From an uncultured Verrucomicrobiae bacterium (lineage in GTDB: Bacteria; Verrucomicrobiota; Verrucomicrobiia; Limisphaerales; Palsa-1400): a stretch of 64,000 nt of DNA. Location of the stretch: the NCBI GenBank assembly GCA_963702845.1, contig OY969763.1, positions 3,936,001-4,000,000 of the forward strand. The letters are read 5' to 3'. Shown here one piece after another: positions 1-64,000 of this stretch. The stretch's first letter is position 1. Each line of letters begins with the position of its first letter. The position numbers and the translations under genes were made by a program. The notes below the pieces were generated by a model. It did not search any database and had not been told where the DNA came from. It was given only the letters and a program-made list of their open reading frames with translations.

Positions 1-48
1 GTTTTGGCCACCGATTTCGACGGCAAAACGACTTTGCTGGAGAACTAA
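1..48 (+). CDS. 3' end of a CDS entering from the left edge (...VLATDFDGKTTLLEN*)
   Basis: Open frame 1 from the window start to TAA at 46-48; product not identifiable. Confidence 0.4.
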   Translation, partial: VLATDFDGKTTLLEN

Positions 49-148
49 ACATCTAAGAGCCATTGGATCCGTTCGTCACACAAACGTAACGTTCGCTGGC
101 ACATTTTTTTCGTGCCATTCTGTCAGCTTGTGTTACCAAGGCGGCGTT

Positions 149-778
149 ATGTTCTCGCTCCAACAAATCCTCGGCAAAGAAGACAAGTTTTTCGACCTCT
201 TCGAAGAGAGTGCCGCTCACACGACGACGAGCGTGCACGCGTTGGTTTCGCTGATCAAAGACCCGAAACGACTGCAAAGCCTTGAGGAATTTTCCTCGGC
301 CCGTCGCAGCGAGAAAAAGACCTCCAACGCGATCAGTGACGCGCTCATCAATACGTTTGTCACGGCGCTCGAACGCGAAGACATCGAAGCGCTGGCCCAG
401 TCGCTCTATAAGATTCCAAAGACGATTGAGAAAGTAGGCGAACGCATTCTGCTCGCGCCGCAATATATCGAAGGCCAGGACTTCACACGCCAGGTCGCTA
501 TGCTCCAGGACGCGAGCACAACGCTTTGCACGATGCTCAAAGAAATGCGCAAAGGGTCAAACCTGGAAGAGATGAGATCACTGAACGCGCGGCTGCATGA
601 AATTGAAAGCAATCACGACGAATTCATGATGAGCGTGCTGCGCGAATTATATTCCGGCAAGCACGAGCCGATGAAAGCGATGTTCCTCATGGACCTGTTT
701 GAAATAATTGAAAAGGCGGTGGACCGCTTCCGCGACGCGGGAAATGTCATTAACCACATCGTCCTGAAAAATTCCTGA
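149..778 (+). CDS. DUF47 family (PhoU-like) phosphate transport accessory protein
   Basis: Motifs KEDKFFDLFE, TFVTALEREDIEAL and C-terminal IVLKNS; directly upstream of a PiT transporter; ATG at 149. Confidence 0.88.
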   Translation: MFSLQQILGKEDKFFDLFEESAAHTTTSVHALVSLIKDPKRLQSLEEFSSARRSEKKTSNAISDALINTFVTALEREDIEALAQSLYKIPKTIEKVGERILLAPQYIEGQDFTRQVAMLQDASTTLCTMLKEMRKGSNLEEMRSLNARLHEIESNHDEFMMSVLRELYSGKHEPMKAMFLMDLFEIIEKAVDRFRDAGNVINHIVLKNS

Positions 779-782
779 TCGC

Positions 783-1880
783 ATGGCCCTGATCCTGACG
801 GTCGTTTTCGTTGCCTTGTTGTTCGAATACATCAACGGCTTCCATGACACGGCCAATTCCATAGCCACGGTCGTCTCGACAAAGGTGCTATCGCCACGAC
901 AAGCGATTGTCCTCTCAGCCATCACCAATCTTTTGGGCGCGTTGTGGGGAACAGCCGTCGCGAAGACAATTGCCTCAGGACTCATCGACACTCACGTTGT
1001 CCCGGTCACGAGTCAGGCATTCATCTGCGCGTTACTTGGTGCGATCGTTTGGAACCTCATCACATGGTGGGTGGGTCTGCCCTCGAGTTCCAGTCACGCA
1101 CTGATCGGAGGATTGTGCGGTGCGGGTCTGGCAGCAGCGAAAGGCAATTGGCACGTTATCATTTGGTCGCAGCCGAGCGCCGAGCATTGGTGGAAAGGCA
1201 AAGGACTATTGTGGAAAGTGGTAATGCCAATGATTGTTTCACCGATCCTCGGTGCTGTCATCGGCTTCGTCATCATGGCGTTGCTTTACATCATGCTCCG
1301 CAACGCCAGGCCTCTTGCGGTGAACAGAACATTCAACAAATTGCAGATGGTCAGTGCCGCCAGCATGGGCTTCATGCACGGCACGAATGATGCACAAAAA
1401 ACAATGGGCATCATCGCGCTAGCACTTGTCGCCGGCACCACTGGCGGCGCTATTTAATAGCTTCCCGACTGGCTCCACTTCCTGCACACACCTGCCGCAG
1501 CGCCGGGACAGGACTTGCCAATCGCGACGTGGATCAAGGTCGTGTGCGCGATCACGATGTGCGCGGGCACGGCGGCTGGTGGCTGGCGCGTCATCCGCAC
1601 GTTAGGTCATAAAATGGTGAAGCTTCAACCGATCAACGGTTTTGCCGCCGAAACTAGTTCCGCCATTGTTATTCTAACGGCGACCGAGTTCGGCATTCCA
1701 GTTTCAACCACCCACAACATTTCCGCTGCGATTATGGGAGTGGGCGCGGCCAAACGTTTCAATGCCATCAAGTGGCCTGTTGTAGAACGCATCGTGTGGG
1801 CGTGGATTTTCACGATCCCAGTCGCAGGCGGAATCGCTTACGTTCTCGTTGAACTTCTCCGCTGGCTCAATTGGATGTAG
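783..1880 (+). CDS. pit: Inorganic phosphate transporter, PiT family (interrupted by in-frame TAA TAG at 1455-1460)
   Basis: PiT signatures NGFHDTANSIATVVST, GLPSSSSHAL, HGTNDAQKTMG, GIPVSTTH. ORFs 783-1457 and 1515-1880 are in the same frame. Confidence 0.9.
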
Positions 1881-1883
1881 CTC

Positions 1884-2798
1884 TCACGTCCCGCCTCGTT
1901 TTTCCAATTTCTTCCGAATATCGAGTAATTCCTTCCGACGCGTGTTGGTTACTGTTGGATACTGCGGTTTGAGGCGTTCCATCGTTTCGAGAATCACTTG
2001 AGAAATGATTAGTCGCGCATCGGCTTTGTCATCGGCCGGCACAACGTACCAAGGCGATTTATCCGTCGAAGTTGCGCCCAAACACTCACCGTAAGCGTGC
2101 ATGTAATCCTTCCAATACGCGCGCTCCTTCAAATCATCTGGACTGAATTTCCAATTTTTCTCGTGATCGTCGATTCGTTTCAGGAAACGTTGGCGCTGCT
2201 CATCTTTTGAGACGTGAAGAAAAAATTTTATGATGTGGGTGCCGTTGCGATAGAGATGCCGCTCGAAATTTCGGATTGATTGATAACGATGCTTCCAAAT
2301 GTTTCCGTCGTTCTCCACGTCCGGCACGCGCTCGGCCGCAAGTATGTTCTTGTGCACGCGCACAACCAGCACCTCTTCGTAATACGAGCGATTAAAAATT
2401 CCGATATGACCGCGCTCCGGCAAAACACGTGTCGAACGCCACAGAAAATCGTGCGCCAATTCCTGCGCGCTCGGGTGCTTGAAGCTGAACACCTGGCACC
2501 CCTGCGGATTTACGCCTGACATGACATGCTGGATGGCGCTGTCCTTTCCCGCAGCGTCCATTGCCTGGAATATGATTAACAACGCAAAACGATTGTCCGC
2601 ATAGAAGACCCGTTGCAGTTTGCTCAGGCGCTCTATGTGTTCGCCGAGGAAATCCTGGTAACACTCTTTCGAATCGCACAGCGGTTTGATGTGTGTGGGC
2701 CAGTTTTTTAGGTTGATTTTGGAGCCTTCAGCAACCCGAAACCGTTTCGTTTGTATCTTCACTTGCTCTACAATCGCATTCGCAGAGCCAACTTTCAA
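1884..2798 (-). CDS. ppk2: Polyphosphate kinase 2 family protein (start may be GTG at 2762)
   Basis: Walker A-like [52 protein letters not shown]. Confidence 0.93.
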
Positions 2799-2877
2799 AA
2801 TCGAATAACGAACTCTGGTGATTATTCCACAGATTTCCGGTCACAATTTGCAATTTTAAGCCACTTGTTAAACGAGT

Positions 2878-4539
2878 ATGAAATTGGATGTCATGTCGAA
2901 TACAGCAACCTTGGATGATGCGGCGCTGGTGGCCGAGGTCCTGAATGGCAATCGTGACGCGTTCGGGTCACTGGTCGCGCGGTATCAATCGTCCGTATGC
3001 GGGTTGGCTTACAGCGCGTGCGGAAACGTTTCGCAGAGTGAAGACCTGGCGCAGGATACATTCATCATCGCGTTCCGGAAACTGGGCGACTTACAGGAAC
3101 CTGCGAAGTTCAAATCATGGCTTTATGGAATCGCGAGAAACCTTGTCCATAATAGCCATCGCAAAAAGACCCGTAATCCCATTGCCGTCTACGAACCGTT
3201 GGACGATGGCCTGACCACTACCGCGTCGGCTTCCACTCCGACCGAACATGCGATTACCAAAGAGGAGGAAGCAATTTTGTGGCGTTCGCTTGAGCAAATC
3301 CCGGAAACGTATCGCGAGCCGCTGGTTCTGTTTTATCGTGAACATCAGTCCATCAAACGCGTGGCCGAGATTCTGGAATTGTCCGAGGAAGCGGCACGGC
3401 AGCGATTGTCACGTGGTCGAAAATTGTTGCAGGAACGTGTCGTGGCCTTTGTTGAAGGGGCATTGGGACAAACCGCGCCGGGCCCGGCGTTCACGGTGGG
3501 CGTGTTGGCTGAGTTACCTGCGATGACGTTTTCTGCAAAAGCAGCAACGCTTGGGACCGCCGCCAAAGGTGGCACGATTGCAAAAACCGCGGGTCTGCTA
3601 GCTCCGTTCGGCGCGTTTTTGGCGCCAGTGTTCATGCTTTTTGGGATGTTGGTGGATTATCGCCAGAGGAAAAAAACCGGGCTTTCTACTGAGATGCTTA
3701 AAGCCTTAAAAATGTACTATATAACCGCTGCAATCAGCATCGTCGTTGTGGTGACGGTTGCTTGCGTTCTAGTAGGTCGCGGCGCGGCGATCATAAAAAC
3801 AAGCCCGGGATTGTTCGTCGTTTTAACTGCGGGTGGGGTTCTTGGCTATTTTTTAGCGATTGGAATTTTTGCCCGGAGGTTCATGGGCATTATGAAAGGA
3901 GCGGCTGCGCAACAATGGGTCGCTGTAACTCCGGCCAACGATGCGGGTTCCGTTTGGGAGTATCGCAGCCGCATTGAATTCCTGGGATTGCCGTTGATTC
4001 ACATCCGCCGGGGTGCGCAGATGTCTGATTCCTGCTGGAAACCAGTCAAAGCATGGATTGCGCTAACTGACGGTTTCGCGTTTGGTGGCTTGTTCGCTTA
4101 CGGCGGTGTGGCTATTGCGCCGGTGAGCATAGGCGCTTGCGCTATCGGTTTGTTGTCTTATGGAGCTATGGCGTTTGGCGCGCTCACATGGGCTGGATTC
4201 AGTTTTGGGATCTGGTCGTTCGGCGCTTTCGCATTTGGCTGGCAGGCATTTTCTGGCGGTTGCGCCGTCGCATGGAATTTGGCGTGGGGATACGAATATG
4301 CCATTGCGCACGATTACGCCCTCGGCGCCGGGACTGTCGCTGCCGCGCAGGCGAACACGCCTTTTGTCCAGGGGATGGTCGAATCATCCTGGGGTCACGA
4401 TTTTGCGATGGTGCTTGCGCCTTATTTCTACTGGCTGATGTGGGTCTGGGCGATTCCGATTATGGTTTCGATGGTTGCCAGTTGGATTCGCATCGGCAAA
4501 CGTCAGAAAATCTCCGCAGGAACGGTTGAAGGAAATTAA
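2878..4539 (+). CDS. ECF RNA polymerase sigma factor with long multi-TM C-terminal extension
   Basis: Sigma region 2 (SEDLAQDTF...FKSWLYGIARN) and region 4 (IPETYREPLVLFY...AARQRLSRGRKLL), followed by about 350 aa of hydrophobic Gly/Ala-rich segments including WEYRSRIEFLGLPLIHI. Confidence 0.88.
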   Translation: MKLDVMSNTATLDDAALVAEVLNGNRDAFGSLVARYQSSVCGLAYSACGNVSQSEDLAQDTFIIAFRKLGDLQEPAKFKSWLYGIARNLVHNSHRKKTRNPIAVYEPLDDGLTTTASASTPTEHAITKEEEAILWRSLEQIPETYREPLVLFYREHQSIKRVAEILELSEEAARQRLSRGRKLLQERVVAFVEGALGQTAPGPAFTVGVLAELPAMTFSAKAATLGTAAKGGTIAKTAGLLAPFGAFLAPVFMLFGMLVDYRQRKKTGLSTEMLKALKMYYITAAISIVVVVTVACVLVGRGAAIIKTSPGLFVVLTAGGVLGYFLAIGIFARRFMGIMKGAAAQQWVAVTPANDAGSVWEYRSRIEFLGLPLIHIRRGAQMSDSCWKPVKAWIALTDGFAFGGLFAYGGVAIAPVSIGACAIGLLSYGAMAFGALTWAGFSFGIWSFGAFAFGWQAFSGGCAVAWNLAWGYEYAIAHDYALGAGTVAAAQANTPFVQGMVESSWGHDFAMVLAPYFYWLMWVWAIPIMVSMVASWIRIGKRQKISAGTVEGN

Positions 4540-4543
4540 CGGA

Positions 4544-4617
4544 TGGAGCGGGTGAAGGGAATCGAACCCTCGTGTGAAGCTTGGAAGGCTTCCGTTCTAC
4601 CATTGAACTACACCCGC
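4544..4617 (-). tRNA. tRNA-Gly (anticodon TCC), CCA encoded
   Basis: Reverse complement GCGGGTGTAGTTCAATGGTAGAACGGAAGCCTTCCAAGCTTCACACGAGGGTTCGATTCCCTTCACCCGCTCCA folds as a cloverleaf with a TTCGA T-loop. Confidence 0.97.
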
Positions 4618-4668
4618 TTCCGATACGATTGAGAGTTTAGCGGTTAACCTCGAAACTTCAAGAGACAA

Positions 4669-5865
4669 CTACAGTTCGCGTAAGGCCGGCGCAATCTGCA
4701 TCCGCGCAGCGCGAATTGCTGGGAAAAGGCCGCCGAAAAATCCAATGATCGCAGCGAATACGGCTCCCTGCACCAGCAATTCCGGCGTGACCGCAAACGC
4801 AAACGCCACCTGGCTGAAGCTTTGGAAATTCATCGTCGCAGCTTGATAGCCGTCGAACATCAGGTAGGCGACAGTTCCGCCGATAACGCCACCGAGCAAC
4901 GCGAGAACGAGCGATTCGATCAAGACCGATATGATTACTGGCGCCGTGCCAAAACCCAGAGCGCGCAAGGTGGCGATTTCCCGCGTCCTCGCCGCAACCG
5001 CTGAATACATCGTATTCAACGCGCCGAAAACCGCACCTATCGCCATCAGCACCGCGACGACGGTGCCCAGACCCGTAATGATGCTGAACATCACGCGTGA
5101 CTGGTCGGCGTAATATTCGCTTTCGCGCTTTACCGACACTTTGATGCGCGGGTCCGAAGTCAGTTCGTCGCTAAAGGCCTGATATTCCTTCGGCGATTTC
5201 AATTTGCAATAGACCGTCTGAAACGTGCTGGCGCGATGATACGTTTGTTGAATCAATGGAGCATCGGCCCAGACTTCCGATTCGGAAATGCCGCCGTCGC
5301 TGGTGAAAATGCCCACCACTTTCCATTGCTGACCCGCCACTGGAATGCTGTGTCCAAGCTCGAGACCGGCAAATTCGTTTGCAGCCGAGCGACCGACAAT
5401 AATTTCGTTGCGGCCCGGTTCGAATTTGCGACCAGCAACAATTTTGAGATTCCTGCGGACTAGGTAGGCCTGTTGATGGACTCCGCGCAAAGGAATATTC
5501 GCGTCAGTTCCAGTCGAACGCTTCGGCAGATTGATGATGACATACAGTTCAACCGAAGCGATGGGGCCGTTTACATCACGCGCGAGATGCGGCGAGTCAC
5601 TCACTACCCTGCCCTCTTCCATCGTTAAGTTGCTCGTCATTTCATTATCGGACCCGGTTCGCATGACCAACGCACAGTCCGGTTGTCCGGCAACAGTCAT
5701 GGCTTGCCGGAATCCGTATGCGATCGACAAAACACCAACGAGCACAGCCACGACTCCAGCGATGCCGAACGTCGTCGCCAATGCAGATCCTTTCCGTTCA
5801 GGAACGCTCAGCAAGCTGAACTTCGTCACCACAACAATTTGACTGAGCCAATTGGTGAACGTCAT
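4669..5865 (-). CDS. ABC transporter permease, MacB/FtsX-like
   Basis: N-terminal TM, large periplasmic domain, NTMYSAVAARTREIATLRALGF motif and three further TMs. Confidence 0.88.
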   Translation of the reverse strand: MTFTNWLSQIVVVTKFSLLSVPERKGSALATTFGIAGVVAVLVGVLSIAYGFRQAMTVAGQPDCALVMRTGSDNEMTSNLTMEEGRVVSDSPHLARDVNGPIASVELYVIINLPKRSTGTDANIPLRGVHQQAYLVRRNLKIVAGRKFEPGRNEIIVGRSAANEFAGLELGHSIPVAGQQWKVVGIFTSDGGISESEVWADAPLIQQTYHRASTFQTVYCKLKSPKEYQAFSDELTSDPRIKVSVKRESEYYADQSRVMFSIITGLGTVVAVLMAIGAVFGALNTMYSAVAARTREIATLRALGFGTAPVIISVLIESLVLALLGGVIGGTVAYLMFDGYQAATMNFQSFSQVAFAFAVTPELLVQGAVFAAIIGFFGGLFPAIRAARMQIAPALREL

Positions 5866-5868
5866 AGA

Positions 5869-7026
5869 TCACATTCTGCGCAGTGCATCTGCCAAATTAA
5901 GCCGCATCGCCTGGATTGCCGGGCCGATGCCCGCCAGCAATCCGAGCGCGAAAACAATGCCGACGCCGAGAGCGACGTCGATGTTCGGGAAATAGAACAA
6001 TGGCAATGCGCCATGCGTTGGGTCGCCGAATGAAATAAACAACTTCGAGAGGGCAAGCCCAACAAACCCAGCGCTGCCCGCCAGCAAACAAGATTCGACC
6101 AGCACCAGCACGAGCACTTGCACGTTGGTGAACCCGATTGCTTTCAACACGCCAAGTTCCTCGCGTCGTTCGCGCACCGCTTGCGCCATCGTGTTCCCCG
6201 CAACGAGCAGGATCGTGAAAAACACCGCGCTTAAGATCGCGATCATGATCTTCCCGATGTCACCAACCTGCTTGGCGAATCCTTGCATGAACGCTTTTTC
6301 TGCTTCGGCCTTTGTCTCGGCAGAAGAATTAGCAAACTCGCGATCAATATCGCCGGCAATGCGTTCGGTTTGCGAGGAGTCGGTGACGCGAAGCACGTAC
6401 CAGCCCACCTGGCCTTTCCTGAAAGCGCGCGTTTCGTCGAAATAATCATAACGAAAGATCAAAGCCGTCGTATCCGTCGCTCTCGTCGCGCCGTCGAAAA
6501 TTCCGACGATGTCAAAAACCCACGCGCTCATGTCATGATTCGGCTTTTCCCAAATCGTCGGGGTGATCGGGATGCGATCGCCAACTTTAAACCCGAATTT
6601 CTCCGCCGTTTTTCTTCCCAGAATCGCGCCAGTTCGCGTATCCATCCAGGCCTTCTTTTCTTTTTCGCTCAGTATAACTTCCGGATAAACGTCCAGATAG
6701 TCTTTGGGTTCTACCGGCATTTGCGCAAAGAAATTGCGCGCTTCCTTGTAATAGCCCCCAAACCAGGACGAGTGCGCAACGGTGCGAACGCCCTTGATCG
6801 CCTCCATGCGCCCTTTGTAACTGACGGGTAACGATTCAATCAGGGAAACTTTATTGCGCACAACCAGGCGGTCAGCGCCGGCGAATGAAACGCCCGCACT
6901 GAACGCTTCGCGAACCGCCACCAGATAGCCGTAAAGCACAAACGCAATCAGGATCGACAGAAAGGTCAGCGTGGTGCGCAGCTTTTTCCGGAAGAGATTG
7001 GCGATTATGAGACTAACGAACTTCAC
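5869..7026 (-). CDS. ABC transporter permease, MacB/FtsX-like (partner subunit)
   Basis: NLFRKKLRTTLT N-terminus, NTMAQAVRERREELGVLKAIGF motif; probable GTG start at 7026. Confidence 0.88.
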   Translation of the reverse strand: MKFVSLIIANLFRKKLRTTLTFLSILIAFVLYGYLVAVREAFSAGVSFAGADRLVVRNKVSLIESLPVSYKGRMEAIKGVRTVAHSSWFGGYYKEARNFFAQMPVEPKDYLDVYPEVILSEKEKKAWMDTRTGAILGRKTAEKFGFKVGDRIPITPTIWEKPNHDMSAWVFDIVGIFDGATRATDTTALIFRYDYFDETRAFRKGQVGWYVLRVTDSSQTERIAGDIDREFANSSAETKAEAEKAFMQGFAKQVGDIGKIMIAILSAVFFTILLVAGNTMAQAVRERREELGVLKAIGFTNVQVLVLVLVESCLLAGSAGFVGLALSKLFISFGDPTHGALPLFYFPNIDVALGVGIVFALGLLAGIGPAIQAMRLNLADALRRM

Positions 7027-7075
7027 AGTAACACTCTTTAATAGTCTCAATCACGCTCGCGCCCAAACGAATTCT

Positions 7076-7708
7076 TCAGCGGGTCGCGACCGGGGCCACC
7101 TTCTTGAAACTGACCTCTCTCAGATAGATTGGCTCGAGTTTTTCACCTGCGATGAAGTCAGTGCGATTCGAGGCAATCTGACCAAGCATGGCGGCTTGAG
7201 GATAGAGCAGTGCAGAGTTCTGTGCAGCAGAGTCCGGCCCCACGATGATTGTCCCACTTGCCGCTAACGCTTTCACTTCGGCAGCAGGCACGATGCGCAA
7301 TGGCTCAATCTCTCGTCGATGGTTCTCAGTCACTTCGTAAACGGCCAAATAAAACTCCTCGCGTTGCGCATCAACGACGACCGCCATCTTACCAAAAACT
7401 TTTTCGCGTTGCGCCTGCGCAGCGACGCATTCCACGCTACTGACGCCGAGTAATCTGATCTCGCGCGCAAGTTGCCAGCCTTGTGCCAGCGAAATTCCGC
7501 CACGAATTCCGGTGTACGAACCAGGTCCAGTACCAACGGCAATGCACTCAATTTCGTCACGTTCAACGCTACTGCTCGCAAGCGCGCGCTCGACCAGCGC
7601 GATCGCCGCGCGCCCCCCCATTTCAAACGCTTCCCCCAACACGCGGCCGTTCTCAACGACTGCGACGCTGCGCCGTTCGGAAGAGAATTCAACCGCCAAA
7701 ATCTTCAT
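7076..7708 (-). CDS. tsaB: tRNA threonylcarbamoyladenosine biosynthesis protein TsaB
   Basis: IAVGTGPGSYTGIR, VDAQREEFY and C-terminal LEPIYLR motifs; adjacent to tsaE. Confidence 0.93.
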   Translation of the reverse strand: MKILAVEFSSERRSVAVVENGRVLGEAFEMGGRAAIALVERALASSSVERDEIECIAVGTGPGSYTGIRGGISLAQGWQLAREIRLLGVSSVECVAAQAQREKVFGKMAVVVDAQREEFYLAVYEVTENHRREIEPLRIVPAAEVKALAASGTIIVGPDSAAQNSALLYPQAAMLGQIASNRTDFIAGEKLEPIYLREVSFKKVAPVATR

Positions 7709-8126
7709 ACGTTATTTCGCGATCCGTTTCGCTGAGTTGTTTGATTTGCACGCGCCGATATCTTGCGCCGGGAACTTCATTCGTATCCAGCCAGCGCTCG
7801 ATCCATTCAACGATCGCCACTCCTTTTGGTCCGGCAAGGTATGGCTCCAAACCTGCGCCGATGATTTGTTCACGGGTGTCGAGACGGTAAAGGTCGAGAT
7901 GGAACATTGGCAACCGCCCGCTGCGATATTCATTCACGAGTGCAAACGTTGGAGACAGGATGCGTTCGCTGACGCCAAGACCGCGCGCGATGCCTTTGGT
8001 CAGTTGGGTTTTGCCCGCGCCGAGATCGCCTGATAAACCAATCACCAGACCGGCACTTGCTTCCCTGCCCCACTGCGCTCCCAACGCTTCCGTTTCCGCA
8101 GCGCTATGAGAAATGTGCGTAGCCAT
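7689..8126 (-). CDS. tsaE: tRNA threonylcarbamoyladenosine ATPase TsaE
   Basis: GDLGAGKT, SPTFALVNEY, HLDLYRL, IVEW motifs. Confidence 0.95.
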   Translation of the reverse strand: MATHISHSAAETEALGAQWGREASAGLVIGLSGDLGAGKTQLTKGIARGLGVSERILSPTFALVNEYRSGRLPMFHLDLYRLDTREQIIGAGLEPYLAGPKGVAIVEWIERWLDTNEVPGARYRRVQIKQLSETDREITYEDFGG

Positions 8127-9042
8127 GGATATTTAGCTCACGAACGCCGTGTTGATCGCGAATTTTCAGACCGGGTATGGCAGTGATTTTGCCGATACAC
8201 GTCAGCCGTGTGTCCGGAAAATGTTTCTTCCAACCGTCCAGCAGCGCAACCGCATTTTTACTTGGCGACGTGAACAGCAGTTCAAAATCTTCGCCGTCGC
8301 TCAACGCAGCGATCAACGGCGTTTTTCCGTTCGATTTAGTTTTCGTCTGCAGTTTGGCAGCGCGACTGATTGGGATCGAACCCGCACGAATTTCAGCGCC
8401 GACGTTGCTGGCAGTGAGGATGTGCCGCAAGTCTCCAGCGAGCCCGTCACTCAAATCGATCATCGAGTGGATGTCGAAATGGTCAGCAAGCCAATGCGCC
8501 TCACGAATGCGCGGGTGGAAGTGCAAATGTTTCTCGGCGATGGATCCTCCCAGTTCCCCAGTGACAAACAGCGCGTCGCCGCCCTTCGCGCCCGAACGTC
8601 TGATACACTTGTCGCTCGCGACATCTCCCAGCAACGAAATGGAGATGAGCACGCGTTCCGGATTGGTCGTCGTTTCGCCGCCGACGATCGCAACGCCATA
8701 CTCACGCGCCACCGCCGACATTCCTTCGTAGATTTTATGCACGTATTCCACGTCGAAATTTTTTGGCAACGCAATCGTCACCAGCGCCGCAATTGGCCTA
8801 CCTGCCATCGCTGCTATGTCGCTTAAGCAACGCGCCAACGCTTTATGCCCGACGCGCACAGGGTCGGCGTCAGTCTCAAAATGAATCCCCTGCACGACAG
8901 CATCCGTTTTGAACAGGAGATATCGACCGGGCTGGCCGGAATCGAGCACAGCACAATCATCGCCAGCGCTCTCGATGACAAACGAATTTGTCGGCAGCGA
9001 CTTGGTCAGTTTTGAAATCAGTTCGAATTCGTTCACGTTCAA
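8104..9042 (-). CDS. thiL: Thiamine-monophosphate kinase
   Basis: EFELI, GDDCAV, LSDIAAMAG, GGET, MIDLSDGL, GEDFELLFT and C-terminal GYAHF. Confidence 0.95.
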   Translation of the reverse strand: MNVNEFELISKLTKSLPTNSFVIESAGDDCAVLDSGQPGRYLLFKTDAVVQGIHFETDADPVRVGHKALARCLSDIAAMAGRPIAALVTIALPKNFDVEYVHKIYEGMSAVAREYGVAIVGGETTTNPERVLISISLLGDVASDKCIRRSGAKGGDALFVTGELGGSIAEKHLHFHPRIREAHWLADHFDIHSMIDLSDGLAGDLRHILTASNVGAEIRAGSIPISRAAKLQTKTKSNGKTPLIAALSDGEDFELLFTSPSKNAVALLDGWKKHFPDTRLTCIGKITAIPGLKIRDQHGVRELNIHGYAHFS

Positions 9043-9833
9043 TGAATCGGTGGCAAAGGCAGCCCGCGGTTTGCCTGTTCCTGAAACAGCAGTAACAGAA
9101 AGTTAGCAAGATTAAACATGCTGTGCGCGGCAATGGGCGCCAGCAAATTGTCAGTCGATTCGTAGAGTAAAATTAAAACCATCGCAAAAAACGCGAGCGG
9201 AACGAACGTCACCCCGCTCATGTGAAACGCTGCGAAAACGATCGAGGTCCCCCAAAATGCAAGGCGCGGAAACCCCGCCTGCTTCAGCGTCGGGTACATC
9301 AAACCGCGAAAAAGTGATTCCTCCACAACCGGTGCGCCGACGATGGCGAGCACCGCCAGCAATGCACGCTGAAAGGGCGGCATTTCCGGCTTTTGCAACT
9401 CCTGCACCACTCGTTGCGCTTCGGGATGAAGGTGCAGATGACTCATTACCCAGTCCGACAATACCATCAGCTCCCCCGTAATGGGTATAACCAACATCCC
9501 AGTCAATAGCCCGATCCCGATCGCAAACCAACTCCCTCGGCGACCAAATCCAAACCCATCTTTCCACGTCATCCGATTCTCGCGCAGGAAAACTGCTATC
9601 CAAATCACCGCCGCTGCTTGCAAAAAGACCAATGAAATAATCAAGCCAAGCACGCTCCGCATTTGTTCGCTGATACCGAGTTTAAAGTGGTAGAGCAAAC
9701 CGACGATAATGTTGCCGAAACAGTACGTGGAGAAAACGCCGAGAAACAAACGAAACACGGCGTGGCCACTCCAGGGTCTGTGTGACAACATCGGGTTAAC
9801 GTAAACAGACCAGCCCGCCTCGGCAAGCGACAC
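9039..9833 (-). CDS. CPBP (CAAX/Abi) family intramembrane metalloprotease
   Basis: Multi-TM protein with APVVEESLFRG, FAAFH and AHSMFN motifs. Confidence 0.88.
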   Translation of the reverse strand: MSLAEAGWSVYVNPMLSHRPWSGHAVFRLFLGVFSTYCFGNIIVGLLYHFKLGISEQMRSVLGLIISLVFLQAAAVIWIAVFLRENRMTWKDGFGFGRRGSWFAIGIGLLTGMLVIPITGELMVLSDWVMSHLHLHPEAQRVVQELQKPEMPPFQRALLAVLAIVGAPVVEESLFRGLMYPTLKQAGFPRLAFWGTSIVFAAFHMSGVTFVPLAFFAMVLILLYESTDNLLAPIAAHSMFNLANFLLLLFQEQANRGLPLPPIH

Positions 9834-9965
9834 GTTTGCAATGCTGTCGGGAAATGCACGATTGCGGAAATTCTCACAATTTGTGCATCTTTGAGGCCAC
9901 TCGTGACGTCTACCAAAGGCATTGACATTGAATTTTTCACCATGCGACCATCGTCAACTTACAAA

Positions 9966-11678
9966 ATGACTTTACCCAATATTCTACGGATCACGGCCCT
10001 GGCCGCTGCTGCGAACCTTCTGGTCGCCAGCGCCGACGCCAAGCTCGATTTCGTCAAAGACGTCAAACCCCTCCTCGAACAAAACTGCGTCTCCTGCCAC
10101 AACGAAAAGCACGCCGAAGAAAACGGCGGTTACCGACTCGACAACAAAGCCGGTGCGTTCAAGGCAAAGAGCAATCGCCAACGAATTCTTCCCCGTCATC
10201 CTGAGGACAGCATGGTCTACAAAACTCTTCTCTTGCCGAAGGAAGACGACAAACACATGCCGTGGGCGCCCGATCCGAAGGACCGCCAACAACTGCCGCA
10301 GAACGATATCAACACGATCAAAACCTGGATTGCCGAGGGCGCTGAATGGCCCGACAACCTGACGCTTACCAACGTCCTGAAGATCAATTTCGCGCGCGAC
10401 ATCGTCCCCATCCTCGAAAAAGCCGGACCTGTCGCAGCTGCTGATATCGTCACACTCCGCCTGTGGCTTGATCAAGGCGCAGTCTGGCCGAACGACGTAA
10501 AGGTTCCCGCCGCGAAGAAAAGCCCCAAAGTCGCCGCTGGCGCAACGATTGATTTCTCACGCGACGTTCTGCCGATTTTCGAAAACGGCGCTCCTCTCTC
10601 CAAAGCGGACATCGCAACCTTGCGTAAGTGGGTCGCTCAAGGCGCGCTTTGGCCGGAGAACGCCACCATCAGCGGCAAAAAAGGCGGCAAGGAAATGACT
10701 CTCATCGAAGAAATCCGCAAAAAAGTGATGCAGGTCAGCACGGAACAAACCGCCGCCGATATGAAGCCCTACACGAATACGATTGCCGGGACGACCGTCA
10801 ATTACGCCATGGTTCCGATTCCCGGTGGTGAATTCATGATGGGCAGCCCCGAATCTGAACCCAAGAGTTCCGCTGACGAACATCCGCAGCACAAAGTGAA
10901 GATTGACCCGTTCTGGATGGAACAGCACGAAGTCACCTGGAACGAATACGAACTCTGGATGTATCCCGACGAAAACAAGCCTCACAACACTAGCGTTACC
11001 ACCAATTACACCAGCGAATCAGCCGACGCCGTCACGCGCCCGACTAAGCCCTATGTCGAAATGAGCTTCGGCATGGGCAAAGACGGCTATCCGGCCATCA
11101 GCATGACGCAACATGCGGCCAACAAATATTGCCAATGGCTCAGCGCCAAAACCGGCCACTTCTATCGTTTGCCGACTGAAGCCGAGTGGGAATACGCCTG
11201 CCGCGCCGGAACGACAACCGCTTACTCCTTCGGCGATGATGCGTCGAAAATCGGCGAGTATGCGTGGTTCGGCGACAACAGCGATTTGAAATATCAAAAG
11301 GTCGGCAAGAAAAAGCCCAATCCGTGGGGCCTCTACGACATGCACGGCAACGTCGCCGAATGGTGCCTCGATCAATACGATCCCGATTACTACAAACAAT
11401 TCGCCAACACCGTCTCAACGGAACCCTGGAATGTCGCCAAAAAGCCGTATCCACACGCCGTCCGTGGCGGTTCATGGGATGCCGATGCCGATCGCCTTCG
11501 TAGCGCCTCACGCACCAACTCCAGTCCCGCGTGGAAAATGCAGGATCCGCAATTGCCCAAGAGCATTTGGTATTTGACCGATGCCCAATTCGTCGGCTTC
11601 CGCGTCATTCGTCCGCTCAAGGTGCCGACGGCAGAAGAAATGTTTAAATATTGGAACAGCGGCGTAGAAAAAGAATGA
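9966..11678 (+). CDS. Exported protein: Planctomycete-type cytochrome c domain + two heme-less mini-repeats + FGE/SUMF1-like domain
   Basis: Signal peptide; DFVKDVKPLLEQNCVSCH...HMP...IKTWIAEGAEWP; C-terminal IPGGEFMMGS, HEVTW, RLPTEAEWEYACRAG, NPWGLYDMHGNVAEW, RGGSW, GFR. ORF is open from 9891; start uncertain. Confidence 0.88.
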   Translation: MTLPNILRITALAAAANLLVASADAKLDFVKDVKPLLEQNCVSCHNEKHAEENGGYRLDNKAGAFKAKSNRQRILPRHPEDSMVYKTLLLPKEDDKHMPWAPDPKDRQQLPQNDINTIKTWIAEGAEWPDNLTLTNVLKINFARDIVPILEKAGPVAAADIVTLRLWLDQGAVWPNDVKVPAAKKSPKVAAGATIDFSRDVLPIFENGAPLSKADIATLRKWVAQGALWPENATISGKKGGKEMTLIEEIRKKVMQVSTEQTAADMKPYTNTIAGTTVNYAMVPIPGGEFMMGSPESEPKSSADEHPQHKVKIDPFWMEQHEVTWNEYELWMYPDENKPHNTSVTTNYTSESADAVTRPTKPYVEMSFGMGKDGYPAISMTQHAANKYCQWLSAKTGHFYRLPTEAEWEYACRAGTTTAYSFGDDASKIGEYAWFGDNSDLKYQKVGKKKPNPWGLYDMHGNVAEWCLDQYDPDYYKQFANTVSTEPWNVAKKPYPHAVRGGSWDADADRLRSASRTNSSPAWKMQDPQLPKSIWYLTDAQFVGFRVIRPLKVPTAEEMFKYWNSGVEKE

Positions 11679-11721
11679 CGTGACGCCAACGAACTTGATA
11701 CCGTTTTGCCAAATACCCCGT

Positions 11722-11749
11722 CTGAAGACTGAAAACTGAAAACTAACAA
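11722..11749. repeat. Short imperfect 7-bp tandem repeat (CTGAAAA)
   Basis: ctgaaga ctgaaaa ctgaaaa ctaacaa, in the spacer before the oxidoreductase gene. Confidence 0.55.
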
Positions 11750-11758
11750 ACTCGCTTT

Positions 11759-13165
11759 ATGACACCCCAAGATCCAAAAGGCCAATACAGCCGTCGCAAT
11801 TTCCTCAAGACAACTGGCGCAGCTGCCGCAGGTGGTTCCATCTTGATCCCCCTTGCTGGCTGTCACACTCCGGAAAAGAAAACCACTCTCGCAACTGTCG
11901 CCACTGCGGCAGCCGCCACTCCCGTTTTCGCCCAACACACCGACACCTTGAAAATCGCGCTCATCGGTTGCGGTGGCCGCGGCACTGGCGCTTGCGGTCA
12001 GGCCTTGAACACCGAAGGGCCGGTCAAACTCGTCGCCATGGCCGACGTCTTTCGCGATCGTCTCGATAGCGCCTTGAACACGCTCAAAGACGAAGTGACC
12101 AAGCGCAACCAACCCGAGCGCATCGACGTTCCCGAAGAAAACAAATTCGTCGGCTTTGACGCTTATAAAAAGGCCATTGCTCTTGCCGACGTCGTCATCC
12201 TTGCGACACCTCCCGGTTTCCGCCCGATGACCTTCGAAGAAGCCGTCAAACAAGGCAAAAACATTTTCATGGAAAAACCGGTCGCAGTTGATGCTCCCGG
12301 TATTCGTAGAGTCCTCGCCGCTGCCCAGGAAGCGAAAGCGAAGAATTTGAAAGTAGGCGTCGGTCTCCAACGCCATCATCAAGCTGGCTATATCGAATCA
12401 CTCAAGCGCATTCACGACGGCGCCATTGGTGACGTCGTCGCCATGCGCGCCTACTGGAATGGAAACACGCCTTGGGTCCACCCTCGCGCCAAACTGGAAG
12501 AAGAGGCCGGTCGCAAACTGACCGAAATGGAATACCAGATGCGCAACTGGTATTACTTCGTCTGGATCTGCGGCGATCACATCGTCGAACAACACATCCA
12601 CAACCTCGACGTCATCAACTGGATTAAAGGCGGTCACCCTGTCAAAGCCCGTGGTAACGGCGGTTGCGAAACTCGCAGAGGCAAAGATTACGGTGAAATT
12701 TTCGACCATCACGTCGTCGAGTTCGAATACGCCGACGGTTCGGTGTGCTTCAGCCAATGCCGCCATCAACAAGGTTGCTGGAACGAAGTTGCTGAGTACG
12801 CCATCGGCACCAAAGGCAAAGCCAATTTGAGCGACGGACGCTGGACAATCACCGGCACTGAGAAATGGATGCACAAAGCCAAGGACAAGCGCGAAAAATA
12901 TCAGCAGGAACACGACGATCTTTTCGCCGCCATCCGCAGCAACACGCCTTACAACGAAGTTGAATACGGCGCGCATAGCACGATGACGTCAATCTTCGGT
13001 CGTATGGCTACCTATTCTGGTAAAGAACTCGATTGGGATGCCGCCATCGCGTCGAACATCGACACCATGCCCAAGACGCTCGCGTGGGATGCAGAAACTC
13101 CCACAAAACCCGGAGCCGACGGCATGTATCAATTGGCCATTCCCGGCCAAACCGTGACCGTATAA
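11759..13165 (+). CDS. Gfo/Idh/MocA family oxidoreductase with Tat signal and possible lipobox
   Basis: SRRNFLK twin-arginine motif, LAGC lipobox-like site, Rossmann GCGGRGTGA, EKPVAVD, GLQRHH, EQHIHNLD. Confidence 0.92.
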   Translation: MTPQDPKGQYSRRNFLKTTGAAAAGGSILIPLAGCHTPEKKTTLATVATAAAATPVFAQHTDTLKIALIGCGGRGTGACGQALNTEGPVKLVAMADVFRDRLDSALNTLKDEVTKRNQPERIDVPEENKFVGFDAYKKAIALADVVILATPPGFRPMTFEEAVKQGKNIFMEKPVAVDAPGIRRVLAAAQEAKAKNLKVGVGLQRHHQAGYIESLKRIHDGAIGDVVAMRAYWNGNTPWVHPRAKLEEEAGRKLTEMEYQMRNWYYFVWICGDHIVEQHIHNLDVINWIKGGHPVKARGNGGCETRRGKDYGEIFDHHVVEFEYADGSVCFSQCRHQQGCWNEVAEYAIGTKGKANLSDGRWTITGTEKWMHKAKDKREKYQQEHDDLFAAIRSNTPYNEVEYGAHSTMTSIFGRMATYSGKELDWDAAIASNIDTMPKTLAWDAETPTKPGADGMYQLAIPGQTVTV

Positions 13166-13182
13166 CACGCAGTCCAAATTCT

Positions 13183-13264
13183 GTCCCGAAGGGACATGTG
13201 AGAATAGCCCGGCGTTTTTAACGCCGGGCTATTCATTTGTGGGGAAAATAAGTCCCGACGGGAC
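13183..13264. repeat. REP-like composite palindrome, probably acting as a bidirectional terminator between convergent genes
   Basis: GTCCCGAAGGGAC (13183-13195), a perfect 15-bp inverted repeat GAATAGCCCGGCGTT-TTT-AACGCCGGGCTATTC (13202-13234), and GTCCCGACGGGAC (13252-13264). Confidence 0.75.
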
Positions 13265-13275
13265 GGCTGAAAAAA

Positions 13276-14322
13276 TCACTCTACGCGACTCGGAAACCTC
13301 GGCGACTGCACCCGCTGTACAACATCCCCCGGCTCCCTCAAAATCCGCACCAAAACCCCAGAAACCGATCGCGCGAACTTCATCCCCTCGAGCGGCCCAA
13401 GCACACTCACCGGCTTCGAAACCGCATCCGCCGTCGTCGCATCCGGCGCGATCACCGTCACCAAACTATGATCCGTCAAACCAACCCCGGTCCGCGGATC
13501 CACAATGTGCGAATAACGTTTCCCATCGATTTCAAGCCGCTGAAACATATCCCCCGAAGTCGCGAGCCCACAATTTTTAATCAACACGAATTCTTTCGCA
13601 GCATTCGTCTCCACAGACGACAGTTCCACCTTCCAACCGTCTTTCCCAGGAGGAACGTCACTCACCGCCATATCACCACCACCAGAAACCAACGCCCGCA
13701 CCACGCCATTTGTTTTCAGCACCTTCATCGCTGCATCCAACGCGTAGCCTTTGCCGATCCCGCCAACGTCCAATCGCATGTCAGGAACCAGCAATTCCAC
13801 CGTGCGTTCCTTGGGATTCAATCGCACCTTTTTGTATCCAACCGCTTTGCGCGCGCGTTCCAATTTAACCGGATCCGGCAATCGCTTCACCTGTCGAGCA
13901 TATCGCCAAAGATTCACCACCGGGCCAACCGTCACGTCGAACGCTCCCCGGCTTTTCTCCGAAAAAAACTGCGCTCGAGATAAAACATTCCAAAGATCGT
14001 CACTCACATGCACAGCCCTGCCGGAACCAGACGTGTGCGACAACCGGCTCAGTTCACTATCCGAATCGTAATCGCTAAGAATATCGTTGAGCTGTTTGAC
14101 GCGCGCGAATGCAGCCCCCGAAGCACGCTGAGCCTGCGCTGAATCATTGGCATAGAGGACTATTCGAAACGGCAATCCCATTTCCGTCTCGCTGAATTCA
14201 AACCGTTGCAGTTTTTCTCCAGCAACACCCGCGATCGAAAACGCGAGGCAAACAACTAATGCAATAAATCTCACAAAACTGTCTCGTAGCAACTGATGTA
14301 AGGAAGCTCTAACTCGCCACAT
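13276..14322 (-). CDS. apbE: FAD:protein FMN transferase ApbE
   Basis: MGLPFRI, SELSRL, GAFDVTVGP, LDVGGIGKGYA, GGD, ATSGD, RYSHIVDPRTG, ADA motifs; signal peptide. Confidence 0.93.
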   Translation of the reverse strand: MWRVRASLHQLLRDSFVRFIALVVCLAFSIAGVAGEKLQRFEFSETEMGLPFRIVLYANDSAQAQRASGAAFARVKQLNDILSDYDSDSELSRLSHTSGSGRAVHVSDDLWNVLSRAQFFSEKSRGAFDVTVGPVVNLWRYARQVKRLPDPVKLERARKAVGYKKVRLNPKERTVELLVPDMRLDVGGIGKGYALDAAMKVLKTNGVVRALVSGGGDMAVSDVPPGKDGWKVELSSVETNAAKEFVLIKNCGLATSGDMFQRLEIDGKRYSHIVDPRTGVGLTDHSLVTVIAPDATTADAVSKPVSVLGPLEGMKFARSVSGVLVRILREPGDVVQRVQSPRFPSRVE

Positions 14323-14370
14323 AGCGCGCGCCGAATAAATTAGAGCGTCCTAACGCCTGCCGCTACCAAT

Positions 14371-15720
14371 TTATTGAGCCTTCGCTTTCTTCGCTTGCTT
14401 CTTCAATTTGTGAGCATGCCGACCCGAGCCGTCGCCATCATCCTGCTTCCCGCCGGCAGGATTCAATTTGTCCAACACCGCCTGCAAACGTTCACGGGCG
14501 GCTTTGGTTTCATCGTTGTCGTTTGTGGAAGTGATCGGCTTTTCTTCGTAAGGCGCATCGCTCAAATCAAAAAGTTCCCCGCCTTTCGTGAGTTTGTAAC
14601 GCCCATCGCGCACATACCATTTGTTGCCAAGTTCAACAAACACCCAATTGCGCGACTTGCCCTTCTCGCCCCGAATCTGCGCAGCGAAACTGCGACCATC
14701 CATTGTTACGCCATCGGGCAACTTCGCTCCAGCAATCTCCGCAATCGTCGGAACAAAATCACTGAAATCGGTTAGGTCATTGTTCACCACTCCCGGCGGA
14801 GTCGTGCCCGGCCAATTCACGATCAACGGCACACGGCTTCCGCCCTCCAGCAATTCACCTTTATGTCCATTAATATGGCGGTCGTTCAATGTCGAACGGT
14901 CCGAATCCTTATGAGCCGTGCCGTTGTCGCCTGCGAACAACACCAAAGTTTTCTCGCGCAATTTCAAGGCATCCAATTCATCCATCAATTTTCCAACGAG
15001 CTCGTCCATATAAGTAATGTTCTCGGCGAAAAGATCTTTGCTCTCAGGAGTGCTGTCCGGCGTTTGGCGCATCGGCTCGTGAATGTGTACCATCGGATAA
15101 TAAAGAAAGAACGGCTCGTCCCGATGTTTGCGAATGAAGTTGACGGCGAACTCGTGGACCAGGTCCGGCATGTATTCTTTAGCGTGCAGTGTTTTCGTCA
15201 CGCCGTTTACGGTGTAGAGCGTCTTGGCATTGGGCTTGTCCTTATTTTGACCGGCATGATCGCCCTTCCAGTAAACGCCGCTGCCTTGAAAACGGAAATA
15301 TTCGTCGAACCCAAAATCACCTGGCTGGAGCGGTAATTGCCCCCATTTACCGGAAGACGCGCTGACGTAGCCTGCAGGCTTCAAAATTTTCGCAATCATC
15401 ATCTCGTTCTGAGGCTTGACCAACAACCCGCTGTCATTCCCCGTCATACCTGTTTGGAACGCGTATCGGCCGGTCAACAACTCACACCGCGACGGCCCGC
15501 ACAGCGGTGCTGCATACGAATACGTGAAACGCGTCCCCGCTTTAGCCATCGCATCAATGTGCGGCGTCTTAAACTTGTCCGCACCGTAACAACTGATGTT
15601 CCCCAAACCAACATCGTCAGAAAGGATCAGGATAATGTTTGGCTTCGACGCCTTCTCCGCTGCCTGACAACTGAGCGCAACAACGCAAAAAAGCACGATC
15701 GCGGTAACGAGGGATCTCAT
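14371..15720 (-). CDS. Arylsulfatase-like sulfatase (Cys-type formylglycine)
   Basis: PNIILILSDD, CGPSR (CxPxR), LLTGRY, GKW, GDNG, GSRVPLIV; signal peptide. Confidence 0.92.
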   Translation of the reverse strand: MRSLVTAIVLFCVVALSCQAAEKASKPNIILILSDDVGLGNISCYGADKFKTPHIDAMAKAGTRFTYSYAAPLCGPSRCELLTGRYAFQTGMTGNDSGLLVKPQNEMMIAKILKPAGYVSASSGKWGQLPLQPGDFGFDEYFRFQGSGVYWKGDHAGQNKDKPNAKTLYTVNGVTKTLHAKEYMPDLVHEFAVNFIRKHRDEPFFLYYPMVHIHEPMRQTPDSTPESKDLFAENITYMDELVGKLMDELDALKLREKTLVLFAGDNGTAHKDSDRSTLNDRHINGHKGELLEGGSRVPLIVNWPGTTPPGVVNNDLTDFSDFVPTIAEIAGAKLPDGVTMDGRSFAAQIRGEKGKSRNWVFVELGNKWYVRDGRYKLTKGGELFDLSDAPYEEKPITSTNDNDETKAARERLQAVLDKLNPAGGKQDDGDGSGRHAHKLKKQAKKAKAQ

Positions 15721-15898
15721 GGCTTTGCAGACGCAATCCAATCCATCGAAGTTACGCATTACCAGGTTAGGCGTTCCCCATTGCGGTGTCGTAGAATATT
15801 ACCGTATGTTTGCTGCATGACGCTTGCCGAGCTCCAGCGAAAACCTGCCGCACTTCACGCAAAAAATTTGTAACTGCAGTGCAAAAACGTACAAGCTG

Positions 15899-16861
15899 AT
15901 GACCACCCCTCTGCTCGACATCAAAAATCTCCAAATCGATTTCACCTCGAATGACGAAACGGTTCGGGCGGTCGATGGAGTTTCACTATCGATTGCAGCA
16001 GGAGAGACACTGTGCATCGTCGGCGAAAGCGGATGTGGTAAAAGCGCAACCGCGCTTTCGATTGCCCGTCTCCTGCCAACCCCACCAGCACGATTTTCCG
16101 GCGGCGAAATTCTGGTCGAAGGAAAGGATGTGCTCAAAGTCTCGAAGGCCGACTTGCGCCGCATTCGCGGACGCGTCGTCAGTTACGTTTTCCAGGACGC
16201 GAGTGTCTCGCTCAATCCTGTTTTCCAGATCGGCACGCAAATCAAAGAAATGCTCAAACTGCATCGACCTGAAGTTGCCAACGACGACGAAGTCGTCCGT
16301 TTGTTAAAGCTGGTCGGCATTCCCGCCCCCGAATCGCGCTTAAAAAATTATCCGCACGAAATGTCCGGTGGAATGCAACAGCGCGTGATGATTGCGATGG
16401 CGTTGGCGTCGCAGCCTAAGTTGCTGATTGCTGACGAACCGACGACCGCCCTCGACGTCACGATCCAGGCGCAGATTTTGGAACTGCTCAGAGAGCTTAA
16501 GCAACGCCTCGGCATGAGCCTGCTTCTCATCACCCACAACTTGGGAATCGTTGGCGAAATCGCCGACCGCGTTGCCGTGATGTATGCAGGTCAAATCGTA
16601 GAGATAGCGCCGGCGCGCGATTTGTTAAAACGTCCTTTGCATCCCTACACCCGCGCGCTGATGAATTCAGTGCCAAAGCTCGGAGCCGACGTTGATCGTC
16701 TCACTGCCATTTCCGGAACCGTGCCACGACCAGTCAACTTTCCCAAAGGCTGCCGGTTTTTTCCCCGCTGCCCAAGCGCAAAGCCAGAGTGCGCAAACAC
16801 CATGCCGGAGTTGGTCGAAGTCGAACCGCAACGATGGTTACGGTGTTTATATCAAACCTAA
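15899..16861 (+). CDS. Oligopeptide/dipeptide ABC transporter ATP-binding subunit (OppD/DppD-like)
   Basis: [31 protein letters not shown] and C-terminal GCRFFPRC. Confidence 0.93.
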
Positions 16862-18638
16862 AGTTTTAGCGGGTAACTCCAAACCCAGTCTCCGGCCGTT
16901 TCAGTGTCGCGCACAACTCCACCATCATCCTTTTCGTTCCAACCCAAAGAATATAGGGAAAACCCTTCTTCTCTGCGACTGTAGTGCAGCGGCTCGCCAT
17001 TCACGATATCGACTGGGATTGTGTCGGCGTATACAGGCATCAGTGCTTTCAGATTTCCGGAAATCGTCCGTTCGCCAAACGGTAACGCTCAAGCGCGCAC
17101 GCCAAATAACAACAATTCACATAGGTTTGATTGCGGCCCATCGTTGATATCGCTTTCATGAAATTTGGAAGCGCCATCGAAGCCAAAAACTGATACGGCC
17201 GCAGCGGGCCCCTAAGTTTGCTTTCAAACGTCGTGAATGCATTGGCCCGTTGTGGCGATATCCTGCCATGCGGCGAATTAACGCAGTCCACCAGTTGCTG
17301 AAGGATCATCGCATCCAAAACCATGTTTTGCTGACGCCAGCCCCGTGGAACCGTTAGCATCACAAGATAGAACGGACTCCGACAACGTTGCCAAAAATCG
17401 TTATCTTTGAATTTAGAATCGAACATTTTCGCCAGTTCGCGAGCCGAGCTTTGTTCAAAAAGTTGGCATTCAGCCGCGCGTTCGGATTGGAAGGACGTTT
17501 GAAGAAGCGGAGGCAGACTGACCTCCTCCAATTGCGCTTCGAGAACTTTCAGTTCTGCATCGTGCCAGGCGTGAAGACGCAAACCGTCGGCAACGACGTT
17601 TACATACACGCCCTGGATAGCGACATTGATCATCGCGGCTACGAGTGTCATCGGCTTGCCACTTGGCCGAGCTTCCAACGTGCGGCATAGATTATGGATA
17701 AACGTCAGTTGTTCGAGCGCTTTGTCCGGCTGATTTAGAACGAGGTAACATTGCGCGCGTTGACAAAGCGTCTGGGATATTTGTCGAAGCGTCACAAAAT
17801 TGGGGATTGGACTGTTGAACGCATGTTCGTAATCGCCGTCCATCCGAGCAAACGGTCGACTGAGCGCCGCGCGGATCGGGTCGAAATGCGGATCAATCTC
17901 GTCGCACCATCGCAAGTAATCTGCGGCCAGATAAAAACCGCTGTTGGAAACCAGCCGGAACGAATCCTTCGCCACGGTTTCAATTTTCAAATCAGCAGCG
18001 CGACCGTCCTTGGCCCCAACTGAAAAAAATGCGCGACCGGGAGCAAACAGTTTTTGCAAGTCGAGCCCGGAAAACGATTTCTCGGATTGAACGAAAATGG
18101 TGCTGATATGTTGCTGGTCAGGACTTCGATCAAGAAGCGTAAATTTCATCGAACCAACTGTGAATCGACCCAAAACATTCTTAATAAACGCTTCTGTTTT
18201 CGTGGGTGCCTCTGGGTCGTCAATTTGAATCAAAAGATCACTTCCTTTTAGCGGGGCCTTTGGATCCGCATGAATGACCGCGATGTCCGCAACGACAATA
18301 GGATCTTTGGCAACAGGCAACTGGCCGATGGCTTTTGAAAGCTCGGTGGCGCCGCGCCCCGTCAGCCACTCAGCCATCTTCGGCGCCTTGAAGAAGTTCT
18401 GTTCGTCCAGCACGGGTGGAGGAATGAAAGCATTCCAATCAACACTTTCGCCTTTCGCCTCAATTTCACGTTTACACTTTTCCCAGGCCCGTTTGCCGCG
18501 CCAATCTTCTACGGCATAGAATCCAGCCACTACTGTGATAAAACCGACCAGGACGAGAAGGCGACGTCGCCACCGGGTCAGATTCAAATGAGGGTTGTTG
18601 GTTTCGATATTTGGGGAGTTATTCATGTCGTTATCCAA
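16858..18638 (-). CDS. Uncharacterised membrane-anchored exported protein (about 590 aa, frameshift near 17050)
   Basis: N-terminal TM (RRRLLVLVGFITVVAGFYAVEDWRG). The C-terminus ALERYRLANGRFP continues in another frame as IPVDIVNGEPLHY...LYSLGWNEKDDGG...DWVW. Confidence 0.75.
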
Positions 18639-19050
18639 TGGAAATCAACCGCGCCTCACTGCGTGGAGAGATGGGACGTGGCTTTGGACGATCGATCGGC
18701 TCGGGCACAGACGGCTTCATTAATTCTGCCAATATGGTCTGTTGTTCCTTCCACCGAACGCCCACCTCAATTGAGATTCCGCCTTTGGCCTCACGAATGC
18801 CGCTGTGATCTGCAGTCACGACCCAAGTCGTCAGAATCATCACCCAAGCGAAGGCGTAACCAAGCCAGATGCGTCGCGCGGGAAGAACCAATTCACTCCA
18901 AAGCAGTTCGACGAGCGATCTCCTATCGCGTTCCCTGACCTCGTTCGACCTGCTTCCAAGCGTTTGAGCGATCACGTCCGCCTGAATTTGTTTCAGCCGC
19001 GCATCGGCTGACTGATGTTGTTCACGTAAAATTTGACGCGGAGTTTTCAT
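18631..19050 (-). CDS. Small single-TM protein, putative anti-sigma factor
   Basis: ATGA overlap with the upstream ECF sigma stop; one TM (IWLGYAFAWVMILTTWVV). Confidence 0.65.
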   Translation of the reverse strand: MKTPRQILREQHQSADARLKQIQADVIAQTLGSRSNEVRERDRRSLVELLWSELVLPARRIWLGYAFAWVMILTTWVVTADHSGIREAKGGISIEVGVRWKEQQTILAELMKPSVPEPIDRPKPRPISPRSEARLISIG

Positions 19051-19601
19051 ACACCTCTTTCCTTCCACAATCGTTTAAGTGCTTTCTTTCCGTAATGCAG
19101 CCGCGATTTGACGGTGCCAATCGAAACCTCGGTGCTGGCTGCGATTTCTTCGAGAGACAGTTCATCGAGAAAAAACAATACGATCACGGATCGTTGCACG
19201 GTCGGAACGTCTGCCAGGAGATTTAGGAAGTCTCGTTTCTGTTCTTCACGAACGAGCATTTCGCGCGGATCGGGTTCGAATTGGGCTGCATCCTCTTCCA
19301 ACCCATCAAATGCGGCTTGTTCGCGTTCGCTCTTACGCCAGAGTTGAATGCATTTCTGGTGCGCAATCCCGAACAGCCAACTCGCGAACTTGCCATCGTC
19401 GCGCAAACTGCCGATATGGCGGATCGCGCTGATCATCGTTTCCTGCACGATGTCGAAAGCCGCCTGTTCATTTCGAATGCTCTCAAAAACATAAACAAAC
19501 AAAGGCAAGCGGTAACGCTGGAACAACACATTCCAAGCGTCGGCATCTCCATTTCTGGCTTGCGATACAGGTAACTGTTCGCGTTCGCTCACTCCTGCCA
19601 T
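19047..19601 (-). CDS. ECF RNA polymerase sigma factor
   Basis: DIVQETM...FASWLFGIAHQK and LSLEEIA...GTVKSRLHYGKKAL. Confidence 0.93.
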   Translation of the reverse strand: MAGVSEREQLPVSQARNGDADAWNVLFQRYRLPLFVYVFESIRNEQAAFDIVQETMISAIRHIGSLRDDGKFASWLFGIAHQKCIQLWRKSEREQAAFDGLEEDAAQFEPDPREMLVREEQKRDFLNLLADVPTVQRSVIVLFFLDELSLEEIAASTEVSIGTVKSRLHYGKKALKRLWKERGV

Positions 19602-19669
19602 TTACAGACAGTGGAATGGCGAAAGCGAGAAAAGGTTCAACGCTTCGATAATTAGTTTATTGCAACCAC

Positions 19670-20356
19670 TTAGGCGGCGACTAATTCGCGCCGCACCGGT
19701 CGCGCCTTGAGGGCTTCGTAGCGGCGGCTCAACTCTTCTTTGGCAAGAACTTCGAACCAGCCCTTGTAAGTCTTCCGTGGCGGCTTTCTTGAGTATTCCG
19801 TGAGAGAACGTTCGATCACCGTCTGTAAAATGGCATCGGCATTGATCGAATTGATTGGAACCCGACCGGCCACTTCGTCGCGGCGAATCATGTGGGTTAT
19901 ATCCGACAACAGCCTACTGCGATGTTGGGACAACATTTCCATCAGCATTTCTGGCACCGGCTGATCGGAAACGAACTCGGAAACAGCTTGAAACCAGAGC
20001 ACCTTTTTATCGTCCGATCCAGCGCGACGCTCCCGACGTCCCCAATTGGCGTCGCCGCGCAGTTCGGACTTATGCCTCTTGATCTCGCGCACCAGCGTAT
20101 CTGCCGCCCGATCGAACGCCGTCATCATATTATCGGCGTCTTTGGTTGCATTAAGCATTCGCGCTGGCAAGCGCAGGTGCAGTTTCGCGGTGTACCAGTC
20201 TTTTTTAACATTTTTTTCAAGACTGATGTCCAAATGAACCGTTCCCTGTGGAAAGTGTGATAAATGTTTTTTGATCGAATCGAGTCGAGGTCCAAATTTT
20301 AATCCGAGGTTTTCTGCGTGAATGTTTCTTGTAGTAGAATGCCACGTGTAGGTCAT
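19670..20356 (-). CDS. HPF/RaiA (ribosome hibernation) family domain with C-terminal extension
   Basis: N-terminal HPF-like pattern (LHLRLPARMLNA...MMTAFDRAADTLVREIKRHKSELR) plus about 110 extra residues. Confidence 0.7.
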   Translation of the reverse strand: MTYTWHSTTRNIHAENLGLKFGPRLDSIKKHLSHFPQGTVHLDISLEKNVKKDWYTAKLHLRLPARMLNATKDADNMMTAFDRAADTLVREIKRHKSELRGDANWGRRERRAGSDDKKVLWFQAVSEFVSDQPVPEMLMEMLSQHRSRLLSDITHMIRRDEVAGRVPINSINADAILQTVIERSLTEYSRKPPRKTYKGWFEVLAKEELSRRYEALKARPVRRELVAA

Positions 20357-20439
20357 GTTTCCTCCCTGGGTACAATATTGGCCGGAAAGCCGTTTTGGCA
20401 AAGGCTCGCAAATCACCGCAAAATCTGTAAGCTTTACCC

Positions 20440-20844
20440 GTGGGCCATCGATTGCATGTCAGCAAGCCTCCGGCGAAGCCCGTCATGATCTTCGACGGCG
20501 ATTGCGGATTTTGCCGTTTTTGGATCGACCGTTGGCAGCGCAACACTGGCGACCGCATCGAATACATTGCCAGCCAGGAAGCCGAAGTGCGTAGGCGATT
20601 CCCCGAAATCCCTCAGTCGGCATACGAAACTTCGGTCCAATACGTTGAAACCGACGGTGCCGCCTACCATGGCGCGGAAGCCGTGCTCAGATCCCGAACC
20701 GTGACTGGAAAACAATGGCTGCACTGGATTTATTACCATGCGCCGGGCGCACGGCTCATTTTCGAATTCTCCTACTCGTTCATCGCTTCGCACAGGGTCG
20801 CGATTAGCAGGCTCAATCGACTCGTCTTCGGCAAAAATCCATAG
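20440..20844 (+). CDS. DCC1-like thiol-disulfide oxidoreductase (DUF393)
   Basis: FDGDCGFC motif, GAEAV, Y-x-FIA-x-HR C-terminus. Confidence 0.85.
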   Translation: MGHRLHVSKPPAKPVMIFDGDCGFCRFWIDRWQRNTGDRIEYIASQEAEVRRRFPEIPQSAYETSVQYVETDGAAYHGAEAVLRSRTVTGKQWLHWIYYHAPGARLIFEFSYSFIASHRVAISRLNRLVFGKNP

Positions 20845-20891
20845 ACGCAATTGACTCGATACCGCTTGCCTGCGTAGCCTTGCAATGCCGT

Positions 20892-23204
20892 ATGACTAGC
20901 CCAGTTCGTTTTGCCCAATCGCTCGTGCTTGTACTGTTCACCGCAACATCCGCGAATCTTCACGCGCAAGCCACCCACATTCCGACGCTCGAAGAAGCTC
21001 AAGTCGCCAAGCGCGACGTTTGGGGCGAAGCCGCCATCGCCCAGCCAAATGGACCAAGTTACGAATTTTTCGAAAAACTCCTGCCCCCGCCGCGCTATGT
21101 CGATGCCGAATTCAAATACTATCCGATTCCGCTGAGCGCGCCGAACGCGCCGGTGAAAGCGCATCTCATTTCCAACGGCAGCGGCATCAACCTCTGGGGC
21201 ATTGCGCACAATTGGAAAGAACATCCGGCCGCATTTCATTTCCGCTTGGGCCCCGATCAATACGAGTTCGGCGGCCAACTCAGCCGCCTGCAAGAACCCA
21301 CGCTTGCTGAAGGTTACTTGCCGATTGTTGAAATTCGCTACCAGCACCCCAGCCCAACCGACAACGAAGCATGGCTCCCACTGAACCAAAAAACCAACGC
21401 CAACATCCCCCCAGAAATTTACAAACTCGAAGCCTTCGCTCCCACCGACAAGGCGTCCGCCGAATACGGCATTGCGTTCGTCAAATTCTCACTCGCGCAG
21501 GGAAACAACGGTTATGTCACCGTCGTTACCGATGCGCGCAGCCAACTCAAAGTAAAAGACGGCGTTCTCACCAACGACAAAGGTCAGATCCTCGCCTGGT
21601 TCGACAAGCACTGGAAATGCTCCGCCAATCGCGCCGAAGCAAAATTCGGCGGCAAAACAGTCGTCACACTCGCCGTCGCCAGCAAACCGGTAGAAGGAAA
21701 GTTCGACCTGCAAATGTCCGCCGAGCGCTACGCCAAAGACCGCGAAACATGCGCACAAACCTGGCGCGACATTCTCGGCCAGGGCATGAAAGTCGAAACG
21801 CCCGAACCGGTCGTCAATAACGCCTGGCGCCATTTGCTCGTGCAAAACTTCGAACTCATCAACGAGGACAAAATCAAATACAGCACCGGCAATTCCTACG
21901 ACGGCTTGTATGAAGCCGAAGGCAGCGATGCCGCACTCGCCATGATGGTTTGGGGCTACGAGCAGGACGCAAAACGCTTGATGGGCCCGCTCTTCGACTT
22001 TACCCGCAAAGGCCTCGAATATCACCAGGCCGGTTTCAAGCTAAATGACATCTGCCGCTATTACTGGCAAACACGTGACGCATCGATCTTCAAAGATTAT
22101 GAATCGCGCTGGCGCAAAGAAGCCGACCGCCTCGACAAACACCGCACCGGCGCGCACGGTCTCTTTCCCGAAGAACAATATTGCGGCGACGTTCACACCC
22201 GCTGCCAAAGCCTCAACGTAAACTCCAAGGCGTGGCGCGGCATGCGCGACCTCGGCGCGACCCTGCAGGAAATCGGCAATTCTGAAGGCGAGCACTACAT
22301 TCAGGTCGCCAACGAGTTCCGCCCGAAAGTTTTGGAAGCCGTTCGCGCCAGCGCCATTCATTCGACCACGCCGCCCTTTGTGCCGATGGCCCTCTTCACC
22401 AACGAAGGCCCGCACGACCCCATCACCCTTGTGCGCATTGGTGGTTATTGGAACATCATAATCGGCTACACCATTGCCAGCGGCGTGTTCCCGGTGGGCA
22501 GTGAAGAAGAAAACTGGATTCCAAATTATCAGGAAAATTACGGCGGTCTCGTCATGGGTATGATTCGCGCCGGTGGTCCCGTGGTGCGTTGGTGGAATTC
22601 CAGTTTCAAAGTCAACCCGCTCTATGGAACCCGCTACGCTCTCGACACCTTGCGCCGCGATGACGTCGATCGCGCGCTCGTTTGCTTCTACGGAATGCTC
22701 GGACAAGGCTTCACCCGCAACACGTTCGAATCCGGCGAAGTCCAATGCCTAACGCCACTCGACGAAGGCGGGCGCTTATTGTCACTGCCTCCGAACAGCG
22801 CCGCCAATTCCCACCTCCTCTCGATGCTCCGTTACATGCTCGTGCAGGATTACGACAACACCGACGACGGCAAGCCCGACACCTTGCGCCTTTGCTTCGC
22901 CACGCCGAAACGCTGGATGGAAGACGGCAAGACTTTGAACATCGAACGCGCACCGACAACGTTCGGCCCCGTTGCAATCAAAATGGAATCGCACATCGCG
23001 CAAGGAAACGTCACCGCAGAAGTCACGTTGCCCGAACGAAATGCGCCGGACAAAATCCTGATGCGCGCGCGTGTCCCAGATGGTTTCAAAACCGTTTCTG
23101 CGGAAGTCGAAGGCAAAACCTTCAAAGCCGATGACAAAGGCACCGTCGACCTCACCGGCCTTAAAGGCAAACATACCATCCATTTCGCCGTCGAAAAAAT
23201 TTAA
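20892..23204 (+). CDS. Secreted protein of unknown function, putative (alpha/alpha)6-barrel glycoside-processing enzyme, paralog 1
   Basis: Signal peptide; helical aromatic/acidic core; C-terminal LRLCFATPKRW...APTTFGPV beta-domain resembling six-hairpin glycosidase-like proteins. Confidence 0.6.
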   Translation: MTSPVRFAQSLVLVLFTATSANLHAQATHIPTLEEAQVAKRDVWGEAAIAQPNGPSYEFFEKLLPPPRYVDAEFKYYPIPLSAPNAPVKAHLISNGSGINLWGIAHNWKEHPAAFHFRLGPDQYEFGGQLSRLQEPTLAEGYLPIVEIRYQHPSPTDNEAWLPLNQKTNANIPPEIYKLEAFAPTDKASAEYGIAFVKFSLAQGNNGYVTVVTDARSQLKVKDGVLTNDKGQILAWFDKHWKCSANRAEAKFGGKTVVTLAVASKPVEGKFDLQMSAERYAKDRETCAQTWRDILGQGMKVETPEPVVNNAWRHLLVQNFELINEDKIKYSTGNSYDGLYEAEGSDAALAMMVWGYEQDAKRLMGPLFDFTRKGLEYHQAGFKLNDICRYYWQTRDASIFKDYESRWRKEADRLDKHRTGAHGLFPEEQYCGDVHTRCQSLNVNSKAWRGMRDLGATLQEIGNSEGEHYIQVANEFRPKVLEAVRASAIHSTTPPFVPMALFTNEGPHDPITLVRIGGYWNIIIGYTIASGVFPVGSEEENWIPNYQENYGGLVMGMIRAGGPVVRWWNSSFKVNPLYGTRYALDTLRRDDVDRALVCFYGMLGQGFTRNTFESGEVQCLTPLDEGGRLLSLPPNSAANSHLLSMLRYMLVQDYDNTDDGKPDTLRLCFATPKRWMEDGKTLNIERAPTTFGPVAIKMESHIAQGNVTAEVTLPERNAPDKILMRARVPDGFKTVSAEVEGKTFKADDKGTVDLTGLKGKHTIHFAVEKI

Positions 23205-23205
23205 T

Positions 23206-25517
23206 ATGATCGTCCGCGTTCTTGCTGTTCTCGCGGCCGCTGTGGTTTCGAGCACAGCGGAACCGCTGCTTTCATTCGAAAAAGCCGTCCTCTCCAGCCG
23301 CGACGAATGGGGAGTCGCCGCGATGCAACAAACCAACGGCGCGAGCTACGAATTTTTCGAAGACCTGCTGCCGCCTCCGCGATATGTAAACGCCGACTTC
23401 CGGTTCTATCCCATCGTGCTCAGCGCACCGCACGCCCGCGTAAAAGCACGACTGATTTCCAATGGCAGCGGAGTCAATCTGCGCGGCGGCTCGCGCGGTT
23501 GGAATGATCCCGGAACGCCGATCACCTTCCGCGTTGGTCCCGACGAATTGAGGTTCGGCGACATTTTGAATCGTCTCCATCAGCCCACGCTCGCCGACGG
23601 TTACCTTCCGATTGTCGAGATTCGTTACGAACATGGAGTCGAAGCAAGCAAGTATCTACCAAAGCCGGGTACAGCCCCAGCAGCAGGGCATCAGCAGGCC
23701 GGCTTCGAACACATGTCGAACGTTTACAGTCTGGAAGCCTTCGCGAGCACAGATGCCGAATTAGCAAGCAACGGCGTCGTCTTTGCAAAATTCTCACTCG
23801 CCAGCGGCAGCAACGGAATCATCACCGTTCACGCTGAGACGCGACCGAATAAATTTACAAACGGCTTCATCGTTGATGCGGATGGCCAGGGCTTGGTCTG
23901 GCTGGAGAAAACCTGGGACATGGCGCGCGGCACAGCCCACGCGAGGATCGGCACAAACAAATTCGCCATCATCGCGATCGCCACAAAACCGTTTCCTGCC
24001 GCCCAACTCAAAACCCTAATCGCCAGCGGCAAATTCAACTACGACGCGCAGCGAAAGCAATGCAGGGACACATGGAACAAGTTGCTGACGCGCGGCATGA
24101 ACGCCGAAGTTCCCGAACCCGTCGTGAACAACGCCTGGCGCAATCTCATCATTCAGGACATCTCGATCATTCTCGATGACAAGATGAATTACAGCGCGGG
24201 CAATCAATATCAAAAAATGTACGCAGCCGAGAGCACCGACGCCGCATTGCCTTTGCTGGCGTGGGGACAGGAAGAGGAGATGCGTCACGTGTTTGATGGA
24301 ATAATGAACGTCAAAGATGACCGCCTGCCGCACCATTTCGCCGGTCATAAATTGACCGATGTCATTCGTTATTATTGGCAGACGCGCGATTTGGCGTTCA
24401 TCAAAGGAAAAGCGGCCGGTCTGGCAAAAATATCTCGATTCCATTCTCAATGGCCGCACCGGTGAACACGGTTTGCTGCCGAAAGAAAACTACTGCACTG
24501 ATATCGAAGAGCCATGCTACTCGTTTACCGCCAACGCAACTTGTTGGTCGGCCGTGCGCGATATGGTTCCCGTGCTCGAGGACCTCGGCGACAAACAGGA
24601 GGCCGCGAAGGTCGCGGCGTTTGCTGCGGATTTTAAGCAGAAGATTCTCGCCGCAGTCGAAGAGAACCTGCATCGCGAAACAGCTCCCCCATTCATTCCA
24701 ATGGGATTGTATTCTCCTGAACAAACACACGATCCCATCTACAACACGCGCATTGGCGGATATTGGGATTTGATTTCGGGTTATATCCTCGACTCCCGTA
24801 TTTTTGCTGGCACCGAAAAAGAAACATGGCTGCCGACCTACTATCAAGAGCATGGCGGATTGTTCATGGGACTGACACGCTCAGGCACACCTGATCATAC
24901 GTTTTGGACCGGACAACATCGCACGAATCCGCTCTACGGCATGCGCTACATCGTAGATTGTTTGCGCCGTGACGACGTTGAACGCGCGTTGGTCAGCTTC
25001 TACGGAATGCTCGCGCATGGCATGACTCGCAACACGTTCATCGGTGCGGAAGGTTGTTCGATTCAACCGCTCGATGAAGGTGGCCGATTCTTTTATTGCC
25101 CGCCGAATACTTCGGCCAACGGACAATGGATTGCAGTCCTCCGCAACATCCTCGTCCAAGACTGGGACGTGGATGAAGACGGCCGGCCTGACACTTTGCG
25201 CCTCGCCTTCGGCACACAGAAGCGTTGGCTCGAAGATGGCAAGACCATCAAAGTTGAGAGCGCGCCAACGGCATTTGGTCCGGTGTCCTACCAAATCGAA
25301 TCACACCTCAGCAACGGACACATCCTGGCGAACGTCGAACTGCCCACTCGCAACAAAGCGAATCAGATTCTGCTTCGCGTGCGGGTGCCAGATGGCTGGC
25401 GCGTCACGAACGCCAGTGTCGACAATCGAGGCCTTACCCGTTGATGAAAAAGGTTCGGTCAATTTGACGAGCTTGCAAGGCAAGCTCGCGATCAACTTCG
25501 ATGTAAGCCGTAACTGA
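23206..25517 (+). CDS. Paralog 2 of the preceding secreted protein (frameshifts near 24410 and 25430)
   Basis: Collinear similarity to 20892-23204 ([48 protein letters not shown]) across three ORF fragments; ATG 1 bp after the paralog 1 stop. Confidence 0.7.
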
Positions 25518-28367
<2,850 letters not shown>

Positions 28368-28387
28368 AAAATCGTTCAAATGAATGA

Positions 28388-28415
28388 AAATTAGGGCTCA
28401 ACAAAGCTGTGTCAA
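28388..28415 (-). promoter_or_regulatory. Candidate sigma70 promoter for acnA (TTGACA-N16-TAATTT) overlapped by a palindrome
   Basis: Minus-strand TTGACA (28415-28410) and TAATTT (28393-28388), 20 bp before the ATG. The -35 lies inside the palindrome GCTGTGTC-AA-GACACAGC. Confidence 0.45.
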
Positions 28416-28462
28416 GACACAGCGGGCCTTGAGCGACTCAGCTCAGGGCCAAATTTGAGCCC
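28394..28462. other. Three-way-junction inverted-repeat structure upstream of acnA
   Basis: P1 GGGCTCAA/TTGAGCCC, P2 GCTGTGTC/GACACAGC, P3 GGCCTTGAGC/GCTCAGGGCC, all read directly from the sequence. Confidence 0.65.
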
Positions 28463-28490
28463 AGTCAAAAATTTATTTTTTTAAAGGTTT

Positions 28491-28550
28491 CGGTTTACTT
28501 CGGTTTACTTCGGTTTACTTCGGTTTGGCTCGGTTAGGTGCGGTTTCACC
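28491..28550. repeat. 10-bp tandem repeat CGGTTTACTT (3 perfect + 3 degenerate copies)
   Basis: cggtttactt x3, cggtttggct, cggttaggtg, cggtttcacc. Confidence 0.9.
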
Positions 28551-28630
28551 GAGGCTGCGCCGAGCCTTCACGCAGGTTGCCGCCGTTTAACCACCAAGAT
28601 CAAGACACCAAAGAACTTCACGGAATGTTC

Positions 28631-28690
28631 TAATGCTACAATCAGCTACAAGTAGCTACTATCAGCAACAACGTTGCAACCGTAGCAACT
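28631..28690. repeat. Degenerate ~10-bp periodic array with GCWAC core
   Basis: taatgctaca atcagctaca agtagctact atcagcaaca acgttgcaac cgtagcaact. Confidence 0.7.
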
Positions 28691-29050
28691 TTCCCCAATC
28701 ATGAAAAGCGGCCCTGCGCCCCAGAAACTCCTCCGATTTTGCGAAGTCTTACGGAATTTTGTGGAAGGATGCGGCGGTTTGGTGCGAAAACATGGCGTTT
28801 TTGGTGTCTTCCGTGCGCGTATGTGTCTCATCCACAGAGGTCGACGCACGAAATGAGCTCTTTTTTTAAGGGGTAGGTGTTTTTAACCGAAACCGGAACG
28901 TCCGGCTCGCATACCCGCAACTCTCCGAAACCGCGTTCAATCCACAGGGCGCCTATCCTACCCGGAGGCGGATTTAGTCGCGATTGGTCGTAAGCTGTCC
29001 TGATTCGTCACGATTGGTGACAAGTCAGGACAACTGACATTGGCATGCAA

Positions 29051-29063
29051 ATTTTCAAAGAAC
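29051..29063 (-). promoter_or_regulatory. boxA-like antitermination sequence
   Basis: Minus strand GTTCTTTGAAAAT resembles rRNA-leader boxA; followed on the same strand by a 19-bp hairpin (29035-28993). Confidence 0.45.
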
Positions 29064-29423
29064 GACTCGCTTTCGGATCAACCTACGGCTCGATTAACGA
29101 CGGAATTTGGATCCATTTTTTTAAAATGGATGCAAGCTCCATGTGGCCGAATTTCGGCAACGGCATATGTGTTAACATGTAGCTACGGTATCGGCAATGA
29201 TAAAGTTGTTGGTGGTCAAACATGTTTAACGACCAGCCGCCCAAGGAGAGGAGTAGTTGCGATTGAGGCAACCCATGCGGTCACGGTGCGCCGCAGTCTG
29301 TGTCAGTTGTGCGGAAAAAAGATGCTGCCGCGAGTTGCTCAAAATCAGGTTGAAAAAGCGCACGGCTGGGCAAACATAATAAGACCCCGCACGAAATGAC
29401 TTGGAGGCACGGGCAACTGCCCT

Positions 29424-30560
29424 ATGGCGGGAACAATTGTCAATTTTGCGATAGAGCAACCATCTGCCGATGAGCTTCTCATTCATCTGTCAGACAGCGG
29501 GCGTGACCGCACTGCGACGCCTTGCTTGTCGAAAAGCTATGACGCGCTGCGAAAGCACCCTCACGTCAAATCACTTTTCTTCGAGTCTTCCAAGCTAACG
29601 TCGTGGGATTCACGGTTGGTGGCATTTCTGCGGACGTGCCACGAATTCTGCGAATCGCGCAACATCCAATTTCATGATGAAGGATTGCCCCAAGGGATTC
29701 GCCGATTGCTGCGATTGGCCCAAATCCTTCCGGAGCGCGCCTGTTCGCACCAAGCCGTCGCCAGAGCAATATTTCTGCACCGATTAGGCGAACGCACAAT
29801 CAAACGCTGGCACAGCATCGTCGAGACGTTCACGTTCCTCGGTGAAAATCTGGTTGCTCTCGGCAACCTCGCGCGTGGGCGCGGTCAATTCCGTTGGTCG
29901 GACGCATTTCTGGTGATCGACGAATGTGGGCCGCAAGCGCTGGGAATAGTCGCGTTGATCAACTTCATGGTCGGAATGATTCTCGCCTTTGTCGGCGCAC
30001 ACGAACTGAACAAGTTTGGCGCATCGGCTTACATTTCCGATCTGGTTGGAGTCGCCACCGTCCGCGAAATGGGCTGTCTGATGACCGGCATAATTGTATG
30101 CGGTCGCACTGGCGCTGCCTTCGCCGCCCAACTGGGGACGATGAAGGTCAACGGCGAGATCAACGCCCTGAAAACCTTCGGTATCTCACCGATTGAGTTT
30201 CTCGTCCTGCCGCGAATGATTGCGCTCATCATCGCGATGCCGTTCCTCTGTGCGTTCGCGGATTTCATCAGCATCGCAGGCGGGCTCTTCGTCGCCTCGA
30301 GCATGCTGGATACGACGGTCAAAGAATATCTCGTTCAGACCGTTCAGGTGATTGCTTTGAAAGATTTCCTCCTCGGTATCTTCAAAGGTTCATTTTTTGG
30401 TTTTCTCATCGCATACACCGGCTGCCTTCGCGGCATGCAATCAGGCTCCAGCGCCGCAGCCGTCGGTGAAGCAACAACCAGCGCGGTCGTTACTGGAATT
30501 ACCGCCATCATCGCCGCCGACGGTATTTTCGCCGTTCTCACCTATTTCCTACAAATCTGA
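29424..30560 (+). CDS. mlaE: MlaE-family ABC permease with N-terminal STAS-like domain
   Basis: REMGCLMTGIIVCGRTGAAFAAQLGTMKVNGEINAL, LVLPR, VGEATTSAVV. Confidence 0.9.
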   Translation: MAGTIVNFAIEQPSADELLIHLSDSGRDRTATPCLSKSYDALRKHPHVKSLFFESSKLTSWDSRLVAFLRTCHEFCESRNIQFHDEGLPQGIRRLLRLAQILPERACSHQAVARAIFLHRLGERTIKRWHSIVETFTFLGENLVALGNLARGRGQFRWSDAFLVIDECGPQALGIVALINFMVGMILAFVGAHELNKFGASAYISDLVGVATVREMGCLMTGIIVCGRTGAAFAAQLGTMKVNGEINALKTFGISPIEFLVLPRMIALIIAMPFLCAFADFISIAGGLFVASSMLDTTVKEYLVQTVQVIALKDFLLGIFKGSFFGFLIAYTGCLRGMQSGSSAAAVGEATTSAVVTGITAIIAADGIFAVLTYFLQI

Positions 30561-30566
30561 AGCCAC

Positions 30567-31352
30567 ATGAACGATGACGTCAAAATTGAGATCCGCGACC
30601 TGACGATGGCCTACGGCTCGTATGTCGTCATGCGCGATCTCAATGCGCAAATAAAACGCGGCACCGTCTTCGTCGTCATGGGCGGCAGCGGTTCGGGTAA
30701 AAGCACGCTGCTCAAGCACATGATCGGCCTGCAGCGCCCCGTCAAAGGTGATGTTCTCTACGACGGCAAAAGTTTCTGGAACACGGACGACGACGAGCGC
30801 CGCATTCAATTGCGAAAATGCGGTGTGCTCTTTCAGAATGGCGCGCTGTGGAGTTCGATGACACTCGCCGAAAACGTCGCCTTGCCCCTCCAGGAATACA
30901 CCGACTGGTGCAAGGCCGACGTCGAAGACATCGTTCGCCTGAAACTCTCATTGGTCGGTTTGAGCGGATTTGAAGATTATTATCCGGCCGAAATCTCTGG
31001 TGGCATGCAAACACGCGCCGCCCTCGCCCGTGCCATGGCTCTGGACCCGGAAATTCTTTTCTTCGACGAACCCTCTGCCGGACTGGACCCGATCACTGCG
31101 CGAAACCTTGATGAACTGATTCTGCAACTACGCGACAGCCTCGGCGCAACCATCGTCGTTGTCACCCACGAACTGGCCAGCATCTTCATGATCGCTGACG
31201 ATTCCATTTTTCTGGATGCCGACACCAAAACCGTCGGGGCACAAGGCAATCCAAGGGACCTGGTCAAACATTCACCAGATCCAAAAGTCCGAGCGTTCCT
31301 GACGCGCGGCGAAAGTTCCGAACAGCCGACGAACACTGCCGCCGCGATATGA
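30567..31352 (+). CDS. mlaF: MlaF-family ABC ATP-binding protein
   Basis: GGSGSGKS, LFQNGAL, ISGGM, FFDEPSAGLDPI, VVTHEL. Confidence 0.9.
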   Translation: MNDDVKIEIRDLTMAYGSYVVMRDLNAQIKRGTVFVVMGGSGSGKSTLLKHMIGLQRPVKGDVLYDGKSFWNTDDDERRIQLRKCGVLFQNGALWSSMTLAENVALPLQEYTDWCKADVEDIVRLKLSLVGLSGFEDYYPAEISGGMQTRAALARAMALDPEILFFDEPSAGLDPITARNLDELILQLRDSLGATIVVVTHELASIFMIADDSIFLDADTKTVGAQGNPRDLVKHSPDPKVRAFLTRGESSEQPTNTAAAI

Positions 31353-31380
31353 AACGCACAGCAACAATTCAAGGTCACGT

Positions 31381-32367
31381 ATGAGCAAGAAAGCAAATCC
31401 CACTTCTATCGGTTTGTTTTTCGCGGTGGGCGTCGCGCTGGGTCTCGCTGGCCTGCTCCTCTTCAGCTCGCGCAGTTTTTTCCACCCACAACAAAAGACC
31501 ATCATCTATTTCGATTCGTCGCTAAAGGGTTTGAATCCGGGAGCTCCGGTTAAATACCGCGGCGTCACTATCGGTTCTGTGTTCCAAATCTTTATTCGTC
31601 ACAATCAATCGCCAGCCGACTTTTCTATGCCGGTACTCATCAAAATTGATAAGACGCTGGCACAATCCAAGTCCGATGAAGCCCTTCAGATCGGAGACCC
31701 CGAGAATCTCAAGCGTCGTATCGAACACGGCATGCGCGCGAGACTCGACAGCGAAAGCCTCGTCACCGGCATCCTTTACGTTGACATCGAAGTTATCTCC
31801 AACGCGCCACCACCGGTCTTCCATCAACTCACGCCGGAGTACCACGAAATCCCATCCGTCCCGAGTGACGCTCAAAAACTTTTGGCCGAGCTCAGCCACA
31901 TGGATGTCAGTGGCCTTTCCAAAAAACTTAGCCATCTTCTCGCCCATCTCGACGACAGTCTTGGCGAGTTAGATGTCGCCAGTATAAACGAAGGCGTGAC
32001 AAACTTGCTCTTATCCGCGAATCGTTTCGTCACGGATTCGAACCTAACCAACGCCGTCGCATCACTGCGGGACACCTTGGACCAGGCAAAAACGTTGGTT
32101 AAACGCATCGATGGTCGCGTCGATCCATTGGCCAACAGCGCCAACGACACCCTCGCCGAACTGCGCAAAACTCTTGGGCACCTGCGCGTCGGCCTGCAGA
32201 ATGTATCCAACCTGATCGGATCGGATTCCACATTGGGTCCTGAATTGACCAAGGCCTTACAGGACCTCGGTGCTGCCAGCCGCTCGATTACTGACCTTGC
32301 AGATTTTCTGCAACGCCATCCGAACTCATTGTTGACCGGCAGAAAAATAACAAAGGAGCAGCCATGA
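31381..32367 (+). CDS. mlaD: MlaD/MCE family protein with helical C-terminus
   Basis: N-terminal TM, SLKGLNPGAPVKYRGVTIGSV MCE motif, C-terminal LQRHPNSLLTG. Confidence 0.88.
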   Translation: MSKKANPTSIGLFFAVGVALGLAGLLLFSSRSFFHPQQKTIIYFDSSLKGLNPGAPVKYRGVTIGSVFQIFIRHNQSPADFSMPVLIKIDKTLAQSKSDEALQIGDPENLKRRIEHGMRARLDSESLVTGILYVDIEVISNAPPPVFHQLTPEYHEIPSVPSDAQKLLAELSHMDVSGLSKKLSHLLAHLDDSLGELDVASINEGVTNLLLSANRFVTDSNLTNAVASLRDTLDQAKTLVKRIDGRVDPLANSANDTLAELRKTLGHLRVGLQNVSNLIGSDSTLGPELTKALQDLGAASRSITDLADFLQRHPNSLLTGRKITKEQP

Positions 32368-33005
32368 AATTCCGCCGTTTGACACAATATTTCCTGATCT
32401 CGTTCGTCACTGCGGCTCTCGTCGCCGGCTGCATGTTCAAACCAGCCAAAGTTTCAACGCGGCAATTCACTCTCACTCCCGCGCCGACAAACAATCTCAC
32501 TTCGGCCACCAAAAACGATATGCCGGTCGAAATCGCGTCCGTAAAAATGCCCTCCTATCTTGAGCGACAATCCCTCCTTGTTCGCGTCAGCCCAACTGAA
32601 ATCAAATATTTCGAAAACGCCGTCTGGGCCGAACGATTGGATCAAAGCTTTCAACGCGCCCTCGCCGCCGATCTTTCCCAAACGCTGCCATCGGATAAAA
32701 TCTACACCTCCGGCTGGGGACACGGCCCAGTCATGGCAAAAGTCTTCATCGACGTCCAACAATTCGATGTCGACGTCAACGGCCGGAGCACCCTCAAAGG
32801 CCAAATGCGGATCACCTCCTCCGACACCAACACGCCATCCAAAAACGTCGACCTCCACATCGTCCGCTCCACCCCCTCTCCCCACGACAAACCCGAAACC
32901 GTCGCAACCGCACTAAGCGGATTGGTCGCGGACCTAAGCCGCCAGGTCGGCCAAGCCATTCGCGATCACGTCCACGCCTCATGGCAATTCGGGGAAAAAG
33001 ATTAG
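32364..33005 (+). CDS. PqiC-like ABC transport auxiliary lipoprotein
   Basis: Lipobox VAGC, PSYLER, WAERL motifs; last gene of the MCE operon. Confidence 0.82.
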   Translation: MKFRRLTQYFLISFVTAALVAGCMFKPAKVSTRQFTLTPAPTNNLTSATKNDMPVEIASVKMPSYLERQSLLVRVSPTEIKYFENAVWAERLDQSFQRALAADLSQTLPSDKIYTSGWGHGPVMAKVFIDVQQFDVDVNGRSTLKGQMRITSSDTNTPSKNVDLHIVRSTPSPHDKPETVATALSGLVADLSRQVGQAIRDHVHASWQFGEKD

Positions 33006-33182
33006 CTGTGGAAACGTAGTCGGCGTGAGCGGCGGGGCGCCACTCACGACACGACAGGCGAGGCGACTGTTCTACCCAAGACAATACGGATTTGGTCGCA
33101 ACTGGTCGGTGCGTGCTCGTAAGGTCGATGAAAACGTACCAACCGCTTGCTCACGCGCGCGGCTCAGTTTGATTCACCTTGC

Positions 33183-33713
33183 TCATTGTTTTGCGCCGGA
33201 TTGGATTTTTTCCACTTTTTGCACGAGATCGTTATATTGGTTTACGACTTTGTTGCGGTCGGCGATGGCGTTGTTCAACTTGGTGACCAGGTCGTCGCGC
33301 TGAGTAACCAAATCTTTCAAGGATGCGTTTTGTTTTTTAATGCCGTCGTAGGCTTCTTTCAATTTTGTCTCCAACTGCGGGATGGCTTTCTCATATTCCG
33401 AAATACGGTTGGTATAACTGCGGGCTGCGGCTTGGAGTTCGAAGATTTCCCGTTTTTGTTCGACGATCTGTTGCTGGTTGGTTTTGGTGGATTGTTGGAT
33501 GGTCAGCGTTTGCGATTGCATTTGCGCGACCTGGGCGTCGAGTGTTTTGATCGAGTTCGTATAGCTCTGGATGGCGATGTCTCTTTGGTAAACGTCGTTG
33601 CTTAGTTTTTGGATTTCGGTCCGCTGACGCGTTTGAATCCGCCACTGAAAGACGCAGAGGCCGCAGAGTGCGGCGGCGATGATGACAAATAGACTACGAT
33701 GGAAGTTTCTCAT
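33183..33713 (-). CDS. Membrane-anchored coiled-coil hypothetical protein
   Basis: N-terminal TM followed by a long Gln/Lys/Leu heptad-like region; ATGA overlap with exbD. Confidence 0.75.
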   Translation of the reverse strand: MRNFHRSLFVIIAAALCGLCVFQWRIQTRQRTEIQKLSNDVYQRDIAIQSYTNSIKTLDAQVAQMQSQTLTIQQSTKTNQQQIVEQKREIFELQAAARSYTNRISEYEKAIPQLETKLKEAYDGIKKQNASLKDLVTQRDDLVTKLNNAIADRNKVVNQYNDLVQKVEKIQSGAKQ

Positions 33714-34120
33714 GGCGCGGGTGTGACGGCGAAGGCGACGCGGGAAACTCCGGCGCGTTTCACGAAATCTAAAACGTAAACCATCGAGCCATGTGTCGCG
33801 TCGCGAGCCCCGGAGATGTAGACGGGCAGGTTCGGGTTTTTTTGGACGCGATTACTCAGGAGCGTTTGCAATTCGGGGAATGCAACGGGTTTGCCATCAA
33901 TCAAGGCGTTACCGTATTTGTCGACTTGCAGTTTGACCATGTCCGGTTTGGTGGCTGAGGTCGCCAGCGTCGCCGTGGGTAGGCTCGCTTTGAGCGTGCG
34001 GACTTTTTGCATTTGCAAACTGACCATCATGAAGGAGGCGAGGAGGAAGAACATGATGTCAATCAGCGGGATGATTTCGAGGCGCGTGCGACGCTTGGGC
34101 AATGGCGAGCGCAGTTTCAT
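33710..34120 (-). CDS. exbD: Biopolymer transport protein ExbD/TolR (copy 2)
   Basis: IIPLIDIMFFLLASFMM TM with the conserved Asp. Confidence 0.92.
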   Translation of the reverse strand: MKLRSPLPKRRTRLEIIPLIDIMFFLLASFMMVSLQMQKVRTLKASLPTATLATSATKPDMVKLQVDKYGNALIDGKPVAFPELQTLLSNRVQKNPNLPVYISGARDATHGSMVYVLDFVKRAGVSRVAFAVTPAP

Positions 34121-34542
34121 TGTGTCACCTCGTTTTTTGGCTCGCTCACCATGAAGGAGACATTCTGCACACCGGCAGCGCGGACAAGTTGCAAAACGTC
34201 AGTCATCGCGCCGTGCAGGGTATCGCGGTCGCCGCTGATATAGACAGGCAAGTTGGTGTCGTAACGAAAACGGTTGCTGATGACTTGCGACAGTTGCGGA
34301 AGTGAAATTTCCTTTTTCTCGAGCCAGGGATGACCGGCTTTATCGACGGCGATGTTGAGCATGTCCGGTTTGAAGTCGTGACTGGCTTCGGTCGCGGACG
34401 GCAGGTCGACGTGGACATTCCGCGATTGGTCAAGTTGCAGGCTCACCATCATGAAGGAGGCGAGCAGAAAGAACATAATGTCGATCAGCGGGATGATCTC
34501 AATGCGCGCGTGCTTGCGACGAACTGGGAGAGCGACCTTCAT
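34117..34542 (-). CDS. exbD: Biopolymer transport protein ExbD/TolR (copy 1)
   Basis: IIPLIDIMFFLLASFMM, VDLPSA, ISGD motifs. Confidence 0.92.
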   Translation of the reverse strand: MKVALPVRRKHARIEIIPLIDIMFFLLASFMMVSLQLDQSRNVHVDLPSATEASHDFKPDMLNIAVDKAGHPWLEKKEISLPQLSQVISNRFRYDTNLPVYISGDRDTLHGAMTDVLQLVRAAGVQNVSFMVSEPKNEVTQ

Positions 34543-35165
34543 TGTTTCGGGCCTAACTTGCCGGAGTTGGCGAGGACTTCGACGCTGCTGGCGGCGGTCT
34601 CGAGTTCGAACTGCAGCCGTGCGAGCTTACCGGAGAAATAATTGAGCGGGACGAGCGAGACTATTGCGATGCCTAGACCGCAGGCGGTGGCAATGAGTGC
34701 TTCGCCGATGCCACCGGTGACCGCGGTGACGGATAGTTCAGCAGAGCCTATTTTAAGAAACGCGCGCATCAAGCCGGTGACAGTGCCGAGCAAGCCGAGC
34801 AAGGGCGCGAGTGTGACGAGTGTGTCCATAACGATAAGGAAGCGACCAGCGCGTTCGAGTTCGATACCTGCTGACATTTGCAAGGCGACGGGCAAGGACG
34901 TGTGCGCGTGGTTGAGGCTGTCATTGATCATTCGCACAACGGGATCTTCAGAGCCGACGGCAAGAGCTTTGGCAGTTTCAATGTCCGATTTGTCCAACGC
35001 GGTGAGCACTTGCTCGACTTTTCGCGGGTCGCGATGGCGGCTTTCGCACCACCACCAGTAGCTGCGTTCGCCAAGGACGGAGATCGCAGCCAACGCGCAG
35101 AGAAGCATCGGCCACATGACCGGACCGCCTTTGAGGAAGTATTCGTATGCGATATTTGCGAACAT
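34539..35165 (-). CDS. exbB: MotA/TolQ/ExbB proton channel protein
   Basis: GGPVMWP, APLLGLLGTVTG, GGIGEALIATACGL. Confidence 0.93.
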   Translation of the reverse strand: MFANIAYEYFLKGGPVMWPMLLCALAAISVLGERSYWWWCESRHRDPRKVEQVLTALDKSDIETAKALAVGSEDPVVRMINDSLNHAHTSLPVALQMSAGIELERAGRFLIVMDTLVTLAPLLGLLGTVTGLMRAFLKIGSAELSVTAVTGGIGEALIATACGLGIAIVSLVPLNYFSGKLARLQFELETAASSVEVLANSGKLGPKQ

Positions 35166-35192
35166 ATTTTTGCGATTGTAAGGGTAAATCGG

Positions 35193-35891
35193 TTATTGCA
35201 GTCGATAAGTAATGGTCACCTGGAACAGGCGCGTGCCGGTGCCGGGGGCAACGGTCCAGTGTTTCTTCACAAACTCCAGCGCCGTGCGATCCAACAACGG
35301 AAAGCCCGAGGATTCTTTGACTTTGACTGAATTAATTCCGCCGGCCTCGTTGGCCGACATGAGCAACATGACTGACCCTTGCTGCCGTTGTTGAAGCGCG
35401 GTTTTTGGATAGGGCGGGTCCGGACGCGCTCCGCCTCCGCCGGTGCTGGTCAGATTGACGGGCGCTTTTTGCAAGGGTGCGACGGGCGCGATCGGTCGCA
35501 GTGTGGGTGCGGCTGCGACGGAGTTCGGGACGAGAATGTTGCCGATTGTTGGAATGGAAAAACTGATACTCGGCGATTCAGGAGTGACGATTACGACGCG
35601 GGGTGTTTCGGCGGTGTCCTGCTCGGTTTGTTTAGGCAGTTCTTCGACGACTGTTTGTTTTGGAGGTTCGACGGGCTCAATGATGGCGGGAATTGGCTGC
35701 TCGATCGACGGAAGCGGTTTTGGTTTTGGAATTCCTTCGCTTGCTCCCGCCAGTCCGATGATGAGAACGACGAGACAGATTGAATTGAGCCAAGCGATTA
35801 TGCGATCGGGATCGCGGACTTCCGAGGCGTGATAAAACTGCGCCGCCGGTGGCTCCGCGGCCGGTAATTTAGCCAATCGCTGTTTTTCCAT
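35193..35891 (-). CDS. tonB: Energy transducer TonB
   Basis: TM, Pro-rich spacer, C-terminal PPYPKTALQQRQQGSV...SSGFPLLDRTAL...W domain. Confidence 0.88.
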   Translation of the reverse strand: MEKQRLAKLPAAEPPAAQFYHASEVRDPDRIIAWLNSICLVVLIIGLAGASEGIPKPKPLPSIEQPIPAIIEPVEPPKQTVVEELPKQTEQDTAETPRVVIVTPESPSISFSIPTIGNILVPNSVAAAPTLRPIAPVAPLQKAPVNLTSTGGGGARPDPPYPKTALQQRQQGSVMLLMSANEAGGINSVKVKESSGFPLLDRTALEFVKKHWTVAPGTGTRLFQVTITYRLQ

Positions 35892-36024
35892 TTGCCTCGT
35901 GGTGCAGGAGTTCGTGCAGGGCCGGACTGACCGCCAGCAATGATGAAACAGGGAGAAGCGCAACGAGAAATAGCGAGACCAGCGATTTGCGGGGACGAGA
36001 ACAATTTGTTCGCTCAGGCTGCAC
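35869..36024 (-). CDS. Putative 51-aa His-rich leader/small ORF upstream of tonB (possibly eroded)
   Basis: GTG start; translation VQPERTNCSRPRKSLVSLFLVALLPVSSLLAVSPALHELLHHEANGKTAIG*; below the ORF-track cutoff. Confidence 0.4.
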   Translation of the reverse strand: MQPERTNCSRPRKSLVSLFLVALLPVSSLLAVSPALHELLHHEANGKTAIG

Positions 36025-36112
36025 TTGGAACGCAGTAAATAAGTGCTACCCAGATAACGCAAGCGCGAACTGCAACTGCACCAAGCAATCAACCGATCAA
36101 ACAATTAAGTCG

Positions 36113-39100
36113 CTACGGACTAGTGAGGCGCAGGAAGAGGTAGGGAAATGCGGTGTCGTTGGTGACTGCGGCGTTGAAGGCGCCGTTTGTATCCGTGATA
36201 AATGTTGATCCGTTGACCCAGTTCGTCAGATCGGAGGATGATTGGAGAGTCGAGTGTTGCAAAGGTGCACTGAGGATTCGCACGGGTATGGAATTGCTCG
36301 CAATGGCGGCCGTGATTTGCAACAGCGGCGGATTGAAGGCGAAGTTGATGTTGGTCGAATTGACGCCATCGACCGCGACTGTATTGGTGGCGGGAGTCAA
36401 ACCGGAACCAACCTGAACAGGAGTGATGGGGTATGAACCGGCGAGAAGGTTGGTAAAACTAAACGTTCCATTCGATGCCGAAACTACGTTGGTTGTGCCG
36501 TTCCCGATGGTGACTCCGTCCACACCATTGGTGCCAAAAGTTATTCGCCCGCTGATGGTGGAACCTCCGCGAATGACCAGCGTTGCAGGCGGACTGGTTG
36601 GTGAGTTGGTTCCGTTGCTGACGGTGACGGTGTAGGAACCGGCGTTTGTCGCTGCGGTAGTCGAGATTGTATATGACGAATTTGTCGCTGGAGGAACAAT
36701 GGGAGCGCCGTTGAAATTCCATCGGTAAGTCAATGTGCCAGTGCCCGTCGCCGTGACGTGGAACACAGCAGGCGCGCCGAGATCAACCACTAGATTGGTT
36801 GGCGGAGCGGTGATCGCGGGATTTTGCACCGTCACGGTGGCCGCGTCGCTCGTAACCGTCCCCAATGCGTTGCTCGCGACTACTGTGTAAGTATCATTGG
36901 TGGCCGGCGAGTTTGTGTAAGTGGTTTTTGTTGCGCCAGCGATCTTGTTGGTGGCGCTGATCACGTTAGGTCCGTGACGCCATTGGTAAGATATAGTGTT
37001 TGTGCTGCTGCTCAAAGCGAGGACCGTAAGAACCGCGGGAGCACCGAAATTGACCGTCACGTCGGAGGGTTGCGTGACAAATGCCGGATCGTTCACAGTT
37101 AACTTAACCGGAGAACTATTGATCGTGCCAAGCGAATTGGTGACCACCAATTTATAGGTACCCTGGTCGGCGTGGGTCGCGCTGGTAATGGTCAAGCTGG
37201 CAGTCGTCGCGCCGACGTAATGGGTGCTCTCCGTCAGCGCAACGTTGTTGGAGTACCATTGGAAATTCAGTGGGGCTCCGGTAGCTACTACGCTAAATAC
37301 AGCTGTTCCACCGAGGTCAACTGTGACGTCTGACGTTTGACTCGTAATTCCCGGTGCGACCTCAGTCGATAGCACGGCGTTTGAGCTGGTAACTGACCCA
37401 AGACCGTTTGTGATGACAACGAAATAGCTGCCAAAATTCGTTGCCTGGACATTGGTAATCGTGAGGCTTGTGTTCGTGGCGAGTGGGAGAAGCACGAGCG
37501 GGCCGTTGGTCGGCAGAAACTGCCATTGATACACGAGCGGCGTATCGCCCACGGCGGAGACGGTGAAAGTCGCATTCGCGCCTTTAATGACCGCGAGACT
37601 TAACGGCTGGATCAGAATTCGCGGTGGTGATGGTGCGGCCTCGAATGCACCGACGTCAGAGAGAAGGTTCGTTGTAAACCGCAAGGCTCCGCGCTGGTCG
37701 GCGACGGGACAATTCGTCGGATTATCGGCGGGAATCGCAGGAATACGACTGTGGGCGCAGCTTGGCAGGACAATTTCCAGCACGGGCGGATAGCCGGGAT
37801 ACGTGTTCAAAATTGCCGCCATATTTGCGTTGGTTTTGGAGAGGCTGTTCGTGCTCGTAAACGCGCAACTGGTATCCGAACTAATATTAAATCCGCCGTC
37901 GGTGACGCCGTTATAGCTATCGGTGCCTGCGCCGTGTTGAAGGATGCAATTGATAATCTTCGATGTTCCACTTACCCGGGCAAGATTACCGCCGTGGACC
38001 GGGCCGGTTGCGCCGTTGCGATTGGAAAAAGGACTCACGCCATTGGTGCCGCCGATGGTGTTGTTTGTGGCGAAGGTGCAATTGCGAGCGACGAAAGTGG
38101 CGACATTGGCCACCGCTCCGCCTTCGGCATAACCACCTGTGCCAGCGTTGGCGCTGGGATCGCCCAAGGTATCGCCGCCCGAGCCGCCGTGACAGGCGTT
38201 CAGGAAGAAGGTGCTGTTTTCGATATTGAAAATGCCGAAGTTCTCGATGGCGCCGCCAAGGGCTGGTCCGCCATCTTTGCCGTTCAAGCTGACGCCGTTT
38301 CCCGAAATCTTTTGCGGCCCACTGTTGCCACCGAAGGCTTCGTTACCGGCAAACGTGCAGTTCGTAACATTCAATATACCGCCGGCGGGAATGTAAATCG
38401 CCCCCGCCACTGCCGGATCCCCCTGCCCGCCTGCACCGGTCGCGCCACTGATCGATCCTGTCCCAGAATTGCCACCGCCACCACCACTGCCACCAAAGGC
38501 GCCGTTCGCCACAAAATAACAGCCGATAATAATGTTAGTTCCGGTGCTGTAAATCGCGCCGCCCTGGGCAATGCCACCGGCACCACCGTCGCCGCCATTG
38601 CCACCGAGATCATTGAAACCATTGCCGCCGTTTCCACCATTGCCACCAGCGGCGAAGTTGTTGGTAAAAGTACAGTTGGTCAGCAGTAACGTACCGTGAT
38701 CGCTATAAATCGCTCCACCGTCGCCAGCGACACCAGCACCGCCGGCATTACCATTGATGCTGCCGCTCCTCCCATCCGTGCCGTTGGCAGCGGGTCCATT
38801 TGTCGCGTTGTTTTTGGCAAAAACGACATTACTGGCCATCAGCGTTCCAGACTTATTGTAGATCGCGGCGCCTTGCGAACTTTTGCCGCCGGTGATTTGC
38901 AGGCCCGTCAAAGTCAGCGTGGCATTCGTAATAGCAAAAATGCGGGTGACGTTGCCGCCGCTCAAGATGACGTTCAAGCCGGTGGCGTCGATTTGCGTAT
39001 TGGTGACGATGGCAATGGAGTTGGTTAAAGTAAATGTGCCGTTCGTTTGAAAGGTGAACGCGCCACCGTTGGTGATGACGGACAAATCGTTAGTAATTAC

Positions 39101-39220
39101 CGTAGGCACGTCCGCGCGCGACGACGTGACGGCACTCAGAACCAAGAGAACCGAGAGCAGGAGCCGATAAAAACCATGGAGCCGCCGCATTTTCAAGAGT
39201 GAATAGGATATACGTTTCAT
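36113..39220 (-). CDS. Large secreted protein: Gly-rich beta-helix-like repeats, DQRG...DVGAFE motif, four Ig-like domains, C-terminal domain
   Basis: Signal peptide; repeated GGAIY/NCTF units; Ig repeats (QP..V..G..ATF.V.A.G...YQW...L.I.......G.Y); C-terminal LQSSSDLTNW...FLRL. Confidence 0.85.
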   Translation of the reverse strand: MKRISYSLLKMRRLHGFYRLLLSVLLVLSAVTSSRADVPTVITNDLSVITNGGAFTFQTNGTFTLTNSIAIVTNTQIDATGLNVILSGGNVTRIFAITNATLTLTGLQITGGKSSQGAAIYNKSGTLMASNVVFAKNNATNGPAANGTDGRSGSINGNAGGAGVAGDGGAIYSDHGTLLLTNCTFTNNFAAGGNGGNGGNGFNDLGGNGGDGGAGGIAQGGAIYSTGTNIIIGCYFVANGAFGGSGGGGGNSGTGSISGATGAGGQGDPAVAGAIYIPAGGILNVTNCTFAGNEAFGGNSGPQKISGNGVSLNGKDGGPALGGAIENFGIFNIENSTFFLNACHGGSGGDTLGDPSANAGTGGYAEGGAVANVATFVARNCTFATNNTIGGTNGVSPFSNRNGATGPVHGGNLARVSGTSKIINCILQHGAGTDSYNGVTDGGFNISSDTSCAFTSTNSLSKTNANMAAILNTYPGYPPVLEIVLPSCAHSRIPAIPADNPTNCPVADQRGALRFTTNLLSDVGAFEAAPSPPRILIQPLSLAVIKGANATFTVSAVGDTPLVYQWQFLPTNGPLVLLPLATNTSLTITNVQATNFGSYFVVITNGLGSVTSSNAVLSTEVAPGITSQTSDVTVDLGGTAVFSVVATGAPLNFQWYSNNVALTESTHYVGATTASLTITSATHADQGTYKLVVTNSLGTINSSPVKLTVNDPAFVTQPSDVTVNFGAPAVLTVLALSSSTNTISYQWRHGPNVISATNKIAGATKTTYTNSPATNDTYTVVASNALGTVTSDAATVTVQNPAITAPPTNLVVDLGAPAVFHVTATGTGTLTYRWNFNGAPIVPPATNSSYTISTTAATNAGSYTVTVSNGTNSPTSPPATLVIRGGSTISGRITFGTNGVDGVTIGNGTTNVVSASNGTFSFTNLLAGSYPITPVQVGSGLTPATNTVAVDGVNSTNINFAFNPPLLQITAAIASNSIPVRILSAPLQHSTLQSSSDLTNWVNGSTFITDTNGAFNAAVTNDTAFPYLFLRLTSP

Positions 39221-40125
39221 GCGGTTGTAAGCAAGCTGTTCAGGGCTTCCACGACTGTTTTCACAGGGAGTTTCTTAAGGGTTTCGCCGTGGCGCAAAAT
39301 CTGCACACGCTCTCCCAGTGGCCGCCAAATCTGTTCATTGCTCGGTCCCCAAAGGACAATGCAGTCCAACCCAAGCACGGCGGCGAGGTGGGTTATGCCG
39401 GAGTCGTGGCCGATGAAAACGCGGCAGATCTTCAGACGGCTGGCGACTTCGACAAGCGGACGGTTGAATGCGACTTCGCGGCGGGTCTCAGGGATGAGTT
39501 CGGCGAGGCGAGGAAGAAGAGTGCGCTCGGCTTCGCCGCCGATTAACAGGATTTTATCGTCAGTATTCAAGACGAGATGCTGGAGGAAGGAACGCCAGTT
39601 TTCTTCGGGCCAGTTTTTTTGCGGGCTGCCGCTACCGGGGTGAAGGGCAATGACGGGAGAGGAAGACAAACGTCCAACGTCCAACTTCCAACTTCCAAAA
39701 TTGAAGTGAACTGCAATCAGGTTCCGCAAGGGTTCCAGTAACTGAATCGACGCGTGGATAGTTGATTGGTCGCTGGGGCGATGAGGGCCGGTTATGAATC
39801 GTGCCTTTGAATGGCGACGGAGGTTGTTTTCGAAAAGGTTGTTGGGGTCGTAAGCGTACGAGATAATCAAATCGAAACTGGAGAGCCAGGCTGCAATGTC
39901 AGAGGAACATCGGCCGTTTTCTGCAAATAGCGGCGCGAAGGGCAGTGAACCGAGATCGCGAATGTTGTCTGCCAGGCCAAACTCGATTGCGAGTGATGCG
40001 ATGGAGGGATTTGCTAACAGGTCGATACGCGCGTTGGGAAATTTAGTTCGCAACGCGGAAAGCACCGGCATGGTGAGGATGAAGTCACCAATGGCACCGC
40101 CGCGGATAACAAGGATGCTGTTCAC
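39217..40125 (-). CDS. Glycosyltransferase family 9 (heptosyltransferase-like)
   Basis: ILVIRGGAIGDFILT, HPGSGSPQKNWP, FIGHDSGITHLAA, LWGP; probable GTG start at 40125. Confidence 0.9.
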   Translation of the reverse strand: MNSILVIRGGAIGDFILTMPVLSALRTKFPNARIDLLANPSIASLAIEFGLADNIRDLGSLPFAPLFAENGRCSSDIAAWLSSFDLIISYAYDPNNLFENNLRRHSKARFITGPHRPSDQSTIHASIQLLEPLRNLIAVHFNFGSWKLDVGRLSSSPVIALHPGSGSPQKNWPEENWRSFLQHLVLNTDDKILLIGGEAERTLLPRLAELIPETRREVAFNRPLVEVASRLKICRVFIGHDSGITHLAAVLGLDCIVLWGPSNEQIWRPLGERVQILRHGETLKKLPVKTVVEALNSLLTTA

Positions 40126-40141
40126 TTGAACTCTTTGCTGA

Positions 40142-40224
40142 AGCCGACAGTCGCGGAGGCAGTCAGAGCGTGCTGACGCCGTTGGCCATATATACGCCTT
40201 ATGCCTCCGCACGCCGACGGCTAC
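40142..40224. repeat. Degenerate REP-like inverted repeat pair
   Basis: AGCCGACAGTCGCGGAGGCA ... TGCCTCCGCACGCCGACGGCTAC; the right arm ends in CTAC (GTAG on the other strand). Confidence 0.5.
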
Positions 40225-40227
40225 ATA

Positions 40228-42639
40228 TTAGAGATCGGGCGTGGCGACCGGCTTGTTCGTCATGTAAGACGTACCGTTATTGTATTGGTAAGGCTGGCTC
40301 GACACCTTTTTCTTTTCCTGCTTTGCATCGCGCTCTTCACGGGCTTTGCGGATTTCGTCGTCGTTCTTCAACTGCTCTTCGATCTTGCGATAGCGTTCTT
40401 CTTCTTCGATGCGCAGGTCGCGTTCGCCTTGTTTGACGCCCGAGAGACGATTGCGTTCTTCGGTCGCAAACTTAGCTGCGATTTCAGGTGTGGGCAACAC
40501 GGTCGGGCGAATTAAGACGATGAGTTCGTCCTGGTCCGACGAGTCCTTGCTGCTGCGGAATAACACGCCGATACCGGGAATGTCTTTAAGGAACGGCACG
40601 CCGGAATTGCTCTTCGACTTCGTTGAGCGAATAAACCCGCCGAGAATGACTGTTTCGCGATCTTTGACCGCGACCTTCGCTTCGGCCTGGCGTTTGCTCG
40701 TGATGGGCACGTCGTTCTGGTCGATCTTGGTCGTGCCGCTGACTTCTTCGATGTTCTGCCGGATGTCCATGACGACGAGGCCGTCCGGATTAATCAACGG
40801 CAACACTTCGAGACTGATACCCACTTCTTTTTGGGTGTATTGCGAACTGCCGAGACCGCCGCTGTAACCACCATAATAACTACCGGTGATGTAAGGAATG
40901 GTTTGACCGTTGAAGAGTAGCGCGGGAACGGCGTGCGAGGTTTGAATGCGCGGACGGGATAGAATCGTGGCGCGACTATCGGATTCGATTGCTTCAACGG
41001 CGACGTCGAAGTTGTTGAACTTGCCGATCGCGCTGAGTCCACCGGGAAGAGCGGTGAGACCGGAAATGGGGATGCTGTTACTGCCCTGAGTAGTGGTCGC
41101 GGTACCGTTGAGGAACGACGATGCAGTCCCACTCAGATTGTTAACGCCGCCGGCAAAGTTGCCGTTCTTGGCGCTACCTGACGCTAGGTAACTCACACTG
41201 AGATTTCGATCCTTCGTCAACGCGACGTCCACGATGATGGCTTCAATGAGAACTTGAGCGAGGACAACGTCGAGCTTGCTGACGATCAACTTGATCATCT
41301 TCATGTCGTCGTCGTTCGCGAAAATCAGCAACGAATTAGTGCGTTCGTCGGCGATGATTTTGGTCTGGCCGAGAATTTGGAAGTCGCCGCCACCGGGACC
41401 GCCGCCAGGCCCCCCGGCCGCGTTCTTGATGATGCGGGCCAGATTGTTTTGGAAGCTAGAACGCGTGGTCGTGCCGGGCGATGCCAAAGAGCTCGTGCCT
41501 TGAACACCGGTATTGCCGTATCCAGGCTGGCCGGGAACATTTCCGCCTTGACCGTAGGCACCACCACTACCACTGCCGCCGATGCCGCTGCCACCACTGA
41601 TTCCCCGGCTCGCACCTAAACCACCGCCGGATTGATGGCTGCCCACTGAAACCGTGCCGCCGCCGCCGCCGCTCAAGCTGCTGAGCGCATTGGCCATGTC
41701 GCTGGCGAGCGCGTATTTGATCGGGATCACTTCGGGCTTCACTTCCATCGGAGAGCTCACGTCGATCTTCTCGACGATTTCCATCATGCGCTTCACGTTT
41801 TCAGCGTAGTCGCGCAAGACCAAGGTTTGCGTGCTCGGAATGAAAATAATGCTGTTCGGCGATTTGCTGAACGGAGTCAAAGCTTGCGCGATGTCCTGGC
41901 CGGCGTACTTGAGCTGAACAATCTGGGTGATGTATCGGCCCACATCAGGCAACTGCGCGGCAGAGGTGGTATTGAACGCTCCACCGACTGTTCCGGCGAC
42001 CGCATCAGGAACCACTTTCAGAAACTTTTCACCGACAGGCACAACGGTGACGCCATTCATGCCAAGCACGGCTTCCAACGCCATGATCGCTTCACGGCGT
42101 GTTAATTTATGGCCCGGACGAGTTTTCAAGGTGATGAGCGTGCCTGGAGCAACAAGCGCCGCGCCATTATTCGCACGCAAAATCGTGCGGTTTACCAGTT
42201 CCGCGTATTCGTCCAAAATTTGCTCAACCGGAGTGGCAATAAAGTTGTAATCGTAACTCGGGACATCGTCCGGATTTGCCAGGGCACCTGGCTGCATCGC
42301 CATTCCAGGCGCTGGCGCAGGCACACCAGCAGCGCCGGGAAGAACTGAAGTGCCACCAGGAGTGCCGGGGGCAGCAGTTTGCGGAAATCCAGCGGGCGGA
42401 ACGGAAGGAAATGAAGGGAATGCGGGTTTGGCTTTCGCGGCGATCGGCGTCACATTGCCGGAGGTCAAAGTTGTCGCCGTGTTTGTCCCCGACGAAACAT
42501 GCGGGCGGAAGGGTTTCGAAGGGCGATTTGGCAGGGCCACTGTGCTGGCCTGAGCCAGAAGCAGATCATCCGCGTTTGCCCGGAAGTCTGGCACAAGCGC
42601 CAGCAACAGGAGCGAACAATAAAACGATTTCGAACTCAT
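40228..42639 (-). CDS. gspD: Type II secretion system secretin GspD
   Basis: N domains (QLKYA, IPIKYALA, IIADERTNSLLI), QVLIEAIIV, ILSRPRI, GVPFLKDIPGIGVLFRS, ELIVLIRP. Confidence 0.92.
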   Translation of the reverse strand: MSSKSFYCSLLLLALVPDFRANADDLLLAQASTVALPNRPSKPFRPHVSSGTNTATTLTSGNVTPIAAKAKPAFPSFPSVPPAGFPQTAAPGTPGGTSVLPGAAGVPAPAPGMAMQPGALANPDDVPSYDYNFIATPVEQILDEYAELVNRTILRANNGAALVAPGTLITLKTRPGHKLTRREAIMALEAVLGMNGVTVVPVGEKFLKVVPDAVAGTVGGAFNTTSAAQLPDVGRYITQIVQLKYAGQDIAQALTPFSKSPNSIIFIPSTQTLVLRDYAENVKRMMEIVEKIDVSSPMEVKPEVIPIKYALASDMANALSSLSGGGGGTVSVGSHQSGGGLGASRGISGGSGIGGSGSGGAYGQGGNVPGQPGYGNTGVQGTSSLASPGTTTRSSFQNNLARIIKNAAGGPGGGPGGGDFQILGQTKIIADERTNSLLIFANDDDMKMIKLIVSKLDVVLAQVLIEAIIVDVALTKDRNLSVSYLASGSAKNGNFAGGVNNLSGTASSFLNGTATTTQGSNSIPISGLTALPGGLSAIGKFNNFDVAVEAIESDSRATILSRPRIQTSHAVPALLFNGQTIPYITGSYYGGYSGGLGSSQYTQKEVGISLEVLPLINPDGLVVMDIRQNIEEVSGTTKIDQNDVPITSKRQAEAKVAVKDRETVILGGFIRSTKSKSNSGVPFLKDIPGIGVLFRSSKDSSDQDELIVLIRPTVLPTPEIAAKFATEERNRLSGVKQGERDLRIEEEERYRKIEEQLKNDDEIRKAREERDAKQEKKKVSSQPYQYNNGTSYMTNKPVATPDL

Positions 42640-43322
42640 AATTTTCCAGGAGGCTTTTTCTGCCCGGACGAATTCATCGTCGGCTTGGGCACTGCTGTCG
42701 CAGGTGGTCGTGCGGGCGTCGTTGTGGCACGCGCGGGTTCAGGCTGCTTTTTTGGGAAATTGGCGCTGAGCAAAATGGTGCCGTTGAGCCGGAACCGGTT
42801 CTGGTCGGCAGGCTTCAAAGCAAGCTCGCGCACACGGATCATGGAACTGTCGTTCCCGATGTCATAAAGGAAATTCACAAGATTGCTCTCACCACATTGA
42901 ACACTGATGCGAAGCGAACGTTCCTCGAAAAATGCGTTCGTTTTGCCCATGTTGTAAGCCGTGGTCGGAGTATCGGTATATGACAGGACGGTGATGCCGT
43001 ATTGCGGCGCCTTTTCCTGGACCTTACGTTGCAACTGAATTTCGCGGGATCCCTCCAGATTGGCCCCGCTGCCCTGCTCTTTCATGAGCGCATCGATTTT
43101 AGCTTTGGTTCCACCCGATCGGATGTCCGTCTGGATTTTTTCGTAGTGATTGGTCCAGTCGAGGCGGCCTTTGTTGATCGCGGCCAAGGCGTTGCTTGCA
43201 TCCGCAAAATGCGGCCAGACAAACCATGCGTTTAACACGACGAACACGACCACCGCCACAACAATCACGACGCGGCGTTCATGCGGACGCAGATTCAACT
43301 TTTCAAGAAAGTTCTTCTTCAT
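42636..43322 (-). CDS. T2SS GspM/PilO-like inner membrane protein
   Basis: LNLRPHERR + TM, coiled coil, LVNFLYDI...IRVREL; lies between the GspL-like gene and gspD. Confidence 0.7.
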   Translation of the reverse strand: MKKNFLEKLNLRPHERRVVIVVAVVVFVVLNAWFVWPHFADASNALAAINKGRLDWTNHYEKIQTDIRSGGTKAKIDALMKEQGSGANLEGSREIQLQRKVQEKAPQYGITVLSYTDTPTTAYNMGKTNAFFEERSLRISVQCGESNLVNFLYDIGNDSSMIRVRELALKPADQNRFRLNGTILLSANFPKKQPEPARATTTPARPPATAVPKPTMNSSGQKKPPGKL

Positions 43323-44776
43323 CGGGTACCCTCGTATCCTTTCGTGAAACAGGAGAATCTCCATTCCGCCCTGTCGCCGCGAATTGTGACCGCTGGCGGG
43401 CCGACTTCATTGAATACTGGCGCGTTGTTCGATTTGGCGGCGCGCAAGGCGTCGTTGAATTCGGTGATAGCAAGCTGGGCGTCGGCAGGCGCCGAGCCGC
43501 GTAAATCTAATTTACCATGCTGAAACCCCATGTCGTCGAGCGTGATATCGGTCGGCATGTTCTGCGCAACGGCCTTCCAGCAATCAAGCGCGGCGTATTT
43601 GAGTTCCTGCCGATCCTGGAGAATGCGCAGTTGTTCGTCGTTCTTGAGCGCATTCGTATACGTAAGATTCATCGACTTGACGCTGTCGGTCACGGTTGAT
43701 GCCTTATAATTGAGCACCAGGACGACCGCGAAATAAACAACGACGGCAACGCCGTAGAGCACGAGCGCGCTGAACAATGCACGCATCCATAAGCCGTCGA
43801 TAAACTGCTGGCGATAACGGTGCCCGTAATCCTCCGGTAATAAATTCGTGGTCGATCCATCGTGCGCGGCGGATTCCGCAGTTTTACCAGCGGCATCAGC
43901 GGGCTTGAGCGCCGGGGTAATCTGAATGGAGGCGAGAGCCGATCCGGCAATCCCATTGGGATTGGTTAATTCGGATTCGGCGGTGCGTCGCAAGACGGGT
44001 TCCCAGACCTGAACCTGCTCCGGCGTGGCGACGAGATGAATAGAGGGGGGTTCGGTCAGCCAACCTTCCAGTTCGCCTGCCCACGCCATTTGTTCGATCT
44101 GGCTTTTAAGCAATTCGCCACTGTCCTCTCCGGGTGGAATGGAAACGATCGTGAGGTTATGCAACGTTCCGTTGGCCCACCATGCAATCAACACCGGTTC
44201 ACCGGGCCCATTTGGATAAAACCAAACGCCGTTGCTAGCTTCCTTCGTTGCGAGCAACTGCTCGAGTCCGAGAACTTCCAAGCGGTCGGCGAGGAAACCT
44301 TGATTCTCGAGTTCACCCAAAAATTCTTCGACATAACTGCGCGCCGCAATGATAACAATGACCGTTTGCAGCGGCATCGAGGTGGTTGCCGCAGGTTCGC
44401 CCTCGGCAGTAGCCACGGGCGTGGGCGCTTTTGTCGCGTTTGGCAGCACTTGAATGCTCCAAACGATTTGCGTCACCGGAAGTGGTGAAAGTTTTTCAAT
44501 TTGCAGTTCGACCATCGAACGGATTTCGTTGAGGTCACTGCTCGGCAGTTGAATAGCGCGTAAGAAAACTTTATCGGCGGGCAACCACGCGACATTGAGT
44601 TTGCTGCGCAGGAGCGTACGCCAGTCTTTAGCGACGAGATCAGCGGGGAGCGGCTCGTTAACGCCGAGCTTCTGTTCTTCAGCGAACGCGAAACCAGTGC
44701 CGTTGGCGTTGAACCGCCAAAGCTGCCGGCCACCGGGCGTTGTGTGAAGAACGTTTGCGGATTGCCAGCGAGCCAT
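43319..44776 (-). CDS. T2SS GspL / PilM-PilN-like assembly platform protein
   Basis: Cytoplasmic domain, NLLP motif preceding a single TM, PilN-like periplasmic part; follows gspE. Confidence 0.65.
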   Translation of the reverse strand: MARWQSANVLHTTPGGRQLWRFNANGTGFAFAEEQKLGVNEPLPADLVAKDWRTLLRSKLNVAWLPADKVFLRAIQLPSSDLNEIRSMVELQIEKLSPLPVTQIVWSIQVLPNATKAPTPVATAEGEPAATTSMPLQTVIVIIAARSYVEEFLGELENQGFLADRLEVLGLEQLLATKEASNGVWFYPNGPGEPVLIAWWANGTLHNLTIVSIPPGEDSGELLKSQIEQMAWAGELEGWLTEPPSIHLVATPEQVQVWEPVLRRTAESELTNPNGIAGSALASIQITPALKPADAAGKTAESAAHDGSTTNLLPEDYGHRYRQQFIDGLWMRALFSALVLYGVAVVVYFAVVLVLNYKASTVTDSVKSMNLTYTNALKNDEQLRILQDRQELKYAALDCWKAVAQNMPTDITLDDMGFQHGKLDLRGSAPADAQLAITEFNDALRAAKSNNAPVFNEVGPPAVTIRGDRAEWRFSCFTKGYEGTR

Positions 44777-46541
44777 TAGGCGGTCGCTCCTTTCACCCAC
44801 ACGTCCGCTTTGTCGTCCATGAGTGATTTCAGGTGTTCTTCCGTTTGGGTGACGCGGAGCACTTCTTCAATCGTGGTCTGGCCCGCCGTAACTTTCTTCC
44901 AACCATCTGTGCGCAAGGTGCGCATGCCGTGTTCCATGGCGCGTGCGGCGATGGTCGTCGACGCGGCGCGGCTGAGAATGAGCGGGCGAATGCCTTCGTC
45001 CATGAAGAGCAATTCGTAAATACCCATGTCGGCCTTGATAGCCAAGCTGGCGGCATTCCTCGCAACCGGCGCCCTTGTAAAATTTGCTGGTCTCGATTTC
45101 GTTCCTCGGGAAAACCGATGCGACGCAGGTAATCGCGCTCCACCTTTTGTTCGGTCTTGCAGTGTTTGCAAATGGTGCGGACGAGACGTTGCGCGAGCAC
45201 CGCTTCGACGGAGGAGGCGACGAGGAACGGCTCGATGCCCATGTCGATCAAACGGGTAAATGCGCTCGGCGCGTCATTGGTGTGCAGCGTGCTGAAGACC
45301 AAGTGACCGGTGAGCGCCGCGCGAATGGCGATTTCGGCGGTTTCAAGGTCGCGAATTTCGCCGACCATGATCACGTTGGGGTCCTGGCGCAAAATGTGGC
45401 GCAAACCCATCGCGAATGTCAGTCCGATATCGGAGCGCACGGCGATCTGGTTGATGCCTTTGAGTTCGTATTCGACCGGTTCTTCAATCGTGATGATACG
45501 TTTGGTGACCGAATTGATCGTGCTGAGAAACGCGTAAAGCGACGTTGATTTGCCGGAACCGGTCGGGCCGGTGACGAGGAAGATGCCGTGCGGTTTAACG
45601 ATGATTTCGCGAATGCGCGATTCTTCTTCCGGCTGCGAAAACCCAGTTTTTCGAGACCAAGGAAAATTTTACCGCGCGTCAGCAAACGCAACGAGACACT
45701 TTCGCCGTAAACGGTCGGAACGGTGGAAACGCGGATGTCGATTTCTTCGCCCTTGATACGGACATTGATACGACCGTCCTGCGGCAGCCGCTTTTCGGCG
45801 ATGTTCATGCCCGACATGACTTTGATACGGGAGATCAGCGACGCCTGGAACCGCTTCAACTGCGCGGGCATCGGGGTCTGGTGCAGAATGCCGTCGATGC
45901 GGTAACGGATGCGCAATTCGTCTTCGGCAGGTTCAAAGTGAATGTCCGTCGCGCGGTCTTTGAAGGCTTCCCAGATGATCTGGTTGACGAATTTGATGAC
46001 GCTGGCTTCCTGGTCGCCTTCGGTAATTTCCTTGTTCGTCGACAAGCAATTCCAGCGGCTCGTCGTCGTTGGACATTTCGTCAAGGGTTTCGGCGCCGAC
46101 GCCGTAATATTTTTTCAGCGCCTTCTCGATTTCGGCCTTGGGCGTCAAGCGCGAAATCGCACGGGCGTGCGAGCGTCGAATTGGACAGCACTGAGCATGG
46201 CCGCATCAAACGGATTGCTGACGGCGACATGAAGCTGGCCGTTTTCGAACTTGATCGGCAGAACGGTGAATTGGAATGCGACCTTGGTTGAGATGCGATC
46301 TGCGCGCGTCCTGCGAAACGTCGGTCTTGGGCAGGTCGATAAACGACCAGTTCAGGGCCTTGGCCAGTTCCTGCAAAAAAACGTCTTCGGCCACGCCGCG
46401 TTCCCGCGCAATAAAGGCCAGCAGCGAGTCTTGCGAACCGCTGTCGGCAGCCTTGCGCCACGCCTTGCTCCAATCCTCAAACTGCTGAGGAGTCGCCAAA
46501 GAATGACGGGCTAATAAACTTTTGATTGATGCGAATGCCAT
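44776..46541 (-). CDS. gspE: T2SS/T4P assembly ATPase GspE/PilB (multiple frameshifts)
   Basis: [34 protein letters not shown] (read at about 45575-45546), [29 protein letters not shown]. Confidence 0.92.
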
Positions 46542-46565
46542 CTGACTTACCTACTTAAACAACAG

Positions 46566-46593
46566 AGAATAGTTAAAGTTGCGCGTTGGTCAA
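46566..46593 (-). promoter_or_regulatory. Candidate sigma70 promoter for gspE (TTGACC-N16-TATTCT)
   Basis: Minus-strand hexamers about 25 bp upstream of the ATG in an AT-rich spacer. Confidence 0.35.
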
Positions 46594-46671
46594 CGGATTA
46601 ACCCGAGAAAACCTTAATTAATTAGAGGGAATTCCGGCCTGCAAAGATACACGAAACCTGAGTTTGCGCTA

Positions 46672-48271
46672 CTACATCTTCTTCAAAATCGTATCGCGTT
46701 TTCCCCAGGCCGGATCTGTTTTTAGATAGTCCAAATTGTAATGTAAACCGCGGCTTTCAGGCCGCGTCAAAGCGGAGGCGACAATCAATTCGGCGACGGT
46801 GGCGATGTTGCGCAGTTCGAGGAGGTCGTTGCTGACTGTGAAATCCCAATAGTATTGCTGGATTTCTTCCTGGAGGTTGGCGATCGCGTTCGCGCGCGCG
46901 TTGCAGACGTTTGTTCGTGCGCACGATGCCGACGTAGTCCCACATCAAGCGCCGGATTTCATCCCAGTTATGGGAAATGACGACGAGCTCATCGGGATTG
47001 GTGGCGTGGCCGGATTGCCAGGCAGGGATTTGGACGTCGACTTTTGGTTCGGGTTTGCGTGCGAGGCACGTTCGGCTGCGCGATGCCGCAAACGAGAGCT
47101 TCCAACAGAGAATTGCTGGCGAGACGATTGGCCCCGTGCAGCCCAGTGCAGGACACTTCGCCCACGGCATACAGGCCGGCGATATCGGTTTGGCCGTTCA
47201 CATCGGTCATGACGCCGCCGCATTGATAATGCGCGGCGGGAACCACGGGGATCGGTTCTTTGGTGATGTCGATGCCGTATTGCAGGCAGGTCGAATAGAT
47301 GTTCGGAAACCGCTCGCGGAGGAACTCGGCGGGCTTGAACGAAATATCCAGGAACACACAGTCCGCGCCGCTCTTCTTCATCTCGTTGTCGATTGCGCGC
47401 GCGACGATGTCGCGGGGCGCGAGCGATTTGAGCGGATGGTATTTGTCCATGAACTCCACGCCATCGCCATTCTTCAAAATGCCGCCCTCGCCACGGACGG
47501 CTTCGCTGATCAGGAACGATTTGGCTTTCGGGTGATAAAGGCACGTGGGATGGAACTGGATGAATTCCATGTTGGCGATGCGCGCTCCGGCTCGATAGGC
47601 CATGGCCACGCCGTCGCCGGTGGCGATATCCGGGTTGGTCGTGTAGAGATAAACTTTTCCGCAACCGCCCGTGGCCAGCAGGACCGTACTGGGCCGCGAA
47701 CGTTTCCACCTCGCCGGTTTTTGTCGCAGAGAACATAGGCGCCGACGCAACGGTTCTGCGCGTCGTCCTTTTTCAGTTTGCTGCGTGGTGATGAGGTCGA
47801 TGGCAAAATGGTTCTCGAAAATCTCGATGTTCGGGTTGCTGCGCAATGGCGGCGAGCAACGCGCGCTCGATCTCCCGCCCGGTGACGTCTTTGGCGTGCA
47901 GAATACGGCGCTTTGGAATGGCCACCTTCGCGCCCGAGATCCAACTCCTTCCGCCATTGCCCTTCCCGCTCGGAAAATTTCATTCCCAAGTCGATGAGTT
48001 CGGCGATGCGCGCCGGGCCTTCCTCGACGATCGTCCGAACAACATCCTCGTGGCAGAGACCGGCGCCGGATTCGAGCGTGTCGCGCACGTGCATCTCGAA
48101 CGAATCTTCTTTGCTCGTGACTGCGGCGATGCCGCCTTGGGCGTAGTTGGTGTTCGATTCGGCGCGCGATTTCTTGGTGACGATGGCCACGCGACCGAGC
48201 GGCGCGACTTTCAATGCGAACGAAAGTCCCGCGATGCCGCTGCCAAGAACCAAAAAATCAAATTGTTTCAT
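46672..48271 (-). CDS. nadB: L-aspartate oxidase (multiple frameshifts)
   Basis: [83 protein letters not shown]. Confidence 0.94.
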
Positions 48272-49134
48272 CTACAAAGTCGCATTGTCGATCAGCCGCG
48301 TTTTCCCAAAAAAGACTGCCAGGGCCATTTGCGTGCCGCGTCTCACGATCGTGACCGGCTCGAGCGTTTTCGCGTCGAAAAACTCAATGTAATCCAGTTT
48401 CGCTTTCGGCCGCGTGCGAATGTGGGCGGCAATTTGCGGCTTAAGCTGTTGCGCCGACACCGGCCTGTTTTTCACGGTCGCGCTGGCCTCGTCCAAAGCC
48501 TCGTGCAAGACGGTCGGCCTGGGCGCGCTGGTCTGCGGTCAAAAATTTATTCCGCGAACTCATCGCCAAACCATCGCCTCACGTAAGGTTGCCCCGAGCA
48601 ACATGACTTCACCGGAAAATTCAAATCGCGCACCATTCGTTGAACCATCGCCGCCTGCTGAAAATCTTTCGCACCAAACACGCGAAATTCGGAGCTGAAC
48701 AATGTTAAATAATTTGGCCACAACGGTGCAGACGCCTCGAAAATGCGATGGCCGCGAAATCGCCTTCCATCGATTTCGAAAGGGTTTCTTCCACTGACAA
48801 ACGTGCTGAAGTCTTCCGGATACATCTGTTTATCGCTCGGGATAAAAACAACATCGACGCCAGCGTCCTTGCAGAGCTGTTTATCGCGTCGCAAATCGCG
48901 CGGATACTTTTTCAGATCTTCGTTCGGCGCGAATTGGGTCGGATTAACGAAGATGCTGACCACGACTTTACTCTTTGCGCCGACCGCTTTGCGCGCGCGT
49001 TGGACAAGACTGAGATGTCCCTCGTGCAAATAGCCCATCGTCGGAACAAACGCGACGCACATGCCGGAATTTTTCCAGGCGCGCGATTGCTGCTGCATTG
49101 CGGAAATAGTGCTAACGACTCGCACTCCTTGCAA
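48272..49134 (-). CDS. panC: Pantoate-beta-alanine ligase (frameshifted)
   Basis: FVPTMGYLHEGHLSL, SIFVNPTQF, FGAKDFQQ, C-terminal TRLIDN. Confidence 0.93.
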
Positions 49135-49261
49135 ATTAGGAACAACCGCGGCAGTGGCAAGAGGATTTGAACGGGTATCAAGTCGCGCGCAAAACGATGT
49201 AAAAACGGGGGTAAAATCGCACCGTGAAATAGCGCGAAGTTTTTGCAGGGCTGTGGGTTGA

Positions 49262-50610
49262 GCGGGCAGGTTCAGAACATAGGTAACACAGATGGTTTAG
49301 AATATGGGTAACATTTTATAGGTAGAGACAGCGTTGAGAGACGTTGTCGATGCCGTGGAAAGAGACCGAGAAGATGGATCAACGAATCGAGTTGGCGATC
49401 AAGTCGATGAACTGTGTGAACTTTCGTGAGCTGTGTGGCGAGTATGGGATCAGCACCAAGACCGGATACAAGTGGCGGGAACGCTTTATAGCGCGCGGGC
49501 TGGACGGCATGAGTGATTTGAGTCGCCGTCCGCACGCTCACGCCGATCAGCTCACCGAGCAGGTGGTCTGTGAGATCGTGCGTTTAAAGACGGCCCATCC
49601 GCATTGGGGGCCGCGCAAGGTTGCCGCATTGTATCAACGCAAGCATGGAGGAGAAGCTCCCAGCGAAAGCAGTTTCAAACGAGTTTTTGAACGTGCCGGG
49701 TTGACGGTGCCGCGGCGACTGCGGCGCAGCAGTGAAGCGGGTCGATTGACCAGCGGCATCAAGGCAGAGAAGCCCAACGATATCTGGACAGTGGACTTCA
49801 AAGGCTGGTGGAAGGACCGCGACGGGTTACGTGTTGAGCCATTGACGGTAAGAGACGAATACAGTCGCATGCTATTGGATATGCGGATACTGGGCGACAG
49901 CCGGACCGAATCGGTGCAGGCATGCTTCGAGGGGCTCTTTGAACGTTACGGCTTGCCGGCAGCGATCCGAAGCGATAATGGCAGTCCCTTTGCCAGCGCT
50001 CGATCGCTGTTGGGTTTGAGCAGGCTCTCGGTGTGGTGGTTGGCCTTGGGCATTGATTTAGAGCGTAGTCGTCCTGGTTGTCCGCAGGACAATGGGGGTC
50101 ATGAGCGGATGCATCGAGACGTGCGTCAAGAGTTGCAAGCCGGTCGCGTAGGGCGCGATCAAGCGGCCTTTGATGTGTGGCGCGATGAATATAATCAGGA
50201 GCGGCCACACGAGGCCTTGGAGATGAAAATGCCGGCGGAAGTCTATTGTCGCTCGGACCGGCGATTTGAAGGCACACCGGATAACATCGAATATGAGGGC
50301 GCTGACCGACGAAAAATCAGTAAGCCGGGCGGTAGCATTCGATACGGGGGTGAAGAGATATTTATCACGACTGCATTGAATGGGTGGTCGGTGGGCCTGA
50401 GACCGCGAACCGATGGGCTGATAGAGATATGGTTCAGCAAACTTTTGCTGGGTCATTTAGATCCGGGCACGTTCGCCTTTGAGCCTGCCCGTACGGGCAG
50501 GCTCAAAGGCGAGGAACCAAAACAGAAAGAAGTGTAACCCTAAACAACAAATGTGTTACCTATGTATTGAACCAAAAGTGTTACCGATGTTTGCCTCTCG
50601 GTGTTTTGCA
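49262..50610 (+). mobile_element. IS481-family insertion sequence (ends approximate)
   Basis: Transposase flanked by paired inverted 12-bp motifs spaced 25 bp: left ACATAGGTAACA (49277) and ATATGGGTAACA (49302); right TGTTACCTATGT (50554) and TGTTACCGATGT (50579). Confidence 0.82.
49350..50537 (+). CDS. IS481-family DDE transposase
   Basis: MPWKE start, HTH (GISTKTGYKWRERF), WTVDFKG, IRSDNGSPF, PQDNGGHERMH, YNQERPHEAL. Confidence 0.93.
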   Translation: MPWKETEKMDQRIELAIKSMNCVNFRELCGEYGISTKTGYKWRERFIARGLDGMSDLSRRPHAHADQLTEQVVCEIVRLKTAHPHWGPRKVAALYQRKHGGEAPSESSFKRVFERAGLTVPRRLRRSSEAGRLTSGIKAEKPNDIWTVDFKGWWKDRDGLRVEPLTVRDEYSRMLLDMRILGDSRTESVQACFEGLFERYGLPAAIRSDNGSPFASARSLLGLSRLSVWWLALGIDLERSRPGCPQDNGGHERMHRDVRQELQAGRVGRDQAAFDVWRDEYNQERPHEALEMKMPAEVYCRSDRRFEGTPDNIEYEGADRRKISKPGGSIRYGGEEIFITTALNGWSVGLRPRTDGLIEIWFSKLLLGHLDPGTFAFEPARTGRLKGEEPKQKEV

Positions 50611-50848
50611 TAGGGTGCTGCAATCTCAAATTTCATATTTCAAATTTCGACCTGAACACCCTAAGGCGGCAGGCAACTGGATTATATAGTGAAGTCACTG
50701 CTTGTCAATCAGTGTAGATTTTGGTGGCCTGAATTTAACGCAAAGGCGCAAAGGTGCAGAGAACGCAAAGAGCCGTGTTTTCACTTTGTGCGGAATCGCG
50801 CCTGCCGTTTGCCGTGGACAAAAAGTGGGTAGGTCAAACACACTGACC

Positions 50849-52102
50849 ATGGTGCAAACAACAACTTGTGGCAGCATTCGTCGAATCGGGATTATTTTGG
50901 TTTGGAGTTGCAGTGCGCTTTTGCTTGTCTGACTGCTGGCGCGTTTTCTCTGCTGGGACCGATTCCTTCGTGGATGGAAGCGACGAATCTTTGGTTTTAT
51001 CCCGGCGAAATCGGCGGACCGATGGAGAAAGGTCAGGGATACGCCGCAACGTGAAGTTATCAGGTATGGTTTTAATCAATGGTTCCTAGATTATTTCGGC
51101 AACGCCGGTGTTCTTGCAGTGCAACAAGCTTTCGTCACACTGAACCGACTGCCAAGTGCCACGCTGCTTGATGTAAACCGGTATCCAAGGAACGTCATTG
51201 GTTCCAATCAAGGTGCATATTACGCAAACATCATCGATTTAAAACTGGTGACGCTCCATACGGTGCTCGAGGAGATGGGGCTGAGTTCTCCACTCCGTTA
51301 CGTTTGGACGCTGCACTACATGGACGACGCTTTCTTGAATAACCTTTTTTTCTACGACGAGGCGAGCATGTCGCCTGAACAGATTGCGTTTTATCTACGA
51401 AAGTTGAATTTCGATCCTGTGACTTTTCAGCCAACCCCTTGGCTTAGCGGCCAGCGCTATACGTTTCAAATCGACATCTTGGGAATCCATGGACCGTCGT
51501 TTGCTCAATCGGTCCCAATCGATCCATCTATAGGGGTCATCCCTCCAGTTGCTGACGCAAACGTGTTCAACCGTGGTCTTTTTGCCACGGGCCTGAGCCG
51601 CGATGACGTCGGCGGTCTCAAATACCTTTTGCAGTATAACAACGTAAACGTCGAAACATTCGATCCGTCGGTTCACGTTCGATTGGCCAATCGCCGTCCG
51701 GTGGCCAGGACCGGTCGGCACCTCGGCGTCGATAAAATCACGTTTGTTAAGCACCGCAGCAATGGCGTGGGAGCTTTTTTGCCGATGACATTCAGATCCG
51801 CGGTTTATGTTCTCGATGGTCACCATGTCGAGACAGCCCTCGCCAATCGCTTTGTGACAAAGCCGGATTTCTTGTTCAGTGCCGGGCATTTGAGCAGACC
51901 TTGGGTTGAGCGTTCAGGAACCTCGAACTGGGTGAATAACAGCGCGGCAAACCACAAAGCCGACGGGGAGGGCCCAGGCGTTATCGCGGGCCAGACGCAG
52001 ATCACTTTTGATACTAACACGAGCCCTGTCACACTGCCTCGCTACCAATGGCATTGGGGCAACATCACGTCGGCCACTAATGCGGTTATTTTGGGTCGGT
52101 GA
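50849..52102 (+). pseudogene. Secreted hypothetical protein with degenerate metzincin-like features; 5' part broken by about 3 frameshifts (pseudogene or assembly error)
   Basis: Fragments join as signal peptide - AFSLLGP...EIGGPM...GYRRNV...YGFNQWFLDYFGNAGVLAVQQAF; the remainder is intact from 51119 to 52102. Confidence 0.55.
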
Positions 52103-52461
52103 GTTGGTCCAGCTCGGCTAGTCGGGCCCGCACTAAGTTCTTCAACAATTTTCGATCGAATTCCCAATCGACAGGGATTTGAAAGCAGTGCTTCGTAACG
52201 ACAAATTTTCCCAACCTCGACTTTGAATGCTTGAATCACACTAGGACTCCAGGGTGCAAATGTTAAATGATGCTTATAGGCAGCAATGCCAGCGACATAT
52301 TTCCCGTTCCGATGGATGTTGGGGACATTCCAGGAAATTTTAGATTCCAGTTCCGGAAATTCGACAAGTATCAAATCAATAACACCCTTGATCGTCCTGG
52401 CTTTTGTAGGATCCACTGAGGCTAAATAGTCTTCAACGGAATTGAATCTTGGGGACTTCAT
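52086..52461 (-). CDS. DUF1801 (YdhG-like) small protein (frameshift near 52215)
   Basis: SVEDYLA, KISWNVP, AAYKHHL; continues in a shifted frame as FQIPVDWEFDRKLLKNLVRARLAE. Confidence 0.75.
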
Positions 52462-52626
52462 TTCTTTTCGACGTGGGCAGGCAACAACCTTCGCCCCTCG
52501 CAACTTGGTCTCAATCTAATCGCGCCGTTACTCATCGTTCAATTTCTTTCCCTTTAGAATTTGCGGCAGGCATTTTTCAACTATCGCCTCTCGAGTTGCT
52601 ACGCAACCTTTTCGAGAAGATTTTCG

Positions 52627-53976
52627 CTACTTCACCGTTGGCAGGATGATGCCGAAGGTGGTGCCGCGGTTGACCTGGGTCTGGAATTCCAAGGCGCCGC
52701 CATGTTTTTCGACGATGCGCGCAGCGATGGAAAGGCCAAGGCCGGTTCCGCTGTCTTTGGTGCTGAAGAACGGGTCGAACAATCGCTTCTGCACATCCAG
52801 TGGAATTCCTTTTCCGGTATCCTGAGTTTCGAGGATGACGACCGGTTGCGGATGCCCGTTGAGACGTGCGGTTGAAGCACGCGCCCTTAAAACGACGTGG
52901 CCATGTTGATCGATGCTCTCGGCGGCGTTCTGGACCAAATTAATCAACACTTGTTTGAGTTGCTGCGGATCAGCTTCGAACGAATCGTTGGACAGCTCTT
53001 CGATACGCAAGGTAATGCCGCGTTTTTCGAGCTGCGGGGCGAGCAGGTCGCGAATGTCACGCAAAATGGGTTCGGCGGTCAGCCGTACCAATTGCGGTTC
53101 GGATGGACGCGCGAATTCAAGGAAATCTTTGACGATGCGTTCGAGACGATTGATTTCCGCGCCAATGACAACAACGTCTTCGAATTCTTCGGTGCCCTTG
53201 TTTAAACGGCGTTGGTGACTGAACAAACGCGCTTTGATGGCAGTGAGCGGGTTGCGGATTTCGTGCGCGACGCCGGCGGCGAGGACGCCGAGTGAGGCAA
53301 GCTTTTCCTGGCGCTCGATGATGGCGTGGGTTTGAACGAGCTTGAGCTGAAGCGGGGCGATCATTTCGCGATAGATGGTGACGAAGAGCCAAATCAGTGA
53401 ACCTATCAGCAATCCCAATGAACCGAAGATGACCCAGCGCAGGAGCGAGATGGATTTTTGCGATTCAAGAAAAGCGGCTTCGAGAGTTGCACGGTGGGCG
53501 TCGGCGAGGAGATGGCCGAGTTCAAACAAGGGCGAGACAGTTTTTTGAGTTTCTTCGATGTGACGTATCCTGGAATCTTCGGATCGATCCGGATCGTTCA
53601 AAGCTTTGGAACTGGCGGCGTGAAACGCATCAAAGGCATTGTCGATTTCGTTCAGCAAGGAAAGTTCGCGCGCTGAATTGAGCACAGGCTTCTGTTCATT
53701 GATCCAGTTATCCAGAGCGGCGCTATCACGTTTAAATTTATCGAGAGTGCCCGGGTCGTGCCGCAGCTCAAAAGTCACGAGGTCGGTTTGCAATCCGAGG
53801 ATCGTTGCCTGGAGGTGGTCGGCGATTTCAAAACTGCGCAAGTGGCCAGTGCTGAGCTGTTGTTGAAGGCGGCCGACTTCGCGCCAGCTCGAGTACGCAG
53901 CAAATCCGATGGCGCCGGCGAGGGTGATGATCACCAATGCAAACGTTACCAAACGAACTTTGAGAGCCCGGTTCAT
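52627..53976 (-). CDS. Membrane sensor histidine kinase (NtrB-like transmitter)
   Basis: Two TMs around a helical sensor; H-box GVAHEIRNPL, N-box QVLINLVQNA, DTGKGI, FDPFFSTK, GTGLGL. Confidence 0.94.
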   Translation of the reverse strand: MNRALKVRLVTFALVIITLAGAIGFAAYSSWREVGRLQQQLSTGHLRSFEIADHLQATILGLQTDLVTFELRHDPGTLDKFKRDSAALDNWINEQKPVLNSARELSLLNEIDNAFDAFHAASSKALNDPDRSEDSRIRHIEETQKTVSPLFELGHLLADAHRATLEAAFLESQKSISLLRWVIFGSLGLLIGSLIWLFVTIYREMIAPLQLKLVQTHAIIERQEKLASLGVLAAGVAHEIRNPLTAIKARLFSHQRRLNKGTEEFEDVVVIGAEINRLERIVKDFLEFARPSEPQLVRLTAEPILRDIRDLLAPQLEKRGITLRIEELSNDSFEADPQQLKQVLINLVQNAAESIDQHGHVVLRARASTARLNGHPQPVVILETQDTGKGIPLDVQKRLFDPFFSTKDSGTGLGLSIAARIVEKHGGALEFQTQVNRGTTFGIILPTVK

Positions 53977-54289
53977 GGGTTAGATAGTTATCAATGTGGA
54001 AAGTTCCTTACCACATTTCCGCAGTGTTAAATGACATTTTACTATTTGTTACGAGGAACGGAACGAATTTCCCAACACTTGGCACGGTTAGAGCTAAATC
54101 CCTGCCATCGGTAGACGGTTTTCGTGACCGATACTAATTTGGGCGCCGAGTGACACTCTGGACTCACTGGCCGAGTTAGCTTTCTCGGCTGGAACAAGAC
54201 TCGCTCGGTGCCCTTTTTATTTCGTCCGTTGTTACTTACTGTCTGCAATTTCCCGTACGCCGCTTTCCAGATTTTCGCTTCTGACATTC

Positions 54290-54601
54290 TTACGTTTTCT
54301 GTTCTGCGTCGGCCATTTTGCGGAGCGTGGCGAATGGGAAGATGCCGGAGTTGTGGCCGTCGCCCCACGTGGGTTGGAGACCATAGCCGCCGATGTTGTC
54401 GATACGCAGCAGAATGTACGAGCGGGGGGTCAGTTTGATTTCAGGACCTTTGTGCAGATTGCCCATCACATCCATTTCGCCTTTGCAACCGGCGCAAGGA
54501 CAATACTGGCGTAGTGATTTCAACGAGAGAAAAGTTTCTTTGCCGTCGTCCCATTTGATGGCGAGTTCTTCGCCGATGGTCTGGATGTCGGTCGGGCGCA
54601 T
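54290..54601 (-). CDS. DUF971 / gamma-butyrobetaine hydroxylase N-terminal-like protein
   Basis: LAIKWDDG, LRQYCPCAGC, GGYGLQPTWGDGHNSGIF. Confidence 0.85.
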   Translation of the reverse strand: MRPTDIQTIGEELAIKWDDGKETFLSLKSLRQYCPCAGCKGEMDVMGNLHKGPEIKLTPRSYILLRIDNIGGYGLQPTWGDGHNSGIFPFATLRKMADAEQKT

Positions 54602-54605
54602 AAAT

Positions 54606-55121
54606 CTATTTAGGGCTGAGGTGCAAATCGGGTTCGGTCCACGCGTGTTCTTTTTTATCGACGATAATGACGCGTGGGAGGAATTCGATGACGTGTCCAA
54701 ATTGTTCCATAGTAACGGTCCCGGGCAGGAAGGTCGGGTCCTGGAAAAGCATTTTGCCGAATGGAATTTCGGTAGTGCCCTGGTAGAATTTGACAGTTTG
54801 ATTGAGATTGGTTTGTGGAGTTTTGGTGGCATCGAAAATAATCCGATGCGACAGATGGAACGTTGGTTGTTGGATCTCCAACGACGGTGCGCCGTTGGTG
54901 TCGGTGATGAAAGTGATTTCCCACGGGCCTTTGCCTTCGCGCCGGTGCTGCATCCAACTGAAGAACACGAGGTAGAACACAACTGCGATCACAGCAGCGA
55001 TGCCAGCGTGGCGAAGGAAACTGTCTTTTCCGTCTTTTTGCACGTGGCAATATTCGGCAATCGAAGGGCAAAGGAAAGTGAAAGTGCGAACCTGTTGGGT
55101 GGCCCCTGCCACTTCGATCAT
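54606..55121 (-). CDS. Hypothetical single-TM protein
   Basis: TM HAGIAAVIAVVFYLVFF; stop lies 4 bp before the DUF971 start; start uncertain. Confidence 0.6.
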   Translation of the reverse strand: MIEVAGATQQVRTFTFLCPSIAEYCHVQKDGKDSFLRHAGIAAVIAVVFYLVFFSWMQHRREGKGPWEITFITDTNGAPSLEIQQPTFHLSHRIIFDATKTPQTNLNQTVKFYQGTTEIPFGKMLFQDPTFLPGTVTMEQFGHVIEFLPRVIIVDKKEHAWTEPDLHLSPK

Positions 55122-55184
55122 GGCTACGTCTTAAAAGTATTGTCGCAAAGAACGTTGCTCTTGGGTCATGCTGTCGTCGGCGTG

Positions 55185-55949
55185 ATGAAAAGTTCTGAAA
55201 TTTGGCGATGGATTGTCGTGATTGCCGGTTTGTGGACGACTACGGGGGCCTTTGCTCAAGGTGGCCTGACAAACCCGCCGCCTTTGATGGAAGTTTCGCC
55301 GGGCGTCTATCAAATCGGGCTCGTGCAACTGGACAAATCCAATAAAAGTGTTCAATTCCCTGCTGTTTTAAACATGGATCACGGGTTGATCGAGTACCTG
55401 CTCGTCACGACCCGTGGGAAAACCCATGAAAGCCTGCTGAAGACTGAGGCAGAGCCATACCATATTCATGTCGCGATGCTGTTGCTGGGCGCGAAGGGCG
55501 CGGCGCAAACGAAGGAACTGTTGAACGTACCGACGGGCGAGTATCACGTTAACACGCCCGGAGCGGCGACGAATCGGTTGGCGGCTTTGTTGAAGGGGGA
55601 TCCGATTCGGATCGAGTTGGTTTGGACGAATGCAAATGGCGCGCGCGGAGCGACGCACCCTACCGTTAGCACGAACGCGGCCGAGGATTGGATTACGGAT
55701 TTGCAAACGGGAAAATCCGCGGCGCGCGGAACGTGGGATTACAATGGGTCGCGAGTTGTCGATGGCATATATATGGCGCAACAGCAGGGCTCAATTGTGG
55801 CCGTTATCGACGATGTGGATGCGATGGTGAATAATCCGCGCAAGGGACATGAGAACGATCAGGTTTGGGAGGTTCGCACCAATACGGTGCCGAAATTGAA
55901 CGGGAAGGTGTTGGTCAGGTTCAAATTAGGCAGTAAGGTACGCAACTGA
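55185..55949 (+). CDS. Exported YdjY-domain-like protein
   Basis: Signal peptide; IEYLLV...GKTHESLL...HIHVAMLLLG and W-x-YNGS motifs. Confidence 0.65.
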   Translation: MKSSEIWRWIVVIAGLWTTTGAFAQGGLTNPPPLMEVSPGVYQIGLVQLDKSNKSVQFPAVLNMDHGLIEYLLVTTRGKTHESLLKTEAEPYHIHVAMLLLGAKGAAQTKELLNVPTGEYHVNTPGAATNRLAALLKGDPIRIELVWTNANGARGATHPTVSTNAAEDWITDLQTGKSAARGTWDYNGSRVVDGIYMAQQQGSIVAVIDDVDAMVNNPRKGHENDQVWEVRTNTVPKLNGKVLVRFKLGSKVRN

Positions 55950-56088
55950 CCACACGCGGAGGAAACGCCACGCCGCATCGCCAAGATGCAGGCTTGAAAC
56001 TTTTGGGCTAAAACGGGTTTAATATGGTAGGCAGGTACCCGACTTTTTCACGAACGACGGAATTATTTGATTAGAACTATAGATACAA

Positions 56089-57370
56089 ATGCCAGCATTC
56101 GCTTACAAAGCACGTAAACGCTCCGGGGAAGTGGTGACAGGTGTTCTGGAAGTGGCCGACCGCAGTGCGGCGCTGCTCCAGATCGATCGCCTTGGCCTAT
56201 TCCCTATCGCCGTCGATATGCCCAAAGGTGCGGCGGCGGCTGCTGCATTGGCCGACAAGGGCGGTGCGACGAAGGGGAGCATGGATTTTCTGCCGCCCGC
56301 ATTGCGCAATATCGTCAATCGCAAGCGCAAACCTAAGATGCAGGAGTTGGCGACGTTCACGCAACAGCTCGCAAACCTGCTCAAAGCCGGCATGCCGCTG
56401 ACAACGGCGCTTAACAGCATGACGTATCTGACGAGCAAAGGAATTTCGGCGGATGTCGCCAAGCAGCTCAAGCAGGACGTCATGGAAGGTAAAGGTCTTT
56501 CGGATGCGATGGCCAAGCAGCCGGTTATTTTCTCGAATCTCTACATCAACATGGTAAAAGCGGGCGAGCAGTCCGGCGCGCTGGAGGATGTGTTGCGCCG
56601 GATGGCGGATCACTTCACGCGCTTTGCGGAAGTGCAGGCGAAGTTTAAGTCGGCGCTGATCTATCCAGCATTCGTTTTGATGGTCGGCATCGGCATTGGT
56701 ATTTTCTTCATGACCGTAATGTTGCCGAACTTTTTGAAGTTGTTTGATGGCTTCAAGATTCCCCTGCCCCTTGGCAACGCGCATGTTGATCGGGTTGAGT
56801 AACTTTTTCCAACATTGGTGGTGGCTGATACTGGCGGTGGTCTCGACGGCGGTGTTGGTGTTTTACCGATTCAGCACGACGGAGCACGGGAAGCGAGCGA
56901 TCGATCAATGGAAACTTTCCGTGCCAATCGTCGGAAAGGTGATGCGCTTAAATTTATTCGGACAATTCGCGCGCACACTGGCGACGTTGTTGCACAACGG
57001 TGTGCCGGTCCTGACGGCCTTGGAAATCACCGAGCAAATCATCCCGAACCGAATCGTGAAGGAAGCGATTGCGCAAACGCGACGCGAGGTCACGGACGGA
57101 AAAACGATCGCGCAACCATTGGCGCGCAGCAAAGTGTTTCCGCAGTTGATGGTCGACCTGATTAAAATCGGCGAAGAAACTGGTAACGTGCCCGGCTCGC
57201 TCGCGAACGTGGCGGACACTTACGAGAACGAGTTGAATATCGCGTTGCGCGTGATGACGAACATGATCGAACCGGTGATCATCGTCATTATGGCGATGGG
57301 TGTCGGCTTCTTGCTGGTCAGCGTGTTGTCAGCCATGTTTGCAATTACGTCGAACATTGGCATGAAATAA
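56089..57370 (+). CDS. gspF: T2SS inner membrane platform protein GspF/PilC (frameshift near 56772)
   Basis: MPAFAYKA, FTQQLANLLKAG, MVKAGEQSGAL, SALIYP, FARTLATLL, IGEETG, MIEPVII. Confidence 0.93.
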
Positions 57371-57407
57371 CACAAGTCCGCCACTTACGTTGCCGACTAC
57401 TTAATTG

Positions 57408-57872
57408 ATGCATTTTCACAAGAGCACATTTCACAAAGCGTTTACGCTGATCGAAATCATGGTCGTGGTTGCGATCATGGGCCTGATTCTCGCAATGGGT
57501 ATGCCATCGATCGTGAGAAGTTTGCGCAAAGAAGGAATGCGCAAAGCGGTGGATGATATCATGGAGGCGTGCAAGGCGGCGCGGTCGGATGCGATTATCC
57601 ACCAGAAAACGGCTGATTTGGTTTTGCATCCCGTCGATGGGACGATTTCGGCCCCGGGGTTCAAGGAAGCCACGCTGCCGAGCAATATTGAAATTCAAAT
57701 CCTCGGCGTGAATTTCGTGCAATTCGAACGTGCTGACGAAGCGAAGGTTCATTTTTTTCCCAACGGCACAAGCGACGAGTTCACGATTGTTTTGCAAGAC
57801 GACCAATTGCAAACGCGGAAAATTTCTCTCGATGTGATGACCGCGTTGCCGGACGTGGAGGCGATTAGATAA
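57408..57872 (+). CDS. Minor pseudopilin (GspH-like)
   Basis: Prepilin motif AFTLIEIMVVVAI; FFPNGTS motif. Confidence 0.8.
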   Translation: MHFHKSTFHKAFTLIEIMVVVAIMGLILAMGMPSIVRSLRKEGMRKAVDDIMEACKAARSDAIIHQKTADLVLHPVDGTISAPGFKEATLPSNIEIQILGVNFVQFERADEAKVHFFPNGTSDEFTIVLQDDQLQTRKISLDVMTALPDVEAIR

Positions 57873-58301
57873 ATGAAAGTTAAAGGTCAAATACTAAGGG
57901 CTAAAGGAACACGCGCGTTCACCCTTATCGAAGTGGTCGTCGCGGTGGGGGTGTTTTTCATGGCGATGTTTGCAATCCTCGGGGTCATGAGCCAATGCAT
58001 TCGCGCCGTAGGAAGTTTGCAAAAAGATTCGCCGACAGCGGGAATGGTTGCAGCGATGGCGACGTCCGTTGATAAGTGGGAAGAAGGGTCTGATTCCGGG
58101 GATTTCGGCGATTTTTATCCGGATTATACGTGGGAGACAACCACCAATCGTTTTACCGGCATCACGCCGGGTGATGACGGTAATCAGCCGCCGGTTTTTG
58201 AATTGGACATCATCGTGAAACACAAAGGAGAGGTGGCATCGGCATTGAGCGTGTTGCACTACTCGCCGAATTCGCCGATGAAAAGCGGGTTCGGACATTG
58301 A
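57873..58301 (+). CDS. Minor pseudopilin (GspI-like)
   Basis: AFTLIEVVVAV; SGDFGDFYPDYTW. Confidence 0.78.
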   Translation: MKVKGQILRAKGTRAFTLIEVVVAVGVFFMAMFAILGVMSQCIRAVGSLQKDSPTAGMVAAMATSVDKWEEGSDSGDFGDFYPDYTWETTTNRFTGITPGDDGNQPPVFELDIIVKHKGEVASALSVLHYSPNSPMKSGFGH

Positions 58302-58975
58302 TGAAACTTTTTACTCACAAATTGAAACACGACGGCCGCAAGCGATCGCTCCTGGCGTTTACGCTGCTGGAACTTCTTGTCGCGATGACGCTCTTCACGC
58401 TGGTGCTGGTGTCGATTTTTCAATGTTGGAAGTTGATCGCAAATGGTTCAAAAGTCGGACTCGAAGCGGCAGCGAGTGCGCAACGAGCGCGCACCGGAAT
58501 CTTGACGATCCAGGCAGCGTTGCAGACCGCGCAAATGTCGCTCGGCAGTTTGGACTATTACACGTTTGAGGCGGACACGAGCGGCAAGTTCGCAGCGCTG
58601 GCGTTTACGGCGCGATTGCCGGACAATTTTCCCGGCTCATCGCTGTTTGGTGACTCAAGCACACGCCGCATCACCTTCCAGGTGGAACGCGGGCAGGATA
58701 ACAAAAACAACCTGGTCATGACACAGTGGCCGTTGTTGGTCGCCGTGACGAAAGATGCCACGCCCTACCCTATCGTGCTGGCGCGGGATGTCAGCGTGTT
58801 CAACATCGAGTTTTGGTCGGACAAAGAAAAGGATTGGGTGACTGAATTTCTGGACACGAACCAGATCCCCAAGCTCATGCGGGTTGCCCTGGGGGTTGGT
58901 TATTCGGCGCATGATTGGAATCGACCGCAGCAACTCGTCACGCGCGTAGTTGCGCCAGCAGCATCAGCCCATTGA
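58301..58975 (+). CDS. Minor pseudopilin (GspJ-like)
   Basis: AFTLLELLVAM; C-terminal W...IPKLMRVAL. Confidence 0.78.
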   Translation: MKLFTHKLKHDGRKRSLLAFTLLELLVAMTLFTLVLVSIFQCWKLIANGSKVGLEAAASAQRARTGILTIQAALQTAQMSLGSLDYYTFEADTSGKFAALAFTARLPDNFPGSSLFGDSSTRRITFQVERGQDNKNNLVMTQWPLLVAVTKDATPYPIVLARDVSVFNIEFWSDKEKDWVTEFLDTNQIPKLMRVALGVGYSAHDWNRPQQLVTRVVAPAASAH

Positions 58976-60120
58976 AGACAAGAATTACAGTTGAATCTCG
59001 CAACTCGAATGGTCAACGCGGCGTCGCGTTGATCATGGTGATGATTATTATCCTGACGCTATCCGCGATTGTGGGCGGGTTTGCCTATGCGATGAAGATT
59101 GAGATGACGCTGGCGCGCAATTCGGATTATGACAACGACATGATCTGGATGGGACGATCAGGGGTCGAATTGGCGCGCTTTTTGATAACACTGCGTCCTC
59201 AAGGGCAAAACATTGATGCGCTCAACCAACCGTGGGCAGGTGGGGTAAGCGTGGCCAATGATACGCTGGCAAAGGTGCCGACTGACAATATTGAATTATT
59301 TCCCGGCAAGATTTCGTACAAGATCACCGACCTTTCATCCAAGTTCGACATCAACATGGTCGTAAATCCCGGGTATCCGCAGAACCTTGTTGTTTTGCAG
59401 AATGCCTTGAATCAGATGGGCGTGACGGATTCCGGGTTGGTGCAAACCATTGTCGATTCCATTCAAGACTGGGTCGGCCCTCGCAGCGGACATGCGCGTC
59501 TGAGCGGCGCCAAGGACGACTATTACATGAACCAACAACCTCCGTATTATTGCAAATCCGGGTGGATTGATGATATCAACGAACTGCTCCTCATCAGGGG
59601 CATCAACGAGCATCCGGAAATTTTCTGGGGCTCGAATTCAACCAACCACACGACTTCCGCTTACCAATTAAAGGCACAAAACAGTCCATTTTTGCGGGAT
59701 CGACAACAACCAAATTATCCGTTCGGACTGAACGACATTTTTTGCGCGGGTGGCATTCAGCTTAATGTGAATACGGCGAAGCCAAATGTTCTGCAAATGA
59801 TCCCCGGCATGAACGACATGATGGCTGAAGATGCGCAGAAACGGCGCGCAGGGGTCGATGGAGTCGATGGCAATGAAGACGACGCTCCGTTCACGAGCCC
59901 ACAGGATATTTTTCAGTCGTTTCAAGGCGCAGGTCCCGCGCCCGCACCCGGAGGCGCGCAATTCGGCGCGTTGGGCCAATTGCTCGGTGTTACCAGTCAT
60001 CTGTTCCAGGTGAAGGTGGATTGCGAAATTAATGGTTACAAAAAGGAATACACCGCAATTCTTCGCCGCGTTCCGAACAAGCCCACCGAATTGCAAGTGC
60101 TTCAGTTTTTTTGGAAATAG
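58972..60120 (+). CDS. gspK: Minor pseudopilin GspK
   Basis: QRGVALIMV (no Glu5), DALNQPW, KFDIN, IQDW, ELLLIRGI, LNVNTA motifs. Confidence 0.88.
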   Translation: MKTRITVESRNSNGQRGVALIMVMIIILTLSAIVGGFAYAMKIEMTLARNSDYDNDMIWMGRSGVELARFLITLRPQGQNIDALNQPWAGGVSVANDTLAKVPTDNIELFPGKISYKITDLSSKFDINMVVNPGYPQNLVVLQNALNQMGVTDSGLVQTIVDSIQDWVGPRSGHARLSGAKDDYYMNQQPPYYCKSGWIDDINELLLIRGINEHPEIFWGSNSTNHTTSAYQLKAQNSPFLRDRQQPNYPFGLNDIFCAGGIQLNVNTAKPNVLQMIPGMNDMMAEDAQKRRAGVDGVDGNEDDAPFTSPQDIFQSFQGAGPAPAPGGAQFGALGQLLGVTSHLFQVKVDCEINGYKKEYTAILRRVPNKPTELQVLQFFWK

Positions 60121-60214
60121 CGCGCCACTCCGCGGTTGTTTTCATTGACTTCTCAACTGGTAAAAATTCTCATAGGCACGAATTCCTGCCGCGATAGAAT
60201 CGCCGGGAACACCT

Positions 60215-62238
60215 ATGACCAGGAGAACCTTCGGTTTTGTTATAAGCCTGTTTCTGCTCGCTGCGGCCCCGTGGCTGCACGGTCAGACTCAGCTGATCGT
60301 CAATGGCGGTTTTGAAAATGGGCCGGACAATCCGAACCCATGGGTGTTGGAGGACTCGATCGTTTCGACCCCGTCCGACGCCACCTACGCGCGGAGCGGG
60401 ACATATTTTCTGTGGCTCGGTGGCCTGGCGCCATGGTTCGATGACGCTTATCAATTCGTGACGCTACCCACCGGACTGTCCTCAGCGACGCTCTCGTTTT
60501 ATTACAACGTGAATACTTTCGAGGGCACGACCACAGCGAAGGACTTCTTTTCAGCAAGCATCCGCAACACAAGCGGAAGCACACTGGCGACGATCACAAA
60601 CTTGTCCAATGTGAACGCGGACTTCGGTGTTGGCAGCGCCTTTTACCATCAGCAAACATTCAACCTCCTGCCCTACGCCGGACAAACGGTTGCCATATAT
60701 TTTGAGAGCCAAAACGACAATTCGGCTGAAACGAGTTTTTTCATCGATGACGTCAGCGTCGCGGTGACGTTCGCAAGTGGACCAGCGGATTTAACGCCGC
60801 AAAATGTTTCTGTCTCGCCGACGACCGCCCTCGCCGGTGGAACCGTGACGGTGAACTACACCGTCGCCAATGCGGGTGGGGTCGCGGCGCCAGCAAGTCA
60901 CACGAAGGTTGTCATCAAAGACCCGGCCAACAACGTTTTCACCCAACAAATTTTTCCGACCGCTGCCGTCGGGATTGGAGGCACGACCAATGAAAGTCAT
61001 ACGATGGGTTTGGTCGGAGCCATTGCCGGATCTACAACGTCTACGTGACCGTCGATGCCAACAGCGAAGTGACGCAGACCAATACCAGCAACGATACCAG
61101 CATAGCGGTGCCGCTCACAGTGGTCGCGCCGGCGGGATTGATCATCAACCCGATCTACGATTCAACCATCACGAGCGATCCGAATTCCGCCACGATTCAA
61201 AACACGATCAATACGGCGGTTCAGCAGTATGAAGGATTATTTTCCGATCCCATCACTGTGAACATTTTGTTTTCGAAAACAAATACGGGGCTCGGGCAAA
61301 GCTTTACGTTTCTCAGCGGCGTGAGCTATTCGACTTTTCTGACCGCGCTGACTTCGGATTCAAAGACTACGAATGACGCCGTTGCGCTGGCCAACCTGCC
61401 GGTTAGCGCGAACAACCCGGTCAATGGCAACGCTTCGATGTTCTTGACCCTCGCGAATCTGCGAGCGTTGGGATTGAGTGGCACATCATCCACGAATTAC
61501 GACAGCCATATCTTTCTGAATCTTTCAATTATTAATCTGAGCCGATCGAGCATTGACCCGTCGAAATATGACCTGATGGCGGTGGCACAACATGAAATTG
61601 ATGAAGCGCTCGGGTTGGGCTCGTCGCTCAACGGACTCGCTAACGGCTCTCCTGCTCCCACAGGGCCGGTGCACGTTATGGACTTGTTTCGATATGACCA
61701 GAACGGCGCGCGCAGTTTCAACACGTCGAGCACTGCCCAAGCATACTTTTCCATGGATGGCGTGACAGACCTGGCGCGTTTCAATCAAACGCAGAACGGG
61801 GATTTTCAAGATTGGTACAGCCCGGGTGGCCAAACGCCACGAGTCCAGGATGCGTTTGGAACGCCCGGAGCTACGCCGAACCTGGGCGTCGAACTGATCG
61901 CGCTGGATGCAATTGGTTACAACCTAGTGAGCGCAGTTCCAGTTCCGAGAATCATCAACGCTTCGAAAAGCGGCAACACGATCGCGCTGACCTGGACGTC
62001 ACAGGCGAATTTGAATTATCAACTGCAATATAAAACCAACGTGGCGCAGGTCGGATGGTCAACCTTGGGGAGCGCGATCAAGGCCACAAGTTCCACCACG
62101 AGTGCTTCGGATACGATTTCCGCAACGCAACGTTATTACCGTGTCGCTGTGTTGACAGCGTCGTCTTCGATTGTGTCCAGGCTCGCATCCGAACCGCCGG
62201 TCATCAGTGTGGCGACGAATTATTATCGGCCTTTTTAG
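60215..62238 (+). CDS. Secreted putative metalloprotease: beta-sandwich + CARDB + HExxE domain + C-terminal domain (frameshift near 61030)
   Basis: Signal peptide, NGGFE, ADL...VTVNYTVAN.G (CARDB-like), FSDPITVNI, YDLMAVAQHEIDEALG, MDLFRY, LDAIGY. Confidence 0.8.
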
Positions 62239-62314
62239 ACCACCGCACGCCGCGCAAGCTCTTCCAGCGTAAAACATTCAGCAGGCATGCGAAGTGCTTT
62301 AGCAATTGCCAGAA

Positions 62315-64000
62315 ATGATTGGCAAGAGAGTGTTCGCTTTGGTCCTCGGGATTTGCGGGATGTTGGTTTCCGGAAACATCGCGATCGCCCAAACCCAATT
62401 AGTCGGTAACAGCGGTTTTGAAACGGGAATCGCCACTCCGTGGGTACTGGGCGGATCGGTCGTTGCGAACAACGGTTACGCTCACAACGGCACTTATTTG
62501 CTTTGGCTCGGCGGCATGTCTCGCTGGAACGACTCCGCATATCAGACAGTGACTATCCCGATGGCGATTTCGTCGGCCACTTTGTCGTTCTATTACAATA
62601 TTAGCAGCGCCGAAACGAACACGTCGGCTCTCGATACTTTCACCGCCACGATTCAGGACACGAACGGCGCTGTGCTCGCGACCATCGGAAACTGGTCAAA
62701 CCTCAATCGCGATCCAGCTCCGGGCAATCCGAATTATCACCAGCAAATCTTTAACCTCACCGCCTACGCGGGCAAAACGGTTCGGATCGCTTTCGCCAGT
62801 CAAAACAACGCCACGTTGGTCACCAGCTTTTTTGTCGACGATGTCACGGTGCAAACGACAGCCGCAACTGGCCCAGCCGATTTGATGCCACAGAAAATAT
62901 TCCTCATGCCAACTCCAGCCCTGGCCGGCGGTCAACTTACCGTGATGTATACAGTCGCGAACATTGGGGGCACGGCTGCACCAGCGAGCCATACGAAGAT
63001 TCAAGTCATCGATTCAGCCAACAACGTTTTGAACCAGCAGATTTTCTCGACTGCTCCCGTGGCTACAGCCGCTTCGACCAACGAAATGCATAACATGAGT
63101 TTGGTTGGTGCAACCGCGGGCAGTTACACCGTCGTCGTCACAGCGGATTGCAATGGTGAGGCGGGTCAAACGAACAGGAGCAACGACGTAAGCACGCCTG
63201 CGCCTCTGACGGTGCAACCAGGTGCCGGTCTGGTCATTCATCCCATTTACGATGCGACGATTACCAACGACCCGAATTCTGCGGTGATTCAGAACGCCAT
63301 TAATGCCGCCATCGCAAGTTACGAGTGGCAGTTTTCCGATCCGATCACCGTGAACATTCAGTTTTCCAAAATGACGAATGGACTCGGGCAAAGTTCAACT
63401 TATGGGGGCACGATTGCGTATTCAGATTTTGTGACAGCCCTTGCGGGTGATTCAATGACGACCAATGACGCGATTGCTCTGAATTATTTGTCGGCAGGCA
63501 CGGGTAATCCGGTCAACGGCAATCCATCCATCACGTTGACCACCGCGAATCTGCGTGCGCTCGGCATCAATGTGAGTCCCCCAAATAATCAGCTGGACAG
63601 CTACATCGCGTTGAATTTTTCGATCATGAACCTGACGCGCGCGAACGTAGATCCAACCAAATATGATCTATCGTCGGTGGTGCAGCATGAGATCGATGAG
63701 GCGCTCGGCCTTACATCGTCGTTGAACAACTTGAATAATGGTGCGCCAACTCCGACCGGTGCCATCCGCGTGATGGATTTGTTCCGCTATGATCAATACG
63801 GAGCGCGCAGTTTTAACACGGCATCGAATTCCCAATCATACCTATCGATTGATGGCGGCACGACGGACCTCGTTCGCTTCAATCAAACGCAAGTCGGCGA
63901 TTTCCAGGATTCGGTACAGCGGCACCGGTCACACGCCACGCGTGCAGGATGCATGGGGCATGCCGGGCGCAACGCCAAATCTCGGCGTGGAACTGATCGC
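62315..64000 (+). CDS. Paralog of the preceding protease, truncated by the window edge (frameshift near 63912)
   Basis: ATG 62315 MIGKRVFALVLG..., NSGFE, FSDPITVNI, VVQHEIDEALG, MDLFRYDQ. Absent from the ORF track because there is no stop before the edge. Confidence 0.8.
   Translation, partial: MIGKRVFALVLGICGMLVSGNIAIAQTQLVGNSGFETGIATPWVLGGSVVANNGYAHNGTYLLWLGGMSRWNDSAYQTVTIPMAISSATLSFYYNISSAETNTSALDTFTATIQDTNGAVLATIGNWSNLNRDPAPGNPNYHQQIFNLTAYAGKTVRIAFASQNNATLVTSFFVDDVTVQTTAATGPADLMPQKIFLMPTPALAGGQLTVMYTVANIGGTAAPASHTKIQVIDSANNVLNQQIFSTAPVATAASTNEMHNMSLVGATAGSYTVVVTADCNGEAGQTNRSNDVSTPAPLTVQPGAGLVIHPIYDATITNDPNSAVIQNAINAAIASYEWQFSDPITVNIQFSKMTNGLGQSSTYGGTIAYSDFVTALAGDSMTTNDAIALNYLSAGTGNPVNGNPSITLTTANLRALGINVSPPNNQLDSYIALNFSIMNLTRANVDPTKYDLSSVVQHEIDEALGLTSSLNNLNNGAPTPTGAIRVMDLFRYDQYGARSFNTASNSQSYLSIDGGTTDLVRFNQTQVGDFQDSVQRHRSHATRAGCMGHAGRNAKSRRGTDR

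Follow-up and report, generated by a model that had tools for sequence, protein, structure and literature searches.

An FGE-fold cytochrome as candidate ApbE substrate and electron carrier for a Tat-exported dehydrogenase in Verrucomicrobiota

An apbE gene that is found apart from any familiar substrate raises the question of which protein its flavin transferase modifies, and for which redox partner. Such a gene lies in the 64,000-nucleotide stretch of an uncultured Verrucomicrobiae genome that was analyzed here (the window). The four open reading frames described in the initial annotation are all in place, and each of their products has a hydrophobic stretch or a Tat motif at its N-terminus, in line with the predicted export of all four. 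On the forward strand, a 570-aa protein combining a PSCyt1 cytochrome c domain with a formylglycine-generating enzyme (FGE) fold (9966-11678; PF07635, PF03781) is followed by a 468-aa Gfo/Idh/MocA oxidoreductase (11759-13165). On the reverse strand, a sulfatase of the Cys type (CGPSR; Pfam Sulfatase match; 14371-15720, upper limit 15720/15759) lies 48 bp upstream of apbE (13276-14322). The convergent stop codons flank a 15-bp hairpin (13202-13234), which is likely a bidirectional terminator; matches in a promoter and terminator scan were at chance level. This layout of two convergent units, with the FGE-fold gene and gfo facing the sulfatase and apbE, rules out a four-gene operon. The single four-gene module originally proposed does not stand, since its sulfatase is not conserved: in two sets of FGE loci, sulfatases were counted at 5 of 80 loci and at 1 of 74, never in the position seen here. 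The core of the module is three genes, encoding the cytochrome c/FGE-fold protein, the Tat-exported dehydrogenase and ApbE.

The ApbE protein scores 237 bits against PF02424, above the cut-off, and presents DxGGxxKG, TSG and HIxDP motifs; it scores below the enterobacterial equivalog cut-off, and FGE-linked enzymes fall into two deep branches of the ApbE tree. The lack of Rnf, Nqr or FMN-binding substrates noted for the window extends to the whole genome (89.8% complete), in which FMN_bind, NqrB/RnfD and DUF2271 returned no match, and no other known substrate was found for this ApbE. Co-occurrence of apbE with the FGE subfamily, suggested at the outset as a check, was borne out. With profiles derived from the FGE-linked genes of this very lineage, and bearing in mind that related genomes are not independent, the FGE subfamily was detected together with this branch of ApbE in 129 of 161 genomes of the order; 26 had neither, and 6 were discordant (5 FGE only, 1 ApbE only). 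Within the family the same 10 of 18 genomes carry both genes, often on separate contigs or 313 kb apart, and across the class the branch is present in 48 of 50 FGE-positive genomes versus 1 of 151 FGE-negative ones, this sole exception harboring a divergent FGE gene beside apbE. In a genus with small genomes (g6), the FGE gene is present in 14 of 24 genomes, and the same 14 are those that carry any apbE; FMN_bind (0/5 genomes), NqrB/RnfD (0/4) and DUF2271 (0/4) were not detected there, and a DUF3570 search gave no match, as did its positive control. At the locus level, apbE lies near the FGE gene in 33/80 and 23/74 loci, in four arrangements, and gfo in 58/80 and 48/74; no other neighbor recurs comparably, and none has the distribution of the FGE/ApbE pair. 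ApbE-FGE fusions were found in 4 of 40 long ApbE homologs, all from one lineage, and fusions of this branch to sulfatase-like domains (10/40), and to others, are commoner, so fusion proteins were set aside as strong stand-alone evidence.

A Pfam scan of the FGE-fold protein identifies PSCyt1 (aa 41-99) and FGE-sulfatase (aa 281-524) and nothing else, including none of the known ApbE substrate domains (FMN_bind, NqrB/RnfD, DUF2271, DUF3570). Its hydrophobic N-terminus and haem c motif predict an extracytosolic location. The assignment to the FGE fold rests on Pfam, on a structure model with a pLDDT of 92, and on a Foldseek search against the PDB, where TvpA, PvdO and FGE are the best fold matches, with a TM-score of ~0.68 to FGE as the target. 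In the cytochrome part there is one motif for the attachment of haem c, CVSCH (aa 41-45; 10086-10100, forward strand), and a conserved downstream Met-Pro (aa 98-99), the Met of which is likely the distal haem ligand. Homologue comparison and the model delimit, approximately, two shortened cytochrome repeat copies without haem (10383-10664, forward strand), in a region where many homologs have a second haem. One or two haems are fused in 52 of 121 homologs and none in the other 69, and haem was therefore rejected as an obligatory part; it is absent from all 120 flavobacterial-type homologs. Some members present FG-GAP-like or sugar-binding domains in place of the cytochrome, the atlas matches for this alternative N-terminal domain all lying below 0.9 and serving as leads only.

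True FGE requires two copper-binding active-site cysteines (10.1101/2021.05.21.445229). The RGGSW...RSASR segment (11463-11513, forward strand) lacks this pair, the cysteines of the protein being located at 41, 44, 389, 412 and 467 with none after RGGSW, and a role as true FGE or sulfatase maturase was rejected on these grounds. The protein shares with SUMF1/FGE the fold and an RLPTEAEWEY core, but differs from it in being exported, in missing the cysteine pair and in possessing an extra loop, a cytochrome fusion and a C-terminal hallmark, DPQLPKSIWY (11544-11573, forward strand), in a C-terminus with many invariant subfamily-specific residues. A cluster-representative search was dominated by multi-repeat FGE proteins, and 118 of its 150 sequences were set aside as not belonging to the subfamily.

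The candidate flavinylation motif, DAVTRPT (aa 354-360; 11025-11045, forward strand), is present as first described, with Thr360 as the FMN acceptor predicted from homolog alignments. It had been placed inside a low-complexity insertion; a variable, low-confidence insertion does exist (pLDDT 53 at aa 335-344), but the motif (pLDDT ~69-76) sits at the conserved C-terminal end of it and not within. The test of motif conservation gave a clear result. Among 39 diverse members the last Thr/Ser is kept in 39, the Pro in 38 and the Asp in 37, while in anchored close homologs Asp, Pro and last Thr/Ser are kept in 118 of 118, the final position exchanging only among the hydroxyl residues Thr and Ser. 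The first Thr is replaced by Ala in 20 of these close homologs, which fits an acceptor role for the last residue alone (consulted part of PMC12052999). Invariance alone is not specific, since many other Ser/Thr columns are invariant too, 17 of them above 90%. A canonical variant, also proposed as a check, does exist: the full D-x-x-[ST]-G-A-[ST] motif, including SGAT, occupies the same column in 102-103 of 120 flavobacterial-type homologs. In a FastTree phylogeny with the motif masked, this canonical clade (support 0.97) is nested among members with x-Pro, and a flavobacterial query run against metagenomes retrieved members of the x-Pro type. DAVTRPT itself matches five of the seven positions of D-[GAIQ]-[IALVF]-[ST]-G-A-[ST] and does not match the strict pattern, Arg-Pro replacing Gly-Ala and leaving it two positions off the textbook motif; a canonical D-x(1,2)-[ST]GA[ST] is found in no window ORF of at least 80 aa. 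Milder motif changes already halve flavinylation, and acceptance of Arg-Pro for Gly-Ala by ApbE was not found in the consulted part of that study (PMC12052999). Judged from sequence, conservation, the canonical variant and apbE co-occurrence together lend good support to a non-canonical flavinylation site. Covalent FMN at Thr360 is likely, because ApbE is co-retained, the motif is conserved and canonical in flavobacterial homologs, and no other known substrate was found for this ApbE.

The adjacent dehydrogenase has both of the export features attributed to it, a Tat motif (SRRNFLK) and LAGC; among neighboring Gfo homologs the twin arginine is present in 60 of 60 and a lipobox-like site in 1 of 60, which excludes the lipobox as a family trait. 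Besides its TAT_signal and GFO_IDH_MocA matches, it presents a Rossmann motif (GCGGRG), EKP and an acid/His catalytic segment (DHIVEQHIH). Its nearest solved structures are inositol dehydrogenases and, by analogy with its family, the enzyme would hold a tightly bound NAD(P) and act on a sugar. This Gfo subfamily is encoded in 36 of 36 FGE-positive genomes outside genus g6, in 14 genomes without the FGE gene and in none of 24 g6 genomes at 1e-100; g6 keeps FGE and ApbE without it, alongside 7 other Gfo-fold domains. Genomes mostly encode one FGE gene and several paralogous dehydrogenases, up to nine or more, so that the carrier probably serves the whole family and not just its neighbor. COX1 matches indicate that the genome encodes haem-copper oxidases; in g6, COX1 was found in 0 of 4 genomes.

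Together these observations suggest a scheme to which we give slightly less than an even chance, in which Thr360 is flavinylated by ApbE and electrons flow from Gfo-bound NAD(P)H through FMN to the protein's own haem c. The neighboring ApbE would attach FMN covalently to Thr360, the FGE-fold protein would contact the exported dehydrogenase and take up a hydride from bound NAD(P)H on FMN, and one-electron steps would lead to haem c and on to a terminal oxidase. Gene context points to electron transfer from the dehydrogenase to the FGE-fold protein, and makes the chain from sugar through NAD and FMN to haem put forward in the initial annotation plausible at this locus; its last component, haem, is absent from 69 of the 121 homologs.

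Periplasmic glycoside 3-dehydrogenases of the LacABC type use flavin and cytochrome c as cofactors. They resemble the present system in oxidizing sugars in the periplasm, but do so with a GMC flavoenzyme, whereas here the task would fall to an NAD(P) enzyme together with a distinct protein predicted to carry FMN (consulted part of PMC9007349). The extracytosolic ApbE-flavinylated carriers described in the consulted parts of PMC8238504 and 10.1101/2024.03.13.584918 comprise FMN_bind of NqrC/RnfG/NosR/PplA, NqrB/RnfD, DUF2271, DUF3570, flavinylated Flavodoxin_4 and FMN_red. Like the FGE-fold protein, they are exported, encoded with apbE, endowed with a motif of seven residues that opens with Asp and closes with Thr/Ser, and were found by the same orphan-apbE logic. 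Unlike them, it has an FGE fold outside the listed substrate domains, x-Pro for Gly-Ala in most members of its subfamily, and as partner a soluble Tat-exported NAD(P) dehydrogenase, not a membrane electron-transfer module. The Bacteroides BT2156-BT2160 3-keto-glycoside pathway and Zymomonas GFOR likewise involve Tat-exported Gfo/Idh/MocA enzymes with presumed bound NAD(P), but belong to a different Gfo subfamily; the window locus has no DUF1080 or TIM barrel, and the consulted part of PMC8121099 mentions no FGE or ApbE partner.

That pathway suggests another use for a flavinylated carrier. BT2158 was proposed to turn over with its bound cofactor (consulted part of PMC8121099), and if the exported Gfo enzymes were glycoside-cleaving or epimerising, and redox-neutral, they would regenerate their NAD themselves, and the FMN would serve only to rescue NADH-trapped copies. 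A single carrier shared among as many as nine or more paralogs, the optional haem, the TIM-barrel, nucleoside-symporter and GMC neighbors in low-GC loci, and the g6 pair with its other Gfo-fold domains and no COX1 would suit such maintenance. We consider it unlikely, as the fused haems of the 52 members would match a continuous flow of electrons, TIM barrels of the lyase type adjoin only 11 of 151 loci, and the Gfo protein scores 30.5 bits against the 750-bit cut-off of the BT2158 family (NF058561). PvdO, the dihydropyoverdine dehydrogenase, raises a different prospect. It is a periplasmic protein of the FGE fold that lacks the cysteines and is required for an oxidation step (consulted part of PMC6206403), and both the best PDB sequence match and the second fold match of the FGE-fold protein, which could accordingly be a covalent-flavin enzyme oxidizing a small molecule, for instance the co-substrate that a GFOR-like dehydrogenase has reduced, without the two proteins touching each other. 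The invariant C-terminal residues, the domains replacing the cytochrome and the genomes in which either gene occurs without the other would fit. Recurrent substrate-specific neighbors are missing, however, and the gene is single-copy despite many sugar enzymes, which makes this reading improbable; nor is the protein PvdO itself, scoring 114 bits against an NCBIfam equivalog cut-off of 500, with no pyoverdine genes near it in the window or homologous loci, and PvdO was purified without detectable cofactor (consulted part of PMC6206403).

The loop might also be unmodified, with a structural or phosphate-binding role, while the ApbE branch releases FMN from FAD in free form or has another FGE-linked protein as its target. 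The two departures from the motif, the resemblance of a PvdO stretch in the corresponding region and the incompleteness of the genome speak for this, but the canonical motif in 103/120 flavobacterial-type homologs, the strict Thr/Ser exchange and the failure to find a third gene with the same distribution among the neighbors render it just as improbable as a small-molecule enzyme. Finally, all four genes could form one sulfated-glycan system in which the FGE-like protein matures or assists the sulfatase. The 48-bp spacing, a related sulfatase 2 kb from another apbE paralog of the genome, the operon of sulfatase, FGE, apbE and gfo in G200, and the ApbE fusions to sulfatase-like domains are consistent with it. 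The link to sulfated glycans nevertheless found no support and this reading is very improbable, given the absent catalytic cysteines, the rarity of sulfatases at FGE loci in a genome with ~50 sulfatase matches, and a close sulfatase homolog in just 2 of the family's 18 genomes, versus 10 of 18 for FGE and ApbE.

The literature search, covering sources outside subscription, found no paper that connects flavinylation by ApbE with a protein of the FGE fold; the consulted parts of PMC8238504 and 10.1101/2024.03.13.584918 mention no FGE, sulfatase or Gfo, and their supplementary gene-cluster tables, partly covered, may list the neighborhood. If flavinylation and electron transfer hold, both fold and motif would be new among ApbE substrates, part of the orphan apbE genes left unexplained in PMC8238504 (consulted part) would be accounted for, and a large subfamily mis-annotated as 'formylglycine-generating enzyme' would gain a function. 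The re-oxidation of Tat-exported bound-NAD(P) dehydrogenases in a compartment that has no pool of free NAD would also be explained; for BT2158, an unidentified sugar acceptor had to be proposed (consulted part of PMC8121099). More broadly, and with somewhat less confidence than in the scheme for this locus, the widespread FGE-fold subfamily may be a new class of covalent FMN carriers with an x-Pro motif. In Verrucomicrobiota, Bacteroidota and related bacteria it would then act as a hub that docks on a whole family of NAD-locked sugar dehydrogenases exported by Tat and connects them to cytochromes. Such a hub would amount to a periplasmic 'NADH dehydrogenase without free NADH' and would explain NAD-dependent oxidation outside the cytoplasm.

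The four genes form two convergent units, with the gene for the cytochrome c/FGE-fold protein (570 aa; 9966-11678) lying 80 bp from that for the Tat Gfo/Idh/MocA oxidoreductase (Gfo, 468 aa; 11759-13165) on the forward strand, and the genes for a sulfatase (14371-15720) and ApbE (13276-14322) on the reverse strand, 48 bp apart. A 15-bp hairpin (13202-13234) lies between the convergent stop codons, flanked by two short GTCCC...GGGAC palindromes (13182-13264); elsewhere in the genome these have just two partial copies, both weak. A housekeeping-like run upstream of the FGE gene and divergent from it, on the reverse strand (7076-9833), comprises a CAAX protease gene (Pfam) and thiL-, tsaE- and tsaB-like genes (assigned by eye), and 20880-23204 encodes an exported 774-aa protein without Pfam match. 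Close homologues carry Limisphaerales or Verrucomicrobiota names. The FGE-fold protein contains one CVSCH, two shortened repeats without haem and then the FGE domain. True FGE activity requires active-site cysteines, according to 10.1101/2021.05.21.445229, and because the window protein has no cysteines after RGGSW in this domain, it is, judged by its sequence, not a formylglycine-generating enzyme. Its structure model (mean pLDDT 92) matches the folds of TvpA, PvdO and FGE. That a protein of this fold can act in redox chemistry has its closest functional parallel in PvdO (PMC6206403).

The candidate flavinylation motif, DAVTRPT (aa 354-360; 11025-11045), sits behind a short helix where the least confident insertion of the model ends. 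The residue to which ApbE couples FMN is the final one of D-x-x-[ST]-G-A-[ST] (PMC12052999), a motif refined to D-[GAIQ]-[IALVF]-[ST]-G-A-[ST] in PMC10722498, with which DAVTRPT agrees at five of seven positions. The conservation expected by the initial annotation was borne out: among the 118 anchorable sequences of the best 120 homologues, D, P and the final T/S are kept in all, the first T being replaced by Ala in 20, and all 39 members of a diverse set (49-86% identical) end in T (27) or S (12), with P in 38, D in 37 and an unconstrained Arg position. Distant members (37-41% identity) present DGVTGPT, DAVTGPT or EGAIARPS, and the motif is absent from a generic FGE protein. The pattern matches 27 of 32 subfamily representatives, hand-picked after being seen, versus 7 of 118 other FGE-domain proteins, where the matches are unanchored. 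The anticipated canonical SGAT variant also turned up. A search with the one subfamily member carrying DAISGAT returned 120 proteins, those with names belonging to Flavobacteriaceae/Bacteroidota, of which 103 present the canonical ApbE motif in the same column; every one of the 120 ends the motif in T/S, and a haem motif is absent throughout. In a FastTree phylogeny that masks the motif region (67 rows, 5 outgroups) and has weak deep nodes, these proteins form one clade (support 0.97) nested among members with x-Pro in place of Gly-Ala, and because of this nesting the canonical form looks derived, through drift towards the ApbE consensus. Against motif specificity, 17 Ser/Thr columns are more than 90% conserved in the flavobacterial set, and the passages covered hold no instance of an ApbE accepting Arg-Pro. 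We regard flavinylation of the FGE-fold protein at this motif, predicted at Thr360, as likely.

Gene neighborhoods place apbE near the FGE gene in 33 of 80 named-genome loci (29/59 where 4 kb downstream is present) and in 23 of 74 metagenome loci, three weak ones included, either co-oriented after gfo, convergent as in the window, divergent upstream or directly downstream. Clustering of 1202 neighboring ORFs from 151 loci yielded only three widespread families: FGE-fold at 138 loci, Gfo at 93 and apbE at 52. The cluster ranking after them lacks a Pfam match, and a TIM barrel occurs in 11 loci. Among 40 long ApbE homologues, 4, all of one lineage, are ApbE-FGE fusions and 10 are sulfatase-like fusions. 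Fusions in the ApbE branch that co-occurs with the FGE subfamily (P0287-P0300, P0275-P0278, P0299, P0302, P0307) involve exported domains of many carbohydrate-related kinds (sulfatase/phosphodiesterase, GDSL, DUF1080, Gfo and PQQ-like repeats), the majority of which have no flavinylation-like motif.

Whole-genome counts are the stronger link to ApbE, and here the proposed co-occurrence held: of 161 genomes of the order, 129 encode both the FGE gene and the ApbE branch, 26 neither and 6 are discordant (5 FGE only, 1 ApbE branch only). The 20 FGE-negative genomes listed span 12 families, and in the source family both genes occur in the same 10 of 18 genomes, mostly unlinked. Across 201 genomes of the class, any apbE is found in 50/50 FGE-positive versus 40/151 other genomes, and at an e-value of 1e-65 in 48/50 versus 1/151, that single FGE-negative genome (G224) having a divergent FGE gene adjoining its apbE. 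In a small-genome genus (g6), the FGE gene and any apbE occur, unlinked, in the same 14 of 24 genomes, with none of three known ApbE substrate domains detected (FMN_bind 0/5, NqrB/RnfD 0/4, DUF2271 0/4). The genome samples behind the order, family, class and genus counts overlap and contain kin that are not independent, and linked genes supplied the search profiles. FMN_bind, NqrB/RnfD and DUF2271 were likewise not found in the source genome (89.8% complete), which has three apbE genes. Besides the window copy, one lies with a DUF3570 gene bearing its own canonical motif and a thioredoxin-like gene (L082:7296-10289), a known DUF3570 flavinylation cluster; the other (L081:7575-9142) directly follows a MobA-like NTP transferase gene, has no obvious signal peptide and no motif-bearing substrate nearby, and its product is possibly cytoplasmic.

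The sulfatase, initially included in the redox module, was rejected as a member and is treated as a passenger: about 50 paralogues match it in its own genome, 2 of the 18 family genomes hold a close homologue, and its position is not conserved (a sulfatase occurs at 5/80 and 1/74 loci). The only hints of a link are one operon (sulfatase, FGE, apbE, gfo; G200) and the ApbE-sulfatase fusions. Gfo lies at 58/80 and 48/74 loci, and its subfamily is present in 36/36 FGE-positive genomes outside g6. These genomes mostly have several Gfo paralogues (up to nine or more), and the FGE gene is single-copy in 49 of the 50 FGE-positive genomes; the source genome has four of the Gfo paralogues. Against the link, 14 genomes have Gfo without the FGE gene, and g6 has no Gfo subfamily member at 1e-100; other Gfo-fold proteins number 7 in each of four FGE-positive g6 genomes and 4 in one FGE-negative. 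Among 60 Gfo proteins adjoining the FGE gene (12 further pairs left out), all have the twin arginine and one a lipobox, so the LAGC site of the window protein is no general trait. The closest solved structures are inositol dehydrogenases, and membership in the BT2158 family was rejected by a family-profile test. For Tat-exported BT2158, PMC8121099 proposes the use of bound NAD(P) together with a sugar acceptor that it does not name, a case that poses the question of re-oxidation. The full dehydrogenase-to-haem chain is a tentative reading, to which we give slightly less than an even chance.

Leaving aside 17 of the 138 FGE ORFs that lie near contig starts, CxxCH occurs once or twice in 52 of 121. 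It is missing from the remaining 69, where the cytochrome is replaced by an FG-GAP-like domain, by a lipoprotein linker or by nothing. About half of the verrucomicrobial members carry such an FG-GAP-like repeat domain of ~400 aa (P0132 and related 720-aa proteins), and one 783-aa homologue (P0007) has two tandem FGE domains. Assembly genes for cytochrome c are present in the source genome, which also has COX1 matches, and in four g6 genomes, which have no COX1. Because 69/121 are without CxxCH and these four g6 genomes without COX1, haem would be one of several electron exits, the FMN-bearing FGE domain being the constant part. One genome (G151; L175:3554-5770) has a haem-less FGE gene in divergent orientation to the gene of a multihaem cytochrome with seven CxxCH, a pairing not seen in five other genomes of its genus, where the FGE protein has its own haem or is unresolved. 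In g6 (L088-L090, L095, L096) the gene of a stand-alone FGE lipoprotein lies a few kb from a TatD-like gene and from what looks, by eye, like a succinate dehydrogenase/fumarate reductase operon, an arrangement that may provide an electron exit or simply reflect synteny.

No FGE-fold ApbE substrate was found among the titles and abstract openings covered, a scope outside of which lie the large supplements of PMC8238504 and 10.1101/2024.03.13.584918, and 4% of apbE genomes are still orphan according to PMC8238504. Our verdict is that the FGE-fold/ApbE module, for which we found no earlier description, would be a form of ApbE-based extracytosolic electron transfer.
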